From: Promethearchaeota archaeon | GTDB lineage: Archaea > Asgardarchaeota > Lokiarchaeia > Sigyniarchaeales > SOKP01 | NCBI GenBank assembly: GCA_019058445.1 | Contig: JAHPZA010000003.1 | Location: forward strand, 186,710 to 250,709 | Direction: 5' to 3' | DNA: 64,000 nt | Part shown: one piece after another, positions 1-64,000 of the stretch | Numbering within the stretch: position 1 is the first letter of the stretch | Layout of the letters: every line of letters starts with the position of its first letter | The notes under the pieces: model-generated | Database searches by the model: none | What the model saw: only the letters and a program-made list of their open reading frames with translations | Told to the model about the DNA's origin: nothing | Position numbers and translations under genes: made by a program

Positions 1-2
1 TC

Positions 3-1025
3 TTTCTCTATAATTCAGAAGAGTTTACTAAGAAGTTTTTTATTAGCACTTTGTTTGACGAAAACCATGATTATATTCAGACCCTTTTCGATGTTCATAA
101 ATCAGATTATTCAAAAATTGACCCTTACTTAATAAAATATGAGGTAACTGGTTGTTATGGAAAATTAATTAAATCTCAAGACGAATATAATAGTGCCATA
201 TGTGTTTTCTACAAAAAAAATCCTATTATCTCACATCAAGACAAACTAGTCTTGTTTTTAATTTGCGACGCGATTGAAATTGAACAACGTCGCTGGAAAG
301 TTCAACAAGATTTAGAAGAACAGAGTAGTCTTAAGACTGAACTACTTTCAAGAACTTCACATGAATTAAAAACTCCCCTCATATCAATTAAAGGATTTAC
401 TGAACTTTTACTTACAGTGCATAAACCTAATTTAGATACCGATATGATTTCCATTTTGGAAGAAATAAAGGAGGGAAGTAGTCGATTAGAGAAATTAGTT
501 AACTCACTCTTAGAAAGTTCACGATTAGATCAAGGCCAGTTAAAACTAAATATCACCACCGAAGATTTAACTTTCCTAATAAAATTTTGCGTTAAAGAAT
601 TGCAAGCTTTAGCAGAACTGAGAAATCAAACAATAATACTTAATGTACAGGAATATTTAACTTGCAGCTTTGATAAAGAGAGAGTTTATGAAGTATTGAC
701 TAATCTCCTGCTTAATGCGATTAAATATACCCCTCCAGGAGGAGAAATAACCATTAAATCTGAAATCAGAGAAAAATTCTATATAATATCCGTCGAAGAT
801 ACGGGAATCGGGATTACTGATGATGAAAAGAGTCAGCTTTTCAAACAATTTGGAAAAATTGAGAGATATGGTAAAGGATGGGATGTAGATATAGAAGGTT
901 CTGGTCTTGGCTTGTATATCTCGAAAAATATTGTCAATTTACATGGCGGAAGCATTTGGGTTGAATCAGAAGGAAGGAATAAAGGTAGCAAATTTTATTT
1001 TTCTCTTCCAATTATATCTGAATAA
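3..1025 (+). CDS. Sensor histidine kinase, 5'-truncated by the window edge
   Basis: H-box SHELKTPL, N-box NLLLNAIKYT, G1 DTGIGI, G2 GSGLGL. The frame is open back to position 3, upstream of the ORF-track start at 51. Confidence 0.93.
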   Translation, partial: FLYNSEEFTKKFFISTLFDENHDYIQTLFDVHKSDYSKIDPYLIKYEVTGCYGKLIKSQDEYNSAICVFYKKNPIISHQDKLVLFLICDAIEIEQRRWKVQQDLEEQSSLKTELLSRTSHELKTPLISIKGFTELLLTVHKPNLDTDMISILEEIKEGSSRLEKLVNSLLESSRLDQGQLKLNITTEDLTFLIKFCVKELQALAELRNQTIILNVQEYLTCSFDKERVYEVLTNLLLNAIKYTPPGGEITIKSEIREKFYIISVEDTGIGITDDEKSQLFKQFGKIERYGKGWDVDIEGSGLGLYISKNIVNLHGGSIWVESEGRNKGSKFYFSLPIISE

Positions 1026-1070
1026 ATATTTTATCAAAGAATTAAAAGATAATCAAAGAAGATTTAAAAA

Positions 1071-2135
1071 TTATTGAATTTTATATTCTAAAATTAAATG
1101 TCGTCGATCCCTAATACCTTGCATTTTTTGTGCCATAGTCGCATTTGCAATATTTTCTGATCCTACAGGCCAAGAACCATATCGCATACCCTCTTTATAG
1201 ATTTTCTTTGCTCCTACACCGTACATTAGCATTGCAAGTCCAGCTCGTCGATGTTCTGGATGAACCACCCAATCATGGAAGCTAGCTGAATTTAAGCGAT
1301 TTCTTTTATCTCTAGAAAAAGGATTGGGGATAATATATCCACAAGCAACCATCTCTTTTGTAGGTTTATAAAAAACAGACCAAATGTGTGATTCTAAGCC
1401 GAATTTGTGTATAAATTCAATATGTACTTCTGGATGAATAGGATTCATAGGAGAAATTTGAGCAGATGGAGGCATATACTTCAAATGTAGATCAACCATT
1501 TGATTAAGCTGATCCCAGACCTCTGTTTTTGATGGATTAGTGTATTCGTAATCAGAATAGTCATAATAAGTACCATTTTTTTTTTTAATACTGTAAGGAT
1601 CAAATGGCAAAACCGGTACATTATATCGGTCTTCTTCAAATTTAACATAAAATCCATTATTAAGAAAAACTTTTTGATATATTGGGGGATTTACAGGACA
1701 GCAAATAAATAATGATTTATTACTTCCTTCGACCATAAAACCCCATCCAAATATAACTGCAGGGATATTTACTGGTCCCCTAATATAATCATAATCGTTT
1801 TCTACAGCGTATTTTATAAGACTATTCATCAGAAAAGCAATTTTCCCTTCATCATGATCGTATGTGCCGAAAAATCCGAAAAACAGAGTTTTATTTCCTC
1901 CATCATATATGATTGTAATTCCTACAACTTTATCAATAAAATCCGTTTTATCGATAAAAATGCTATTCTTAATATTTTCTTCTAAAAGGATTGCTTTAAC
2001 ATTAAAACCATTAAATGTCTTTATTATTATTTTTTTAAATTCTGGTAATATGGGAATGTTTATACCAATTTGCAGGAATTTTATAATTTCATTTGGATTA
2101 GTCAATATCTTCATAGTAAATTGTAATTTTGTCAT
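1071..2135 (-). CDS. Tandem-GNAT N-acyltransferase (YghO / bacterial ceramide synthase-like)
   Basis: Motifs FFGFFG...IRGPVN...GFMVEG...PVNPPIY, plus C-terminal GNAT motif A VHPEHRRAGLA. Confidence 0.65.
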   Translation of the reverse strand: MTKLQFTMKILTNPNEIIKFLQIGINIPILPEFKKIIIKTFNGFNVKAILLEENIKNSIFIDKTDFIDKVVGITIIYDGGNKTLFFGFFGTYDHDEGKIAFLMNSLIKYAVENDYDYIRGPVNIPAVIFGWGFMVEGSNKSLFICCPVNPPIYQKVFLNNGFYVKFEEDRYNVPVLPFDPYSIKKKNGTYYDYSDYEYTNPSKTEVWDQLNQMVDLHLKYMPPSAQISPMNPIHPEVHIEFIHKFGLESHIWSVFYKPTKEMVACGYIIPNPFSRDKRNRLNSASFHDWVVHPEHRRAGLAMLMYGVGAKKIYKEGMRYGSWPVGSENIANATMAQKMQGIRDRRHLILEYKIQ

Positions 2136-2179
2136 AATTTTTCACGCCTCACAAAATAGAAAACTGTTAGTTAGTTGAA

Positions 2180-2887
2180 TTATATATTTTGTCCAATTCC
2201 ATAATAAATTAAAAGTCCAGAAGGAATTACTAAGTTAAATACTATTAAAGCCCATACTGCTCTAAATAGAGGATCATGCCATGTATTATATAATATTAAT
2301 CCATAAAAGGCAAATAACATCCCAAAAATTCCACAGAAAAAATACTTTAGTTTCTTTTTTAGCTTAGAATCGATAAATGTCTTATACAATTTAATTGACA
2401 AAAATATGGATGGAAATGTAATAAATACTGTAAAAAAGACATAAATTATTAGGAAAAAATGCCAACTAAATAGTGGTGCCCAGTTTGTCTTTTCAGATAT
2501 GATAATCCCTCCCGGATAGCTAAATATTATTAAAATAATAATCGCATAAACAACTATAATTAACACATCTTTTCTATTGGAAACACTTGATTCTAAATAA
2601 ACCAGGTTTTTAATGAAAACTATAAGAAATATAAATCCAAATAATATTAAATAAGCAGCAATAAAATACAACACATAACCTAAAATAGTAGTACTATAAA
2701 GTAAAAATATTAGATTTAATAAAAAACCCGTTGCTGGTAAAATATAGAACATACTTAAAGTTAAAGTAGTCTTATTATAGCTTCTTTTGAGAATTCTTAA
2801 CGCTAAATAGTATAATAGAAGCACTAAGAAAGTATGTATAATAAGAATTAAAAAAATTCTTGACCAAATTGTATTTTGCAGTATCAA
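2180..2887 (-). CDS. Stand-alone 7-TM membrane protein (HisKA_7TM-like sensor domain)
   Basis: Seven hydrophobic segments, with a loop (PGGIIISEKTNWAP) between TM4 and TM5 and no cytoplasmic output domain. Confidence 0.6.
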   Translation of the reverse strand: MILQNTIWSRIFLILIIHTFLVLLLYYLALRILKRSYNKTTLTLSMFYILPATGFLLNLIFLLYSTTILGYVLYFIAAYLILFGFIFLIVFIKNLVYLESSVSNRKDVLIIVVYAIIILIIFSYPGGIIISEKTNWAPLFSWHFFLIIYVFFTVFITFPSIFLSIKLYKTFIDSKLKKKLKYFFCGIFGMLFAFYGLILYNTWHDPLFRAVWALIVFNLVIPSGLLIYYGIGQNI

Positions 2888-2990
2888 GATAATTCACAAT
2901 ATTTTTTTATAATAATATTAGACTTTTCAAAATATAAATAATCGCTCTTATTCCATAATTATTATAAAATTTGTATAATCAAATATAAAT

Positions 2991-3851
2991 CTATAATGGT
3001 TTCATTTTCAAATAATCATATCCAATGATTTGGGGTGCAAGAATCATTTTCTTTATTTCTAGTATTCCTGATACAATTATCTCAAAACTTAAGTAAGCGG
3101 CAGTCATATGGACGACTGGGGCAAGAGATACTAATGCAATTTTTCCTTCAATCATTCCATCAACAGCTCCTTTTTCCCTATCATAGGTTTTTCTTATATT
3201 AGGAAATTTTAATAAATAATTTAATTGAGCTATTTTGATTTCTTGTAATATACTTTTTGATTTTTGAATATCTTCAATTTTCATATTATGAGTATTTAAA
3301 CCATAACAGTTTTCATAATCGATACTTTTTGATGTAAACCACCACGCGAACAAGTAGGGGATGCCCCATGACTCGATCATAGGTATAGACCTTTTCCGAC
3401 ACTCTCTTGAGATTAAAATAGATATAATTGGATCATCTAAAGTTAAAGCTACAATATGCGTATTTTTTAAAACTTCTATCAGATTGTCTTCAATAATTTC
3501 ATAATATTTATTAATATTCAAATCAGGATTGATTTTATACAAAAAATTTTCAATTACATCTACTTTATACTCACCAATATCTTCTCTTGTGCACAGTTGT
3601 CTATTTAAATTTGATTCTGAAAATATATCATTATCACATATTACAAGATTTTCACATCCTGATCTAACTAGATTTTCAATAAGAGGTCCTCCAAGACCAC
3701 CTAAACCAAACACACCCACTCTTGTTTTTTTAAGTTTTTCTTGCTCTGTAAACTTAATAATACCAATATTTCTTTTTATATGATTCCAGTATTGGGTTGA
3801 CCAATTTTTAGGAACTTTAGATTCAAACAAGTTCACATTACCAGTTTTCAT
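2991..3851 (-). CDS. ThiF/MoeB (E1-like) adenylyltransferase
   Basis: GLGGLG P-loop, CDNDIFSESNLNRQ, DIGEYKV. No Zn-binding CxxC pairs. Confidence 0.88.
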   Translation of the reverse strand: MKTGNVNLFESKVPKNWSTQYWNHIKRNIGIIKFTEQEKLKKTRVGVFGLGGLGGPLIENLVRSGCENLVICDNDIFSESNLNRQLCTREDIGEYKVDVIENFLYKINPDLNINKYYEIIEDNLIEVLKNTHIVALTLDDPIISILISRECRKRSIPMIESWGIPYLFAWWFTSKSIDYENCYGLNTHNMKIEDIQKSKSILQEIKIAQLNYLLKFPNIRKTYDREKGAVDGMIEGKIALVSLAPVVHMTAAYLSFEIIVSGILEIKKMILAPQIIGYDYLKMKPL

Positions 3852-4010
3852 TAGAAAGTTTTATAATTTTTTAGATTGTTAATTATGACATGAGAGGGGT
3901 TATCATTTTAAAATAATACAAAGCTTAGTAATTTTAATTAATCCAAATTATAGTAAAATTGATATTTTTTTTTTCCACATCTTATCATTTAGGATAATTG
4001 TTATCGAATA

Positions 4011-5237
4011 TTAAGGAAACAACTCTTCTTTATAAAAATTTAAGGATTGAAGCATTTTCTCACTCTCAGGTATTAATTTTATATTTTTAACAGCATTACC
4101 AGTAAAATAATTAAATACTATTTTATCCTCAAATACATTTAAATTTTTTTTATAATTCCAACAAGGCACGTACCCTCTAGGTCGAAATCCTTCTTGATAG
4201 AAGATTTTTTGATGAACAGGATTATAAGCAGAAACAAAACATTGAAAATAGTTAACATCCATCTTCTTTATTAGGTCCTTCACTTTTTTTAGAAAAATAT
4301 TTAATTCCTCTGGTTGATTAACTTTGTATTTAGTTTTTTCAAAATGCTTACTATATGGATTATATGAAAATTTAAAATAAGAATCAGAATTTTTAATAGA
4401 TATAATTATATTTTCGTATCCAAAATCTTTATTCTCAAACACAACATCAATTTTTTTTTCGAGTTCAATTAATTTTGACTTGTTAAGGTTAATTGTAGGA
4501 TTTTCAATATGAGGAACTCCCAAATTATATCTTTGATTAGAATAGGTATAGCAGTTTAAAACTTGACGAATGAGCCGAGGGTTTGCTTCACATCGATAAT
4601 TAGTAAAAACCTCTTCATTATAAGAAGTAATCATAAAATCTGATTCTATCCTATTAAAAAATATATCTTTATTCGGAAAAAAAGCAATTGGTTTTAAACC
4701 ACATAACGAAGTCGCAAATTGTGCAGTAGCATCATTTGTACGGACTTCTCCTGACCATACTAAAATTTTGTCTTTATAATAAGTCCAGAAGTAAATAAGT
4801 GAAGCAACAAATGCTTTTAATGAATCAACATTATTCTGATAAGATTTTTTTATTAAAAATCCATAGAGAATTCCTTTTTTGTTTTTAAAATCTAGATCTG
4901 CTCCAAAACAACCAACAGTCATTTTTAGATTCGCTTTATATATGACCCAAGCGTGATTTTCATCCTTTATCATTCTGCGAACTTCTTCTTCATCTTCCAT
5001 TTTCTTATATGGATATGTTCCATGGTATACATCCCTGAAAAGTGAAGCGATTACCTCTGCATCTTCTGGCTCTGCAATTTGGAGGGTTGTTCTAATCTTT
5101 TTAGAATCACGTCTTTTTTTTAATTGAAAATCAAGTTTAAATAAATGTTGGATGTCAGAGTTTATACTATCTTCATACTGTTCTAAAAAAGCATTAATTG
5201 TAATGACTGATTTCCTGTTTATTTTTAAACTTTGCAT
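4011..5237 (-). CDS. GNAT-fold protein, probably tandem GNAT
   Basis: LQIAEPEDAEVIASLFRDVYHGTYPY start typical of GNAT; C-terminal FYQEGFRPRGYVP. Confidence 0.55.
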   Translation of the reverse strand: MQSLKINRKSVITINAFLEQYEDSINSDIQHLFKLDFQLKKRRDSKKIRTTLQIAEPEDAEVIASLFRDVYHGTYPYKKMEDEEEVRRMIKDENHAWVIYKANLKMTVGCFGADLDFKNKKGILYGFLIKKSYQNNVDSLKAFVASLIYFWTYYKDKILVWSGEVRTNDATAQFATSLCGLKPIAFFPNKDIFFNRIESDFMITSYNEEVFTNYRCEANPRLIRQVLNCYTYSNQRYNLGVPHIENPTINLNKSKLIELEKKIDVVFENKDFGYENIIISIKNSDSYFKFSYNPYSKHFEKTKYKVNQPEELNIFLKKVKDLIKKMDVNYFQCFVSAYNPVHQKIFYQEGFRPRGYVPCWNYKKNLNVFEDKIVFNYFTGNAVKNIKLIPESEKMLQSLNFYKEELFP

Positions 5238-5662
5238 GAAGAGTCGCCTTATTATTTTATTATTTCAATAGCAATTCTTACTGAATAATGTTTATTTAAA
5301 CTCCTATATAAATATATTACTTTTTACACACAAAATATATTGATTTGGATTAGGATATTGACCTATTTGAATATTTTTTTATGATTCAAGTTTCATGATC
5401 TTTTTGAAATGAGAATCTAAAAAGCTTAAGCTAAAAGATTTAATAAAATGATTAAAATTATTAAATTTTTTAATATAAAAAATGCATATTTTTAGAGAAC
5501 CTTATTGATTTATATCAAGTGCTAACAATGTTCTAAGAGTATGGATTGATCATCTCATTATTAAATTGAATAAAATTTTAAAATGTGGTAAAAAAAAATA
5601 TAAGTATATAAATAAATTCAAATAAGTATTAATTAAGGATTTATAACGGAATTGAGAATATA

Positions 5663-6055
5663 ATGCAAATAAATAAGCTAGAATACGAGAGAAGAGTGGA
5701 TGCTGCTACTAAGTACTTAGCCAATGGTAAAAACTTCAAGGCAATAAAATTTCTCAATAAATTGTTAGATAAAGAACCCTCAAATGATGAGGCCTGGCTG
5801 TTATTAGGAATCGCAAAGCGACGAATTGAAGAATTGGATGATGCTATTAAATGTCTAAAAACGGCAACCATAATCAATAGTTCAAAAATAGAAGCATGGG
5901 GATTACTAACCATGTGTCTTATAGATAAGGGAGCCCTTAATGAGGCGGAGTCTGTTATTGAAAAGGCAGGCCGTCTAAATCCATACAATCCTAAAATCCA
6001 ATTCTTTCGGGAAAATTTAGTAAGAGTTTATTCTAAGTTTGGTCCGTTTTTCTAA
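5663..6055 (+). CDS. TPR repeat protein
   Basis: 34-aa helical repeats (AWLLLG, AWGLL, AIKCLKTA). Confidence 0.85.
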   Translation: MQINKLEYERRVDAATKYLANGKNFKAIKFLNKLLDKEPSNDEAWLLLGIAKRRIEELDDAIKCLKTATIINSSKIEAWGLLTMCLIDKGALNEAESVIEKAGRLNPYNPKIQFFRENLVRVYSKFGPFF

Positions 6056-6138
6056 TTTATTTTTAAATCTTATTTAGCAGATTGAATATAAGATTGATAG
6101 GTTACAGCTTAGAACTTATGGTAATATAGATATAAGAT

Positions 6139-6411
6139 TTACTTGAAAAATTCAGGATATCTCCTCTCGATATTATTCAAAGCAGAGACTAAAGGAAAAA
6201 GCAGTTTTTCGTCGCGATATTCATTTATAGTTTCAGATAATCTGTCTAAAATTTGATTTGCAAGCTTTATATCATCTTTTGTATAATGATGGGTCTTATT
6301 TTTAAAAATTAAATCAAGTTCTTCTTCGAACCATCTCAATTTTTGCTTAAATTCTATCCTAACTTCAGTATCATCTATATTTAGATTCATATGTCTCCTC
6401 TGAAACCTCAC
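6139..6411 (-). CDS. Small helical hypothetical protein (start may be ATG at 6390)
   Basis: Amphipathic-helix composition; TATA-like TTTAAATA upstream on the minus strand. Confidence 0.6.
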   Translation of the reverse strand: MRFQRRHMNLNIDDTEVRIEFKQKLRWFEEELDLIFKNKTHHYTKDDIKLANQILDRLSETINEYRDEKLLFPLVSALNNIERRYPEFFK

Positions 6412-6691
6412 ACGACGAAAAGATTGTTAAGAATCTTTTGCGTACTATCATCAATAATAGGGTACGACTATTTAAACCTATAGAAACCGATAGTTTTTCT
6501 AAAAAGTAATGTGAAAAAAAGGAAATTTATCTGCATTTTTTTTTGAAGAAAAACAATAAAAAATTGAAGAAATGGACTCCTAATATTTTATTACATGAAA
6601 TCAATTTTCTCTTAATAGGACAATTATATAGTTTAAAGATTTATAAGTTGAAATTGTGTGTTGTTGAATTGGGATAAAATTTCAATTTGAA

Positions 6692-6925
6692 TTGGTGGGA
6701 GCAATTACTGACGATTTAGACGAGAATTTCGAAGATATTGGAGTGGTTAAAAAATATTTTTCAAGAATCTTTACGGTTTTATCTAAGGAGGTTCGAGAAA
6801 AATTGCTGAATTTAAATCTATCAGAAAAGGTGAAAAAAATCGTAATTAAGGACTTAGCATTTCTCACAGAAGAGAAACAAAAGGAATATTTAAATGAATT
6901 AAAAAAGAAAAAAATGAATCATTAA
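6692..6925 (+). CDS. Small helical protein similar to the C-terminal domain of the 12084-15980 surface protein
   Basis: Ungapped 45-aa alignment with that protein's tail (see findings). Confidence 0.65.
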   Translation: MVGAITDDLDENFEDIGVVKKYFSRIFTVLSKEVREKLLNLNLSEKVKKIVIKDLAFLTEEKQKEYLNELKKKKMNH

Positions 6926-7266
6926 ATCAGAGGTAAAAGTGATTAAATAATCAGGCACGCTATAATTAAATTTTTCCATAATCGGTTCTAATTGTGTAAT
7001 GAGATATTGTTGCCTATGCTCATCTTAGATAATATCTCTCCAACTATATTCTTTTTCATTTTTCACTTTTGATTTATATAATATTTCCACCATTTTTAAT
7101 TCACATTTTAATTAGATTCAATCTTATTAAATAAAAATGTCAAATATTTATTTCATTATTAAGCTTTTTTGATTACAAAATAATTTTGAAAAAAGTAATT
7201 AATTTAAACCTTTTTTATCATTTATTGGAGTTTTAAATAAAAATAATAGCTTAGATTAAGAAAAGA

Positions 7267-7971
7267 ATGCCAGAAAAGCTTAACAGACAGACTCTTTTCG
7301 AATGGCTTGAATTAGGTAGTAAGTATTTTAAAGCGAAAAATTTTCAAAAAGCAATAGATGTTTATAAAAAGGTGGTAGAGCTTGATCCAGAAAATAGCGT
7401 AGCTTGGAGCAATATGGGTGTTGCATATGAAAATCTCAAGAATTATGAAAAAGAAGTCGTGTGCTGTTTAAAAGCAATTGAAGCCGATTCCCAAGACAGT
7501 TGGGCTTGGTATAATTTAGGTGTAGGTTATGGTAAACTTGGGAAATATCTAAAAGCTATTGAATCCTATGAAAGAGCAGTAAATATTGATCCCCGTGATA
7601 TAGCATCCTTTTTTAATATGGGATTAATGTACACCAAAATTGGTAATTATATGAAAGCAATCGAATCTTGGGAAAGAATACTGGAGATTAATCCAAGAGA
7701 TACTAAAATCTTATTCAATATAGCTCTCGCTTACACTAAACTGGCTAAAGATAAAAAAGCAATTGAAGTTTATGAAAAAATTATTGACATTGACCCAGAA
7801 AATGTTAATTCAAGAATTAGAATTGGAATTTCTTATTTAAATTTAGAAAATATAAAACGTGCTATTGAAAATTTTAAGCTTGTCATAAAAATTGATCCGA
7901 AAAATCAAGTAGCTTTAGACTATTTAAAAAGAATTAAACAAGATTATAAATCAGGCAGTTTAGATATTTAA
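7267..7971 (+). CDS. TPR repeat protein (about 6 TPRs)
   Basis: Repeats AWSNMGVAY, AWYNLGVGY, SFFNMGLMY, ILFNIALAY with DP/NP turns. Confidence 0.93.
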   Translation: MPEKLNRQTLFEWLELGSKYFKAKNFQKAIDVYKKVVELDPENSVAWSNMGVAYENLKNYEKEVVCCLKAIEADSQDSWAWYNLGVGYGKLGKYLKAIESYERAVNIDPRDIASFFNMGLMYTKIGNYMKAIESWERILEINPRDTKILFNIALAYTKLAKDKKAIEVYEKIIDIDPENVNSRIRIGISYLNLENIKRAIENFKLVIKIDPKNQVALDYLKRIKQDYKSGSLDI

Positions 7972-8195
7972 AAGTAATTATTTATTCTAATAGATTTATA
8001 TAATTGGATTTAAGAATTTAATTTAAAATCCTTTTATTATAAAAATATTGAATATCTCTAAATTTTGGAATAATAGAATAAAATTCTTAATATTTAAATA
8101 ATTATGCTACTATTTTCTCTTTTTCACATGAAAATTGGCAATTAAATTTAAATATATTATCTATTGTTATATATAAAAGGGTATGGGGTTTTTTT

Positions 8196-8729
8196 ATGGA
8201 AAGTGCGATTTTTAAGATATGTGTCTTTGGCGACGGAGGAGTCGGAAAAACAACATTGGTCAATAGATATCTTTCTGGTCTCTTTTCAGAAAGCACAAAA
8301 ATGACCATTGGTGTCGATCTTGCCACAAAACATTTTATTTGGGAAGGTATAGATATCACACTTCAATTATGGGATTTAGGAGGGGAGGAACGATTCAGGT
8401 TTTTTCTACCGGGTTACGCAAAAGGTTCTTTTGGTGGAATTTTCATATATGATATTACACGATGGAATAGTTTAATGAATTTAGATGAATGGTTAAACGT
8501 TTTCAAAAAAGGAGCTGAAACCGAAAGTTATGGTGTTCCAATCCTCATGGTTGGCTCAAAATTAGATCTCGAGCACAAAAGAAGTGTCAGTCCTGAAGAT
8601 GCTTTTAATAAAAGTCAAAACCACGAGATTTATGATGTTATTGAATGCTCATCAAAGACAGGTTATAACGTTGATGAAATATTCGCAAATATTACTGAAG
8701 AAATATTGTATTCTACAGGATTAATTTAA
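8196..8729 (+). CDS. Rab-like small GTPase (Ras superfamily)
   Basis: G1 GDGGVGKT, G2 TIGVD, G3 WDLGGE, G4 SKLD, G5 SSK. No C-terminal prenylation motif. Confidence 0.93.
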   Translation: MESAIFKICVFGDGGVGKTTLVNRYLSGLFSESTKMTIGVDLATKHFIWEGIDITLQLWDLGGEERFRFFLPGYAKGSFGGIFIYDITRWNSLMNLDEWLNVFKKGAETESYGVPILMVGSKLDLEHKRSVSPEDAFNKSQNHEIYDVIECSSKTGYNVDEIFANITEEILYSTGLI

Positions 8730-8740
8730 TTACTTCTTTT

Positions 8741-9250
8741 TTAAAATCTCTCATCAAAAGTCCAACCACAATTAGGGCAATGTTTTTTTGAGCTGTTCAA
8801 TTTTACATATTGTTTTAATAAATCTTCGAGATTCTCATTAATATTTGTAAACATAATATCTTCGATGGAGATTAGTTTTAATTTTCCTTTTTTATATAAT
8901 CTAATCTTTTCTTCTTTTCTCTTCATATAATCCTTTCCATAAAAGCCCCAATATTCAATATAAACCTCAAATTCAGGCAGATACCAATCAGATAGGATTG
9001 GTTTTCCATGAACTTTTATTTTTCTTTCATATTCATGAGTAATATTGTGAGCATAGAGAAAATTATCAATAATTAACTCTGCTTTTGATCTTACAATATG
9101 TCCATCGATACATTTGAAACTTGTGGCCGTTTCGGGAAGATATTTTCTGTCTAAGTATCTTCTGAGCTTTTTAATAATATATGAAAGTATTATAAAAATT
9201 GTTATGAAAAACACTCCACCCACTAAAATATAGATTAGAGTTCCATTCAT
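8741..9250 (-). CDS. Membrane-anchored PD-(D/E)xK-like protein with C-terminal CPNC
   Basis: N-terminal TM helix; GHIVRSKAELIIDNFL...DWYLP...YIEYWG motif. Confidence 0.6.
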   Translation of the reverse strand: MNGTLIYILVGGVFFITIFIILSYIIKKLRRYLDRKYLPETATSFKCIDGHIVRSKAELIIDNFLYAHNITHEYERKIKVHGKPILSDWYLPEFEVYIEYWGFYGKDYMKRKEEKIRLYKKGKLKLISIEDIMFTNINENLEDLLKQYVKLNSSKKHCPNCGWTFDERF

Positions 9251-9467
9251 AATTACTTTAAAATCGCCTTTTATAATAAAGAATAAACATCCATTCTATT
9301 ATGAAATTAATAAAAGTTGGATTATAAAATATTAAGGGGGCATTGAATTAAAGTGAATTAGTAATCCATAATTTAGGAAAATAATTTACTTTTTGAAGAA
9401 AAAAAGGTGAATTTAAAGCGACATTTTTAATTATTAGACTTAAAACAGTTTCAATTAATCACGTTCA

Positions 9468-10403
9468 TTACTTCAATAAATTCCGTTTTATATCTTTAAT
9501 CCTCGACCTAAGTGTGACTTCCGTTATTTTAGCAATTTCGGATATTTCAGCTTGGGTTTTTCGTTCACCCATTCTTTTAGCAGTTATATATATCACAGAA
9601 GCCGCGAATCCCCGAGGATCTTTACCTGTACGCATTAGTCCATTTTTAGTTGCTTCTTGAAGCATATTCATTGCTTTCTTTTGAGATTCCATTGATAGTC
9701 CGAGATCAACTCCAAATCGAAAGATTAACTGCTCTGCCGTTATTGGCCGATATTTTAAACCCAATTCAGGAAGTACTTCTTTAACAATCAATCCCAGTGA
9801 ATGATGCACAACACGCCTTGGACTCATCGAAGCATTACAAACCTCATCAAGCAATCGAGGAGATTCATGTATTCGTATAGCCGCATATAATGATGCCGTA
9901 ATAAAACCCTCTATGGATCGGCCCATAGTAAGTTTTTTCTGAGCAGCATAAGAGTATATTTTCCAGGCAGTCTCCTCGATATAACTTGGGATATTCATTT
10001 TCGAAGCAAGCAGCTTTAATTTCGGCTTAGCTTCCCAAAAGTTCCTTTCTATGCTTGAAACTAACGAATTTTGAATTTTTGATAATCGTGAAAAGAGATG
10101 TTTTCCTTTAGAATCGATTAAATTCCCCTTAGAATCTGTTTTGGTGTTTGGAAGTATAGTTCTAGGACCAAAATCTCTCCATCTGATTTCCGTTCTTTTT
10201 CTCTGATCGATTTCCTCAGCAGTATATGCTCGTAATTCAGCTTCAATGATGTCATTTCCTAAAACTAATCCACAATTTGTACATACAATTTCTCCCTCAT
10301 TTGATGTTATATTTGGAGAATCACAACATTGTTCATTATCTTGATTTTCATATATCTCATTATTATCGATTCTAATCCGATTCTTATATTTTTTATTCAT
10401 CAT
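9468..10403 (-). CDS. tfb: Transcription initiation factor IIB (TFB)
   Basis: Zn ribbon GEIVCTNCGLV, two cyclin repeats, GKDPRGFAA and TQAEIS...ITEVTLRSR motifs. Confidence 0.93.
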   Translation of the reverse strand: MMNKKYKNRIRIDNNEIYENQDNEQCCDSPNITSNEGEIVCTNCGLVLGNDIIEAELRAYTAEEIDQRKRTEIRWRDFGPRTILPNTKTDSKGNLIDSKGKHLFSRLSKIQNSLVSSIERNFWEAKPKLKLLASKMNIPSYIEETAWKIYSYAAQKKLTMGRSIEGFITASLYAAIRIHESPRLLDEVCNASMSPRRVVHHSLGLIVKEVLPELGLKYRPITAEQLIFRFGVDLGLSMESQKKAMNMLQEATKNGLMRTGKDPRGFAASVIYITAKRMGERKTQAEISEIAKITEVTLRSRIKDIKRNLLK

Positions 10404-10812
10404 ATCATATACCTACTGTTTCTCTTTTTATTAATAATTACAAATTTAATTTTACAAAAATCCAAAAACTAATCCGTTATTGAAAAAGAGATTGAATTCA
10501 TTTCTTTTTGATTGCTCAATCCAATTCAGTCAAAGATAATTGTCCTATGTCATGCTATATTTTGGATTAGTGCAAAAATTCTAGAGATATAAGAAAATAC
10601 ACCTATATATTTTTATCGATTTTCTACAGTTTCTGAAATAAAATTTACATTTTCCATATTAGTACTTTTGAAGCTTTTAAATATGACTGCAAAAAGGCTT
10701 CCTATAATTTCGTTCCAATCTGTTTTATTAATGATTTGTAAATATTAATAAATAAAATAGTAAAAGGTAAGCATCACATTTCTAAAGGGATTTTCTAAAA
10801 ATATCCAATAAT

Positions 10813-11514
10813 TTGATATCTTATTTAATAGGAGCGCTTAACTTGAGTAAAAATATTTTAAATAAAGACGAGCAGGAGATTTTTGGAATTATAAAGGAAT
10901 ATTTACAAAAGAAACCAATTGTTAAAATCATAGAGCTCGTAGCTTTTATAGACAACCGACTTAGATTTAATCCTAATTATACTAAATATAAAATTGAGAT
11001 AATTGTTAAATCCCTAATTAAGAAGAAAATAATCTTAGTTGGAACTAAACTTACGAAACACGATATTCTCCGTATTCAAATAAGAAAAGATATCTATAAT
11101 TACATTCTAAAAAAACCCGGAATTAATATAAATGAAATCAAAAATGAATTCAACTTAGGAAGCAATCAAGTCTTATGGCATTTAAGAGCTTTAAATGATT
11201 TTGAATTTATTCGAATGGTTAAAATCGGAAATCAAAAGGCCCTCTTTGGTTTTAACTTCGATAAAACTCACACTAACGCCGTATTCCATCTGAGAAACGA
11301 AAAAATACAGGAAATCATTAAATTATTAATAACGAGTAATGTACCTGTAAAACCCACCAAAATATCAAAAAAACTAAATATCCACTACAATACTGTTAAA
11401 AAATACCTGATTATCCTTTTGAAATTTGATTTAATCTCAAAAGTAAACGGAAATAAAAAGAAGGGATATAATTTAAATAAAACAGTCTATTCAAACTTAG
11501 AGAAATTTATATAA
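10813..11514 (+). CDS. Multi-wHTH (ArsR/HTH_24-like) transcriptional regulator
   Basis: IYNYILKKPGININEI...WHLRAL and second HTH TKISKKLNIHYNTVKKYL. Confidence 0.8.
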   Translation: MISYLIGALNLSKNILNKDEQEIFGIIKEYLQKKPIVKIIELVAFIDNRLRFNPNYTKYKIEIIVKSLIKKKIILVGTKLTKHDILRIQIRKDIYNYILKKPGININEIKNEFNLGSNQVLWHLRALNDFEFIRMVKIGNQKALFGFNFDKTHTNAVFHLRNEKIQEIIKLLITSNVPVKPTKISKKLNIHYNTVKKYLIILLKFDLISKVNGNKKKGYNLNKTVYSNLEKFI

Positions 11515-11583
11515 ATAAGATTAGAAGTTTTCTAAACGAAATTCCAGGACCAAAAAGTAAATAAAAATTTCAAGGTTAGTCCA

Positions 11584-12081
11584 ATGGGTTTTATAAATTC
11601 TTGCTTGTGTGATTCTAGCAAACGAATACTCTTTGTGAAAAATTTAATGATAACAATGTATACTGAATTAGAAGATGAAATTTCTAAACGTGTAAAACAA
11701 TTATTGATAAGACAGTCTAATCTAACGATAAAACAAATAATTAAAAAAATCAATAAAGATATCGGTAAAATTTTTTACGTAAATAAAGCAAATATAGAAC
11801 ACATCATTAAATCCATGATAAATGATAAAGAGATTTTTATTACAACTGAACAGTCCGAGGATTCTTTTCTAAATATCGTAGATAGAAAATCCATCTATTA
11901 TTGCGTTGATAATAATCCTGGTAAAACTATTGAAGAACTATGTATATTGCTAAATCTTACTAAAAGCCAAATGATATGGCATCTTACGTTTCTAAAAAAG
12001 ATTCACTATATATATAGTGCAAAAAAAAACAAGCAAATCGTTTATTATTCGAATAATCATCATTTAAAGGGGGCAAATTAA
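11584..12081 (+). CDS. wHTH regulator, shorter paralog of the upstream gene (true start probably 11647 or 11656)
   Basis: IYYCVDNNPGKTIEEL...WHLTFL aligns with the upstream protein. Confidence 0.7.
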   Translation: MGFINSCLCDSSKRILFVKNLMITMYTELEDEISKRVKQLLIRQSNLTIKQIIKKINKDIGKIFYVNKANIEHIIKSMINDKEIFITTEQSEDSFLNIVDRKSIYYCVDNNPGKTIEELCILLNLTKSQMIWHLTFLKKIHYIYSAKKNKQIVYYSNNHHLKGAN

Positions 12082-12083
12082 AA

Positions 12084-15000
12084 ATGCATAAGAAAAAATT
12101 AGAAATCATATTTATGTTGCTCATCTTCTTGGTTTTAATTACAGCAGTAGTTAAAAAGGATACTTCAGATGAGAGTAAAAATAAATCCTTTGATTCTGAA
12201 TATAATTCTAATCCTATGCCTTCTGATAATTGGATTCTTACAAGTCCTATATTCGTTAATGATACTGATCCTTCTAATAACTGGGCAACAATTAATTCCA
12301 CTTACGCTTGGTGTAACGGGGCTGGTACGTGGAATAATCCTTATGTAATAGAAAATGTAACGATTGATAGTCAGAACAGTGGAAGTGCAATTACTATTTT
12401 AAATTCAGATATACCTTTCCAAATTAGAAATTGTACAATTCGCAATACTGGAACTTTGTCTGAAGATGCTGGAATTAAATTAATTAATGTTAATAATAGT
12501 AAGTTATCAGGAAATATTTTCTTAGATATTGATAAAATCGGAATTTATCTTAAATTGTATTGCAAAAATAATACAATAAAAGATAATTATATATTTGAAG
12601 ATCTTACCTATTCAGTCAACAAAATACAATATGGCATCTACTTATATGATCAATGTAGCGGAAATATCATAAAGGAGAATTACTTACACGGGGTTAATAT
12701 ATTTGGTTCCTCTGATAGAGGTGGAGTTCATTTAGAGGATGAATGTAATTCTAATACTATTGAGAATAATTGGATTAACCGGAGCGATCAGGGGATATAC
12801 CTCATTAATAAATGCGATGACAATACTCTTTTCAATAATACAATCATTAACAATGATGAAAATGGAATAATTTTTGAAAATGATTGTGATGCAAATAAAT
12901 TATTAAATAATACAGTTTCTAATAATGATCACCATGGAATATACGGATATGATGGTAGCGATGATAACATTATTGCGAATAATATTGTTAATGATAACAG
13001 GTATAATGGAATATATATCGTAACTGGCTGTGAAAATAACACTATTGTGAATAATATAGTCAACCAGAATGAGGTGGGTATAAAAATCGAGTCTGCTATT
13101 AGCTTCTGCCAATATTTCACAATCATAGGAAACTTCATAAATAACAGCGCTGAATATGGAATTTATATACAGTCTGTTACAGACGTAGATTTATGGGAAA
13201 ATGAACTTTATGGATGTGGCTTTCTGATACAATCAACAAATGTACTGCATCATGAATCTATTTCATTATCAACAAATAATACTGTAAATGGAAAACCAGT
13301 TTATTATTGTGTAGAAAAATCAGGGTTGGATTCCACTGATTTTCCTAATGCCGGACAAATAATTCTAATAGATTGCAATCATACTAGGATAGAGAATTTT
13401 GAGTTTTTTGACTGCTCAATAGGAATATACGACTATAGCACCTTTTATCCATTTCCTAGACCACTTTCCTATAATCATACTTTCTCAAATATAACATCTC
13501 GAGGAAACATGATAGGAATATATTCACATAGATGTCATAATTTGACTATGTCGGATATAACTGCAAAAAGAAATGAAATTGGTATAAAACTATCAGATTG
13601 TATAGATTCTAACATTAATAATAATACTTTAAATGAAAATGTTCACTATGGTTTACAATTGTATGATTGTAATAACACTATCATAATGAATAATTATATT
13701 CAATTTACTATGGGAACTGTTTTTGATTATGGTTTATCTAGTTCAGGTGGATATTCTAATAAGATTATAAATAACACTATAACTCATAATGCTATTAATG
13801 GGATCTCGTTAAATGGTGGGAAGAATCACTATATTTCTGGAAACAATATTTCTCATAATAATAAAACAGGGATAAATTTCTGGTCTAGCAATTGTGATTA
13901 CCATACTATCATAAATAATACAATATCCTATAATAAGGAGCATGGAATTTACCTCGAGACAAATTGTAATTATAATCTCATAACAAATAATACTATTTAT
14001 AACAATACTGAAAATGGGATTTATCTGTGGGATGACTGTGATAGTAATAATATAACACTAAACCGTATCTACGATAATTGTGATAATGGGATTTTTATTG
14101 AGTATAATTGTGATAATAATAATTTAATCTTAAATCAAATCCATAACAATAGTGGCAATGGGATCTATATTACATCCACTAGTATTAATAACTACGTATT
14201 TAACAATACAATCGAGATTAATCTTCAAAACGGGATTTATATAAAAAATGCCAATGATAACAATATTACAAGGAATTATATTAACGACAATAAACAATAT
14301 GGAATTAATATTGATACGAGTACAACTATATCCCTTTCCCAAAATTACCTTAACTTATGTGGATTATATATTACAGGGTTTTCTTCACAACACTATGACT
14401 CCCACCAAATTCAAGCATCCAATATGGTTAACGATAAAAAGTTATGTTTTTATACTAATCAAAATGGATTAGTCATTAATGTTGCTACTAATCCCGGTCA
14501 AGTTATTCTAATTAATTGTTCTGATTCAATTATCTCAAATGCAAATGTCTCAAACGGTTCAATTGGAATTATGTTATACCTTTGTGAAAATATCTCAATA
14601 ATGGAAACAAATAGTTCATATAATAAAATAAATGGAGTGTATGTAAAAGATTCAGAGAATTGTACATTAGCGGGTAATATTATTAATTATAATGGGCTAG
14701 AGGGAATTTATGTGGATTGGAGCTGTAAATATATAAATTTCACCGGAAATTACATAAGGCATAATTCAGAAGACGGAATTCATCTGGAAGCTCCATATTG
14801 TATAATTGATCTCAATCAAATTACTAATAACGGTGATAATGGAATTTACATTTTTGACGCAGCAAATATAAACATTACTAGAAATACAATTGAAAATAAT
14901 GTTAACGACGGAATCTATACGATCAGTTGGTGCGATTATCTTATAATTTCAAATAACTCATTGTCATATAATATTGGAAATGGATTCAGTTCAAACGATA

Positions 15001-15980
15001 TGGGGAATTATAATGAAATATCGTTAAATCTGATAATTAACAATCAGGAGAATGGCATATATTTGTTATGGGCTTATCAATTCAATATTACAGGTAATCG
15101 TATTCAATCTAATATTCAGAGAGGGATTTTTATTGATTCTGCAGGTGACTGTCAAATATGGAACAATAATTTCACGAGTAATGGAATAAATGCTCTAGAT
15201 AATGGAATTACTAACTCCTGGGATAATGGGTCTATAGGTAACTATTGGGATGATTATACCGGAGGAGATAATAATGGTGATGGAATAGGAGATACTCCTT
15301 ATAATGTGCCTGGATCAGCTTTATCTATTGATAATTACCCCATCTGGGGAATCCCTCCTTCTAGTCCTATCGAAGCGGGAGGAGGATCATCTGGGAATGA
15401 AGATGCAAAATCTCCATCCGAAATTAATATATCTCTTATAATTTTAGGAGCTGCAATCATTGGGAGTATTGTTGCCGCATATTATGCGATGCATGTTTAT
15501 TCTAATAGATACTCCTCAAAACCAGGAAAGTATGCAATAAAAAAGGAACCTCTTCTACGACCACCTTCAGAAAAACAAGAACTCTCAACACTTAGACCTA
15601 GAACATCGAGAACCTCACAGAATGTCAGAATTTCCTCAAAAGAAAAATCTGAAACGGATTTAAAGTTTAAAATGGATGATTTTGACCAATTTTTCATCCA
15701 AAATCAGTTAGGTAATATTTCAGGCAAAATGAGAGAAATCTATGAAGAACTTTTAAGAGAAAATTCTACAATAAGAGAATACCTTGAAAGCGATGTATCT
15801 GTTGAAGATATGCCGAATGGTGAAAGATTAATAACAACCATAATTGATGATGTTGATCTGCGCAAAATAGAGAAAATAAACTTGCCGTATGACCAAAAGA
15901 AAATTTTCTTAATGGAAATAATCTCAATGAATAAAAAGGATAGAAAACGATTATTAGATGAAATGCTTGAAAATGCTTAA
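12084..15980 (+). CDS. Large NosD/CASH right-handed beta-helix surface protein with TM helix and cytoplasmic tail
   Basis: Signal peptide; many N-x-I-x-x-N...GI repeats; GNYWDDYTGGDNNGDGIGDTPY; TM helix ISLIILGAAIIGSIVAAYYAM; about 160-aa cytoplasmic tail. Confidence 0.88.
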   Translation: MHKKKLEIIFMLLIFLVLITAVVKKDTSDESKNKSFDSEYNSNPMPSDNWILTSPIFVNDTDPSNNWATINSTYAWCNGAGTWNNPYVIENVTIDSQNSGSAITILNSDIPFQIRNCTIRNTGTLSEDAGIKLINVNNSKLSGNIFLDIDKIGIYLKLYCKNNTIKDNYIFEDLTYSVNKIQYGIYLYDQCSGNIIKENYLHGVNIFGSSDRGGVHLEDECNSNTIENNWINRSDQGIYLINKCDDNTLFNNTIINNDENGIIFENDCDANKLLNNTVSNNDHHGIYGYDGSDDNIIANNIVNDNRYNGIYIVTGCENNTIVNNIVNQNEVGIKIESAISFCQYFTIIGNFINNSAEYGIYIQSVTDVDLWENELYGCGFLIQSTNVLHHESISLSTNNTVNGKPVYYCVEKSGLDSTDFPNAGQIILIDCNHTRIENFEFFDCSIGIYDYSTFYPFPRPLSYNHTFSNITSRGNMIGIYSHRCHNLTMSDITAKRNEIGIKLSDCIDSNINNNTLNENVHYGLQLYDCNNTIIMNNYIQFTMGTVFDYGLSSSGGYSNKIINNTITHNAINGISLNGGKNHYISGNNISHNNKTGINFWSSNCDYHTIINNTISYNKEHGIYLETNCNYNLITNNTIYNNTENGIYLWDDCDSNNITLNRIYDNCDNGIFIEYNCDNNNLILNQIHNNSGNGIYITSTSINNYVFNNTIEINLQNGIYIKNANDNNITRNYINDNKQYGINIDTSTTISLSQNYLNLCGLYITGFSSQHYDSHQIQASNMVNDKKLCFYTNQNGLVINVATNPGQVILINCSDSIISNANVSNGSIGIMLYLCENISIMETNSSYNKINGVYVKDSENCTLAGNIINYNGLEGIYVDWSCKYINFTGNYIRHNSEDGIHLEAPYCIIDLNQITNNGDNGIYIFDAANINITRNTIENNVNDGIYTISWCDYLIISNNSLSYNIGNGFSSNDMGNYNEISLNLIINNQENGIYLLWAYQFNITGNRIQSNIQRGIFIDSAGDCQIWNNNFTSNGINALDNGITNSWDNGSIGNYWDDYTGGDNNGDGIGDTPYNVPGSALSIDNYPIWGIPPSSPIEAGGGSSGNEDAKSPSEINISLIILGAAIIGSIVAAYYAMHVYSNRYSSKPGKYAIKKEPLLRPPSEKQELSTLRPRTSRTSQNVRISSKEKSETDLKFKMDDFDQFFIQNQLGNISGKMREIYEELLRENSTIREYLESDVSVEDMPNGERLITTIIDDVDLRKIEKINLPYDQKKIFLMEIISMNKKDRKRLLDEMLENA

Positions 15981-16046
15981 TAAAGCGCTAAAATTGATAA
16001 TTTTAAAATTTTATTTTTTACAATATTTTTTAATACTTATTTAAAC

Positions 16047-17426
16047 CTAATGTAGAAAGCTGGAATATTTATCTAGGTATTTTTGAAATAAACCTTGCCA
16101 ACCGTAAGCACCTCTTATCTTCTCTGAGTATTCTTTATCTTTTACTAGTAAATCTGTACCATCGAGAAATTCTTTTATTTTATACTTTAAATTACTAATA
16201 AATACAGGCAATTCTTCCTTTATAGGCTCGTCGATTGTTTTCATTTGAGGGAGTGGTAGGAATTTAACTTTTCCTTCAACCCCTATTGAACAATTTAATT
16301 CGTTTTTTACACCTGGTAAATCAGTAATGATTGCTTTACATCCACAAGCTAGGGATTCTAAAAGGACTTTTGGAAATCCATCATAAAAACTAGGCAAAAT
16401 AAATAAGTCACAATCTCGAAATTTTTCTGATAACTCGTCTTGATTTAAATGACCAAGAAAGGAGATATTTTCTGTAAAATTTTCACCCATTTTAAGAATA
16501 TTTTCTTTTTCTGGGCCATCACCAGAGCCTACTATAAAGAGATGAAGATAATAATCTGTTTCATTACAGACATTTTTAAAAGCTTCTAGAAGTTGTGGCA
16601 CACCCTTTGAATTGCTTAATTTTCCCACAAAAATTAGGTTTATAGCGCTTTTCGATTTAGATCTATTGTTTTTATCAGGGGGATAAAATATATTTGTATT
16701 AATTCCTTGACCAATAGTAAAGAATTTTCTATTTAATTTTCTATTTTCTGGAAAATTATAAAGTTTTTTAACTCGAATGCTTTGTTCCTCATTATTAACA
16801 GCTATAAAATCAATATCCTTTATGGGTTTAAGAATAAATTCCTTTAATTGAGGCGCTAATATCATTTGTCTAAGAGCAGTATTATGGCAAGTAGAAATGA
16901 TCGGAATATTAGGATTTAAAACGCGATTTAATGCAGAAACTAGCCAGAGATGATGAGAATGTATTATAGTAGGTTCAAATAAATCTACTGCTGAATGAAT
17001 CTTTTTAGCAAAGGCTTCTAAATATTGCTCGAGCATGAGTTCATTAAATTCAGAAAATTTTGTAGATTGATAGGGCATTTGATCTGACATACCAGCAACA
17101 GGAAAGGGAATATCAGGAGTTAAATGAGTTAGTTCGGATTTAAAAGTTACAGAAAGTGTCTTTTCTAAATCAATCACCTCATTAAAGGGATTATCATCTC
17201 CGACTGGTTGTCCATAAATCACAAATTGGTCTATCCCTTCATTTTGAGTTTGTTTTGTCAAATGTATTAAATTTACTCCAGAACCCGTAAAATAGGGTCT
17301 CTGACATATAATACGCAGTACTTTTATTGATTTTATCCTTTTATATTTAGGGTTAGGGATATAATTTTTAAGCTTTAAAGAGTATGGTCCTAAATTAGCA
17401 TCTTCAAACATTTTCTTCATCTTCAT
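16047..17426 (-). CDS. Glycosyltransferase family 4 (GT-B)
   Basis: HSHHLW, FVGKLSNSKG, PSFYDGFPKVLLESLACG. Confidence 0.9.
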   Translation of the reverse strand: MKMKKMFEDANLGPYSLKLKNYIPNPKYKRIKSIKVLRIICQRPYFTGSGVNLIHLTKQTQNEGIDQFVIYGQPVGDDNPFNEVIDLEKTLSVTFKSELTHLTPDIPFPVAGMSDQMPYQSTKFSEFNELMLEQYLEAFAKKIHSAVDLFEPTIIHSHHLWLVSALNRVLNPNIPIISTCHNTALRQMILAPQLKEFILKPIKDIDFIAVNNEEQSIRVKKLYNFPENRKLNRKFFTIGQGINTNIFYPPDKNNRSKSKSAINLIFVGKLSNSKGVPQLLEAFKNVCNETDYYLHLFIVGSGDGPEKENILKMGENFTENISFLGHLNQDELSEKFRDCDLFILPSFYDGFPKVLLESLACGCKAIITDLPGVKNELNCSIGVEGKVKFLPLPQMKTIDEPIKEELPVFISNLKYKIKEFLDGTDLLVKDKEYSEKIRGAYGWQGLFQKYLDKYSSFLH

Positions 17427-17632
17427 ATATCCTTGTTATATAATATCTTTTCCTATATGAATTAGTTTTTCCACGTCTATTTATTATCAAAGTCATATCA
17501 TTAATTTTTTAATAAAAAATACTTTTACATTCATAAGATTATTAAAAATGTTTGATCAAACAAACGAAAAAGTAATTTCTATACTTTTTATTGAAATGCT
17601 AATGAAATTTTAAATAGATAAAAAGATTTGAA

Positions 17633-18265
17633 GTGATAATGAGCGATAATGTAGAGAAATATATTAAACGAAAAGTACACAAGGGAATGAGTACTAAGAT
17701 TTCTCAAAAATTCATCGATGCTGGTTTGGAAAAGATTCGGGCATGTATTAATTGCGGCACATGCACTGGGAGCTGCCCTTCAGGAAGACGTACAGCTTAT
17801 AGAACACGCTCTGCTATTCGTAAAGCTTTAACAGGAGATGAATCTGTTTTAGAAGATATTGATATTTGGATGTGTTCTACATGTTATTACTGCTATGAAA
17901 GATGTCCTAGAGATATTCCTGTGACAGACATGATAATTAAACTAAGAAATATTGCCGTGGAAGAGGGTTTTATTTTGGATTCACATTTTACTTTAGCCAG
18001 CGACATATTTTATGCCACAGGCCATGGAGTTCCTGCTAATGACCCTGAGGCGCATAAACAATGGAGAGCCTTACGGGAATCATATGGTTTACCTCCTTTG
18101 CCACCAACAGTTCATTCATATCCAGAAGCAGTTAAAGAATGCCAAACTTTAATGAATGAGGTTGGATTTAGAGCATTATTGGATAATGCGGCAAAACTTA
18201 AAGCTAAAAGAAAAGCAGAAGCCGAGAAAATAGCAAAAGAAAAAACTGAGGAGGAGAAAAAATAA
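17633..18265 (+). CDS. hdrC: Heterodisulfide reductase subunit C
   Basis: CINCGTCTGSCP and CSTCYYCYERCP. Confidence 0.93.
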   Translation: MIMSDNVEKYIKRKVHKGMSTKISQKFIDAGLEKIRACINCGTCTGSCPSGRRTAYRTRSAIRKALTGDESVLEDIDIWMCSTCYYCYERCPRDIPVTDMIIKLRNIAVEEGFILDSHFTLASDIFYATGHGVPANDPEAHKQWRALRESYGLPPLPPTVHSYPEAVKECQTLMNEVGFRALLDNAAKLKAKRKAEAEKIAKEKTEEEKK

Positions 18266-19212
18266 TGAGTGAATATAAGTGGAGATATGCATTCTTTTTG
18301 GGATGTGTCATCCCTAATAGATATCCTATGATTGAGCGAAGTATACGAGATGTATTTGAAGAGCTTGGGGCAGAAATATTGGATATGCCAGGAGCATCAT
18401 GTTGTCCTGCACCAGGTGTATTTCGAGCATTTCATATCCCAACATGGCTAGTGATTGCTGCTCGTAATATTTCCATTGCGGAAGAATTAGGTGTTAGTCC
18501 TCTAACTGGTTGCAACGGATGCTATGGTACACTTCGGGATGCATGGTACGATTTAGAACATAACCCAGAAGAGAAAAAGCATGTCAATGAGCTTCTCGCT
18601 AAAGTTGGTCGTCAATATAAAGGGAATTTTGAACCAAAACATGTAGTTCAAGCCCTTTATTTAGATATGGGATTAGATTATCTTAAGGATCATATTAAAC
18701 ATAAATTTGATGATCTAAAAGTGGGTGTTCATTACGGATGCCATATAGTTAAACCCAGCGATAAACGACCTTGGCATGGTGAATATGAAAACCCCCAATT
18801 CCTAGATGAGATTGTTGAAATCACAGGTGCTAAGAGCATAGATTATAAAGATAAATATATGTGTTGCGGAGCAGGTGGAGCTGTTAGAACTGCTGTCAAA
18901 GAAGTCGCAGCAGATTTCACTCGTGAAAAATTAGTCAATATGCGTGATGCAGGTGTGGATATTATTATAAATTGCTGTCCCTTCTGTCATCTTCAGTTGG
19001 ATCTCGGTCAGGTTGAGGTAAATAATTTTTATAAAGATATTATTGGAGAGCCATTCAAAATTCCTGTTATCTATATAACACAGCTTCTTGGAGTTGCAAT
19101 GGGTATGGATCCTAATAGATTGGGTTTAATAAAAAATCATGATTTAAAGGGAGTGTCCCCATTTATACCTATTGATAGGTTTTTAGATATAGTAAAAGAA
19201 CAAATAATATAG
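18265..19212 (+). CDS. hdrB: Heterodisulfide reductase subunit B
   Basis: Two CCG domains (SCCPAPG, CNGC, CCGAGG, CPFC). Confidence 0.95.
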   Translation: MSEYKWRYAFFLGCVIPNRYPMIERSIRDVFEELGAEILDMPGASCCPAPGVFRAFHIPTWLVIAARNISIAEELGVSPLTGCNGCYGTLRDAWYDLEHNPEEKKHVNELLAKVGRQYKGNFEPKHVVQALYLDMGLDYLKDHIKHKFDDLKVGVHYGCHIVKPSDKRPWHGEYENPQFLDEIVEITGAKSIDYKDKYMCCGAGGAVRTAVKEVAADFTREKLVNMRDAGVDIIINCCPFCHLQLDLGQVEVNNFYKDIIGEPFKIPVIYITQLLGVAMGMDPNRLGLIKNHDLKGVSPFIPIDRFLDIVKEQII

Positions 19213-19225
19213 GAGGAAAGAAGAA

Positions 19226-21244
19226 TTGACTGAAACCAAAAAAGAAATAATTGTTACTGGTAAGGAAAAACCCAGAATTGGGGTGTATGTTTGCCATTGT
19301 GGAATTAATATTGCTGGTGTAGTTGATGTCGTTAAATTAAAAGACTATGCTTTAACTTTACCAGATGTGGTATTAGCAAGAGAATATAAATTTATGTGTT
19401 CTGATAATGGACAATCCATGATTAAAGAAGATATAGAAGCAGGATTAATTAATAGGGTCGTTGTCGCAGCGTGTTCACCAAGGATGCACGAACCTACATT
19501 TAGATTAGTATGTAAAGAAGCGGGGTTAAATCAATTCCTTTTTGAACAAGCGAATATCCGAGAACACGCGACTTGGGTAAATATGTATGATCCTGAGGGT
19601 GCGTATGAAATTGCTAAAGATCATATTAGAATGTCGGTAGCAAAAGCTCGAAAACTATTACCGTTAGAAGTTCAAAAAGTTAAAGTTGACCCATCTTGTT
19701 TAATCATAGGTGGCGGGATTTCAGGGATGAATTCTGCTTTAGATCTCGCAGATGAAGGGTATAAAGTGTATCTTGTTGAGAGAACCCCCACAATAGGAGG
19801 TCACATGGCCCAATTAGATAAAACATTTCCAACTATGGACTGCTCAGCATGTATATTAACACCAAAAATGGTCGATGTAGGACGGAAAGAAAAAATTGAG
19901 ATCATGACGTATTCCGAGGTTGTAGATGTTTCTGGATATGTAGGTAATTTCGAAGTAACTATCATGAAAAAACCTCACTATGTTGATCAAGAAAAGTGTA
20001 CCGCATGTGGTTCTTGTGCAGAAAACTGTCCCATAACTTGCGGAAATGAATTTGATCTTGGTATGGGTACAAGGAAAGCAATCTATATTCCATTCCCTCA
20101 AGCAGTTCCAGGAGAATATACAATAGATATGGAAAAATGCATTAAATGCGGAATATGCGCCAGAGAAGATGTATGTGAACCAGGTGCGATTAAATATGAT
20201 GACAAACCTGAATATGTTACAGTAAAAGTTGGGACGATAATCGTCGCAACAGGCTGGGATTTATATGATCCAACAGAATTAGGACAATATGGTTATGGAA
20301 GGTACCCCAACGTCATCACAGGACTTCAGATGGAGCGCTTACTAAGTTCTTTTGGACCTGTATTAGGAAAACCTGTTCGCCCCTCTGATCTCGAAGCCCC
20401 TCATAGTATAGCATTCCTACAATGTGTGGGAAGCAGAAACTTTAGAGAGGGAGGACATTCGTATTGTTCTAGAGTCTGTTGTATGTATGCAACTAAACAA
20501 GCACGGCAATATAAAGAAAAACATCCTGAAGCAGAAGTATATATCTTTTATATGGACATCAGAGCTTTTGGTAAAGGGTATGAAGAATTTTATGAATCTG
20601 CGGCTGAAAATTTCGGAATCAGTTATGTTCGAGGGAGAATTGCCGAGGTAAGAGAAGGGGAGAATCATAACATAGTCATAAGAGCTGAAGATACATTGTT
20701 ACAAACTCCAATTGAACTCGAAGTTGATTTGTTCGTTTTATCATGCGGTTTAGAAGCTAAAGCTGATGCAGATCAAGTAGCATCATTATTGAGCATTCAA
20801 AGATCTGCAGATGGATTCTTTATGGAGGCCCATCCAAAATTAAAGCCTGTGGATACTCTAACAGACGGAATTTTTGTCGCGGGAGTTGCCCAAGGACCGA
20901 AAGATATTCCTGATGCAGTTGCTCAGGCAAAAGGAGCAGCTTCTAGTGCAGCAGCGCTAATGGCTCAAGGTGAAGTAGAAATTGAACCTTATTATTCTGT
21001 TGTCATTGAGCATCTCTGCTCGGGATGTAGAACTTGCCAATCTTTATGCCCATTCGGCGCGATTGATTTCGATGAATTCAAAAAGATAGCAGTGGTAAAC
21101 CCTGCGTTATGTAAGGGTTGCGGAACGTGTGTGTCAGCTTGCCCATCAGGAGCGATGGTTCAAAATCATTTTGCTAATTTTCAATTAAACTCCATCATTA
21201 ATGTTGCTGTAAAACAACCCACCGTTGAAAACGGAGGAAAATAA
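19226..21244 (+). CDS. hdrA: Heterodisulfide reductase subunit A (Cys form, no fused MvhD)
   Basis: VCHCGINI, GGGISG FAD motif, LDKTFPTMDCSACILTP, YCSRVCC, ferredoxin motifs. Confidence 0.97.
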   Translation: MTETKKEIIVTGKEKPRIGVYVCHCGINIAGVVDVVKLKDYALTLPDVVLAREYKFMCSDNGQSMIKEDIEAGLINRVVVAACSPRMHEPTFRLVCKEAGLNQFLFEQANIREHATWVNMYDPEGAYEIAKDHIRMSVAKARKLLPLEVQKVKVDPSCLIIGGGISGMNSALDLADEGYKVYLVERTPTIGGHMAQLDKTFPTMDCSACILTPKMVDVGRKEKIEIMTYSEVVDVSGYVGNFEVTIMKKPHYVDQEKCTACGSCAENCPITCGNEFDLGMGTRKAIYIPFPQAVPGEYTIDMEKCIKCGICAREDVCEPGAIKYDDKPEYVTVKVGTIIVATGWDLYDPTELGQYGYGRYPNVITGLQMERLLSSFGPVLGKPVRPSDLEAPHSIAFLQCVGSRNFREGGHSYCSRVCCMYATKQARQYKEKHPEAEVYIFYMDIRAFGKGYEEFYESAAENFGISYVRGRIAEVREGENHNIVIRAEDTLLQTPIELEVDLFVLSCGLEAKADADQVASLLSIQRSADGFFMEAHPKLKPVDTLTDGIFVAGVAQGPKDIPDAVAQAKGAASSAAALMAQGEVEIEPYYSVVIEHLCSGCRTCQSLCPFGAIDFDEFKKIAVVNPALCKGCGTCVSACPSGAMVQNHFANFQLNSIINVAVKQPTVENGGK

Positions 21245-21516
21245 TAATTTAACTTTTTTATTTTTCACTTTTTTTACATTTATTTTAAATTTATTTAAAT
21301 CATTTTAGAGAATCAATCTAAATCATTTTTCTTTTAATGTAGAATATACCTTTCCAGAATAAATATTATATAAAAAGAATCTGCTAAATCGTTATCAATA
21401 TCTTAAAAAGCTGCTCTATCCTTTATTTTACATAAAGAAATAATTAAAATGCTCATAATTACTTTTTAATATCAATACAATCCAATAGTTCATTACTTTT
21501 TGGTGAATTTATACTT

Positions 21517-21900
21517 ATGAATGATGATAAAAAATTAGTATTCATCTATAATGCAGACTCTGGGCTTATTAATGCGGTGAAAGATTATTTTCACAAAAAA
21601 CGTAGTCCCGAGACTTATCAATGCAATCTATGTATGCAAACATTTGGCGCAATCTCTATGAAGAAGGACTGGAAAAATTATGTAAATAATTTAGATATTC
21701 CTGCCGAATTTCTTCATAAAGACGAATTTGAAAAGAAATATGCTGAACAAGTTCCCATTCATGAAGTGAAATATCCTTCAGCTTACTTTAAAAATGGCTC
21801 AAATATGAACTTATTTGTGTCCCAAGATGAGATGAATGCGGTAAAATCATTAGATGAATTGAAAGACATGATAAGCAGGAAGTTGAAATCAACTTCTTAA
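21517..21900 (+). CDS. Conserved hypothetical protein (YNADSG...CNLC family)
   Basis: FIYNADSG, CxLC and FLHKDEF motifs; function unknown. Confidence 0.65.
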   Translation: MNDDKKLVFIYNADSGLINAVKDYFHKKRSPETYQCNLCMQTFGAISMKKDWKNYVNNLDIPAEFLHKDEFEKKYAEQVPIHEVKYPSAYFKNGSNMNLFVSQDEMNAVKSLDELKDMISRKLKSTS

Positions 21901-21971
21901 TGATTTTTATTAATAATTTTTATGTTCAAAAATTTTTTTTCTTTTTAATGTTTTCTAGGGTTTTACTCATT

Positions 21972-22925
21972 TTATTCGATTTTTCTAGTCAACCCAGACC
22001 ATTTTACATTTTTTACTCCTGTTTTTTTAGCAAGCTCTAAAAAATGTTCCATTTCTTGTGTTGTCATTAATGGTTCATCTTTAAGAATCCATGATCTTCC
22101 TAATCTTGAATATTTAATTTCACAGAGTTTATTAAAACTTAACAAATCCCATTTTTCAGGTATATTATTCAAATTAAATGTAATGAATTCTCCAATTGCT
22201 TTAATATTTTCATTCGTGGCAGTATATTTTGGAATTAATGGTGTCCTTATCCACAATTTTTTTCCATTTTCTTTAACATAATTCGAGATCCATTTAGCAT
22301 TTTCTAATATTAATTCATTTCTTACTCCTGTATATTGTTCATGTTTATCAGGATCAATAAGTTTTATATCAAGAAGAATTAAATCGACGTATGGTAATAA
22401 TTTTTGATATATTTCTTTACTTGAATAACCACATGTATCTAAAGCTGTAGAAATACCATTTTTTTTGCATAATTTAAAAAATCTTAAAAGAAAATCGGAT
22501 TGTAAAGTAGGTTCACCACCTGAAACAGTGATACCTCCTTTTGATTTAGTAAAAAATATTTTTTCTTTCTCAATTTCATGAAAAAGATCTATTAATTCCC
22601 ACCACTCTCCAAGCATAGATAATGCTGTACTAGGACAGGCTGCTACGCAGTCTCCACAACTATTACAATTTTCTCTACGGATATGTAAACCATCTTCTTT
22701 CATAAGTAATGCATCTTTTGTACAGATCTCCACACAGCTATTACAACCTATACATTTTTGTTCTACCCATTGAATTTGAGGTTTATTCGGAATGGACTCA
22801 GGGTTATGGCACCATACGCAGTTTAATGGACATTTATTGAAATAAATAGTTGTACGAACACCCGGACCATCATCTGTAGCCATTCTCTGAATTTTAAAAA
22901 TTAATGCTTTAGATTTTGACTCTAT
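21972..22925 (-). CDS. Glycyl-radical enzyme activating enzyme (radical SAM with ferredoxin insert)
   Basis: DGPGVRTT, CPLNCVWCHNPE, two CxxCxxCxxxC motifs, SGGEP. The conserved LIFKIQR lies upstream of the ORF-track ATG (22883), which implies an ATA/ATT start near 22925. Confidence 0.92.
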   Translation of the reverse strand: MESKSKALIFKIQRMATDDGPGVRTTIYFNKCPLNCVWCHNPESIPNKPQIQWVEQKCIGCNSCVEICTKDALLMKEDGLHIRRENCNSCGDCVAACPSTALSMLGEWWELIDLFHEIEKEKIFFTKSKGGITVSGGEPTLQSDFLLRFFKLCKKNGISTALDTCGYSSKEIYQKLLPYVDLILLDIKLIDPDKHEQYTGVRNELILENAKWISNYVKENGKKLWIRTPLIPKYTATNENIKAIGEFITFNLNNIPEKWDLLSFNKLCEIKYSRLGRSWILKDEPLMTTQEMEHFLELAKKTGVKNVKWSGLTRKIE

Positions 22926-22992
22926 AATACATCACATTATTAACCTATAAAATTTATATAAAATTCAAAAAAATAGTCCTTTAAAGTAGGAT

Positions 22993-25440
22993 TTAAAATT
23001 TATCGAATTCAGTTCGATTAATAATATCATCCTGAAGACTTCTGCTAAGATCTATAAAACGAGCAGAGTAGCCCGAGACTTTAACTGATAAATCTTTATA
23101 ATTTTCAGGATGGGCTTGTGCATCCCTCAGTGTATCAGAATCTATAGGATTAATTTGAATCTCCTTTCCGCCTAATTCAAAATAAGCTTCAATTATAGAA
23201 GCCAATCTATCTACACCTTCATCTGTTTCAATTATACTTGGGGATATTCTTACATTCATAGCTAATCCATCGGTTATGAGGGGTTGACCTGCTTTTGTTG
23301 CTGAGAGGAGCGCCATAGTAAGACCGCTACGATCTGTACCATTAACAGGAGAAAGACCATTGGAAACAGGTTCACCAGCTTTTCTTCCATCGGGAGTTGC
23401 TCCTAGATTTCTACCCTCAATAACTTGGGATCCTGCAGCAGACACAAAACTAGAACGATATATGCCTTTACCTCCTCTCACATGATATTTTCTAGTAATT
23501 TCAGTAAAAATTTCCGCAACCCATTTCGCAAGGTTATCTACTCTTTCATCACCATTACCATATTTAGGAGCTTTATTAAGTAATTGTTCCCTGAGCGCCC
23601 TCGCTCCCTTAAAATTATTTCGGAGGTGTTTTACTAATTCTCCCATTGTGAGTAATTTTTCTTCAAAAACAGCCCATTCTATTGCTGCCAATGAATTTGC
23701 CACTGTTCCTAAAGCTTGTCCATTCATACAACTATTGTTATAACGTGCCCCGTTTCGTGTTATATCTTGTCCACTCTCTAAACATCCCTCTATTGTAGAT
23801 GAGAGTAATGGTGATGGAAAGCTTTCTGCAAATGCTTTATCCTTTAATTCAGCCATCTTCACAACTCTTTCCACTGCGAAAGAGAGTTGTTCTACAAAAG
23901 CTTTCTTTACATCTTCAAAGGTTTTAAAAACACTGGGATCGGGAGTTTTCGCACCAACTTGGCGTTTTCCTAATAAATGAACACGTCCTTCATTTAAAGC
24001 CATAGAAAAAACGATTGCCATCCAAATACCATTACCTCCGGTGTAGGAGAAATCATTACCAGTTCCTGTAGGTTCCACACAACCTACTATTGAATAGTCG
24101 CGGGCATCTTCTAGTGAATACCCATCTTCAATAAATTGTTCTACAATCATATCGTCATTGTGAATGCCAATTCCCCCCGTATATCGGTGTATTTCACAAG
24201 CTCTGAGCAGAAAATCACGAGGAGTTTTTGAAGAGATTCTGATTGATAAGGAATTCAATAAACTTTTAACATTTGCAGTTGCTTCGAGAAAAAGGTAAGA
24301 TATTTCATTTGTAGCGTCTTGTCCATCATGTCCGAGCCCACCAATTGTTATATTATTCTGACCTGCTATCACGACCGAAGCTAGCTTAACTAAATATTCC
24401 TCAATGGCTTCTAAGCATTTTTCATTGGTTATCTGCCCCTCGGCTATATCAGAAATATAATAAGGGTACAGATATTGATCTACTCGACCTTGAGAAAAAA
24501 CATTCCCATCTCCATAACTCATTTCCATAACAACATTCGTCATCCATATCGATTGAAGAGCCTCCATGAAATTTCTTGGAGGATAAGCAGGTACTTGTCT
24601 TGTGCGTTCAACTATTTCTAATAGTTCAGCTCGTCTTTCTTTATTTGCTTTTTCGGCCATTTTCATGGCGAGATCTGCATAGCGATTAGAATAATTACAA
24701 ACTGCTCTCGCAACCACCTGAACTGACTCATAAAAATCCTTGCGTTGTTCGTAATCTTTATCATCTTCTTTAAGTTTCTCAAGTTCTATTCTAGCTTTCT
24801 CCTCAATTCCTTTAAAACCCATTTTAAGAACTCTTCTAAAACCTGGAATAGTATGTCCCTGACCATCAAAAAGCAATGTATAAGTATCGGGAATACCGGT
24901 CAAGAATGTATTAAAAATTCGAGCCATAGGTCCTCTATAATCCTTGTATAAACCTGCTTCCTTTAAAAGTTCTATCTTCCGGTCTTTTAATGTCTTTCCC
25001 TTCCAAAAGGGGATAATCTCATTTTTCAACTCGTGAATCTCTTGCTCTGTTAAAGGAGTAAAACGTTGCATTGCTGTTCCTCTACGTATTAATTTTTTAG
25101 CTTGCTCCTCAATTGTATCATCCAAAAGCAAATCCCACACAGAAACATGTCTTCCAAGTTCTATTTCGAAAGGATCTGCTCTTATTTTACTAGATTTTAC
25201 TCCTACAAGAACTTCATCTTCATCTATTCTTATTGGAATTTTACGCAAAAATTCCTCTAATGCTTTAGCTTTTCTCATACAAGGAGGTGAATCTTCCATG
25301 GATTTCCATATTCTAGTATAGCATCGTGCTCGCTCAAGATCACACTCAAAAGGGCTATCTAACATTTTATCTCTAATTCTTCGGACCCTCTCGGATGGTG
25401 TTCCTTGAAGTGGTACCATTTTGTAATTTTGAACAACCAT
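22993..25440 (-). CDS. Glycyl radical enzyme (PFL2/dehydratase-type), substrate unknown
   Basis: GRVDQYLYP, catalytic Cys loop VGCVEP, GATPDGR, C-terminal radical motif KVSGYSA. Confidence 0.93.
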   Translation of the reverse strand: MVVQNYKMVPLQGTPSERVRRIRDKMLDSPFECDLERARCYTRIWKSMEDSPPCMRKAKALEEFLRKIPIRIDEDEVLVGVKSSKIRADPFEIELGRHVSVWDLLLDDTIEEQAKKLIRRGTAMQRFTPLTEQEIHELKNEIIPFWKGKTLKDRKIELLKEAGLYKDYRGPMARIFNTFLTGIPDTYTLLFDGQGHTIPGFRRVLKMGFKGIEEKARIELEKLKEDDKDYEQRKDFYESVQVVARAVCNYSNRYADLAMKMAEKANKERRAELLEIVERTRQVPAYPPRNFMEALQSIWMTNVVMEMSYGDGNVFSQGRVDQYLYPYYISDIAEGQITNEKCLEAIEEYLVKLASVVIAGQNNITIGGLGHDGQDATNEISYLFLEATANVKSLLNSLSIRISSKTPRDFLLRACEIHRYTGGIGIHNDDMIVEQFIEDGYSLEDARDYSIVGCVEPTGTGNDFSYTGGNGIWMAIVFSMALNEGRVHLLGKRQVGAKTPDPSVFKTFEDVKKAFVEQLSFAVERVVKMAELKDKAFAESFPSPLLSSTIEGCLESGQDITRNGARYNNSCMNGQALGTVANSLAAIEWAVFEEKLLTMGELVKHLRNNFKGARALREQLLNKAPKYGNGDERVDNLAKWVAEIFTEITRKYHVRGGKGIYRSSFVSAAGSQVIEGRNLGATPDGRKAGEPVSNGLSPVNGTDRSGLTMALLSATKAGQPLITDGLAMNVRISPSIIETDEGVDRLASIIEAYFELGGKEIQINPIDSDTLRDAQAHPENYKDLSVKVSGYSARFIDLSRSLQDDIINRTEFDKF

Positions 25441-25466
25441 AATATATATTTAGTTTTTTTAATATT

Positions 25467-25487
25467 TAAATCTACATAGTAGACTTA
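25467..25487. promoter_or_regulatory. Palindromic operator overlapping the TATA box of the GRE gene
   Basis: TAAATCTAC-ATA-GTAGACTTA; inverted near-copy at 26368-26388. Confidence 0.7.
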
Positions 25488-25518
25488 TTTATAAATTATA
25501 ATTTTAATATATTTATTT

Positions 25519-26247
25519 TTATTTATCTTCATCCAACATCAAATTGGGATTAGTTAATAGCGCTTGGATTTTTCTTAAAGTATATTCTCGAAATTCCTTG
25601 CTTGTGAAAGTTTGAGTTCCAAATTGGAGTCGCTCGTCTATTTCCTTTCCCGTTTTATCAATGGTATTTTCAATATCCCGCATAGCCTTTTCCACTAGAG
25701 TTGCACCTAATATTATACTAAATAAATAGAATGATAGTAATGCAGCATTGTTATCTTTAATCTCATGTTTATCAATGCCTTTTTGAATTAACTGAGTCGT
25801 TCTGTCTAGAAAGTTAAATTGTTTATATTCTTTTTCAAACGGTCCTACTTTTTTCGATGGAGGGGAAGGAATAACATGCATCATTCTAAAAGCAGCAAAA
25901 TCTTTTTCTGCAAATTCAAAAAAGTGTTCAGAAATTATCAATAATAACTTTACGATTGAACCACTAAAATTCTTAATCATTTCTCGGTTTTCATTCCGAT
26001 ATTGTTCATAAAACTTTTTCCTTATCGCAATCCATAGTTCTCGTTTACTTTCCACATAATTATAAAGATTATTAGGATCCATTTTTAATCTTTTTGCTAA
26101 TCCACGCATACTAAAACCATCTCGACCTTTTTCAAGAAATAATTGCTTCCCTACTTCCAAAATATTATCAAATTTTTGAGCTTTCTTTTCAGGCGATCTA
26201 TGTCTTGTTTTTTTCCTTTTATTTGAATCTGCTTTTTTGCCAACCAT
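25519..26247 (-). CDS. TetR/AcrR family regulator
   Basis: FLEKGRDGFSMRGLAKRLKMDPNNLYNYVESKREL HTH. Confidence 0.92.
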   Translation of the reverse strand: MVGKKADSNKRKKTRHRSPEKKAQKFDNILEVGKQLFLEKGRDGFSMRGLAKRLKMDPNNLYNYVESKRELWIAIRKKFYEQYRNENREMIKNFSGSIVKLLLIISEHFFEFAEKDFAAFRMMHVIPSPPSKKVGPFEKEYKQFNFLDRTTQLIQKGIDKHEIKDNNAALLSFYLFSIILGATLVEKAMRDIENTIDKTGKEIDERLQFGTQTFTSKEFREYTLRKIQALLTNPNLMLDEDK

Positions 26248-26367
26248 TATTATCCAAGAACCTTACAAAACTTTTAATTGTATTTAATCAATTTAAAAAA
26301 TATTTATTCCTCAATCTAGATCATTCTTTCTTCAGAATGATAATATAGTAGTAACAAAATTCCTAAA

Positions 26368-26388
26368 TAAATCTACTATGTGGATTTA
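26368..26388. promoter_or_regulatory. Palindromic operator overlapping the TATA box of the FAD oxidoreductase gene
   Basis: TAAATCTAC-TAT-GTGGATTTA, overlapping TTTAAATA. Confidence 0.7.
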
Positions 26389-26447
26389 AATAATAAAAAA
26401 CTTTAGTTGAATTATAAAAAATTTAATTTTGAAATAGTGAGTTATGA

Positions 26448-28010
26448 GTGGTTAATATGGAAAAAATAATTATACCACAAAAAGAAATTGATGTACTGGA
26501 TGATGTGGATGTAATTGTTGTTGGTGGTGGGCCAGCGGGGATTGGCGCAGCTCTGGCATCCGGGCGAAATGGAGCCAAAACAATTTTAGTAGAAACAATG
26601 GGAAGCTTAGGAGGTTTACAAACGCAAGGTTATAGCCCTATTTTTAGTTTTATAGATCCGGGAATACATGGAGGAATCGTGCTAGAGATTCTTAATCGCC
26701 TCAAGGAAGCTGGAGCGTTAAAGAATTTGGAGAATGCACCTTTAAATGTTAGAGCCGAGATGAAAGCACGTTTAATTTCTACTTTAGGAGAAAAAAATTT
26801 ACCGAAACGGCTGCTTGAGACCGAGGTAGGTTACTGGGGAGCTTGGGGTAAGGCCTTTGACATAGAATATTATAAATTTTTAATGGAGACTATGATGGTA
26901 GAGGCTGGAGTTGGGATTTTATATCATACATTTGCTACCGATGTAATAAGGGAAGATAATATAATTAAAGGAATTATCATTGAGTCTAAAGAAGGCACGC
27001 AGGCAATTTTAGGGAAATCTGTAATCGATTGTACAGGAGTCGGAGATATTGTTTGGAAATCAGGGACACCTTGCTTAGGCGATGAAGGTGTTGAAATAGG
27101 AAGGCATAAAGGAGATCCTGGCGGAAACCTGAACTCATTCTATATTGGAGGAGTAGATAGGGAGAAGTTTGAGAAATATAAAAAAGAAAATAGAGCTGAT
27201 TGGCGTGGAATGTATGGCGGCAGAGAACTAATTAAGAAAGCAAAGAGGGAGGGTGCTCATATCAAAAGCGAAGCCATGATTGTTGCTGATATATTCGATG
27301 TATTTGAAAGAGGAAGGCTCTATGTGATGAATCCTGTGCATCGGACTCCCAAAGATAAAAAAGGTTGGATGGTAGGAGAAATAAGTAATGCTGAGATTGA
27401 TATGAGGAGACAAGCGTGGGCAGTTTTCACGCTTCTAAAGGAAAACGTACCTGGTTTTGAAAAAGCTTATATTGAGAGAACATCACACATCCCTGTCATC
27501 GGAATCGGACACAGAATAAAAGGAGATTACATCTTAAATGTAGGAGATATGCGAGAAGGTAAATCATTTGAGGATTCTATTGCAATAAACAATATGCCAC
27601 CGGATTTATACGAGCGTGTGGGGCGATTTGGTTACGAAATACTTCCTCATGATATCCCGTATCGTTGTTTAGTATCCAATAAAGTTGAAAATCTTCTTGC
27701 TGCTGGAACTACACTCTCATCGGGATCGTTTGCGAATAGTGGTTTGAGATATTGTACACCGAGCATCTGTCAGGGACAGGCAGCAGGAACTGCTGCTGCA
27801 TTAGCATCCAAAACCAATGTTACTCCAAAAAATATTGATATAAAACTCTTACAAGACACTTTACGCGAGCAAGGTGTAATAGTAACAGTTAAAGATGTAC
27901 CAAAGGAAATTCTTGAACCGTATAAGCTTATCAAAAAGCTGAAGATTTATGTCAAAAGACAGGACGTCAGAGAAATGGCAGCAACTGAAGAAGAAATTGC
28001 TCAGTTTTAA
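26448..28010 (+). CDS. FAD-dependent oxidoreductase (FAD_oxidored-type)
   Basis: VVGGGPAGIGAA, IDCTGVGD, IPYRCLV, QGQAAGTAAA. Confidence 0.88.
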   Translation: MVNMEKIIIPQKEIDVLDDVDVIVVGGGPAGIGAALASGRNGAKTILVETMGSLGGLQTQGYSPIFSFIDPGIHGGIVLEILNRLKEAGALKNLENAPLNVRAEMKARLISTLGEKNLPKRLLETEVGYWGAWGKAFDIEYYKFLMETMMVEAGVGILYHTFATDVIREDNIIKGIIIESKEGTQAILGKSVIDCTGVGDIVWKSGTPCLGDEGVEIGRHKGDPGGNLNSFYIGGVDREKFEKYKKENRADWRGMYGGRELIKKAKREGAHIKSEAMIVADIFDVFERGRLYVMNPVHRTPKDKKGWMVGEISNAEIDMRRQAWAVFTLLKENVPGFEKAYIERTSHIPVIGIGHRIKGDYILNVGDMREGKSFEDSIAINNMPPDLYERVGRFGYEILPHDIPYRCLVSNKVENLLAAGTTLSSGSFANSGLRYCTPSICQGQAAGTAAALASKTNVTPKNIDIKLLQDTLREQGVIVTVKDVPKEILEPYKLIKKLKIYVKRQDVREMAATEEEIAQF

Positions 28011-28090
28011 AATAAATCTATTTTAAAAATTTTTATTAATTTTTTTAAAAAGCTTCAATTTTACTATATTGCGTCCCAATGTACTTATTT

Positions 28091-29650
28091 TTAGTAAATA
28101 TATAGATCTTTCAAATTCATACTCTTAAAATCAAAAACTCGTATAAGATGGTTGTTAGTATCGGCAATATACAAATTATTATTATAATATACAACATCAT
28201 TAGGTTCAAACAGTGGTAATTGATCACAGTTTTTATCTTCTATTTTACAAATCCCTTTTCTTGGCCTATAAATTAGATTAGTCAATTGTTGTGTCTCCAA
28301 ATCGGCAATTCTAATTGCATGGTTGTAAGTATCGGCTATATATATCCTCTTCTTTTCTACATCAACGCCAAGTGGATGTTGTAAAAGGGCTTGATTGAAA
28401 GAACCTTCCTTCATTCCGAAGGTGAATAGTCCTTTTCCGATTAACGTTTCAACTCGCTTGTTTTTAAGATCGATAAACCTTAATCCAGAGACTTCACTAT
28501 CTGCAAAGTATAACCTATGATTCTCTTTATCTAATGCTAAACCACTTGGTTGGGCTAATGCAGCTTCAGATAGGTTTCCATCTATGATATCTTCCCTTCC
28601 ACTCCCCGCGAAATCTCTAATGGTGCTTTCATCTAAATTAATTCTCCATATTTGATGAGTACCTGCCATAGCAATATAAAGAAAGTGCTCCTTAATAGCT
28701 AAATCCCATGGAGAACTCAAGGCAATGTTTAAAGGATCTCCTTTGTATTTCCTAATGAAACCTTGTATTCCAGTTCCGGCAATGGTTTTCACGATGTTAG
28801 TTTTAAAATTTATTTCTCTTATTGCGTGATTTTCAGTGTCAGCTACATATAACTTATTTTCTTTATAAACAATCCCTTGGGGTAAATTAAATTGAGCCTC
28901 GTCAAATTTACCATCCTTAAAACCCTTTTGGCCTTTCCCAATAATATCCAGAATTTTCCCAGTGTCATCCTCCTCTAATTGGACTCTTAAGATCCTATTA
29001 TGGTTGGAATCGCTTATATAAAGGTGATTTTTTTCGGGATTCACTGTAATTTTTCCGGGAAATTTAAGAAATGACTCAATAAAAATATCAGGTTGAATTT
29101 CATATTTCTGGCTTGAAATCGTTCCGTCCTTTTTACCCTTATCTAAAGCCCTGCTAATGAAACTATCTAAGAGATCTGTTTTTCCTTCACCAGCAGCTCT
29201 TCCAATAATTTTTCCATCTGTGTCAATAACTATAAAGGATGGCCAAGCGTTGATTTTATATCCACGCCATAATACTAAATCATTATCAATCAGTACCGGA
29301 TGTTTAATTTCATAGCGGGATACAGCTGAACGAATGTTATTTTTATCTTTCTCATTATTGAATTTGGCCGAATGAACGCCAATAACAACTACGGGCTCAT
29401 CTTTATACTTATCTTCTAAGCATTTCAAATCATTAAGAACGTGAATACAATTAATACAACAGTATGTCCAAAAATCAAGCAAGATAACATGTCCTTTTAA
29501 TTTCTTAAGCGATAAAGATTCAGAAGTATTGATCCATTCTACTTTGTCTGGAAAGTTTATAGCTTCTACAGACATAGCGTTTTTCAATCCTTTTATCATA
29601 TTTTTCAAATTTTCTGTCATTTTTTTTTCAAAATCACTCAAATTACCCAC
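28091..29650 (-). CDS. Thioredoxin-like plus NHL-repeat protein (NHLRC2/SOQ1-like)
   Basis: DFWTYCCINC, GVHSAKF, repeated LY(I/V)ADT-N-H NHL units. Confidence 0.9.
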   Translation of the reverse strand: MGNLSDFEKKMTENLKNMIKGLKNAMSVEAINFPDKVEWINTSESLSLKKLKGHVILLDFWTYCCINCIHVLNDLKCLEDKYKDEPVVVIGVHSAKFNNEKDKNNIRSAVSRYEIKHPVLIDNDLVLWRGYKINAWPSFIVIDTDGKIIGRAAGEGKTDLLDSFISRALDKGKKDGTISSQKYEIQPDIFIESFLKFPGKITVNPEKNHLYISDSNHNRILRVQLEEDDTGKILDIIGKGQKGFKDGKFDEAQFNLPQGIVYKENKLYVADTENHAIREINFKTNIVKTIAGTGIQGFIRKYKGDPLNIALSSPWDLAIKEHFLYIAMAGTHQIWRINLDESTIRDFAGSGREDIIDGNLSEAALAQPSGLALDKENHRLYFADSEVSGLRFIDLKNKRVETLIGKGLFTFGMKEGSFNQALLQHPLGVDVEKKRIYIADTYNHAIRIADLETQQLTNLIYRPRKGICKIEDKNCDQLPLFEPNDVVYYNNNLYIADTNNHLIRVFDFKSMNLKDLYIY

Positions 29651-29683
29651 ATCTCCTACATTTGAATTTAAAATTTATAAAAT

Positions 29684-31795
29684 TTATTGTGAATTCCATT
29701 TTGAATTCAACAATTCCAGCATTTTATTTATCTGATTTGTGGCAGGTTTACATGTTTGATTGATACAAACGTAAGCCGCGGTTTTACCATCAACTTTTTC
29801 GTAATACTTCGCGAATTCTGCGATATCTATAATTTCTGGGGATGATTGGTTAGTGGGAAGAAAGATTAAAGATTTATTTGGGATAAATTTCTCTCTAATT
29901 GCGTTGAGCATCTCCTTAGTATCCTCACTGGTTGTATCTCCAGCAATCACCAAAGTATATGTAGGACCTACTGCAAAATCAATCGCGACCATCAAATAAC
30001 TATAAGCGGAAGTATTATTATTTACACTTTCAGCAAAAACTCTACTCAAATAATCTGCTTTTTGTTCTAAATCATGATTCCATGTTAATTGAGCTAGTTT
30101 AAGCAAATTTAGCATAGATACAGAATTCCCCGAAGGGATCGCTCCGTCATAAATATCTTTTTGTCTAACTAAAAGTTGCTCTCCATCATCGGCAGTAAAA
30201 AAGAACCCTCCAATATTATTGTCCCAAAAGTGGTCAATTTGAGCTTTATTTAATTCTATGGCAGTTTTTAAATAAAAATTATCAAAAGTGCTTTCATACA
30301 GTTCAAGTAAACCCCATATAAAAAAGGCATAATCATCTAAATAAGCATCAATTTCTTTACTACCATTACGATATCTATGGAGCAACCGCCTATTGGGTTT
30401 ACGTAAGTTGGCTAGAATAAATTTAGCCGCTTTTTCAGCCGCTTTTAAATATAATGGTTCGCATAATATTTCCGCTCCCCTCGCTAATGCAGCAATCATT
30501 AATCCATTCCAATCAGTTAAAATCTTATCATCTTTATGTGGATGAATTCTTTTCACACGGATATTAAAAAGCTTTGCTCGAAATTCTTCCAATTTAACTC
30601 GAAGATCTTGCTCCTCAAAATTTAACTCTTTTGCTAAACTACTTAATGATTCCTTAAGATGTAAAATATTTGACCCTGTTTTCTTTTTAGAAGCTTCTTC
30701 TAAATAATTCCCTGCTTCTTCAATATTAAATACTTTTTTTATTAAATCCGCTTCGTCTTTATCAAGAAGATCATCAATTTCTCTCGGAGTCCATATATAA
30801 AATTTACCTTCTTCTCCTTCACTATCGGCATCCTCAGCTGAATAAAATCCTCCTTCTGGGGAAGTCATGTCTCTTAAGATATAAGTAAAAATTTCAATAG
30901 CAGTTTTACTATAAAATGGATTCTTAGTAGCTTGATATACTTCTAAATAAGCAAGAGCCAATAGTGCATTATCATATAACATTTTCTCGAAATGTGGCAC
31001 TAACCATCTGGCATCAGTAGAATAACGATGAAATCCAAAACCAACATGATCATATATCCCACCATTTCTCATAGCCTGAAGCGTTTTTTCGACCATGCGG
31101 AGGGCATCTCCATTTCCGGTACGTTTCCAAAATCGTAGCAAGAAAAGGAAATTATGTGGAGTGGGAAATTTTGGAGCGCTTCCAAATCCGCCATTTTTCT
31201 CATCAAAGCGCGATCCAAGGTTATTAAAAGCTTTTTGGAGCGTTTTTTCATCAAGTTTTAGTCCTGGATTCTCAACAGTAATATCTAACAGAGCAGTAGT
31301 AATTTGATCACTTGTTTTATAAATTTCATCTTTTTTATCCCTCCAAAGCTCCTTAACTCTATTAATTAGATCTACTAAACCTACCCTGCCAAATCTACTT
31401 TCTTTTGGAAAATACGTTCCAGCAAAAAAAGGTTTTTTATCAGGGGTCATAATAATAGTAAGTGGCCAGCCACCAGAATTTGTCATTAATTGGCAGACTG
31501 TCATATATATCTTATCTATATCTGGACGCTCCTCTTTGTCAACTTTTATTGAAACAAAAACTTCATTCATAAGTTTCGCAACTTGGGGATCTTCAAAAGA
31601 TTCATGGGCCATTACATGACACCAATGGCATGTAGAATAACCAATTGACAGAAATATCGGTTTATTTTCCTCATGAGCTTTTTCAAAAGCTTCATCACCC
31701 CACGGATACCAATTCACAGGATTTTTAGCGTGTTGGAGCAAATAGGGACTTTTCTCATGAGCTAATTTATTTGTAATTGTTTCCATTCTTCTCAC
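29684..31795 (-). CDS. YyaL/SPATA20-like thioredoxin domain protein
   Basis: [40 protein letters not shown]. Confidence 0.93.
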
Positions 31796-31807
31796 TATTT
31801 AGAAATT

Positions 31808-32368
31808 TTAATCTGAATTATACTCATTAATGTATGCAAATTTATCTAATGATTTTCTAGGAGGTCTTTGTTTTTCTCCTAATTTCATCGCGTCAGAAAG
31901 TACTGGGTTAACTTCATCAGAATGTTTACCTACATTTACAAGAGTAATTAACCTTATTTCATCCGGAATTTTCAGAATTTCTTTAGCTTTTTCTTCATTG
32001 AAACCAGCAATAGGATGTGCCACTAGACCTAATTCGGTTGCCCTTAGGATAATAAATGCCGTTGCCATTCCAGTGTCAAATAAATAATAACGACGTTCCC
32101 CTATAATACAGTCATGCTCAGGCTTACTAAACACAGCTATGATAAGAGATGCCTTTTCTACCCATTTATTCCCTTTAGATAGAGTTGTAAACATTTTTTT
32201 TAATTGCTCCTGATCTTTAATAAATACAAAGTTCCAGGGCTGTTTATTACTACATGAAGGGGCTAATTGGGCTTTCTCGGCCAAATCTTTAATCAGCTCA
32301 TCATTTATTTCAATAGGATCGAGGGATCTATACGCTCTCCTATTTTTAATCGCTTCATTCACATTCAT
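31808..32368 (-). CDS. Nitroreductase family protein
   Basis: RRAYR, LAPSCSNKQPW. Confidence 0.9.
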   Translation of the reverse strand: MNVNEAIKNRRAYRSLDPIEINDELIKDLAEKAQLAPSCSNKQPWNFVFIKDQEQLKKMFTTLSKGNKWVEKASLIIAVFSKPEHDCIIGERRYYLFDTGMATAFIILRATELGLVAHPIAGFNEEKAKEILKIPDEIRLITLVNVGKHSDEVNPVLSDAMKLGEKQRPPRKSLDKFAYINEYNSD

Positions 32369-32600
32369 AAAATCAAATCAAAACCTTTGTGTATATGTAA
32401 GGATTATTTTATAAGATTTCAATAAACTTTTTCTATTATTAATAAAATAAAACTACAAAATATCAATCTACGGCTTATATTCTATTAAAAACTGGTATAA
32501 CTTAATTAACCCTAAAAAGAGCAGATTTAAAATTCTAATAAGTTAAAAATTTAACATTTAAATGTAAATTCTACAGATTTTAAAAGAAAAAAAAAAAGAA

Positions 32601-33095
32601 TTAAACCATCACAAGTTTTTCACCTAAAACATTCTTAACATCTTCAGCATGTCCTACAACGTTTACTTTTGGCCATATATGTACTATTTTTCCCTCGGGA
32701 TCAATAAGAAAAGTGCTTCGAATGACTCCTACAAATTCATTTTCCTTAATTGCAAATTTTCCCCAGACTCCATATTGATTCGATACTTTTTTCTCTTGGT
32801 CGCTTAGTAAAGTAACTTTTAAATTTTTCTTCTGTGCAAATTTAGCATGAGATTTAGGGCTATCTGGACTAATACCTATTACAGTTGCGTCTAACTTCTG
32901 AAATTCAGGTAAAATATTTGTGAAACCTATGGCTTCTGTTGTACATCCAGGAGTATTATCCATGGGATAGAAATACAATATTACGTGCTTTTTTCCTCTG
33001 AAATCCTTTAAACATACTGTTTTGTTTTCTTTATCAGGTAGACAAAATTCAGGGGCATCATCCCCTACTTTTAGATGTGTCTTATCTTCAGTCAT
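32601..33095 (-). CDS. bcp: Peroxiredoxin BCP/PrxQ
   Basis: FYPMDNTPGCTTEA, RSTFLID. Confidence 0.92.
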   Translation of the reverse strand: MTEDKTHLKVGDDAPEFCLPDKENKTVCLKDFRGKKHVILYFYPMDNTPGCTTEAIGFTNILPEFQKLDATVIGISPDSPKSHAKFAQKKNLKVTLLSDQEKKVSNQYGVWGKFAIKENEFVGVIRSTFLIDPEGKIVHIWPKVNVVGHAEDVKNVLGEKLVMV

Positions 33096-33367
33096 ATTAT
33101 ACTTTCACCTAAGTTGATAATTGTTGATAAACTAGTTAATTTGGATTGATTTATCTAAATAATATCTTTTTTCTCAAAATTTCAATATTAGCTTTATTAT
33201 CTATTAATTTTTACTCAATTTCATCTAGAAAAAAATAGATTTAGGAAAAGTTTTCTAATGAATTATAATGTGATTTATAATACCACTCGAATTTTCTTGT
33301 CTTTTTGAGTCTAAATATTTCTATAAGGTATAATTTTAGTGTAGTAGTAAAAATTTTCAAGATTACA

Positions 33368-33826
33368 CTATCTTTTTTCTAACTTTTGTTTAAGAACATT
33401 ATGACGGTGGCGAAATACACGCCTTAAAAACTTCCTAATCAGCTTTGAAGAATGTCGAGGTTTGAATGTTAATTGATCGGTAATCATTGTGCCTGTCTCA
33501 ACTTTTTCTATATCCCTCTGATGCCGCCAGAGTTCCATTGAAGTCATGGGGGATTGTTCTATAAATCCCTTGCCTTCTGTATATTCTATGAGTGTCATGT
33601 CGTCATGGCCAATTGGTAGAAACCCAAATAAATAAATATGGCTACGAAATAAAGGTTTTCCTAACTCAAATTTGACATCATTAATAGTCTTAATACCTTT
33701 AGGTGCAGTCATTTTGAAATACGGCATCATTTCTTTTTGTATTCCTTTTAGGGAGGTAATCCATTCCCAAACCTCCTCTATAGGAGCCGAAACAATTGTT
33801 TGAAACTTTAAATATATGGTATCCAT
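33368..33826 (-). CDS. SRPBCC/START-like protein
   Basis: APIEEVWEWI, WRHQR, ITDQLTF, FRHRH. Confidence 0.75.
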   Translation of the reverse strand: MDTIYLKFQTIVSAPIEEVWEWITSLKGIQKEMMPYFKMTAPKGIKTINDVKFELGKPLFRSHIYLFGFLPIGHDDMTLIEYTEGKGFIEQSPMTSMELWRHQRDIEKVETGTMITDQLTFKPRHSSKLIRKFLRRVFRHRHNVLKQKLEKR

Positions 33827-33990
33827 AGAAAGGACCTATTTTAATAAATAATTTACTTAAGAATTTATTTTTTTTCCTAATCTTCAGAGCTTTAAAGGTT
33901 AAATTATTTTGAAACCAACTAAATTTCATCTTGGAAAAAATTGAATCAGGAAACAGAACATAAATCGTTAAAATCTAAATAGGAAATCAA

Positions 33991-34875
33991 TTATATAAAC
34001 TCTATGGATATATCTGCATAAGAATCTTCTTTTTTGTCTGATATATGAATTTTTTCAATATTGCATTTAATTGGTACTCCTAGATCATTCGACATCTTTG
34101 TTTCAATCATTCCCGATATTAAATAAAAATGATAGAGAGAATCAGAATTATTTAAAAATTCTGAATTTTTAAATCTAAATATACCCTTCTTGCCTGAGCT
34201 GTCAATTTTTTGATCCGAAATATGGATTGGTTCAAAAATATAATAAGAGGGAAATACAGTTTTGAATACTTCAAAATGTAATTGTTTGAGGGGAGAGGTC
34301 TTAAAATCCTCCAATTTTTTTATTATATGTTTACTTATTGGAAATTTTACATCACCAAAAATATTGCGTCCGATTTCTTTGAATGTTTTTTCATTATTCG
34401 GAAATTTTATCTTTAAATCTTTAAGGAGAGCCTTATAGAAGGAAACCATAAATTTTTTTGGCACAAATTTCAGTTCTGAACTTTTAAATAGTGTATATGC
34501 TCCAAGTTTATTGCTAAAGATCTTATTCTGGTTTTCAAGAATTACAACATGCTTTCTCACCGAGTCTCTTGGAAACTTAAATTCATATGAAATATCTTTA
34601 ATAGTAACTCCTGATGGATTTTCAGTTATAAAATTTAATATTTTTGACCCAATATCCTTAATAAAATATAAACAGGCCTTACCTATCTCCTTTTTATACA
34701 CAATATCTTTTGATTCTAGTCTATTTAAGTATTTAGAAACTGTATTTCTATTACCATTTATCTCTTCTGAAATTTCTGTTATTGTCATTCCAAAATTATT
34801 TTGGTTAAGGCATTCCATAATTTTTTCATTATAGTCGTTAGAGCTCAATTTTGTAACCAATATCTTTAAATACAA
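33991..34875 (-). CDS. Double-wHTH regulator with C-terminal V4R/H-NOX-like domain
   Basis: GMTITEIS...RNTVSKYL and GVTIKDIS...RDSVRKHV; C-terminal SGMIE...CNIE. Confidence 0.75.
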   Translation of the reverse strand: MYLKILVTKLSSNDYNEKIMECLNQNNFGMTITEISEEINGNRNTVSKYLNRLESKDIVYKKEIGKACLYFIKDIGSKILNFITENPSGVTIKDISYEFKFPRDSVRKHVVILENQNKIFSNKLGAYTLFKSSELKFVPKKFMVSFYKALLKDLKIKFPNNEKTFKEIGRNIFGDVKFPISKHIIKKLEDFKTSPLKQLHFEVFKTVFPSYYIFEPIHISDQKIDSSGKKGIFRFKNSEFLNNSDSLYHFYLISGMIETKMSNDLGVPIKCNIEKIHISDKKEDSYADISIEFI

Positions 34876-34885
34876 ATCTATAATT

Positions 34886-34925
34886 AATATGCATTAATGC
34901 ATATTTATGTGCGACGATGCATATA
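34886..34925. promoter_or_regulatory. Tandem palindromic operators ATRTGC-N6-GCATAT
   Basis: Perfect 20-bp palindrome AATATGCATTAATGCATATT followed directly by TATGTGCGACGATGCATATA, between divergent genes. Confidence 0.65.
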
Positions 34926-34983
34926 TAAATTATTAATATAAATTAATTTAAAAACTATTGGAAAATTAAGAGAATGAGTTAAA

Positions 34984-36450
34984 ATGTCAATCAATTTTGA
35001 AAAACTATTTGAAATTATCGATAAAGAAAAAGTAATAACAGATTCAGATTTACTTAGAGAACTTTATTGTAAACCAATATTAGAAAAAACAAGTGATACT
35101 CCAATTATAAGTATTTTACCAGAGAATTCTGACCAGATATCAAAACTAATTCAATATTTCAGAACTTTAATTAATATTAATGTAGTGATTATAAGCAGCA
35201 CGACTTCCCCTAAATTCCTAAACGACACAGTCTGTCATGATAAAACTATAATTTTAGATTTACATGATATGAAACAAGTTCCTTTTATTAATAAAAGAAA
35301 TAGAGTTTGTGTTATAGAGCCAGGGGTAACATGGGCGGAACTAATTCCCAAACTTAAAGAGCATGGTCTTAGGCCATTAGCACCTTTTCTCCCGAGACCA
35401 GGAAAATCAGTTCTCGCTTCCGTTTTAGATCGAGAACCTCATTTAATTGCTAAAAAGCAATGGGATATTTCAGATCCATTGTTATGTATGGAGGTTGTAT
35501 TTGGTAATGGAGAAATATTCAGAACGGGAGAAGCGGCAGGTCCATTGGATATCGAAACAAATAGAAAATTTGGGGCTGCTCTAACTAGTCCCCTAGGCCC
35601 TGGTCAAACAGATATTTTTAGAATAATACAAGCTTCTAAAGGTACTTATGGTATTGTATCGTGGATTTCTATGCAATGTGATTTTATCCCTGCTAAAAGA
35701 AAAATCAGATTTATCAATTCAGATTCAATTAAACCACTCACCGAATTTATATACTCCGCAGTAAGAAAACGATGGATTGATGAAATTTTTATCATTAATG
35801 ATAACTTAATGAAAGCTATTTTTCCATCTATAAATGGAAATATTAAGAAATACATTTTGATATTTGCTATAAACGGCTATGAATTATTCCCTGATGATAA
35901 AATCTCTTACCAGATGGAATGTTGCAACGAAATTCTTAGTGAACTTGGCTTTGAAGCAAGTGATAATATCTCAGGGATAACCCAAAATGAGATCGAACCT
36001 CTTCTTGATGGCAATACAATTGATCCACATCCTAAGTTTTCCGAAACATCCATAGCAATAGATATATTTTATAATACAACCCTAGATCGAGTGCAAACTC
36101 ATCTTAATGCAGTCGAAAACATTCTTAACAAGCGTAGTTTTCCAATGGACCGGGTGAATATCTATATGCAACCCTTGATTCAAGCAAGAGCTGTAAATTT
36201 AGAATTTTCAATTATATCAGATAGACCTGATTCTAATAAAATTGAATATTCACTTGAAAAAGTTAGAGCAATAGCTAAGGAAATAGGTCAATTTGCGGAT
36301 TTACATGGGGGATTTTTCTCCCGTTCATATGAACTTATAAATGACTTAGCTTTTACAGATAAAAATCAAGTTTTTCAAGAGGGGCTGAGAAAATTGAAAA
36401 GAATTTTTGATCCTGACATGATTCTCAATAAAGGACAATTAATCTTTTAA
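34984..36450 (+). CDS. FAD-linked oxidase (VAO/GlcD family)
   Basis: VIEPGVTW, GEIFRTG, GTYGIV, C-terminal LKRIFDPDMILNKG. Confidence 0.85.
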   Translation: MSINFEKLFEIIDKEKVITDSDLLRELYCKPILEKTSDTPIISILPENSDQISKLIQYFRTLININVVIISSTTSPKFLNDTVCHDKTIILDLHDMKQVPFINKRNRVCVIEPGVTWAELIPKLKEHGLRPLAPFLPRPGKSVLASVLDREPHLIAKKQWDISDPLLCMEVVFGNGEIFRTGEAAGPLDIETNRKFGAALTSPLGPGQTDIFRIIQASKGTYGIVSWISMQCDFIPAKRKIRFINSDSIKPLTEFIYSAVRKRWIDEIFIINDNLMKAIFPSINGNIKKYILIFAINGYELFPDDKISYQMECCNEILSELGFEASDNISGITQNEIEPLLDGNTIDPHPKFSETSIAIDIFYNTTLDRVQTHLNAVENILNKRSFPMDRVNIYMQPLIQARAVNLEFSIISDRPDSNKIEYSLEKVRAIAKEIGQFADLHGGFFSRSYELINDLAFTDKNQVFQEGLRKLKRIFDPDMILNKGQLIF

Positions 36451-36460
36451 TCATTTAAAG

Positions 36461-37804
36461 GTGATAAAAATGGAAGAAAGCAAAAAATTATTAGATAAAC
36501 ATACCGATGAATATTGGAGATGTGCCCGCTGTAGTTTATGTAAATGGCCTCCATTGGCTCAAATAAAATCTGCCGAATTTTCTTCGGTATGCTGCTCTAT
36601 GGATTATGGCCTTTTTCACCCTTGGTCTGGAGGTGGAAAAATTGTAATTGGAGCATCTCTGCATTATGATAGATTAGCAATTACTGAGACTATGAGGGAT
36701 GCTGTATTACAATGCACTCTATGTGGGGCATGTGATACATCCTGCAAATACTCTACGGACCTAGAAGTTCTTGATACCATTTTCGATGTAAGAAGATATA
36801 TAGTTGAGAGGATTGGTCCTCATCCTTCTCATAGAAAATACGCAGATGCTGCTGAGAAATACAATAATCCTTACGGCGAACCCCATGAGAATCGACAAGA
36901 TTGGATCGGCAAGACGGGCGCCAAATCAAATCCAAATTCAAAAACATTATTTTTTACGGGATGTACCGCTTCATATCGGCAGCAAGATATGGCCCAAGCT
37001 AGTGTGGAAATACTAAATGCTATTGATTATGAGTTCCAGGTCTCTAAAGACGAAATTTGCTGCGGTTCTCCAATTTATAGATCTGGTCAAGTAGAAACTT
37101 CTAAAAAATACATGCAATCTAATATCGAGTTGTTCAATAGATTAGGAGTCGAAGAAGTAATAACTGCGTGTCCTGGATGTTATGCCATGTTTGTAGCAGA
37201 ATATCCCCATCAATTAGATGAAGACCACATTAAGTTGTGGAAAAAAATCAAATTCCGTCATATGGTTGAAATAATTGAAGAAGCTATTCGGAAAAAGAAG
37301 ATCCTATTTGATGAAACGGAGAAAAAACCGATAATAACCTATCATGATCCATGTCATTTAGGAAGAGGTGCCGAACCATATGTTTCTGAATGGAAGGGAA
37401 CTAAAAAGAAAGTGTACAATCAAATTACTATATATGATCCGCCGAAAATTTATAGACGAGGAGCTAAAGGTGTTTATGATGTTCCAAGAGAGATATTTAA
37501 AAGAATGAAAAAAGCAATAGAGTTCGTTGAAATGTTTCGAATTAATGAGTATACTTACTGTTGCGGCTCAGGAGGCGGTGTGAAAGCGGCATATCCAGAA
37601 ATGGCAATACTTACGGCAAAAAATCGTCTTGAAGAGGCGGAATTTGTTCTAAAAAAAGCTTCAAAAGAAAGAGATACTGAGAAATTTATAGTTAGTGCCT
37701 GTCCATTTTGTAAAACTAATTTTGAAGATGCAATCTCAGACATGGGGAAAGATCTTCAATATAGAGATATCAATCAATTAGTATTGGAGTTGATGAAAAA
37801 ATGA
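36461..37804 (+). CDS. Fe-S oxidoreductase (GlpC/GlcF/HdrD-like)
   Basis: CARCSLC, CTLCGACDTSC, CCG domains (ICCGSP, YHDPCHL, CCGSGGG, ACPFC). Confidence 0.88.
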   Translation: MIKMEESKKLLDKHTDEYWRCARCSLCKWPPLAQIKSAEFSSVCCSMDYGLFHPWSGGGKIVIGASLHYDRLAITETMRDAVLQCTLCGACDTSCKYSTDLEVLDTIFDVRRYIVERIGPHPSHRKYADAAEKYNNPYGEPHENRQDWIGKTGAKSNPNSKTLFFTGCTASYRQQDMAQASVEILNAIDYEFQVSKDEICCGSPIYRSGQVETSKKYMQSNIELFNRLGVEEVITACPGCYAMFVAEYPHQLDEDHIKLWKKIKFRHMVEIIEEAIRKKKILFDETEKKPIITYHDPCHLGRGAEPYVSEWKGTKKKVYNQITIYDPPKIYRRGAKGVYDVPREIFKRMKKAIEFVEMFRINEYTYCCGSGGGVKAAYPEMAILTAKNRLEEAEFVLKKASKERDTEKFIVSACPFCKTNFEDAISDMGKDLQYRDINQLVLELMKK

Positions 37805-39441
37805 GTAGAATAGATAGAAATGAAGTTTTAATCGCAATGCAAAGTATTGTAGGTAATAAATTTGCTAATTCTGATGACTACTTATTAGACAACTATGCAT
37901 ATCAATATCTTGCAGATCTTGCGACTGAGGGAAAATCTAAATTTACGAATCGTCCGATATGCGTTGTTTTACCTTCTACTACAGACGAAATCGTGAAAAT
38001 TGTAAAATACTGCAACGAAAATGGGTTGCAATTTAAAGCACAAAGTACTGGTTGGGGAGCTCATAATTGTGCCGGACAGGAGAACAAGGTGATAATATTA
38101 GACTGTCGAAGAATGAATAAAATTTTAGATGTAGATACAAAAAATATGATTGCAGTGGTTGAACCTTACGTAATTAGCGGTCAGCTTCAAACGGAACTTT
38201 TTAAATTAGGTTTAAACTGTCACATTGCTGGATGTGGTGCGAATGGATCCCAATTAGTTACGGTCACAAGTATGTGTGGGCAAGGTTGGACCGGAATTTC
38301 AACAGGATTTTCTAATAGAAATATTGTCGGAGCAGAATGGGTCATGCCCGAAGGCACTGTGTGCAGGATAGGTTCTTGGGGTTCCTTTGAGGGCGCTGAG
38401 GATTCTAAAAAAGAAATTGACGCCTCTGAATGGTTTCTTGCTGACGGTCCAGGACCAAGCATACGAGGAGTATATAGAGGTTATTTTGGAGCATTTGGAG
38501 GTATGGGTGTTTTTACAAAGGCGGCCATAAAAATTTATGATTGGCCGGGGCCAAAAATACTGGAAATTCAAGGTCGCTCTCCAAATTACGGCTTAGTTAA
38601 AAATAAGATGCCAGATAATTGCGACACTTATCACATTATTTGGGACGATTGGGAGGATTTCAAGGATGCAGGATACTTATTAGCCTATTCAGAAATATGT
38701 TGGGCTCTCTGTAGAATACAAGGTTTCGATCTAGCCTTGGCCGCTGCTCCAAATAATACTGCAATGTATACAGAAAAGATTTTTCAAGATTTAGCTCATA
38801 GAGGAGGCCACGAATTGATGGTCATTATTGTGGCTGATAATGAAAAAGAATTTGAATACCGGCAAAAAGTGTTGAATCATATAGTCGAAAAAACAAATGG
38901 CGAATATAATCCCATTACACAGCTTAAGCCGATGAAAGCATTAGCTTTTATGGCAATAGTAAGGCAATGCAATACAACGAGAGGAGTATTTAGAGCAGGC
39001 GGAGGTTTTCATACATCTTTAGGCGCTCTGGGAAGCTGGGATTGGTGCGTTGAAGGCGCTAAAATCGGAGAGAGATTAAAACAAAAAGAGATTGATTTTG
39101 GGGGGTTAGTTGATGATGGAGCAGATAATGTTTGGGGGAATCCTTACGAAGGGGGAACATTTTCTCATTTAGAAGAATTATTTATGTACGATATTACAGA
39201 TAAAACCTCTCGTAAAGCTGCGATTCATTACCTTAATTCGGTAATAGAGGCAAATAAGATACGCCCTCTCGGAATTGGTTTGGGCATAGGGGATATGGAA
39301 GGAAGCGTACACCAATGTGATATATTTGGGCCGATTACAAATAATTACCACACATGGATGAAAGCAATCAAATATGAATTTGATCCAAATAATGCTTCAG
39401 ATCCAGGAAATTATACTGATGGGAAAAAATTTGAAGGATAA
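37801..39441 (+). CDS. FAD-linked oxidase (VAO/GlcD family)
   Basis: VVLPSTTDEI, STGWG, VVEPYV, GMGVFTK, IKYEFDPNN. Confidence 0.82.
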   Translation: MSRIDRNEVLIAMQSIVGNKFANSDDYLLDNYAYQYLADLATEGKSKFTNRPICVVLPSTTDEIVKIVKYCNENGLQFKAQSTGWGAHNCAGQENKVIILDCRRMNKILDVDTKNMIAVVEPYVISGQLQTELFKLGLNCHIAGCGANGSQLVTVTSMCGQGWTGISTGFSNRNIVGAEWVMPEGTVCRIGSWGSFEGAEDSKKEIDASEWFLADGPGPSIRGVYRGYFGAFGGMGVFTKAAIKIYDWPGPKILEIQGRSPNYGLVKNKMPDNCDTYHIIWDDWEDFKDAGYLLAYSEICWALCRIQGFDLALAAAPNNTAMYTEKIFQDLAHRGGHELMVIIVADNEKEFEYRQKVLNHIVEKTNGEYNPITQLKPMKALAFMAIVRQCNTTRGVFRAGGGFHTSLGALGSWDWCVEGAKIGERLKQKEIDFGGLVDDGADNVWGNPYEGGTFSHLEELFMYDITDKTSRKAAIHYLNSVIEANKIRPLGIGLGIGDMEGSVHQCDIFGPITNNYHTWMKAIKYEFDPNNASDPGNYTDGKKFEG

Positions 39442-39626
39442 TTTTTTCAAAAATTCTGTATAATAAAATAAATCAAGATTATTGAATTATGTAATTTATT
39501 AAATATTGAAACCTTTTTTTTCTAATCTGGTTTATCAATCTATTTTGAGAAATTAATTAAAAAAAGTTTATATTGGAATTCTTTATTTTACAATATAATT
39601 AGAATTAACAGAAAATGAATTAAATA

Positions 39627-40988
39627 ATGGTTTACAAATATTCTGTAAGTATTTTAGGAACTGGTTTCATTGGACTTTGTTCCGCTGCGTGTTTTGCGAG
39701 TAAAGATATTAAAGTGCTTGCTTCGACGCACAACGAAAAAAAGGCAAAAAGGATCAATGATGGAAAAGCTCCTTTTTATGAAGCAGATTTACAAGAAATG
39801 ATGAATGAGATTAAAGCAAAGAAACCTGAACTTTTGCAATGTTTACTTGATCCTGTAAAAGCTGTTTCGGAAACAGACATCTCTATGATTACTCAAGGTA
39901 CCCCGATGCGGGAGGATAAGAGTATAAATTTGGGTTTTATTGAAAGTACCGCAAAAGAAATAGGGGAAGCATTGAAAACTAAGAATAAATATCATTTGGT
40001 TGTGGTAAGATCAACTGTAGTTCCCGGAACTACTAGGAATATGGTTGCAAAATTAATTAAAGACGTTTCTGGAAAAGAACCGGGGAGAGACTATGGATTA
40101 TGTATGCAACCTGAATTTTTGGCTGAAGGCAGGAGCATTGAAGATACCTTGAGGCCTGACAGAATTGTTATTGGAGAGTTTGATGAAAAAAGTGGTGCTA
40201 TGCTTCAAGAGTTTTATGAATATTTTTATGGGGATCATTTAAAAAATTGCCCGATATTACGAATGAATTTAGAAAGCGCAGAACTAGTGAAGTATGGAAA
40301 CAACTGCCTCCTCTCCACCAAAATTAGTTATGCTAATGAATTCGCCAATTTCGCTGAATTAGTACCTAATGTTGATGTTGCCCAGGTTATGAAAGGAGTA
40401 GGATTAGATTATAGAATTAGTCATAGATTTTTAGGAGCAGGCGTCGGTTTTGGGGGTTCGTGCTTTCATAAAGATGTAAATGCTATAAAAGCATGGTCAA
40501 AATCTAAAGGCTATATCTCACGGTTATTAGAAGCGGTATTGGGTATAAACGATGATCAAGCGATACACATCGTCGATATCGCAGAAAATTTAGCTGGAAA
40601 ATTAGCAGGTAGAAAAGTGACTATCCTTGGACTTGCATTCAAACCTGGAACTGATGATATGAGGGAAGCGGCAAGTATTAGAACCATAAACGAGTTAATA
40701 CGAAGAGGTGTAATAGATATTGTAGGATTTGATCCGAAAGCAAATGAAACGGCAAAAATTGAATTGGGAGAGAAGATAAAATATGCCAATTCAATTGAAG
40801 AAGCTCTAAAAGATTCTGAATGTGCGTTTTTAATTACTGAATGGGATGAATTTAAAAATCTCAAACCAGAGAACTTTAAAAAAGCTATGAAAACTCCAAA
40901 TGTTATTGATGGTAGGAGAATTTTTGATTTTGAGGAATTTAATAAGGCTCTGCCATTCAGAGCGCTCGGACGAGTTGCTTTGAAATAA
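39627..40988 (+). CDS. ugd: UDP-glucose/GDP-mannose 6-dehydrogenase
   Basis: GTGFIG, RSTVVPGT, PEFLAEG, GFGGSCFHKD, FKPGTDDMRE. Confidence 0.93.
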   Translation: MVYKYSVSILGTGFIGLCSAACFASKDIKVLASTHNEKKAKRINDGKAPFYEADLQEMMNEIKAKKPELLQCLLDPVKAVSETDISMITQGTPMREDKSINLGFIESTAKEIGEALKTKNKYHLVVVRSTVVPGTTRNMVAKLIKDVSGKEPGRDYGLCMQPEFLAEGRSIEDTLRPDRIVIGEFDEKSGAMLQEFYEYFYGDHLKNCPILRMNLESAELVKYGNNCLLSTKISYANEFANFAELVPNVDVAQVMKGVGLDYRISHRFLGAGVGFGGSCFHKDVNAIKAWSKSKGYISRLLEAVLGINDDQAIHIVDIAENLAGKLAGRKVTILGLAFKPGTDDMREAASIRTINELIRRGVIDIVGFDPKANETAKIELGEKIKYANSIEEALKDSECAFLITEWDEFKNLKPENFKKAMKTPNVIDGRRIFDFEEFNKALPFRALGRVALK

Positions 40989-41092
40989 TGAAAACTTTTA
41001 AAAAATTATTTATTTTTCTCATTCTTACTTTATGGTAAGTGTTAATATCCTAAAATAAATTATTAATTCAAATTTTAATTCTAATACATATT

Positions 41093-41434
41093 ATGATTAG
41101 GAAGAACTATAAGGATGTTACTGAAGAAGTTGTAACCAAAGCACAGTCAACTAATACCACCATTCGTTGGCTTATAACTAAAGATGATGGTCCAACCAGA
41201 TTTGCAACAAGAAGGTTTGAAATTAAACCGGGAGGGCAAGTTGGACTACATGGGCACCCAGAAGACCATCATGTATTTGTACTTAATGGAACTGCTCAAT
41301 TCTTCGATGCTCAGAATAATAAGATTGAAGTGAATGAAGGAGATGTTGTGTATATCCCACCAAATGAATCTCATGCAATAATCAATAATGGCAGTGAATC
41401 TTTCATCTTTATATGCGTAATTCCATATTTATGA
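41093..41434 (+). CDS. Cupin domain protein
   Basis: HGHPEDH...GDVVYIPPNESH. Confidence 0.9.
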   Translation: MIRKNYKDVTEEVVTKAQSTNTTIRWLITKDDGPTRFATRRFEIKPGGQVGLHGHPEDHHVFVLNGTAQFFDAQNNKIEVNEGDVVYIPPNESHAIINNGSESFIFICVIPYL

Positions 41435-41461
41435 AGTATTAAAAGAATAAATAAAAAAAAT

Positions 41462-42304
41462 CTATTTTACACTCAATAAATCTTTAATTTTTTCAAGTCT
41501 TTTTTCTCGTGATAAACTTTCAAGAGTAGGATTAAAATTACCATAAAGTTCTTTATGATAAACAGGCTTGGCTTTCCTATAGATAACTCCTATTGGTAAT
41601 TTATCTCTTCTTTTTGCAACTTTCATCGCTTCTACATATGTTTTCGGCTCATCCTTAAGTATTTCCGTATTATTTTTATAAAACTCCCATGTATTGCGAT
41701 AAGCAACAGCGGGTTGCAATATCTCGATAAAAGAAAACCCCTCGTGTTCAACTGCTTGGACAATCAGATCTATAAAGTGGTCTGCTTTAGCTGGAAAAGC
41801 TCTTGCTAAAAAAGTTGCTCCAGCTTCTAATAATAAAGACAAGGGATTGAAAGGCTCTTCAATGCTGCCCTTTGGTGTCGATGGTCCTTTCCACCCTTTT
41901 TCGCTTAAAGGAGTGAATTGTCCTGTTGTTAAAGCATATACACCATTATTATGCATTAAAATGGTAATATCTGCATTTCTTTTAGCCGCAAATAATGTGT
42001 GAGCCAGACCCTCTCCCATACAATTCCCATCCCCCGAAAAGGTTACTACCTTTAATTTAGGATTCGCAATTTTGATCCCTTGAATTGTAGCCATATCACG
42101 GCCATGTAAAGAGTAAAACCCACTAAGATTAAGATAATCGAACATTTTACCATGACAACCAATACCCGATGCAATAATAATTTTATCACGTGAAATCCCT
42201 TTTTCCTCTAATTTAATCACTGCTTTTTTGAAAGCACTCAAAATACCAAAATTTCCGCATCCCGGGCACCATGTTTTTTCCGCATATGTTCCTAATTCCT
42301 CCAA
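41462..42304 (-). CDS. korB: 2-oxoacid:ferredoxin oxidoreductase beta subunit
   Basis: WCPGCGN, GIGC, TPP motif GDGN...NNGVYALTTGQ. Start moved to TTG 42304, which follows an AGGAGGTG SD and the korA stop. Confidence 0.92.
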   Translation of the reverse strand: MEELGTYAEKTWCPGCGNFGILSAFKKAVIKLEEKGISRDKIIIASGIGCHGKMFDYLNLSGFYSLHGRDMATIQGIKIANPKLKVVTFSGDGNCMGEGLAHTLFAAKRNADITILMHNNGVYALTTGQFTPLSEKGWKGPSTPKGSIEEPFNPLSLLLEAGATFLARAFPAKADHFIDLIVQAVEHEGFSFIEILQPAVAYRNTWEFYKNNTEILKDEPKTYVEAMKVAKRRDKLPIGVIYRKAKPVYHKELYGNFNPTLESLSREKRLEKIKDLLSVK

Positions 42305-42305
42305 T

Positions 42306-43961
42306 TTATAACACCTCCTTAATTTGATCAGATAGCTCAATAGGATCAAAAGGCCTTCCATCATAACGGTTAAGTAAAGTTTCTGATACAATACCAGTTT
42401 TATCTTTGAGTAAGTTTGAAAATTGTCCAGCTTTACTTAATTCAATAGATATTACAGACTCCTTTTTATATCCGTCTAATTCCCATACAGGAAATGGACT
42501 TAAAAATCGTGGCTGTATGACTCTTGCTTCGATATCACCACATTTAAGTGCTTCCAGTACGCTCATAGTAGTCGATCCATAGGTAAATATTAAAGGGCCT
42601 TTCTCACCAAAAATATTTATAGTATTCTTTGTCTTCAAATATTCAATAATTGCTTTATTTTTTTTAGCACGTTTATTATGCATGAGATTTATTGCATCAG
42701 CGTTTTCTGTGGTAATTCCTAATTCATCATGTTCATAACTAGTCCACTTTATTACTTCTTTCGAAGGAGGAAATAATAAAGGAGAAATCCCATCCTCTGT
42801 ATTGAAATATCTTTTAAATTCTCCTCCAGAATGCATTTTAGGTTCAGCCCAACTAGTCTTATCAAGATTTATATCTACCGTCATTTCACTCTCAGATAAA
42901 TGTTTTTCAGTTAATATTATACCAGGTGTTTGAAATCTCCAAACTAATTCAAGCATCTCAGCGGTTAAATAATATGCCTCTTCTATAGTACTTGGGCTTG
43001 CCACAATTCTCAAAAATTCTCCATGACCTGCGTTAAGAGCAAAATTAAGATCACCTTGTTCTGTATATGTCGGAACTCCTGTTGCCGGACCTGATCTCAT
43101 AGACAAGGCACATAAAATTGGCGCCTCTGCCATTCCCGCTAACGAGAAGCCTTCTTCCATAAGAGCGAATCCGCCGCCACTAGAACCAACCATGGTTTTT
43201 GCGCCAGCAAATGTGGAACCAATGGCCATGTTTATTACAGCAATCTCATTTTCAGGATGGATCACAGTTAAACCATAATTATCTGATTGAGCAGCCATAA
43301 AATGTAAAATAGAAGATGCTGGCGTCATCGGGTAGCCAAAATACACATCAAGACCTGCAGCTATTGCGCCTAAGGAAATTGCTTGGTTTCCTGAAATTAT
43401 TGGTCTTAATTTATCACCTTCTTTTAATTGAAATTTATTTCCTATCTCTGGATATACTATATCATATATTTTTGTAGCATAAGATATATTTTCTTCTTTA
43501 CCCGAAGGATATTCCCTTCCAATAATTACATTCATTTTTTCTTTAGTAAATCCTATCGCTGCTGCTAAAATAGAGACTCCTCCTACTCCAAGCATTAAAC
43601 GAGGTTTGGGATAATTTTTTGCTACGCTAGTTAGAGGAACACCCACACCTTCCATATCTCCCTCTACATCAGAATTATAAACCATAATTCCATTTTCTGC
43701 GAGATGATTTTTATGGGTATCGTAGCTTCTTTTATCAAGGTTCACAATCAAGTTTGCTTTCATATAATGGTTGCTGATCCATCTATTGGATGTGCTTACC
43801 ACAGAAAAATTATGTCCGCCTCGTATTAAACTCATATAATCAACATATTGAAAGACATGGAGTCCCTTACTAGTAAAAAACTGAGCTGCAACTGAGCCGG
43901 TTTTCTTTGCCCCTTCGCCGGCCTTTCCACCCACTAAAAAAGTAAATGCGTCATTAACCAT
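42306..43961 (-). CDS. korA: 2-oxoacid:ferredoxin oxidoreductase alpha subunit (gamma-alpha fusion)
   Basis: GGKAGEG, IRGGHN, GYPMTPAS, ENEIA, RSGPATGVPT. Confidence 0.93.
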   Translation of the reverse strand: MVNDAFTFLVGGKAGEGAKKTGSVAAQFFTSKGLHVFQYVDYMSLIRGGHNFSVVSTSNRWISNHYMKANLIVNLDKRSYDTHKNHLAENGIMVYNSDVEGDMEGVGVPLTSVAKNYPKPRLMLGVGGVSILAAAIGFTKEKMNVIIGREYPSGKEENISYATKIYDIVYPEIGNKFQLKEGDKLRPIISGNQAISLGAIAAGLDVYFGYPMTPASSILHFMAAQSDNYGLTVIHPENEIAVINMAIGSTFAGAKTMVGSSGGGFALMEEGFSLAGMAEAPILCALSMRSGPATGVPTYTEQGDLNFALNAGHGEFLRIVASPSTIEEAYYLTAEMLELVWRFQTPGIILTEKHLSESEMTVDINLDKTSWAEPKMHSGGEFKRYFNTEDGISPLLFPPSKEVIKWTSYEHDELGITTENADAINLMHNKRAKKNKAIIEYLKTKNTINIFGEKGPLIFTYGSTTMSVLEALKCGDIEARVIQPRFLSPFPVWELDGYKKESVISIELSKAGQFSNLLKDKTGIVSETLLNRYDGRPFDPIELSDQIKEVL

Positions 43962-44216
43962 ATAATTAAAAACCTACAGTTTAGTGTAATTTGTGAAATT
44001 CTTATATTAAATTTGTTATAAAGAATTCTAATTAGCAGATATATAAATTTGAGCCTTATAATTCCAAAATTGACTTCTCAAATAGTCTCCTCTACTAAAA
44101 AATAAGACTTTTATAAAACAATAGATTTTCATTATTAATTTTACACAAGATTTATTTCAAGTAAAGAAAATAATAAATTAATTTTAATCAAAATTAATTA
44201 CTGAAATAGAAAAGTC

Positions 44217-44645
44217 ATGACTGAAAGTAAAGAGTTCAACCCATTCATCCTAGGAATATGCTGTAATTGGTGTACTTATGCTGGTGCTGATCAAGCAGGC
44301 ACATCTCGTATGCAAAGACCAGCTAATTTAAGGATAATGCGAGTTATGTGTGGAGGTCGAGTGGAACCTCAATTTGTCTTAGATGCTCTTATGAATGGAG
44401 CAGACGGCGTGTTAGTTTCGCATTGTCATCCTGGAGATTGTCATTATGTAGAAGGTAATTTTAAAACGATTAGAAAGCTTCCAATGCTGCATCTTTACTT
44501 AAAACAATTTGGAATTAATCCTAAAAGAGTTAAATACACTTTTGTCTCCGCATCTGAGGGGGCAGAATTAACAGAAATTGTAGAAGAATTTGTTAAAGAG
44601 TTAAAAGAATTAGGACCTAATCCAATTAAAAAGGAGGGAAAATAA
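44217..44645 (+). CDS. mvhD: MvhD [2Fe-2S] subunit (Cys form)
   Basis: CCNWCTYAGAD, RVMCGGRV, CHPGDCHY. Confidence 0.95.
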   Translation: MTESKEFNPFILGICCNWCTYAGADQAGTSRMQRPANLRIMRVMCGGRVEPQFVLDALMNGADGVLVSHCHPGDCHYVEGNFKTIRKLPMLHLYLKQFGINPKRVKYTFVSASEGAELTEIVEEFVKELKELGPNPIKKEGK

Positions 44646-44647
44646 AG

Positions 44648-44908
44648 ATGCCCCAAATTTATCAATTAAAGATTAATCATAACACATGTACGGGCTGTAA
44701 TGCCTGCGTAGTTAGTTGTCCTATTAATTTTAATCAATTACGTAAGCATAGTTATCTAACTAAAGAAAATGCTGTAATTTTAGTTAAAAATGGTTTAGCT
44801 ACGCCTATTTATTCTGAGGAACGAGAAATAAATTGCGATGGGTGTGGAGTATGTGTACAGACATGCCCTCAAGTGGCAATTAAAATTATATGTGTAGAGG
44901 AGGTATAA
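44648..44908 (+). CDS. fwdG: 2x[4Fe-4S] ferredoxin, FwdG-like
   Basis: CTGCNACVVSCPIN and CDGCGVCVQTCP; position in the fwd cluster. Confidence 0.7.
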   Translation: MPQIYQLKINHNTCTGCNACVVSCPINFNQLRKHSYLTKENAVILVKNGLATPIYSEEREINCDGCGVCVQTCPQVAIKIICVEEV

Positions 44909-44912
44909 GAAA

Positions 44913-45623
44913 ATGTCTTTTCCGAAAATTACAAGAAAAATTGATAAGGATCAAGAGGCTGTAAAAGTTCAATTCCTTACAGAAAGTTTAGAACTCATTT
45001 TAGATAAACAAAAATGCGTTGGATGTGGAACTTGTGCGCGAGTGTGTCCAAAAAATGCAATTTCTCGAGGCCCCATCGGAGCTGCCCGAAGATTTCCAAG
45101 TACAGAAGACATTATCCCTCAAGTTTATGATCCTAATAAATGTGTGTTCTGTGGAACCTGTGTTTTTATGTGTCCTTTCAGCGCTCTCACTCTTAAAAAG
45201 GATGGTGAAGTGTTAAACTTAGATGATATCGCTATAATTGCCCAAAAAGTTGTTCCTAAACTTGAGTTTACCGCGAAGAAATTAGATAATGGAAGAATTG
45301 TGAAACAATATGCAACCGCCACAGTAAGCATTGATAATGAAGAATGTGCAGGAGGCTGTTCGACGTGTGCGGAAGTATGCCCAACCGGAGCAATCGCGAT
45401 TGCTAAAAAACCTGAGAAAGGATGGGAATCATCTGTGAAAGTAGAAGTTGTAGATGAAGATAAATGTGTCGCTTGTGGAGCATGTGATAATGCGTGCCCA
45501 ACTGGAGCAGTCAAATTAGAAATCACAGATGTAAAATTTTCAGGAGAGTATAATGAAATCTTTTGGGCCCCATTATTAGAGAGATTAAAAAAATTAAGAT
45601 GGAGTAAATCCAAGGAGGAGTAA
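44913..45623 (+). CDS. fwdF: Polyferredoxin, short FwdF-like (4 clusters)
   Basis: Four CxxCxxCxxxCP motifs; AISRGPIGA. Confidence 0.7.
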   Translation: MSFPKITRKIDKDQEAVKVQFLTESLELILDKQKCVGCGTCARVCPKNAISRGPIGAARRFPSTEDIIPQVYDPNKCVFCGTCVFMCPFSALTLKKDGEVLNLDDIAIIAQKVVPKLEFTAKKLDNGRIVKQYATATVSIDNEECAGGCSTCAEVCPTGAIAIAKKPEKGWESSVKVEVVDEDKCVACGACDNACPTGAVKLEITDVKFSGEYNEIFWAPLLERLKKLRWSKSKEE

Positions 45624-45627
45624 AAAA

Positions 45628-46023
45628 ATGAGCTTAGATGATGTAATATTATTAACTGGACGAACAATTGATCAGGGAGTTGCTCTAGAAGGTGGAAAAA
45701 CCACCATGGAGAATGTACGTGCTGCAGCAATTTGCGCCTTTGATAGTGATGATTTTAAAAAATTAGATACGTTAGTCGGAACTCCCGTCAAGATTATTAC
45801 TGAATATGGAGAAGTGATCGTACATTCAACCATCTCCGAAGAGGGTCCACATCCGGGAATAATATTTATTCCAATGGGACCTTGGGCGAATCAAGTTGTC
45901 AACCCCGATTCTCAATCATGTGGAACTCCCACTTTTAAAGGAATGAAAGCGAAAGTAGAGGTTGTGAAGAGTGGGAAAGTATTAAATGCATTAGATTTAA
46001 TTAACACATTAAAGGAGGCATAA
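45628..46023 (+). CDS. fwdD: Formylmethanofuran dehydrogenase subunit D
   Basis: LTGRTIDQG, FIPMGPWAN, GTPTFKG. Confidence 0.92.
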   Translation: MSLDDVILLTGRTIDQGVALEGGKTTMENVRAAAICAFDSDDFKKLDTLVGTPVKIITEYGEVIVHSTISEEGPHPGIIFIPMGPWANQVVNPDSQSCGTPTFKGMKAKVEVVKSGKVLNALDLINTLKEA

Positions 46024-46026
46024 ATA

Positions 46027-47349
46027 ATGGCAATAAAAAAAATAAAAACTCTATATGACGTAATTTGTCCATTTTGTGGAACATTATGTGATGATGTAGA
46101 AGTTGATATCGCTGAAAATAAGGTTGTTGAGGTTAGAAACGCATGTCAAATAGGAACAAAAAAGTTCTTCTCCTCTAATCCAAGTGAGCATAGATACGAA
46201 ACCCCTATGATTCGAAAAAAGGGTAAATTAGAACCTGCCTCATGGGAAGAAGCAATTGATAAGGCAGCAGATATTTTAACAAAGGCAAAAAGACCATTAT
46301 TATATGGTTTTTCAAGCACAGAGTGTGAAGCTCAAAGTAAAGGAGTAGAATTAGCAGAAATGTTAGGCGGGATTTTGGATAACACGGCTTCAGTGTGCCA
46401 TGGCCCAAGTTTGCTTGCAAAACAGGATGTGGGACAGCCTGGGTCCACATTAGGCGAGTTCAAAAATAGAGCTGATTTAGTTATATTCTGGGGATCTAAC
46501 CCAGTTCATGCTCATCCTAGACATTTAGGTAGATATAGTGAGTTTGTGAGAGGGTACTTTAGAAAAGATGGAAGAAATGACCGCACTATCGTGGTGGTTG
46601 ATCCAAGAAATACCCATACGGCTCAAATTGCTGATTTATATATACAAGTAAAACCAAACGAGGATTATGAATTATTAAATGCAATAAGAGCACTGCTTAG
46701 AGGTGTAGAGCTTGATGTGGAAGAAGTTTCAGGAGTTCCTATGGATCAAATAAAAGAATTAGTTAATACCTTAAAAACCTGTAATTTCGGTGTCATCTTT
46801 TTTGGGATGGGATTAACCCAATCTCTCTCGCATCATCGAAATATTGACGCTGCTATTTGTCTCACTCGGGAATTAAATGATCATACTAAATTTTTAATAA
46901 CCCCAATGCGAGGACATTATAATGTAGCTGGAGCGAACCAAGTATTTTCGTGGAATACTGGTTATGCATATTCTATTGATTTTTCGAAAGGATATCCACG
47001 GTATAATCCGGGAGAATTTTCAGCAGTAGAGGTATTAATAAAAAATCAAATTGATGCGTCACTAATTGTTGCTTCTGATCCCGCAAGTAATTTTCCAGCG
47101 GCCTCAGCAAGAAATTTGTTCAAATATCCTTTGATTGTGATTGATCCTCATGAAACTCCTACGTCGGCAAATGCAGATATTGTTTTACCCGCAGCTATTG
47201 CCGGAATTGAAGCAGAAGGTACCGCATATCGTATGGATAATGTCCCACTTCGGTTAAGAAAAGTAAAAGATGCCCCCGGTGAAAGTATAAGTGATAAGGA
47301 AATATTAGAAAAATTAATTGAAAAAGTAAAAGAAAAACGAGGAGAATAG
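46027..47349 (+). CDS. fwdB: Formylmethanofuran dehydrogenase subunit B (Cys ligand)
   Basis: CPFCGTLCDD, SVCHGPS, HPRHLGRY, MRGHYNV, GTAYRMD. Confidence 0.95.
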   Translation: MAIKKIKTLYDVICPFCGTLCDDVEVDIAENKVVEVRNACQIGTKKFFSSNPSEHRYETPMIRKKGKLEPASWEEAIDKAADILTKAKRPLLYGFSSTECEAQSKGVELAEMLGGILDNTASVCHGPSLLAKQDVGQPGSTLGEFKNRADLVIFWGSNPVHAHPRHLGRYSEFVRGYFRKDGRNDRTIVVVDPRNTHTAQIADLYIQVKPNEDYELLNAIRALLRGVELDVEEVSGVPMDQIKELVNTLKTCNFGVIFFGMGLTQSLSHHRNIDAAICLTRELNDHTKFLITPMRGHYNVAGANQVFSWNTGYAYSIDFSKGYPRYNPGEFSAVEVLIKNQIDASLIVASDPASNFPAASARNLFKYPLIVIDPHETPTSANADIVLPAAIAGIEAEGTAYRMDNVPLRLRKVKDAPGESISDKEILEKLIEKVKEKRGE

Positions 47350-47353
47350 TCAT

Positions 47354-48205
47354 ATGGCTGAAATAAAATTAAAGCTTAAAAAACCATTAGTTTTTCCCTT
47401 AGAAGCAGAATCAATTACACCTGATAATTTTGCGGGAAAATCGAATGATGAGATCAAAAAATTAGTCGCATATTCTGGAAATGAAGAATCTACATTAGGT
47501 CAATTTTTTAATGTATCAGGGAAATCAGGGGAGAAGGATGAATTAAAAATTATTATCGATGGAGATATTTCAAATGTGAAACGGATCGGAGAAAAAATGA
47601 CTGCTGGAGAGATAATAATTAACAGTGATGTTGGCATGCATGTAGGAAACGAAATGTCCGGAGGGAAAATAACTGTTAATGGTAATGCTGACGATTGGGC
47701 TGGAGCGATGATGAAAGGTGGCGAATTAGAAATAAATGGAGATGCAGGAAATTACGTTGGTGCAGCTTATAGAGGATATTGGAAGGGGATGAAAAATGGG
47801 ATAATTAAGGTTAAAGGAAAAGTGGGCGTTGAGTCTATGCTATGGGCAGATGGTTCAGTACCTGCTAAAAGATTTCCGACTCTAATTTGTGGCAGTGCCG
47901 GCTCATTCTTAGGAATTCATAATAATGGAGGCACTATTATCGTTGAAGGTGATATTGACCGTTGCGCTGGAGCGGATCAAATAAAAGGGATGATCGTTGT
48001 TAAAGGAACGGCTCCTAAGATCCTCCCATCATTTAAAAAAATTGGTGAAGTCAAAGAGATTGAATTACTCAACGGAGAAAAGATTACGGGGAAATTTATT
48101 GAATATGCGGGAGATCATTCTGTTAAGAAGAATCATAGCGTAGTGGACAAAAAAACAGGCGAATTAAATAAAGGAGTAAATGGCAGATTATATATTGCCG
48201 CTTAA
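47354..48205 (+). CDS. fwdC: Formylmethanofuran dehydrogenase subunit C
   Basis: GXGXG beta-helix repeats, KRIGEKM, GAAYRGYWKGM. Confidence 0.92.
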   Translation: MAEIKLKLKKPLVFPLEAESITPDNFAGKSNDEIKKLVAYSGNEESTLGQFFNVSGKSGEKDELKIIIDGDISNVKRIGEKMTAGEIIINSDVGMHVGNEMSGGKITVNGNADDWAGAMMKGGELEINGDAGNYVGAAYRGYWKGMKNGIIKVKGKVGVESMLWADGSVPAKRFPTLICGSAGSFLGIHNNGGTIIVEGDIDRCAGADQIKGMIVVKGTAPKILPSFKKIGEVKEIELLNGEKITGKFIEYAGDHSVKKNHSVVDKKTGELNKGVNGRLYIAA

Positions 48206-48302
48206 CATATTTTTTTGATTATTTCTTATTCTTTTTTATTTTCAAGTACATATCATTAATTACTAATAGTATAGAGATTTATATCATAAATAGGGAATCT
48301 TT

Positions 48303-49112
48303 ATGTTTAAACGCCCAGTAAAAATCACAAGGATCAAAAAAGAAGAACGATCTGAAATTAATGATATCGTGCTAATCGAAAGTCCCGTTGATTTAATAAT
48401 TAATTCTGAACCTTTAGTGAATATCATCTGCTTACCGAAAGATTTAAAAGAACTTGCCATAGGTTTTCTATTTTCAATAGGCATTATAAACTCCATTCAA
48501 GATATTAATGAAGTGAGAATTGATGATGTTACAAATCGGGTCTATGTTGATTTAAGTGATTCAATTGATTTCAATATAAAAAATCTTGAGATTAATCCCG
48601 TGGGCCGAGTTGTAGATACATCTTGTGGTATTTCCTCACCATGGAGAGAGACCATTAAAAAAGCATTAGATACTGATAAAGAATTGAGTAAAGCTAGAGA
48701 TGACATAAGAATTCGTTCAGAAGTAATTTTTTCTTCAATTAAACAGATATATAAAGATATGAACCTATATCGGGAAACAGGTGGGTGCCATGGTGCTGCA
48801 ATCTTTAATTTAAATGGAAAGTTATTAAGCCTTAAAGAAGATGTTGGACGTCATAACGCAATAGATAAAGTGCTTGGCGATATGCTTTTGAGCAAAAAAA
48901 GTTTTAAAAATATATTTTTAACCTCCTCGGGAAGATTAACTGGAGATTGTGTGCTGAAAGCTGTAAGAGCTAAAATTCCCATTGTTGCTTCGGTATCTGC
49001 TGCTATTGAGTCCGGTATTCGACTTGCTTTTGCTTACGGGATAACACTTATAGGTTTCGTAAGAGGTTCAAGAATGAATGCGTATACACATACGTATAGA
49101 ATCGTTAATTAA
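48303..49112 (+). CDS. fdhD: Sulfurtransferase FdhD
   Basis: TSCG, TGGCHGAA, EDVGRHNAIDK, SGRLT. Confidence 0.93.
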   Translation: MFKRPVKITRIKKEERSEINDIVLIESPVDLIINSEPLVNIICLPKDLKELAIGFLFSIGIINSIQDINEVRIDDVTNRVYVDLSDSIDFNIKNLEINPVGRVVDTSCGISSPWRETIKKALDTDKELSKARDDIRIRSEVIFSSIKQIYKDMNLYRETGGCHGAAIFNLNGKLLSLKEDVGRHNAIDKVLGDMLLSKKSFKNIFLTSSGRLTGDCVLKAVRAKIPIVASVSAAIESGIRLAFAYGITLIGFVRGSRMNAYTHTYRIVN

Positions 49113-49257
49113 GGCGATTATTATCTAAAATCTAAATTTTTAAATATTCAAAATATCATTAATTTTTTACAAAGATTGGTCTTAATTTCTTTTATTAAAA
49201 ACTATTTTCCTTAAATTTATGAGTAACTAGGGAATATTAGGATTGTGAGTATTTAAT

Positions 49258-49905
49258 TTGAAAGTCGAGAGTAAGTGGATTTTAGTATGTATTTTAGCGG
49301 GAATTCTCATGCTTATAGGCAATTTTAGCGGGTTGCAATTATTTCAATTAATTATTGGATTATATTTTGAATATGGTGTTCCCTATGTGCGAAATGTTGT
49401 AGGTCCTATTCCAACGACTGCATTAACAATTTTTCTTACTGTAATTCTATATATAATGCTTGGAGGAGGTATTTCTGTGATTGTTGGGGCAATCTTTGTC
49501 CTAATCCGTTTGCATAAGTTGGGGAAGTTAATAATTACTCTCGGGACAGGGACAGGATTATTAGGCATTTCTATTTTTATATTAATTGAGACTACTTTCA
49601 TTAATCCTATTGATAATTGGCTGGATTTTGGTTTTTTTATGCTTAGGTTATTAATAGATCTTTATTTTTTGGGTATCATCTTAGCAATAGTAGCTCGTAA
49701 AAAAATGAAACAAATCGGAGAAGAGGAAGACTATACAGGTAAATCTGTTAAAGATTTATTTCCAGAAAAAGAAAAGGAAGAAGAAATAGATCATTTACAA
49801 AAGAAAATTATATGTCCTATATGTAAGTCCGCAAATTCTGATACTGAAAGTCATTGTCGTTATTGTGGAACTGCTTTGAAATATGATTTAGAAAGCAATC
49901 TTTAA
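49258..49905 (+). CDS. 4-TM membrane protein with C-terminal Zn ribbon
   Basis: Hydrophobic helices, GGGISV, CPIC...CRYCG. Confidence 0.75.
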   Translation: MKVESKWILVCILAGILMLIGNFSGLQLFQLIIGLYFEYGVPYVRNVVGPIPTTALTIFLTVILYIMLGGGISVIVGAIFVLIRLHKLGKLIITLGTGTGLLGISIFILIETTFINPIDNWLDFGFFMLRLLIDLYFLGIILAIVARKKMKQIGEEEDYTGKSVKDLFPEKEKEEEIDHLQKKIICPICKSANSDTESHCRYCGTALKYDLESNL

Positions 49906-50068
49906 GTTCTCTTGATCCAATAATTAATTTTTATTATGTTTAGGAAAATTGATAGTTTATAAGCTCAAGATATTTAATTTAATAAAAAAATAATTTATTA
50001 TCAATTTACTTATAAACTATAAATTAATTTTTCAACATTAATTAAATGATAAAAGAAAGGTAATAAAT

Positions 50069-50521
50069 ATGGAAAATAAAGGATCTATAACTGCTTGTAT
50101 CATTGGGGGTGTACTGATGTTTGTGGCTTCAATAGTTGGTTCGGCATTGGCATACCGAATAATAGTAACAGAAGCAACAAAACAATTCCCCGAATATGCA
50201 GCACAACTCGAGCTATTCCTATTAATCTGCATTTTTATTGCAATGGGCGGAGGAATTTCTGTAATATTAGGGAGCATTATCGCATTTAAAGTTGTCCCTA
50301 TTGGTAAATGGATAATAGGCTTAGGGGCAGGAATGGGATTAATAGGCTTTTTGAGTTGGCTTATAACAGGTATATATACAGGCACTATAACCGGAACTGT
50401 AGTGGAGATTTTGATTGGTTTATTATTAGGACCTGCCAGCTATGGTATCATCGGAGTCTTTCTTACAATATGGGCTAGACGTTTTATGAAAAAGAAGAAA
50501 GATAAAGAAATAGAAGAATAA
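50069..50521 (+). CDS. 4-TM membrane protein, paralog of the upstream gene
   Basis: Shares GGGISVIxG and GKxIIxLGxGxGLxG. Confidence 0.75.
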   Translation: MENKGSITACIIGGVLMFVASIVGSALAYRIIVTEATKQFPEYAAQLELFLLICIFIAMGGGISVILGSIIAFKVVPIGKWIIGLGAGMGLIGFLSWLITGIYTGTITGTVVEILIGLLLGPASYGIIGVFLTIWARRFMKKKKDKEIEE

Positions 50522-50632
50522 ATTCAAAACTTAATTACCATAATTTCATTTTTTTTTATTTTCTTGTTTTCAAAGAAAAGTAATAAAAAAAAAAGAAAAA
50601 TAATTAGAAATTAACATATAAGTTCTTGGGAG

Positions 50633-50839
50633 TTATAACCCTCGAACTCGAACTCCAATATAGATTATAAGCCAACTTAAAAAGCAAAGAATAAAACCAG
50701 CTAATAGGATATAATTAGCAGGTACACCAAGAGTAGCTGAAAGTCCATCATAAACTTCCCATATTCCAATAACCATTCCAATTAATAGAACTAAAAATGA
50801 GAACATAATCGTTTTTTTTGTTGGAGGAGAATAAGACAC
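50633..50839 (-). CDS. Small 2-TM protein
   Basis: GTG start, two hydrophobic helices. Confidence 0.6.
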   Translation of the reverse strand: MSYSPPTKKTIMFSFLVLLIGMVIGIWEVYDGLSATLGVPANYILLAGFILCFLSWLIIYIGVRVRGL

Positions 50840-51176
50840 TTTTTAATCATCTCACTTGATTTTTTTATATTATAAAATTCTTAAGATAAAAAACTATTAA
50901 GAAAAAGCAATATAAAAACATTTACACAATTTCTTAAAGGATCAAAAATCTAAGGTTTATCTTATCCAATTTAAGAAATACTATTTTTAGATTTAACTAT
51001 GATAAGAATTAAGCTTAAGATATATCACACTTTTTCTTTTTTGAAATAGTGTTTTTCCTTTCAAAATAGAACTGGTCTAAATACTTATAGATTTAACAAA
51101 TTTTTTAATAAATTCAATATATACCCAAATATCAAAAAATTAAAAATAAAACAAATCAGAATAGTGTAAAAGAATT

Positions 51177-52565
51177 ATGCCGGTACGTGTAGCTTTTATG
51201 CAATTATCTTCATGTTGGGGCTGTCATCAAAGTCTATTAAACGCACATCTCGGATTATTACCCATTTTACCAGAATTAGAAATTGTTTATTGGCCAGCGG
51301 TAGTTGATTTTAAACACGAATCATTAGTAGCGAGACCAGACGGAGACATCGTAGTAGGGTTTATAGAAGGTGTGGCAAGAACAAAGCAAGATACTGAGAA
51401 TGTTAAATTAATGAGAAAAAAATGTAAAGTAATTGTTGCAATAGGCGCATGTGCATGTTATGGTAGTGTTAAAGGGCTAGCCAATCTGTATGATAAAGAA
51501 GAACTTATAAACCGAAAGTTTAAAGAGACCGAGTCTATTACAGATGATGATCCAAAAGAACCTACTGAACATGTTCCTGGAATTGAAGAATTTATTGTAA
51601 ATGTTAAAGATATCATTGATGTAGAGATGTTTATTCCTGGTTGCCCTCCCACAACTGATAATATTATTGCAGCCATTTCTTATTTACTTACTTTAGTTGG
51701 TGAGGGTCCTGATTCTCTTAAGAAAAATAGTACGATATGTGAAACTTGCAATTTATTAAAAAAAGGTTGCTTGTTAGACCAAAATATATTATGCTACGGT
51801 TCAATAACTGCTGCCGGTTGTGAGGAAATGTGTCCAAACAACGGTGAGTTGTGTTATGGATGTTTCAGGCCAACAGCTAAACCACATGAAAAATCTAAAC
51901 AATTAAAAGATATATTAGACAATGTCTTAGCGTTAACTCCAGAACAAGGTGCAAGTTTACAGCATTTTCTAGATCTTTATTTGGGAGCTTCAAATATCAC
52001 GAATTTCTATTTTCGGGGAGATTTAATTCAACGCTTAGGTTATGAACCAGAAAGTTTTGCTACAAAAGAGGTGAATGGAAGATTGATCCTAGATGTAGCA
52101 CCTACCGGGAATGCCATAATGGATGAGATTGTTGGAAGGGCAATGCACCTTTTAAAAGATGATCCATCATTTAAGTTTAGCTCTAAGACCGTTTGTAGCC
52201 ATTGTGAAAGAGATGTTGCTGACAAAGTTCCTACTGAATTAAAGCGAGATTATGAAGGTCTGCCCACAATGGATAAATGCTTTTTAGAGCAAGGATATAT
52301 TTGTTTAGGACCAGTGACTCAAGCAGGATGCGGAACCATATGTCCTAATAAAGCAAATGCTCCCTGCTTAGGATGTTATGGTCCCCCTGTAGGAGTTAAA
52401 GATCAAGGGGCTAAATTTATTAGTGCTCTTGGCTCGCTCTGTGCCAACAGAGAACCAGAAGAAGTTATGAAACTTATTAAAGATCCAGCGGGATTATTTA
52501 ATCGTTTTACTTTAGCCGAAAGCACTTTAGGGCATAAATTTCATGATAAAATGGAGGGTGAGTAA
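51177..52565 (+). CDS. mvhG: Group 3c hydrogenase small subunit (MvhG/VhuG), extended
   Basis: SSCWGCH, GACACYG, PGCPP, and two copies of the distal Cys-rich domain. Confidence 0.92.
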   Translation: MPVRVAFMQLSSCWGCHQSLLNAHLGLLPILPELEIVYWPAVVDFKHESLVARPDGDIVVGFIEGVARTKQDTENVKLMRKKCKVIVAIGACACYGSVKGLANLYDKEELINRKFKETESITDDDPKEPTEHVPGIEEFIVNVKDIIDVEMFIPGCPPTTDNIIAAISYLLTLVGEGPDSLKKNSTICETCNLLKKGCLLDQNILCYGSITAAGCEEMCPNNGELCYGCFRPTAKPHEKSKQLKDILDNVLALTPEQGASLQHFLDLYLGASNITNFYFRGDLIQRLGYEPESFATKEVNGRLILDVAPTGNAIMDEIVGRAMHLLKDDPSFKFSSKTVCSHCERDVADKVPTELKRDYEGLPTMDKCFLEQGYICLGPVTQAGCGTICPNKANAPCLGCYGPPVGVKDQGAKFISALGSLCANREPEEVMKLIKDPAGLFNRFTLAESTLGHKFHDKMEGE

Positions 52566-52568
52566 AAT

Positions 52569-53873
52569 ATGGTGAAAGAGATAGAAGTAGAACCTGTGAC
52601 TCGTTTAGAGGGGCATGGAGGATTAAGGATTGTCTTAGGAGATGATGGGAAAGTAAAAGATGCACAGTTTAATATTACCTCGACAAGATTTTTTGAGAAA
52701 TTCTGTGAAGGTCGTTATTGTGAGCATGTTCCACGAATTACTCCAAGAATTTGTGGTATTTGCCCAATTCCTCATCATTTAACACCTACCAAAGCAGTGG
52801 AAGATGCATGGGGCGTCCAAATCCCTGAACCTGCGCGAAAATTGCGCATTCTATTACAAAATGCGAAACAATATTCATCACATCTATTGCACTTTTATGC
52901 ATTAGCCGCACCTGATTTCTTATTAGGACCTTTTGCAGATCCCGCACTGAGAAATGTAGTCCATGTTATTAATAAAATGCCTGAAGTAGGCGCTATGGCT
53001 TTAAAAATGATGGATTTTGGACAAAAACTTTGTGCGGCAATAGGCGGCAAATCTGTCCATCCAATTTGTGCCATTGTGGGTGGTATGAAAAAACCATTGG
53101 ATGAAGATGTAAGAGATAAATTTCTCAAAGATGTTGATGAGCAAATAGAATTTACCAAAAAGACAGTCGAAATCGGATTAAAAGTGGTAGAGGATTACTG
53201 GGATGTCATAGCTAATGTGGGAGTTGTTCCAACTTATTATGTAGGGCTTACAAAAGATGGTGTCCATGATATTTATGAGGGGGATATACGTATTGTCACT
53301 CCAGAGGGAAAAAAAATCGATTACGCTCCGCAAAATTATCTAGATGCCTTAGGAGAGCACATTCCAGATCATTCTTATGCGACTCATATGTATTACAAGC
53401 CTGCGGGGTATCCTGAGGGGATTTATCGAGCAAATACTTTAGCTATGATTAATGCTGCCGATAAGATGGCCACACCATTGGCCAATGACGCATTAAAAGC
53501 CTTTAGGGAAAAGACCGGACCAATTTCACATCATACCTTTGCGTTTCATTGGGCAAGATTAATTGAAACCGTGGAAGCAATTGAAGTGATTGCTACTTTA
53601 CTTAAAGATCCTGACGTAGTTAATCCGGATTGTAAGACTCTGGATATAGAACCGAAAGAAGCTGCTGGAGTTGGAGTAACAGAAGCTCCAAGAGGATTAT
53701 TACTTTATAATATTTGGTCTGATGCGGCAGGAATCTGTAAGAAACTCAACCTCTTAGTTGCGACAAATCATAATATAGCGGGTATTGAAAAATCGTTGAT
53801 GCATGTGGCGAAGCAGGTATTTGAAGATAAAGCATTGGAGGGTTTAAAACTACCAGACCCCTGGATAAAATAA
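52569..53873 (+). CDS. vhuA: Group 3c hydrogenase large subunit lacking the L2 motif (VhuA-type, split)
   Basis: TRLEGHG, RFFE, L1 RICGICPIPH, EAPRG. Ends at ...DPWIK with no DPCxxC. Confidence 0.93.
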   Translation: MVKEIEVEPVTRLEGHGGLRIVLGDDGKVKDAQFNITSTRFFEKFCEGRYCEHVPRITPRICGICPIPHHLTPTKAVEDAWGVQIPEPARKLRILLQNAKQYSSHLLHFYALAAPDFLLGPFADPALRNVVHVINKMPEVGAMALKMMDFGQKLCAAIGGKSVHPICAIVGGMKKPLDEDVRDKFLKDVDEQIEFTKKTVEIGLKVVEDYWDVIANVGVVPTYYVGLTKDGVHDIYEGDIRIVTPEGKKIDYAPQNYLDALGEHIPDHSYATHMYYKPAGYPEGIYRANTLAMINAADKMATPLANDALKAFREKTGPISHHTFAFHWARLIETVEAIEVIATLLKDPDVVNPDCKTLDIEPKEAAGVGVTEAPRGLLLYNIWSDAAGICKKLNLLVATNHNIAGIEKSLMHVAKQVFEDKALEGLKLPDPWIK

Positions 53874-53929
53874 ATTTATTTATAATTTTTTAAAAATAAA
53901 AACCAAAATCTAAAAAAAAGTGAATAAAA

Positions 53930-54424
53930 ATGGTTGTTGTTGACTATGAATTAAGAAAAAAGGTAATGGATGCTCATATCCATGATGCTTTAAAATATTG
54001 TTATCAGTGCGCTCGTTGCACAGATGTGTGTCCCGTAGCGAAAGTTACAGATCAAAGATATAATCCACGACCAGTTATCATGAACTCGTTTTTAGGGTTA
54101 AACACATTTATGGGAGAAAAGGATAATTTTAGTCTTTGGGGATGTACTATTTGCGATACGTGCGATGAAGTCTGTCCTCAAAAAATTGAGTTAACTGAAA
54201 TATTTACTGTACTAAAGAACATGAGCATCGCAAGAGGAGAAGGTCCAGATTACTATACAACTCAAGCATCGACGATTTATGATACTGGAAAAGCAATACC
54301 GATGCAACCAGCCATCGAAAGGAGAAGAAAGGATTTGGGCCTCCCTGTGATCGAACCTCCTGATGCAGATGAGGTTAAAAAGTTGTTAAATGAAACAAAA
54401 TTAAATAAAATTTTAAAAAAATAG
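53930..54424 (+). CDS. hdrC: Heterodisulfide reductase subunit C (second copy)
   Basis: CYQCARCTDVCP and CTICDTCDEVCP. Confidence 0.88.
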   Translation: MVVVDYELRKKVMDAHIHDALKYCYQCARCTDVCPVAKVTDQRYNPRPVIMNSFLGLNTFMGEKDNFSLWGCTICDTCDEVCPQKIELTEIFTVLKNMSIARGEGPDYYTTQASTIYDTGKAIPMQPAIERRRKDLGLPVIEPPDADEVKKLLNETKLNKILKK

Positions 54425-54440
54425 AAAGAGAGGAATAAAT

Positions 54441-55328
54441 ATGGCAAAAACAGAAGAATATAAAATGTTCCAAGGATGTACTATTGGAAATCGGATCCCC
54501 TTTCTTGAAGCGTCCGCACGAAAAGTATTTGATAAACTGGGAATTAAAACCTCTGAAGCCCCTTTTGCATGTTGTCCAGATCCCGTAGGATTTAATTCCA
54601 CAGATCATTTAAGTTGGCTTGCAATGGGAGCGAGAAATCTTACAATTGCCGAAGATGAAGGAAAAGATATCATTTCTCTTTGTAACGGATGTTTTCAAAC
54701 GTTAAAACTTGTGAATAAAGAATTAATCCATGATGAACACGAGAAAGAAAAAATTAACGCTATCTTGAAAACAATTGGAAGAGAATTCAAAGGGACTATT
54801 AATGTAAAACATTTCGTAGAAGTGTTATATGACATTGGTGCTGATAAAATAAAAGAGAATGTTGTAAAAGAATTAGCAGGATTAAAAGTTGCTTGTCATA
54901 CAGGTTGTCATTACAATCGACCTTCTGAAATAGTTCAAACAGATGATCCCATGAAACCAATTAAATTAAGAGGAGTTGTTAAAGCCACAGGCGCAGTTCC
55001 AGTAGATTATGAGGAAGAAATGCTCTGTTGTGGGGCTGGAGTCGGTAATACTGAAGAAGAGCCAGCAATGCAAATTTTAAATAATAAAATAACCAGCGCG
55101 ATGAACGCTGGAGCAGAAGCGTTTATTGTCAATTGTCCTGCGTGTTTTCAGCAATTTGATACTAATCAGAAAAAAGCAGAAAAAATAGCGGGAAAAAATT
55201 TCGGAATTCCAGTGTTGTATGTGACTGAATTACTTGCATTGGCCTTTGGTGAGAAACCAGATGATTTAGGTTTGAAATTTCATCGTGTTAGACTGAGTGC
55301 TCTCTTAGAAAAACATGGACTTAGCTAG
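54441..55328 (+). CDS. hdrB: Heterodisulfide reductase subunit B (second copy)
   Basis: CCPDP, CNGC, GCHY, CCGAG, CPAC. Confidence 0.9.
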   Translation: MAKTEEYKMFQGCTIGNRIPFLEASARKVFDKLGIKTSEAPFACCPDPVGFNSTDHLSWLAMGARNLTIAEDEGKDIISLCNGCFQTLKLVNKELIHDEHEKEKINAILKTIGREFKGTINVKHFVEVLYDIGADKIKENVVKELAGLKVACHTGCHYNRPSEIVQTDDPMKPIKLRGVVKATGAVPVDYEEEMLCCGAGVGNTEEEPAMQILNNKITSAMNAGAEAFIVNCPACFQQFDTNQKKAEKIAGKNFGIPVLYVTELLALAFGEKPDDLGLKFHRVRLSALLEKHGLS

Positions 55329-55414
55329 AATAAAAGAAACTAACTTTATTATAATAACAAATATCTTTTAATTTAAAGAAAAAGATTAGCATTTAAAAAA
55401 GGTGGATATGAATT

Positions 55415-55567
55415 ATGAGTGAAGATGTGCCAGAAGGAGTTGTAAATCTCTTAGAAATGGTTGTCCGTTGTTTTGACTGCTGACTATCATGCGCCGCTCA
55501 TATAACTGTCGTTAATGAAGACGGTGAAGAGATATACAAACGTCAATTAAACGTTGGTTTAGGATGA
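55415..55567 (+). CDS. vhuU: Selenoprotein VhuU: MSEDVPEGVVNLLEMVVRCFDCULSCAAHITVVNEDGEEIYKRQLNVGLG (U = TGA 55481-55483)
   Basis: Manual translation. GGTGG SD upstream. The in-frame TGA sits at the Ni-ligand position of the L2 motif missing from VhuA, and a SECIS-like hairpin follows. Confidence 0.93.
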
Positions 55568-55623
55568 TTGTCCAATAAAAAACGGAGATTGGACATGACT
55601 GCCCTTGTGCGGGTATGACCAAC
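55553..55623 (+). promoter_or_regulatory. Eukaryote-type SECIS element
   Basis: ATGAT / TGTCCAAT / AAAAAACGGAG / ATTGGACA / TGAC gives a UGAN/NGAN core, perfect 8-bp helix and A-rich apical loop. GTTGGTT (55553) can pair with GACCAAC (55617). Confidence 0.85.
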
Positions 55624-55734
55624 AAAATTCTTATTTTTATATTTTTTAGCTTAGAATCATGGCTGAATATAGACCTATAATTGAGTATGGAAGTACTAAG
55701 AGTGTTCATCTGTAAAAAATAAGGAACTCTTTTT

Positions 55735-57048
55735 TTATTTTAATTTGCCAAAAAGGTTAAATCCCTCAACTTTTTTTATTTTTACTTCAACAAATTTGCC
55801 AAAGTTATCATCATATTTCTCAATAAAAATATTTTTATAAGCAAAATTTCTTCCAAAAGCTTGATGTTCTGCGGAACCCTTATGAAGTATTAATACTTCA
55901 CCTTGCCAGCCTTCCCATTTTTTATTCATATTGGAAAGGCTATTGCGGAAGATATTAGATAATCTAATAGATCTTTCCTTGATAGTTCTACTATCAAGTT
56001 GTTTCATATCCTTTGCTTTGGTTCCAGGTCGAGCAGTAAATTTAGAAATATTTAAAATCTCTGGTTTTAACCATTTTATAAAGTTAATTGTGCGATAAAA
56101 ATCGTATTCAGTTTCGCTGGGAAATCCACAGATAATATCAGTAGAAATCGTAAGATCTGGAAAATTTGCTCTTAAAACTTCAATTTTCTCTGCTATTTTC
56201 GAAATTAAGTAAGGTCTCTGCATTAATTTAAGGATTTTATTGCTTCCAGATTGAATAGGAATATGAAGAAATTGATATACTTTTTCTAAATTAAAAATCG
56301 AAATTAATTGATCAAAATTAGTGATTAAAAAACTTGGATTTATCATTCCTATTCTTAAAAAGAATTTGTATGGTAAATTGACAATAGATTTCACTAAATT
56401 GAATAGATTTATGTTATTATTTTGATAAGTGCTACAATCTTGAGAGGTTAAATATATCTGTTTAATACCTTGTTTTAGTTGGTATTTAACGTTCTCAATA
56501 ATTTTATGAGGATTATAGCAATTTAAACTACCACGAGCATTTTTTACACAACAATATGTACATGATCCTTCGCAGCCCTCTGATATAGGAATAATTCCAG
56601 TGATCTTTCCTTCAGTATGATCAATTAAATATTCTGCTTTGTCAATTGAATTATTTGTTTTAAGAATTAAATTCCTTTTTCCTTGCTTTATTTTTTCAAA
56701 TATTTCTGGTAATTCATGAATATTATCTAAATCAATAATAGCGGAAAATGTTGGAATTAGTTTCTTGACGACCTCTGTGTAATTTGGAGTGATATGTGGT
56801 AAACAACCAGCAATAATTATATGTTTATTAACATCATTAGAATATATCTTAAATAACTGCTTCAATCGTGATTTAATCTTATTCTCAGTTTGTTCTTTAA
56901 CGGCGCATGTATTAATAATAATGAATTCTGCTTTGTCTATTGATGTTTGATAATACTTATTTTTTTTTAAAATGCTAGAAATTATATAAGAATCAGCTTT
57001 ATTTGAAGTACATCCATATGTTTCAATATAAAAAGAATTGGCTTCCAA
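55735..57048 (-). CDS. mtaB: tRNA t6A37 methylthiotransferase (archaeal MtaB/CDKAL1 type)
   Basis: ETYGCTSN, NTCAVK, CEGSCTYC, HIPIQSGS, DIICGFPSET, TRAM-like C-terminus. Confidence 0.88.
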   Translation of the reverse strand: MEANSFYIETYGCTSNKADSYIISSILKKNKYYQTSIDKAEFIIINTCAVKEQTENKIKSRLKQLFKIYSNDVNKHIIIAGCLPHITPNYTEVVKKLIPTFSAIIDLDNIHELPEIFEKIKQGKRNLILKTNNSIDKAEYLIDHTEGKITGIIPISEGCEGSCTYCCVKNARGSLNCYNPHKIIENVKYQLKQGIKQIYLTSQDCSTYQNNNINLFNLVKSIVNLPYKFFLRIGMINPSFLITNFDQLISIFNLEKVYQFLHIPIQSGSNKILKLMQRPYLISKIAEKIEVLRANFPDLTISTDIICGFPSETEYDFYRTINFIKWLKPEILNISKFTARPGTKAKDMKQLDSRTIKERSIRLSNIFRNSLSNMNKKWEGWQGEVLILHKGSAEHQAFGRNFAYKNIFIEKYDDNFGKFVEVKIKKVEGFNLFGKLK

Positions 57049-57171
57049 AATCAGTTCATTTCAATAAGATTTAATAATCTATAAAAGAACTAATAATATA
57101 ACGATAAAAAATTTTTTTAAAAAAGCAGTCTAATATTAACAGAAATTTACTCATTAAAGTGGATGATCTAA

Positions 57172-57612
57172 ATGGTTAAAATTAAATATGCTTATTGCAA
57201 ATATTGCGATAAAGAAGTCCATAAACCTTCTCAAAAACCACTTGGTTCGATGCAAAAAAATTATTGGATCGTAATTTGTATTGCGACTTTAGGAATCGGC
57301 ATTATTGGGTACTATTTATACAAGAATTCTTTGAAAAAGAAAATATATTGCCCTACGTGTTATTCAAAATTAGAATTTTCATCTGAGCCTTTTGAAAAGC
57401 CTAAATTAGCAGAAACATTAACTGCAAAACAAAAGGCTATAGCGAAAGTTGAAAAGAAAAAAACCGGAAAGGTACCAGCAAAAAAGAAAGTTGAAAAGAA
57501 AGAGGTGGAGGTAGAACCAGAAGAAAAAAAACTAATATGTGAGTTATGTGGTGAAACTTTAAAAGAGAAAACTAAAACATGTCCTTACTGCGGTGCGCCT
57601 CTTAAATTTTGA
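57172..57612 (+). CDS. LITAF-like Zn/membrane domain plus C-terminal Zn ribbon protein
   Basis: CKYC - hydrophobic segment - CPTC; Lys/Glu linker; CELC...CPYC. Confidence 0.6.
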   Translation: MVKIKYAYCKYCDKEVHKPSQKPLGSMQKNYWIVICIATLGIGIIGYYLYKNSLKKKIYCPTCYSKLEFSSEPFEKPKLAETLTAKQKAIAKVEKKKTGKVPAKKKVEKKEVEVEPEEKKLICELCGETLKEKTKTCPYCGAPLKF

Positions 57613-57790
57613 AAAATACGGGAATATTATATCTTTATATATTTTTTTAAGTGAAAATAAAATTTATCAAAAATATAATAAAAAATAAATTAAAAGAAAA
57701 GAGTTTTAAACAATATATTATAAAAAGAAATTTAAAGAATATATTAAAAATAATATTAAAAAAAAAATAAAACAAAATAGAGGATGAATT

Positions 57791-58549
57791 ATGCCAAGAA
57801 AAGCTCCCTCAAGAGAGCCGGACCCGCTTGATGATTATAGCACCTGGGATGTTAGAATTGCAAGAGCTTATTACTATTCTTTCATAGCTTCAGCATTAAT
57901 TATGGTTATTGGGATCTGGGGTTTGATTCTTTCTGGTATTGATCCGGCAATATGGAAACAATATTTAGCGCTAGATGCTGGCTTCCAAGTCGCCATAGTT
58001 GCCGCATTTATTACTGGACATCTGATCTTACTTGTTCTTTTTTATGCCATGTTTAAAGGTGGTATTGTAAGAATGTGTAGAACCATATACAAAAATCGAA
58101 CTGTCGCTAAAAAATGGGAAGATTATACGTATCTTAGATGGTTGATGGGCGTTACCATATTGGGTATTTATGTAGTTGTGATTTCATTAATAATTGGATT
58201 CTTACCAGGGGGAACTATCAAGTTTATCTCTGATCTTACTCTTTGGGCACTTGAAAATTTTAATGTCGGCCATTGGATCTTATGGATAGGTTTTTGTGTT
58301 TTCCTAATAGTACTTTTCTTCTTTGTCATGTTCTGGGTATGGAACCATGGAGTGTACATAGTCTTAAGAAATATCAAAAAAATCGAGGAAGAAGAAGTCA
58401 TAGATATGGAAATCAAGAGAGATACTCTAAAGAAAATGTCCGAGGAAGAACGCCGAGCAGAATATAAGAAAGAAACTGGAAAAGATGCAGCATATCGAGG
58501 CAAAGATACCAGAGGATATAAAAATTGGAAGAAAAAATACGGCGTATAA
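57791..58549 (+). CDS. 4-TM membrane protein with charged C-terminal tail
   Basis: Four hydrophobic helices; YKKETGKDAAYRGKDTRGYKNW tail. Confidence 0.75.
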   Translation: MPRKAPSREPDPLDDYSTWDVRIARAYYYSFIASALIMVIGIWGLILSGIDPAIWKQYLALDAGFQVAIVAAFITGHLILLVLFYAMFKGGIVRMCRTIYKNRTVAKKWEDYTYLRWLMGVTILGIYVVVISLIIGFLPGGTIKFISDLTLWALENFNVGHWILWIGFCVFLIVLFFFVMFWVWNHGVYIVLRNIKKIEEEEVIDMEIKRDTLKKMSEEERRAEYKKETGKDAAYRGKDTRGYKNWKKKYGV

Positions 58550-58700
58550 AAAGCTTCGTAAAAAAACTTCTTTTAACAATTTCTTTTTTTACTTTTATTT
58601 TTTATTGATTTCTAATAATAAAGGAACCTTGATGAATCAATTAAATACATAATATTTTAAAAAAAATAAAATAAAAAAAATAGGAATTTAAGATTATGGT

Positions 58701-59624
58701 CTATCTCCTCATCAAGCGAGGATTTTTGTAAAGATCCATCTCTTGTTTGGGCACTTCGTAGTCGGAGGTTCCCGTTTTTTTCATGTCTTTAATGAAATAT
58801 TTGACGATTTTATATGCATCTTTCATAAAGAAACAAAGACACCCAAATAAAGTTAAAGAATCAACGAAAACTTTATCATTTGCGTACTCTTCATCATATA
58901 TTTCAATTTCAACGTCCTTAGTTATTTTTTGGTGGTCTATCTTCGCGACCTTCTTGGTTCCGATCAAAATATTGTAATCATTACCTGGAGCTATAACTCC
59001 CTTTGCTACTACCATTTGGAATTTATCATCCTTTTCTTCTGGAAGGAGTGGAAACGTCCAGCGAGTCCCTATGAAACGATACCCTCTAACAATTCGAGGG
59101 AGGCTAGTAGTGCGAGGAGTTTGAATAAAAAACACAGGAGCTGGATGTCTAACCTCCATGCTTTGAACTAAAGAATGGAGTATACTAAATTCAATCCCAC
59201 CTTTAAATGTACCTCCTTTTCCGACACCCATTTTTTCTTCCAATATGGTAAATAATCGAAGAATAAGTCTTCTATCCGCGGGATCTTTCGATTCCTCCCA
59301 GTCTTCTTTATTGAAAGCGATGATATATTTTTTCTCACCGTCAATTTCAACGACTCCTTCGATATCAAAGTCTTTTGCAAAGTATCGAGTTTTCGCTTGA
59401 TATTTTAGTGCTTGATAAATTCCTAATTCTTCACCATGTAGTCTTGTTCTCCATAAGTTACATCTAATTTTCTTATAAACGATTTTTTTAGGTTTAATTT
59501 CTTCAATCGGAGCCTCTTCTTCTGCTTCTTTTGTTGAAGCTTTCTTTGTTGAAGCTTTTTTTTTTGGAGCTTCCTCTTCCGGAATTTCCTCTATTGGAGC
59601 CTCTTCTTCTGCCATGTAAATCAC
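58701..59624 (-). CDS. Hypothetical protein, possible Tubby-C/LURP-one/scramblase fold
   Basis: Low-complexity N-terminus; beta-rich core ending DYNILIGTKKVAKID...EIEI, then a hydrophobic helix. Confidence 0.5.
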   Translation of the reverse strand: MIYMAEEEAPIEEIPEEEAPKKKASTKKASTKEAEEEAPIEEIKPKKIVYKKIRCNLWRTRLHGEELGIYQALKYQAKTRYFAKDFDIEGVVEIDGEKKYIIAFNKEDWEESKDPADRRLILRLFTILEEKMGVGKGGTFKGGIEFSILHSLVQSMEVRHPAPVFFIQTPRTTSLPRIVRGYRFIGTRWTFPLLPEEKDDKFQMVVAKGVIAPGNDYNILIGTKKVAKIDHQKITKDVEIEIYDEEYANDKVFVDSLTLFGCLCFFMKDAYKIVKYFIKDMKKTGTSDYEVPKQEMDLYKNPRLMRR

Positions 59625-59865
59625 ATTATAAAGTTTTAATTTTTAAATTTTTTTTAATAAATTTAATTTCTTTAGATTGTTTTTAATATTTTCTTAATCA
59701 AATTATAAAAACAATTATACCATATATAAGAATTCTTATATTTCAATTTAATTAGTTTTAAAATTCTGATATCCTAATAAAATGAGTTTATAAATTACTA
59801 AGTTTAATTTATTAATTATTTTTAAGATAAAAAATAGGATTGTTTCTTACTTATTATTATTTTTA

Positions 59866-62100
59866 TCACAGCGTTACAGAGCAGCGGTCGCTGTCGCAAA
59901 ACTTTTCACCTATCGCTCTATCTTTTGTCTCATCCAAATTCATGGGTTTAATCTTTAATACCATTTCTTCATATTTTTCTTTTGTTATTTCTTCATAGGG
60001 CGCTTGTTTATATCCATGCTCTTTAATAGGTAAAAAGCTTACACTTTTTAATTTATCTTCATAACATTCAAGCACATGTTTTATTTCTTTTGCCTCATCC
60101 TTTCTAAACGTAATTGTTATAGATACTTGATTATCGCTCCAGTATTTTTGATAAGCGGCGGCATTTTCTGCTTGCTCCCAAATTGAAATATCATTTTTAG
60201 AGCGATCAAAATATCTTTCATGAATTGGAAATTCAATAACGTAGGAATTAGCTGAATAAGAATCATTTTCTATATGATATCCCGCATTTCTAATTTTTTC
60301 AATCAAATCTGAATTTTTTGAAATTCTGATTCTTCTGATATAATATTCAGAATGGGGGTAATGAATTCCAGGTGGTACACCAGGGAGCAGACTTACCGTG
60401 CCACTCGGTTTCACTGTGGTTATTTTTATTGATTTAGGCACACATAACCAGTCAGAATATGTTTCATCTAATTCTCTTAAATATTTATACCCCTTATCAC
60501 ACCAATTAATCATATTTCTTCTTCCATGCTTGACGAATGCTTCAATTATACCGGTTTGCGAGATTCCCATCCTTCTATTTTTTAACATAACCGCATTCGT
60601 TTCTTTCCAATGGGTATTCACTAGAGTGACTGATTTGGCATATAAATATGCATATTTTAAGGTCTCCTTAAATTCCTCGTATGAATCATGCTTTGAAGGA
60701 AAAGTTTCAACTAAGCAGCAAAGTTCAAAGCTTTCTAATGTTTGTTCCCCACATGGGTTAACTCCAGCTGCTTTTTTATCTTTATAATCGGGTTTATCTC
60801 CCATACGAGAAAAAGCCTGTGCGTTTTCTAACCAAAAGATTCCAGGTTCACCATTAACAGCAATTTGATCTGCTATAAAAGAGTAATCAAGCCCTTTAAC
60901 AGCAAATACGCTATTATTACTGGCCCATCTGTGTGAATATAATTTTTCTTGATCTTGTTTGCTAGTAATAAAATCCAAGTCAGTTGGATCACCTAAAGCT
61001 ATTTCGGCACTCCGTCTGACATTCCCCGCTACTACACATTTCCCTACATGATTCATAATATCAAGTATGTCGACAGAGGTTATTTTTTGGTCTATACGAT
61101 TTTCTAAGATAGTTTGGATATCTTTTAACATTTGTTTTAGAGGTTCTGGTCCAGAAGCGATCCCTCCAAATCCTCTAATAGGTTCTCCCGCAGCACGAAT
61201 TTTTGAAAAATTAAAGTGAGGAATTTGTTTACCTAAAAAGTAAGCTTCTAAAAGTAATCTTAAAGTATCAACCCAACCTTCTCTACTGTCAGGAAGCTCA
61301 AATTCAAAAGTTCCATCTTTTGGTTTTTGTATGGTTATTTTTCCGGCACCAAGAGTATCGAATCCTACTCCGACTCCTAGCATTAAGGCATCCATCACAA
61401 ATTCGAAGGCTTTAGAATGTTTTAAATCAATATCTCCCGTAGAGGCGAATCCGCAGTTATTTAACGCCATGGAACCATGTCGAGCAATAAACTCTGTTCC
61501 CATCATCCATAAACCTCGACCTGGAGGAGAAAACTTGAAGTTCCATATCTTTTCAAACATTTTTTGCGCTGACTTTTGTGCTTTTTTATCACTCCATGGA
61601 AGGGAAAGTTTTATACAATGCTCTTTTTGTATAGAATAGCATCCCTCAACTACTCTTCTAACCGTTTCCCAAAATTCCTCTTTCCTATTTTCACCTTCAA
61701 CTATTCTCGCGTAAGTTCTTTTATAGGTGATATATCCTAAAGGTCCCCAATCAGGTTGTTTGCTTTTAAATCCAGAGATAAAATCTTCCTCTAATTTAAA
61801 GCTAATGTTCTCTAAATTTATTGCTCTTGCAAATAAATTTCGATATTTATTCATACCTCGTTGAGTTAGCTCAACACAAACTAATTCTCGAATATAATTA
61901 GTAGTAATTTCTTCAATTCCAAGACCAATAATTTTACGTATGACATCTTCCGCAACCTTTTCGGAAATACTCATATCGAGTCCAGTCTCTTTATTAAGCA
62001 CTTTAGCAATGTTATTCTCATCAAATTGTTTCTTCTCGCCTTTCGAATTAATAACATATTTCGGGTACAGATCCATTAATGAAAATGAATTATTAGTCAT
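59866..62100 (-). CDS. nrdJ: Class II (B12-dependent) ribonucleotide reductase, RTPR-type, with N-terminal ATP cone
   Basis: VINSKGEKKQFD cone, PPGRGLW, LNNC, NPCGEQ, KPSGTVS, C-terminal CDSDRC. Confidence 0.93.
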   Translation of the reverse strand: MTNNSFSLMDLYPKYVINSKGEKKQFDENNIAKVLNKETGLDMSISEKVAEDVIRKIIGLGIEEITTNYIRELVCVELTQRGMNKYRNLFARAINLENISFKLEEDFISGFKSKQPDWGPLGYITYKRTYARIVEGENRKEEFWETVRRVVEGCYSIQKEHCIKLSLPWSDKKAQKSAQKMFEKIWNFKFSPPGRGLWMMGTEFIARHGSMALNNCGFASTGDIDLKHSKAFEFVMDALMLGVGVGFDTLGAGKITIQKPKDGTFEFELPDSREGWVDTLRLLLEAYFLGKQIPHFNFSKIRAAGEPIRGFGGIASGPEPLKQMLKDIQTILENRIDQKITSVDILDIMNHVGKCVVAGNVRRSAEIALGDPTDLDFITSKQDQEKLYSHRWASNNSVFAVKGLDYSFIADQIAVNGEPGIFWLENAQAFSRMGDKPDYKDKKAAGVNPCGEQTLESFELCCLVETFPSKHDSYEEFKETLKYAYLYAKSVTLVNTHWKETNAVMLKNRRMGISQTGIIEAFVKHGRRNMINWCDKGYKYLRELDETYSDWLCVPKSIKITTVKPSGTVSLLPGVPPGIHYPHSEYYIRRIRISKNSDLIEKIRNAGYHIENDSYSANSYVIEFPIHERYFDRSKNDISIWEQAENAAAYQKYWSDNQVSITITFRKDEAKEIKHVLECYEDKLKSVSFLPIKEHGYKQAPYEEITKEKYEEMVLKIKPMNLDETKDRAIGEKFCDSDRCSVTL

Positions 62101-62527
62101 TTTTCCTTAATTTTTTTTTCATTGTAATTAAATTATTAATTTTATCGGCTTAGATTGTAAAATAGTGATGATATACGTCTTATACGTTTAACAAAATAAT
62201 TATCACTAACATCTGATTTAAAATTATTGAACTTAAATTAATATCCTATTGATAATCCTTTTTTACTACAAATTTGTTTTAAGATCTTCATTCTCAATTA
62301 TTATAAGAATTACAAACATTAAATTTTGTTCATTTATTTTCATAATCTCATCTTAATTTCATGTTTTTGTCGGCAATTTATCAAGAAAATAAGGTTATGA
62401 AAATATTTAAATAAAAAATCTGAAGGAAATTTATGATTTTTAATTAAATAATTAGAAAAGAGTATAATCTAATCATTAGACTTTAAATTATTAAAAAAAA
62501 TGATGAATATAAAAAAATATTTAATTA

Positions 62528-64000
62528 CTATCTATTACCAATTAATTTTTCAATTATTTCTATTTCTTTGTCGCTCGTTTTTCCAGTTTTATTTTTACCC
62601 TTTTTCATGAAGATTATAATACCAATTAAGGCTCCTGCTGCTATACCAACAATCACTAAAATCATTGGGAGAATATCAGAGTCTCCACCACTACTTGAAC
62701 CGCCACTGCCACCTCCACCGCCACCTCCACCACCATCTGAAGGAGGTGTTGGTGTTGAGCTATCAATCACTTGGATCGAACCGCTGGTGGTATTCCAGTT
62801 GTTGTTATTATCTTCCATGTATATCACATAGAGTTTGATACCCACAGATGTGGGAATCCACGAATAATTACGCCACATGTCCGTACCGGGAATATGTTCC
62901 ATGGTATAATTCACCCCGCTAATTTCGATTAAGACCTGATTAATCCCAGAAGGATCGGTCACATTGATTGTTATAATCTCCGTATTCCCCAATTCTAACG
63001 GATCTGTACTTTCAATTAAATTTGAATATGTTGGAGGATTGATCTCAAAATTTACTTGGATCGAACCGCTGGTTGTATTCCAGTTGTTATTATTATCTTC
63101 CATGTATATCACGTAGGGTTTGGGACCTACAGATGTGGGAGTCCACGAATAATTTCGCCACATATCCGTACCGGGAATATGTTCCATGGTATAATTCACT
63201 CCTCCGATTTCGATTAAGACCTGATTAATCCCTGAAGGATCGGTCACATTGATTGTTATGATCTCAGTATTCCCCAATTCTAACGGATCCGCACTTTCAC
63301 TCAAATCCGAATAGGTTGGGGATGTAGTATCAACTACTTCTATTGAGAGGCCAGTAGTGGAATTCCAATTGTTGTTATTATCTTCCATGTATATCACATA
63401 GGGTTTGATACCCACAGATGTCGGAGTCCATGAATAATTTCGCCACATGTCCGTACCGGGAATATGTTCCATAGTATAATTCACTCCTTCGATTTCGATT
63501 AAAACTTGATTAATCCCTGAAGGATCAGTCACATTGATTGTTATGATCTCAGTATTCCCCAATTCTAACGGATCCGCACTTTCACTCAAATCCGAATAGG
63601 TTGGGGATGTAGTATCAACTACTTCTATTGAGAGGCCAGTAGTGGAATTCCAATTGTTGTTATTATCTTCCATGTATATCACATAGGGTTTGATACCCAC
63701 AGATGTCGGAGTCCACGAATAATTTCGCCACATGTCCGTACCGGGAATATGTTCCATGGTATAATTCACTCCTCCGATTTCGATTAAAACTTGATTAATT
63801 CCGGAGGGATCGGTCACATTAATTGTAATAATTTCAGTATTCCCCAATTTTAACGGATCCGCACTTTCAACCAAGTCCGAATAGGTTGGAGATGTAGTAT
63901 CAACTACCTCTATCGAGAGACCAGTAGTGGAATTCCAATTGTTGTTATTATCTTCCATGTATATCACATAGGGTTTGATACCCACAGATGTCGGAGTCCA
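62528..64000 (-). CDS. Membrane-anchored surface protein with tandem Ig-like repeats, 5'-truncated by the window edge
   Basis: 95-aa repeats, Pro/Gly/Ser linker, C-terminal TM helix and Lys-rich tail. Confidence 0.88.
   Translation of the reverse strand, partial: WTPTSVGIKPYVIYMEDNNNNWNSTTGLSIEVVDTTSPTYSDLVESADPLKLGNTEIITINVTDPSGINQVLIEIGGVNYTMEHIPGTDMWRNYSWTPTSVGIKPYVIYMEDNNNNWNSTTGLSIEVVDTTSPTYSDLSESADPLELGNTEIITINVTDPSGINQVLIEIEGVNYTMEHIPGTDMWRNYSWTPTSVGIKPYVIYMEDNNNNWNSTTGLSIEVVDTTSPTYSDLSESADPLELGNTEIITINVTDPSGINQVLIEIGGVNYTMEHIPGTDMWRNYSWTPTSVGPKPYVIYMEDNNNNWNTTSGSIQVNFEINPPTYSNLIESTDPLELGNTEIITINVTDPSGINQVLIEISGVNYTMEHIPGTDMWRNYSWIPTSVGIKLYVIYMEDNNNNWNTTSGSIQVIDSSTPTPPSDGGGGGGGGGSGGSSSGGDSDILPMILVIVGIAAGALIGIIIFMKKGKNKTGKTSDKEIEIIEKLIGNR
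62770..64000 (-). repeat. 285-bp near-identical intragenic tandem repeat, at least 4.3 copies
   Basis: Anchor ATATCAC(A/G)TA recurs at 62821, 63106, 63391, 63676 and 63961. Confidence 0.95.

Follow-up and report, generated by a model that had tools for sequence, protein, structure and literature searches.

A vhuU gene with a candidate selenocysteine codon and a eukaryote-like SECIS element beside a split hydrogenase in Promethearchaeota

Described VhuU peptides and the locus in comparison

The Lokiarchaeota are now called Promethearchaeota (Promethearchaeia). Models of Asgard syntrophy have hydrogen metabolism at their centre. A selenocysteine (Sec)-containing VhuU, a complete Sec machinery, an intron-bearing tRNA-Sec with the archaeal 9/4 fold and a SECIS element, the lokiSECIS, were described from Lokiarchaeota in 2016, and the main text of that report defines the element as an AUGA, a 9-bp stem, an 11-nt loop starting with A and ending with (A)G, and a GA or AA, located at the end of the ORF, with the AUGA of VhuU.1 supplying the UGA stop (Mariotti et al., PMC4989117). 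The same text states that no SBP2 is known in archaea (PMC4989117). A survey from 2024 covers, in its main text, 227 Asgard archaea that use Sec and gives the VhuU family (FrhA/MvhA/VhuU) for 68.3% of them (Huang et al., PMC11227280). In the main text of a further paper, a lokiarchaeal SECIS is reported to be inactive in Methanococcus maripaludis (PMC11881835), which shows that the signal is lineage-specific and does not make it an inactive one.

We analysed a 64,000-nt stretch of a Promethearchaeota contig (the window) and found that positions 55415–55567 are very probably a vhuU gene, in which the first UGA is decoded as Sec by means of a SECIS element and whose product completes a split group 3c [NiFeSe] hydrogenase. 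The initial annotation had described an unannotated ORF here, with an in-frame TGA and a 21-aa tail, and our translation (55415–55570, TGA as U) reproduces the claimed peptide exactly: M-S-E-D-V-P-E-G-V-V-N-L-L-E-M-V-V-R-C-F-D-C-U-L-S-C-A-A-H followed by the 21-residue tail. It had also stated that VhuU with Sec was already on record in Lokiarchaeota, and the literature agrees (PMC4989117, PMC11227280). Both the gene type and its eukaryote-like SECIS date back to 2016; with lokiarchaeial VhuU and the lokiSECIS published then, and VhuU catalogued in 2024, this case adds no new kind.

The locus resembles Lokiarchaeota VhuU.1 in that the peptide is about 50 aa long and has a single Sec, VhuA is encoded separately and the AUGA doubles as the UGA stop. 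It also shares with the 2016 description (PMC4989117) the SECIS of AUGA, 9-bp stem, 11-nt loop beginning with A and ending with AG, then GA/AA, as well as an EFsec gene a few kb from the tRNA-Sec gene on the opposite strand and a 31-nt intron in the T-loop of tRNA-Sec. Unlike in that description, vhuU here follows hdrC-hdrB rather than coming directly after vhuA, and a further intron, of 34 nt, is proposed for the D-arm of tRNA-Sec, whereas the main text of the 2016 paper gives the T-loop intron only. The best structural relative is the split [NiFeSe] enzyme of Methanococcales (9sfi), made up of a 418-aa alpha subunit, a 288-aa small subunit and a 27-aa VhuU, which agrees with our locus in the split point, the Sec position (X) and the S-C-A-A-H end; Mvh/Vhu proteins are the best PDB matches for both the large and the small subunit. 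In contrast to Methanococcales VhuU, Cys replaces the Pro of D-P-U and the Ala of R-A-Y-D, the SECIS is eukaryote-like rather than of the GAA_A type, about 140 aa are inserted in the small subunit, and no selenoprotein form of VhuD/MvhD is encoded in this genome. VhuA and VhuU together are collinear with residues 3–451 of the fused MvhA of Methanothermococcus/Methanothermobacter (5odc_F, 9sw2_F), which differs in being a single polypeptide with Cys in place of Sec and no recoding.

Table 1. Features of the hydrogenase locus and of the Sec machinery. Positions are those of the window unless a contig is named.
Feature	Position	Strand	Basis or remark
vhuG/mvhG-like small subunit, 462 aa	51177–52565	+	Pfam Oxidored_q6, E 3e-21; best PDB match MvhG 5odc_E
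vhuA, group 3c [NiFe(Se)] hydrogenase large subunit, 434 aa	52569–53873	+	RICGIC present; C-terminal metal-binding motif lacking
hdrC-like 2x[4Fe-4S] ferredoxin subunit	53930–54424	+	Pfam Fer4_8 and related families
hdrB-like subunit, two CCG domains	54441–55328	+	Pfam CCG, E 5e-27 in 2 stretches, and HdrB-like_C
Shine-Dalgarno-like AGGTGGA	55400–55406	+	8 nt before the vhuU ATG; seen in the sequence, putative function
vhuU ORF	55415–55567	+	50 codons including one Sec codon; stop TGA 55565–55567
Sec codon UGA, residue 23 (predicted)	55481–55483	+	first-Cys position of the C-terminal Ni-binding motif
VhuU C-terminal extension, 21 residues past His29	55502–55564	+	alignment to FrhA
SECIS, lokiSECIS type, proposed three-helix junction	55553–55623	+	published lokiSECIS features, covariation and MFE folding
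SECIS helix I	55553–55558 with 55618–55623
SECIS AUGA core, includes the stop codon	55564–55567
SECIS helix II	55568–55576 with 55588–55596		8 pairs plus U-U beside the core
SECIS apical loop, 11 nt, A-rich	55577–55587		AAAAAACGGAG
SECIS GA	55597–55598
SECIS helix III	55601–55604 with 55611–55614		GCCC/GGGU
T-rich run, probable archaeal transcription terminator	55628–55650	+	directly 3' of the SECIS; putative function
SepSecS	C6:1056455–1057600		profile match, E 1e-113
EFsec	C6:1064087–1065490		best PDB match archaeal SelB 4ac9, E 6e-87, then eukaryotic eEFSec
tRNA-Sec, anticodon UCA	C6:1059760–1059917	-	158 nt, two proposed introns

The split hydrogenase and its operons

The initial annotation had noted a large subunit with RICGIC and without a C-terminal DPCxxC..H, and both the sequence and its alignment to MvhA agree: the DPCxxCxxH motif is absent from the 434-aa VhuA, whose residues 4–418 match the split alpha subunit 9sfi_g over its full length of 418 aa (PDB, E 7e-122) and which also aligns with residues 3–416 of the 473-aa fused MvhA 5odc_F. 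In a search of the whole PDB, VhuU residues 3–32 align with residues 422–451 of the same MvhA chain (E 3.7e-5), and VhuU residues 5–30 align with residues 2–27 of the 27-residue VhuU chain 9sfi_M, deposited separately as ‘F420 non-reducing hydrogenase subunit’, in which a non-standard residue X aligns with the TGA; MvhA has Cys there. The VhuU motif reads D-C-U-L-S-C-A-A-H, with U at the first Cys of the hydrogenase motif D-P-C-x-x-C-x-x-H. By these alignments VhuA is split, not truncated, and VhuA and VhuU tile full-length MvhA. The peptide occurs in 38 of the 41 related genomes of our conservation sample, which was drawn from four families of the order, three of which have it; given this distribution and the PDB E-value, its resemblance to a hydrogenase C-terminus is, as judged from sequence, far beyond chance.

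The 21 residues that follow His29 (codon 55499–55501) align with residues 373–401 of FrhA (3zfs_A), its C-terminal extension, which fits their removal by a maturation protease; they are presumably cut off by such an endopeptidase, and a HycI-family protease gene is present in the same genome (C9:769807–770070). Around residues 19–23 (55469–55483) the peptide reads R-C-F-D-C-U, compared with R-A-Y-D-P-C/X in solved homologs. Both cysteines are lineage-specific; Cys19 is present in 30/30 relatives and Cys22 in 29/30, the remaining relative reading D-P-U. As a speculation, the Cys that adjoins Sec could form a selenenyl-sulfide.

As the initial annotation had it, vhuU lies past hdrC-hdrB, with HdrC-like and HdrB-like genes set between vhuA and vhuU and all five genes on the plus strand; vhuU is followed by a MiaB-like radical-SAM gene in convergent orientation. 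The genome has a second hydrogenase operon 30 kb upstream of the first (C3:154.8–159.2 kb, minus strand), which encodes hypE, hypD, vhuG, vhuA, vhuU, hdrC and hdrB, has its own SECIS, and specifies a VhuA 83% identical to that of the window. The order with vhuU behind hdrC-hdrB and facing the MiaB-like gene was found at nine loci from separate genomes and the order vhuA-vhuU-hdrC-hdrB at 14 loci, and other families of the same order have hdrB-vhuA-vhuU. It had been expected that standard gene callers would miss vhuU, and indeed translation table 11 closes the ORF at 55483, so that nothing would be called; both hydrogenase operons would look truncated in annotation unless the 50-codon selenopeptide genes were added.

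The small subunit, at 462 aa, is longer than solved MvhG chains (~290–310 aa). MvhG 5odc_E matches it in two stretches (query 3–194 and 336–448), and the insert between them (~195–335, ~140 aa) repeats a Cys-rich module, C-x-x-x-x-C-x-G...C-x-G-C, which suggests additional Fe-S clusters. The 438-aa copy in the paralogous operon has the same insert feature.

The initial annotation had put forward a [NiFeSe] Vhu-Hdr complex; of the MvhADG-HdrABC module, the operon encodes A, G, HdrC and HdrB. A split [NiFeSe] hydrogenase encoded with HdrC/HdrB-like genes is well supported; neither hdrA nor mvhD was found in either hydrogenase operon of the genome, and a complete Vhu-Hdr therefore cannot be claimed from the operon. 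The genome has five MvhD-domain genes, all of them Cys forms without an in-frame stop, and this, together with the position of hdrA and mvhD outside the operon, means that the partner set differs from that of methanococcal Vhu. It is conceivable, and in our judgement a substantial minority possibility, that vhuU is genuine and the enzyme is nevertheless no Hdr-coupled Vhu in the methanogen sense, its HdrCB-like subunits serving another acceptor or bifurcating module in a non-methanogen. The operons' lack of hdrA and mvhD is in keeping with such a role, as are the small-subunit Fe-S module, absent from the solved MvhG chains matched, and an MvhD-like gene placed beside formylmethanofuran-dehydrogenase-like genes 6.5 kb upstream, but the two paralogous operons share the arrangement with hdrC and hdrB, which is also kept across families, and HdrA-MvhD-like long ORFs are present elsewhere in the genome.

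The MvhD-like gene just mentioned (44217–44645), a Cys form with four further copies elsewhere, lies some 6.5 kb 5' of the hydrogenase operon. On its 3' side are polyferredoxin-like genes and then formylmethanofuran dehydrogenase D/B/C-like genes (45628–48205; read from translations), and the stretch (44217–49112) ends with an FdhD-like gene (48303–49112).

Decoding of the in-frame TGA

Among full homologs, the column of the Sec codon reads TGA in 28/29 and TGT in 1/29, and X occupies it in 9sfi_M; this is the comparison with Cys/Sec that the initial annotation had suggested. The 27 codons past the TGA are likewise conserved as protein in the same frame: mean pairwise differences per site are 0.22, 0.12 and 0.52 at codon positions 1, 2 and 3, and the share of synonymous codon differences is 57% in frame, compared with 6% and 4% in the other two frames. 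Of the 92 distinct homolog segments listed, all except L037, L101 and L103 keep 84 nt between the TGA and the stop that follows. Elsewhere in its own genome, TGA closes 250 of the 1984 ORFs of at least 300 codons (12.6%); it is an ordinary stop genome-wide and is not reassigned. These patterns support recoding of the TGA at 55481–55483 as established at the evolutionary level, and Sec insertion itself we infer.

Among the homologs that depart from the common form, one, in another family of the same order (L046, G027:C117), has a split vhuA and a small peptide gene with TGT (Cys), a TAA stop and no recognisable SECIS; Cys is therefore functionally tolerated at the Sec position. In another (L037, G019:C49), vhuU is broken by a TAA 39 nt past the Sec codon and the remaining peptide and SECIS are out of frame, the result of either a frameshifted pseudogene or an assembly error.

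A complete Sec machinery is predicted from the genome: SepSecS, a PSTK-like protein, EFsec, a Sec-containing SelD and tRNA-Sec, the set for which the initial annotation had suggested a search, were all found, with PSTK below threshold and tRNA-Sec recognised only once its introns were removed. The SelD gene carries one in-frame TGA, in its G-U-S-C-K site, and the PSTK-like gene, at 149 bits (E 3e-43), falls short of the curated 290-bit cut-off. SepSecS, tRNA-Sec and EFsec are clustered within 9 kb. Once both proposed introns are excised, one of 34 nt from the D-arm and one of 31 nt from the T-loop, ARAGORN reports a 93-nt tRNA-SeC(UCA) in the archaeal 9/4 fold: the acceptor stem has 9 bp, the D-stem 7 bp and a loop of 4 nt, the anticodon stem 6 bp and the T-stem 4 bp, the variable arm is long and the discriminator is G. 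A whole-genome search with the Rfam tRNA-Sec model gave no match at E<=0.001; at E<=10 the true, unspliced gene scored 28 bits against a threshold of 47 bits, probably because the two proposed introns break the D- and T-arms, and ARAGORN did not call this gene on the unspliced genome. An ARAGORN ‘tRNA-SeC’ at C1:27020–27126 has a 7-bp acceptor stem and a forced intron and was rejected as a miscalled tRNA with a long variable arm. Pfam PF21208 (eukaryotic SelB domain III) had no match anywhere, controls included, and is thus uninformative.

If the TGA at 55481 were a true stop, the ORF would be a 22-codon relic and the large subunit would be truncated and either inactive or reliant on other ligands. 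Translation table 11, which ends the ORF at 55483, accords with this view, but with downstream codons that evolve as coding sequence in the same frame, a TGA-to-stop distance held at 84 nt in nearly all homolog segments listed, a SECIS and the full Sec machinery, it is barely credible. Readthrough by a near-cognate tRNA (Cys or Trp), or some selenium-free local recoding, would agree with the TGT in one relative; against it, that homolog lacks a SECIS while all TGA homologs have one, a dedicated tRNA(UCA), SepSecS, EFsec and a Sec-containing SelD are kept in the genome, and TGA is a normal stop elsewhere, which makes such decoding very improbable. Decoding of the TGA as Sec, as the initial annotation had proposed, is favoured by the Sec machinery, the SECIS and the codon conservation alike; of the outcomes it had named as refuting, neither a genome lacking Sec machinery nor a loss of conservation past the TGA in relatives was observed.

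In the mechanism we propose, the vhuU mRNA has two UGAs, the first of which would be decoded as Sec by Sec-tRNA(Sec)/EFsec under the direction of a SECIS starting 70 nt downstream. The 50-residue product would be the C-terminal strand of the large subunit (motif D-C-U-x-x-C-x-x-H), and its Sec23 and Cys26 would join the two RICGIC Cys of VhuA to complete the Ni-Fe site, after which, metal having been inserted, the endopeptidase would probably cut off the residues past His29. With the MvhG-like small subunit, this would give a cytoplasmic group 3c [NiFeSe] hydrogenase encoded beside HdrC- and HdrB-like subunits. Sec insertion, peptide cleavage, the composition of the complex and the physiological electron acceptor are what we infer from these sequences.

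The SECIS element and other candidate selenoproteins

Read 5' to 3', the element is AUGA, UUGUCCAAU, AAAAAACGGAG, AUUGGACAU and GA. All published lokiSECIS features are found in it, including the use of the AUGA as stop, as in VhuU.1. On 20 homologs, double-sided changes occurred at 9/9 pairs of helix II, values that 0/500 shuffles reached, and when 83 homologs were aligned by MAFFT without regard to structure, 94.7% of cells were paired, compared with 22–46% in slid controls. The element is present in all TGA homologs, and T-runs are similarly placed after it in relatives. A scan of the whole genome with the strict lokiSECIS pattern gave eight matches, six of which fit well (9-bp stem, 11–12-nt loop); all six lie directly 3' of ORFs with an in-frame TGA, which independently supports the motif as a mark of selenoprotein genes. 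An Rfam scan of 49000–58000 found no SECIS family, Rfam having none that matches, and only two chance-level matches; 55565–55660 folded alone showed no significant structure (z -0.29), a stretch that begins inside the element and lacks helix I and the AUGA; and a covariance model built from vhuU SECIS elements (R1) was too family-specific, matching only the two vhuU copies in the genome, and the simple pattern scan served better.

Unconstrained MFE folding returned a three-helix junction, the same as that in Table 1. In helix I, GUUGGU, which consists of the Val and Gly codons 7–12 nt before the vhuU stop, pairs with ACCAAC, a hexamer about 53 nt past the stop. The full 6 bp form at this register in 79/83 homologs, compared with 1–7/83 for control hexamers and 24/83 for an overlapping hexamer. 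Changes at synonymous third positions are accompanied by compensating ones in the 3' strand (U-A to C-G; U-A to A-U or C-G), and two distant homologs have hexamers that are wholly different yet fully complementary. Helix I strands pair with their own partner in 95% of cases versus 30% with partners of other classes, or 43% versus 3% when only Watson-Crick pairs are counted. Helix III is nearly invariant in vhuU homologs; another selenoprotein family has an equivalent hairpin immediately 3' of GAC, and there the sequence varies by compensatory changes.

We tentatively propose that the vhuU SECIS, and probably the lokiSECIS generally, is a three-helix junction with a helix I that is destroyed by the ribosome before the second UGA, a proposal for and against which we see the balance as almost even. 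In this junction the kink-turn hairpin and a short G-C hairpin would be enclosed by the basal helix. Since part of the coding sequence and the stop codon lie within the basal helix and the AUGA, the ribosome would destroy the signal ahead of the second UGA, and this would explain why the first UGA is read as Sec and the second as stop: the SECIS would be intact while the ribosome sits at the first, and a ribosome at the second (within AUGA) would have melted helix I and the core. The element is like eukaryotic SECIS in its AUGA...GA core, an apical loop starting with adenines and a basal helix below the core, and differs in that helix II has 9 bp only, a small extra hairpin stands between GA and the basal 3' strand, and the vhuU element extends over coding sequence and the stop codon. 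If the proposal is true, the Asgard element has a ‘helix I’, which was thought to set it apart from eukaryotic SECIS. The main texts of SECIS papers from 2016, 2024, 2025 and 2026 describe the core, upper stem and apical loop, and a basal helix or third hairpin was not found in them; these two helices may be new beyond the main-text descriptions, and supplementary figures may already show them. The extended SECIS (basal helix and third hairpin, with covariation from more than 80 genomes) could bear on the transition from the archaeal to the eukaryotic signal and on how the ribosome distinguishes two UGAs 84 nt apart.

Two further groups of ORFs in the genome have in-frame TGA codons and lokiSECIS elements. 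A 156-aa ORF on the plus strand (C6:633575–634045; L148:4076–4546) matches no Pfam family and has two adjacent in-frame TGA in the motif D-V-G-C-U-U-E-A-V, with a lokiSECIS 9 nt past its stop; relatives occur in 33/41 genomes, with two or three in-frame TGA in nearly all full-length matches. It is a candidate selenoprotein family outside the seven listed for Asgard archaea in the main text of the 2024 survey, and may be new. Two paralogous ORFs of about 125 aa on the minus strand (C10:79302–79682 and C10:78324–78689; L149:1403–1783 and 425–790) also match no Pfam family. Both carry a single in-frame TGA, within the motif S-U-x-x-x-F-C, and a lokiSECIS of their own; the homolog situated between the two has no in-frame TGA. 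Their TGA is conserved in 14/41 related genomes, all of the same family, and they form a second candidate selenoprotein family that may be new.

Follow-up and report, generated by a model that had tools for sequence, protein, structure and literature searches.

Can a single SECIS element direct the insertion of selenocysteine (Sec) at one UGA and at the same time contain, within its own core, a second UGA that ends the same reading frame? This question is raised by a small gene, vhuU, in the window analysed here, a stretch of 64,000 nucleotides from a Promethearchaeota archaeon of the Lokiarchaeia (Asgard). A sequence-only reading of this DNA had claimed that the vhuU mRNA carries two UGA codons of opposite meaning, and that the second of these forms the 5' core of a eukaryote-type SECIS. 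The overlap between stop codon and SECIS core is real and conserved, but it is already known, having been published in 2016.

The vhuU gene consists of 50 codons followed by a UGA stop (55415-55567, plus strand), and a plausible Shine-Dalgarno sequence (GGTGG, 55401-05) precedes its start at 55415. Translated with TGA as U, the gene encodes MSEDVPEGVVNLLEMVVRCFDCULSCAAHITVVNEDGEEIYKRQLNVGLG. The motif RCFDCULSCAAH stands centrally in this 50-residue peptide and is followed by a 21-residue tail; in Methanococcus voltae VhuU, processing occurs after the His. The first UGA, codon 23 (55481-55483, plus strand), aligns with a Cys both in MvhA and in two Cys-type homologues (L080 and L081). In the alignment of VhuU residues 3-32 to the MvhA C-terminus (5odc_F residues 422-451, E 3.7e-5), this codon falls at the metal-ligand (Ni-ligand) Cys. 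VhuU also aligns to a solved 27-aa chain (9sfi_M, 'F420 non-reducing hydrogenase subunit'), which has an X at the Sec position and ends one residue past the His. Most vhuU genes of Lokiarchaeia, this one included (55478-55483), have the Ni-site motif D-C-U, in which a Cys immediately precedes Sec; D-P-U, D-N-U or D-F-U is found in the few remaining lineages (L033, L047, L050, L082).

The genes upstream on the same strand (51177-55328), identified as ORFs and by Pfam matches that include Oxidored_q6, Fer4 families and CCG, encode a hydrogenase small subunit (51177-52565), the truncated large subunit VhuA (52569-53873), an HdrC-like protein (53930-54424) and an HdrB-like protein (54441-55328). 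VhuA matches the NiFeSe_Hases family in its N-terminal part only: its best Pfam stretch, residues 40-118, covers only positions 1-79 of the 508-position profile, and the ORF stops at 434 aa with the C-terminal Ni motif absent. A Pfam search gave no match for the 50-aa VhuU itself. VhuU is defined as a separate ORF of about 50 aa with the motif D-x-U-x-x-C-x-x-H, accompanied by a large subunit that lacks the C-terminal motif, and both are found here. Judging from these alignments, VhuU is the part that contributes the C-terminal Ni-binding motif (DCU-LSC-AAH) to a split [NiFeSe] hydrogenase large subunit. Downstream, a T5 and a T6 run (55634-55647, plus strand) lie just 3' of the SECIS and are, from their sequence, likely to represent an archaeal oligo-T termination signal; T-runs come after the element in many orthologues as well. 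The next gene (55735-57048, minus strand) is convergent.

The second UGA (55565-67) follows the last codon in the sequence GGA-TGA (55562-67), such that the last base of the Gly50 codon together with the stop makes up the AUGA of the 5' core (55564-55567), exactly to the base as had been claimed. Immediately after it begins the 5' strand of helix II, UUGUCCAAU (55568-55576), whose 3' strand is AUUGGACAU (55588-55596). The nine positions of this helix comprise eight Watson-Crick pairs, formed by TGTCCAAT (55569-76) with ATTGGACA (55588-95), and a U.U at 55568/55596. The apical loop, AAAAAACGGAG (55577-55587), has an A-rich start and an AG end; the A6 loop of the sequence-only reading corresponds to the first six bases of what is really an 11-nt loop. 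The 3' GA of the core (55597-55598), the partner of the G and A of AUGA and replaced by AA in many relatives, lies within the 3' TGAC of the hairpin (55596-99). Below the core, helix I pairs GUUGGUU (GTTGGTT in the DNA; 55553-55559), which lies within Val-Gly-Leu codons (about codons 46-49), with GACCAAC (55617-55623). Between the 3' GA and the 3' strand of helix I stands a third helix, a GC mini-hairpin on the non-bulged strand (GCCC-UUGUGC-GGGU, 55601-55614, with arms at 55601-04 and 55611-14).

All three helices appear in the RNAfold prediction, in which the minimum free energy structure (-21.6 kcal/mol) equals the centroid; the proposed hairpin and the additional small hairpin in its 3' arm were thus both recovered. 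Counted from the U of the Sec UGA, the A of AUGA lies 83 nt downstream, close to the 80 nt originally estimated. The z-score of the single-sequence fold is -1.55, which is not significant and would not exceed chance, and the case for the element therefore rests on comparison.

The element is very probably a SECIS of the published lokiSECIS class, with an AUGA...GA core, a nine-position stem, an 11-nt A-rich loop and a location at the 3' end of the mRNA. Mariotti et al. 2016 (PMC4989117) define the class by these features in their main text, and every one of them that can be tested is found here: the AUGA, the stem, the loop, the GA, and the placement at the end of a gene with a Cys-aligned UGA. 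The lokiSECIS which that text describes for VhuU.1 of Lokiarchaeum sp. GC14_75 likewise has a 9-bp stem immediately preceded by AUGA, an 11-nt loop with A's first and AG last, GA/AA after the stem, and a place at the end of the coding sequence. It differs from the present element at the basal stem position, which is U.U here, and in the 3' dinucleotide, which is GA here and is reported as AA for VhuU. The same text states that the AUGA of VhuU.1 doubles as the stop codon, and already prints the argument from structural constraint and minimal distance, namely unfolding. It presents a hairpin only, and helix I within the coding sequence and the mini-hairpin go unmentioned in the main text. Huang, Xiao and Zhang 2024 (PMC11227280), again as far as the main text goes, describe UGA stops as often overlapping AUGA in Lokiarchaeia. 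Their eSECIS-like type I of Asgard archaea has the same GA_[G/A]A core, an upper stem of 7-15 bp and a loop of 8-20 nt, and the lower stems they give for frhA (vhuU), [U/C]GG_C[C/U][A/G], correspond to the UGG/CCA of helix I. The type I model consists of core, upper stem and loop, with no third helix in the text.

The claim that the layout is that of the eukaryotic kink-turn SECIS, not the methanococcal one, is borne out by the AUGA...GA core, the A-rich loop, the closing helix and the absence of a GAA_A bulge. With eukaryotic type I SECIS (RF00031) the element shares the kink-turn-type AUGA...GA quartet, unpaired apical A's, helix I below the internal loop, a position at the 3' end, and an action at a distance that requires a minimum spacing. 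The quartet, the apical AA and helix I are present in sequence and covariation, and the non-canonical pairs would follow from them. Compared with the eukaryotic type, the lokiarchaeal element has a shorter upper stem, carries an additional hairpin on the 3' side of its internal loop, and overlaps the coding sequence. Scoring with the Rfam model of the eukaryotic SECIS, which had been suggested as a check, failed: a scan of 50000-58000 at E<=10 returned no SECIS (RF00031), only three chance matches, and three other element-bearing loci gave no RF00031 match at E<=1. SECISearch3 also fails on such elements according to the main texts of Mariotti 2016 (PMC4989117) and Huang 2024 (PMC11227280), and no SBP2 gene is reported for any Asgard genome in the literature. 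What the element shares with the methanococcal SECIS is a 3' UTR position near the stop codon, a short apical helix that contains GC pairs, and a similar UGA-SECIS distance (83 nt here, 88 nt in M. maripaludis fruA); the asymmetric euryarchaeal GAA_A bulge is missing, its place being taken by GAC-U-GCCC...GGGU-AU.

How far is the arrangement kept among relatives? A six-frame search detected vhuU in 142 of 161 genomes of the class, nearly always with a single in-frame TGA; the relatives with a match in the VhuU alignment are all Promethearchaeota/Promethearchaeia-type MAGs. We compared 90 loci, 88 of them distinct Sec-type genes and two Cys-type. The core lies at offset -1 from the stop, that is, the two overlap, in 74 of the 88 Sec-type loci by script, and two further overlaps recognised by eye (L032 with CUGA; L065) bring the number to 76. 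The overlap, whose conservation across Lokiarchaeia had been named as a check, thus holds in about 85% of the loci; it spans four families (f1, f3, f5, f7) as well as the second vhuU copy of the genome, and looks ancestral. This quantification is added here. The gene ends in GGA-TGA in 71 of the 88 distinct loci; GGA accounts for 47% of Gly codons genome-wide. In 12 loci there is no overlap: the stop is UAA or UAG and the core lies 4-33 nt downstream. These loci come from f4, f6, a single f1 genome and some of f3, three single-contig genomes among them. An overlap is thus frequent and probably old, yet it is not obligatory. The second vhuU copy (L031/L125; G000:C3:156278-156490, minus strand), with 79% identity, shows the same GGA-UGA/AUGA overlap, but an additional A separates AUGA from a stem of nine perfect pairs, a 1-nt 5' bulge that is common in the family.

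At the sequence level, the 5' core of 74 distinct sequences is AUGA in 70, UUGA in two, CUGA in one and GUGA in one. Within the apical loop, positions 2-3 (A30, A31) never vary and position 1 is A in most sequences; for A32 and the last G, conservation is 90% or more. The dinucleotide 3' of the stem is GA in some orthologues and AA in others. A MAFFT alignment of 74 distinct orthologous 3' ends (A1) bears out the proposed covariation strongly for helices I and II, which RNAalifold recovers unaided. Over all pairs, 90.8% of cells are paired compared with 84.3% after shuffling, and 105 cells are changed on both sides compared with 28; the observed covariation was never reached by shuffles, whose statistics overstate independence because the aligned sequences are relatives. 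When the partners are slid by one column, pairing falls to 45-53%. Changes on both sides are seen at 14 of the 21 pairs. Pairing reaches 93.6% in helix I, where five of the eight pairs show compensatory changes (at one of them U-A and C-G stand at 35:30), and 89% in helix II, with all nine pairs changed on both sides among the 74 sequences. Neither of the two Cys-type vhuU homologues, both TAA-ended, has the element, also when searched with a covariance model built from vhuU elements alone.

In these comparisons the second UGA has evolved in the manner of a stop codon, which agrees with the claim of opposite meanings: the first UGA aligns with Cys, and what follows the second is not kept as coding sequence. 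Close relatives differ by 1-nt insertions right after it (for example ATGA-A-ATATCC versus ATGA-ATATCC), and the frame past it extends for 3-69 codons and is not conserved. Of the 88 Sec-type loci, 86 have Sec and stop 84 nt apart (81 nt in L087 and 90 nt in L082), and ten of the 12 non-overlapping loci have UAA or UAG at the same codon position, 84 nt from Sec. The sequence-only reading had further suggested that the codons for the cleavable propeptide double as the spacer between UGA and SECIS. This idea is weakened by the 84-nt tail being kept also where the SECIS does not overlap the stop; since the length is about the same in Cys forms (84-87 nt), it looks like a protein constraint.

We infer that the element functions in Sec insertion, that a factor binds it, and that the two UGAs are told apart by its unfolding. 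According to this model, when UGA23 is in the A site the element would lie 70-140 nt downstream, outside the ribosome and folded, and would recruit EFsec with Sec-tRNA, resulting in the insertion of Sec as a Ni ligand. When the second UGA reaches the A site, the codon is itself part of the SECIS core; the 5' strand of helix I would then be inside the ribosome, in the decoding region, and helix II would fill the mRNA entry channel. The SECIS would no longer exist at that moment, and a release factor would read the UGA as a stop.

Several other explanations have to be weighed against this model. Codon context, rather than the unfolding of the SECIS, could set Sec versus stop, and the two UGAs do differ in their 3' neighbours: the Sec UGA is followed by C (77 of the 88 distinct loci) or U (11) and never by A or G, and the stop UGA by A (59), U (16) or G (1). 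However, both neighbours are fixed by other demands, the first by a Leu codon and the second by helix II. Moreover, in the zinc-ribbon genes described below a U comes after the presumed Sec UGA (UGA-UAA/UAG), just as it does after the stop UGA of vhuU in the window, and context alone therefore cannot separate the two; we regard this explanation as unlikely. Recoding or read-through might also affect the second UGA and lengthen the VhuU precursor. The nearness of the SECIS would fit this, and an extension could perhaps be tolerated in a tail that is removed anyway in hydrogenase maturation. The indels just after the UGA, the variable frames beyond it, and the UAA or UAG stop at the same position in loci among the 12 of 88 without overlap make read-through or a second Sec very unlikely, to the point that we give it hardly any weight.

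Two further alternatives concern the structure itself. It lies at the end of the transcript with T-runs directly after it, and might be a mere 3'-end, terminator or stability element with no part in Sec insertion. Archaeal termination, however, requires no hairpin. A terminator would also leave unexplained the sequence-level conservation of AUGA, of the 3' GA/AA and of the A-rich loop, and the presence of the element after Sec-type genes of four unrelated families together with its absence after Cys-type vhuU and zinc-ribbon genes; we consider it as improbable as read-through. It is nearly as improbable that the functional signal is a euryarchaeal-type SECIS, made of helix I and the GC mini-hairpin, with the kink-turn hairpin as an accessory insertion. 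The mini-hairpin, with three conserved C-G pairs over a basal stem and an internal loop with GA, does loosely recall the methanogen layout of basal stem, GAA_A and GC clamp. Yet in place of GAA_A there is GAC or AAC plus two spacer bases, the most conserved part is the hairpin with AUGA/GA and the A-rich loop, and eaSECIS-like folds in Asgard archaea are judged non-functional in the main text of Huang 2024. The Loki vhuU.2 SECIS is also not functional in M. maripaludis (Peiter et al. 2025), the sole reported lokiSECIS test, and this failure may only reflect host specificity.

The same element is found at other UGA-containing genes. A strict motif (ATGA N9 AAA N7 G N9 [GA]A, at least eight pairs), which replaced a loose motif whose 245 matches were mostly spurious, has three matches in the 4.6-Mb genome compared with 0-1 in shuffles. 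All three lie just 3' of UGA-containing ORFs: vhuU, a Prx-like (PrxL) gene with W-U-x-x-U, and a 156-aa ORF with VGC-U-U. The second vhuU copy escapes the strict pattern owing to its 1-nt 5' bulge. The covariance model from vhuU elements alone (R1) gave full-length matches to the elements at the 3' ends of about 30 PrxL genes, of the VGC-U-U gene, of TAA-type vhuU and of a zinc-ribbon family; one further match (C10:323083-323146, E 0.04) was dismissed as lying within ordinary coding sequence. In an alignment of elements from these different genes (A2), all 21 pairs are changed on both sides, including the four of the mini-hairpin, and the covariation score is 0.73 compared with 0.21 for shuffled and at most 0.19 for slid partners, in an alignment that was fitted to the model and is biased toward the structure. 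The core UGA is the stop codon also in some PrxL loci of relatives (L115 by script, L122-L124 by eye), and the stop/core overlap is therefore not specific to vhuU.

Two of these genes, both elsewhere in the genome, are candidate new selenoproteins. One encodes a 37-aa zinc-ribbon peptide (MIICQKCGH...CPNC...RFK-UGA-UAA; L095:2216-2326, minus strand, equal to G000:C3:332119-332229) and lies outside the window on the same contig, just upstream of a PrxL selenoprotein gene. Its homologues in family f1 (L208-L227) end either in K-U-stop, with UGA then UAA or UAG, or in K-C-stop. Nearly all of the U forms have their own downstream SECIS-like element, detected by pattern scan or with R1, with the core placed 33-53 nt past the UGA in seven out of ten; none of the C forms has a SECIS-like element. 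This clean Sec/Cys pair at the last residue makes the peptide a candidate new small selenoprotein, and it is absent from the Asgard and archaeal selenoprotein families given in the text of Huang 2024 (PMC11227280) and of a 2026 review. The other, the 156-aa ORF (L091:276-746, plus strand, equal to G000:C6:633575-634045), has two adjacent in-frame UGAs in VGC-U-U, a TAA stop and, 8 nt after the TAA, a perfect lokiSECIS. It has no Pfam match and is a candidate for a new selenoprotein family.

Could the mini-hairpin be more than decoration? It folds in nearly all vhuU orthologues, being about 90% paired in A1 and 92% paired in A2, where four of its four pairs are changed on both sides. It sits on the non-bulged strand opposite the loop, which is the topology of a k-junction, a motif with tandem G.A and A.G pairs beside a bulge; the required G and A bases and a third helix are present and conserved. 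The likeness to the k-junction (Lilley lab; PMC4005666, PMC10573300) would be one of topology only; the bulged-strand loop has 5-6 nt in the lokiarchaeal element compared with 3 in the k-junction. One may tentatively propose, at somewhat less than even chances, that the Sec signal is a k-junction-like three-way junction of about 80 nt, of which the mini-hairpin (approximately CCC-UUGCNN-GGG) between the 3' GA and helix I is an integral part, in vhuU, PrxL and the two further families. According to this speculation the mini-hairpin could be a docking site for a factor standing in for SBP2. The GC mini-hairpin is unmentioned in the main texts of Mariotti 2016 and Huang 2024, and a full-text search for SECIS together with 'three-way junction' gave nothing relevant; the third helix, and an element common to several selenoprotein families, may thus be an addition over the literature. 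The third helix belongs in any construct that tests lokiSECIS function, and leaving it out might explain failed heterologous tests.

Because a SECIS resembling the eukaryotic one occurs in the archaeal lineage most closely related to eukaryotes, an Asgard-type system has been put forward as the ancestor of eukaryotic Sec decoding. The overlap offers a natural demonstration in which one SECIS would permit Sec at a UGA 83 nt ahead of it and yet contain a UGA that acts as a stop, and it sets a lower bound on the working distance of a SECIS. To this we add that recoding still appears to take place where just 33-53 nt, at the shortest about 33 nt, separate a UGA from the core, since nearly all zinc-ribbon U forms have the element and no C form does; this lends the unfolding model indirect support.

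As for the Sec machinery, SepSecS is encoded in the genome. A search with RF01852 found no tRNA-Sec in the 92.6%-complete assembly, and ARAGORN with introns allowed (-i) gave a candidate tRNA-SeC at C1:27020-27126. A 93-nt ARAGORN call on C9 was rejected as tRNA-Sec, being an ordinary tRNA with an intron. In the 4.6 Mb, ARAGORN counts five tRNAs without introns and 23 with -i, and most tRNA genes seem to be intron-containing or unassembled. The MvhD/FlpD homologues of this genome, one in the window (44247-44615; C3:230956-231324) and four at other loci, are free of in-frame stops in five cases out of five. It therefore appears that HdrA/VhuD, typically selenoproteins in other Lokiarchaeia, are present as Cys forms in this genome.
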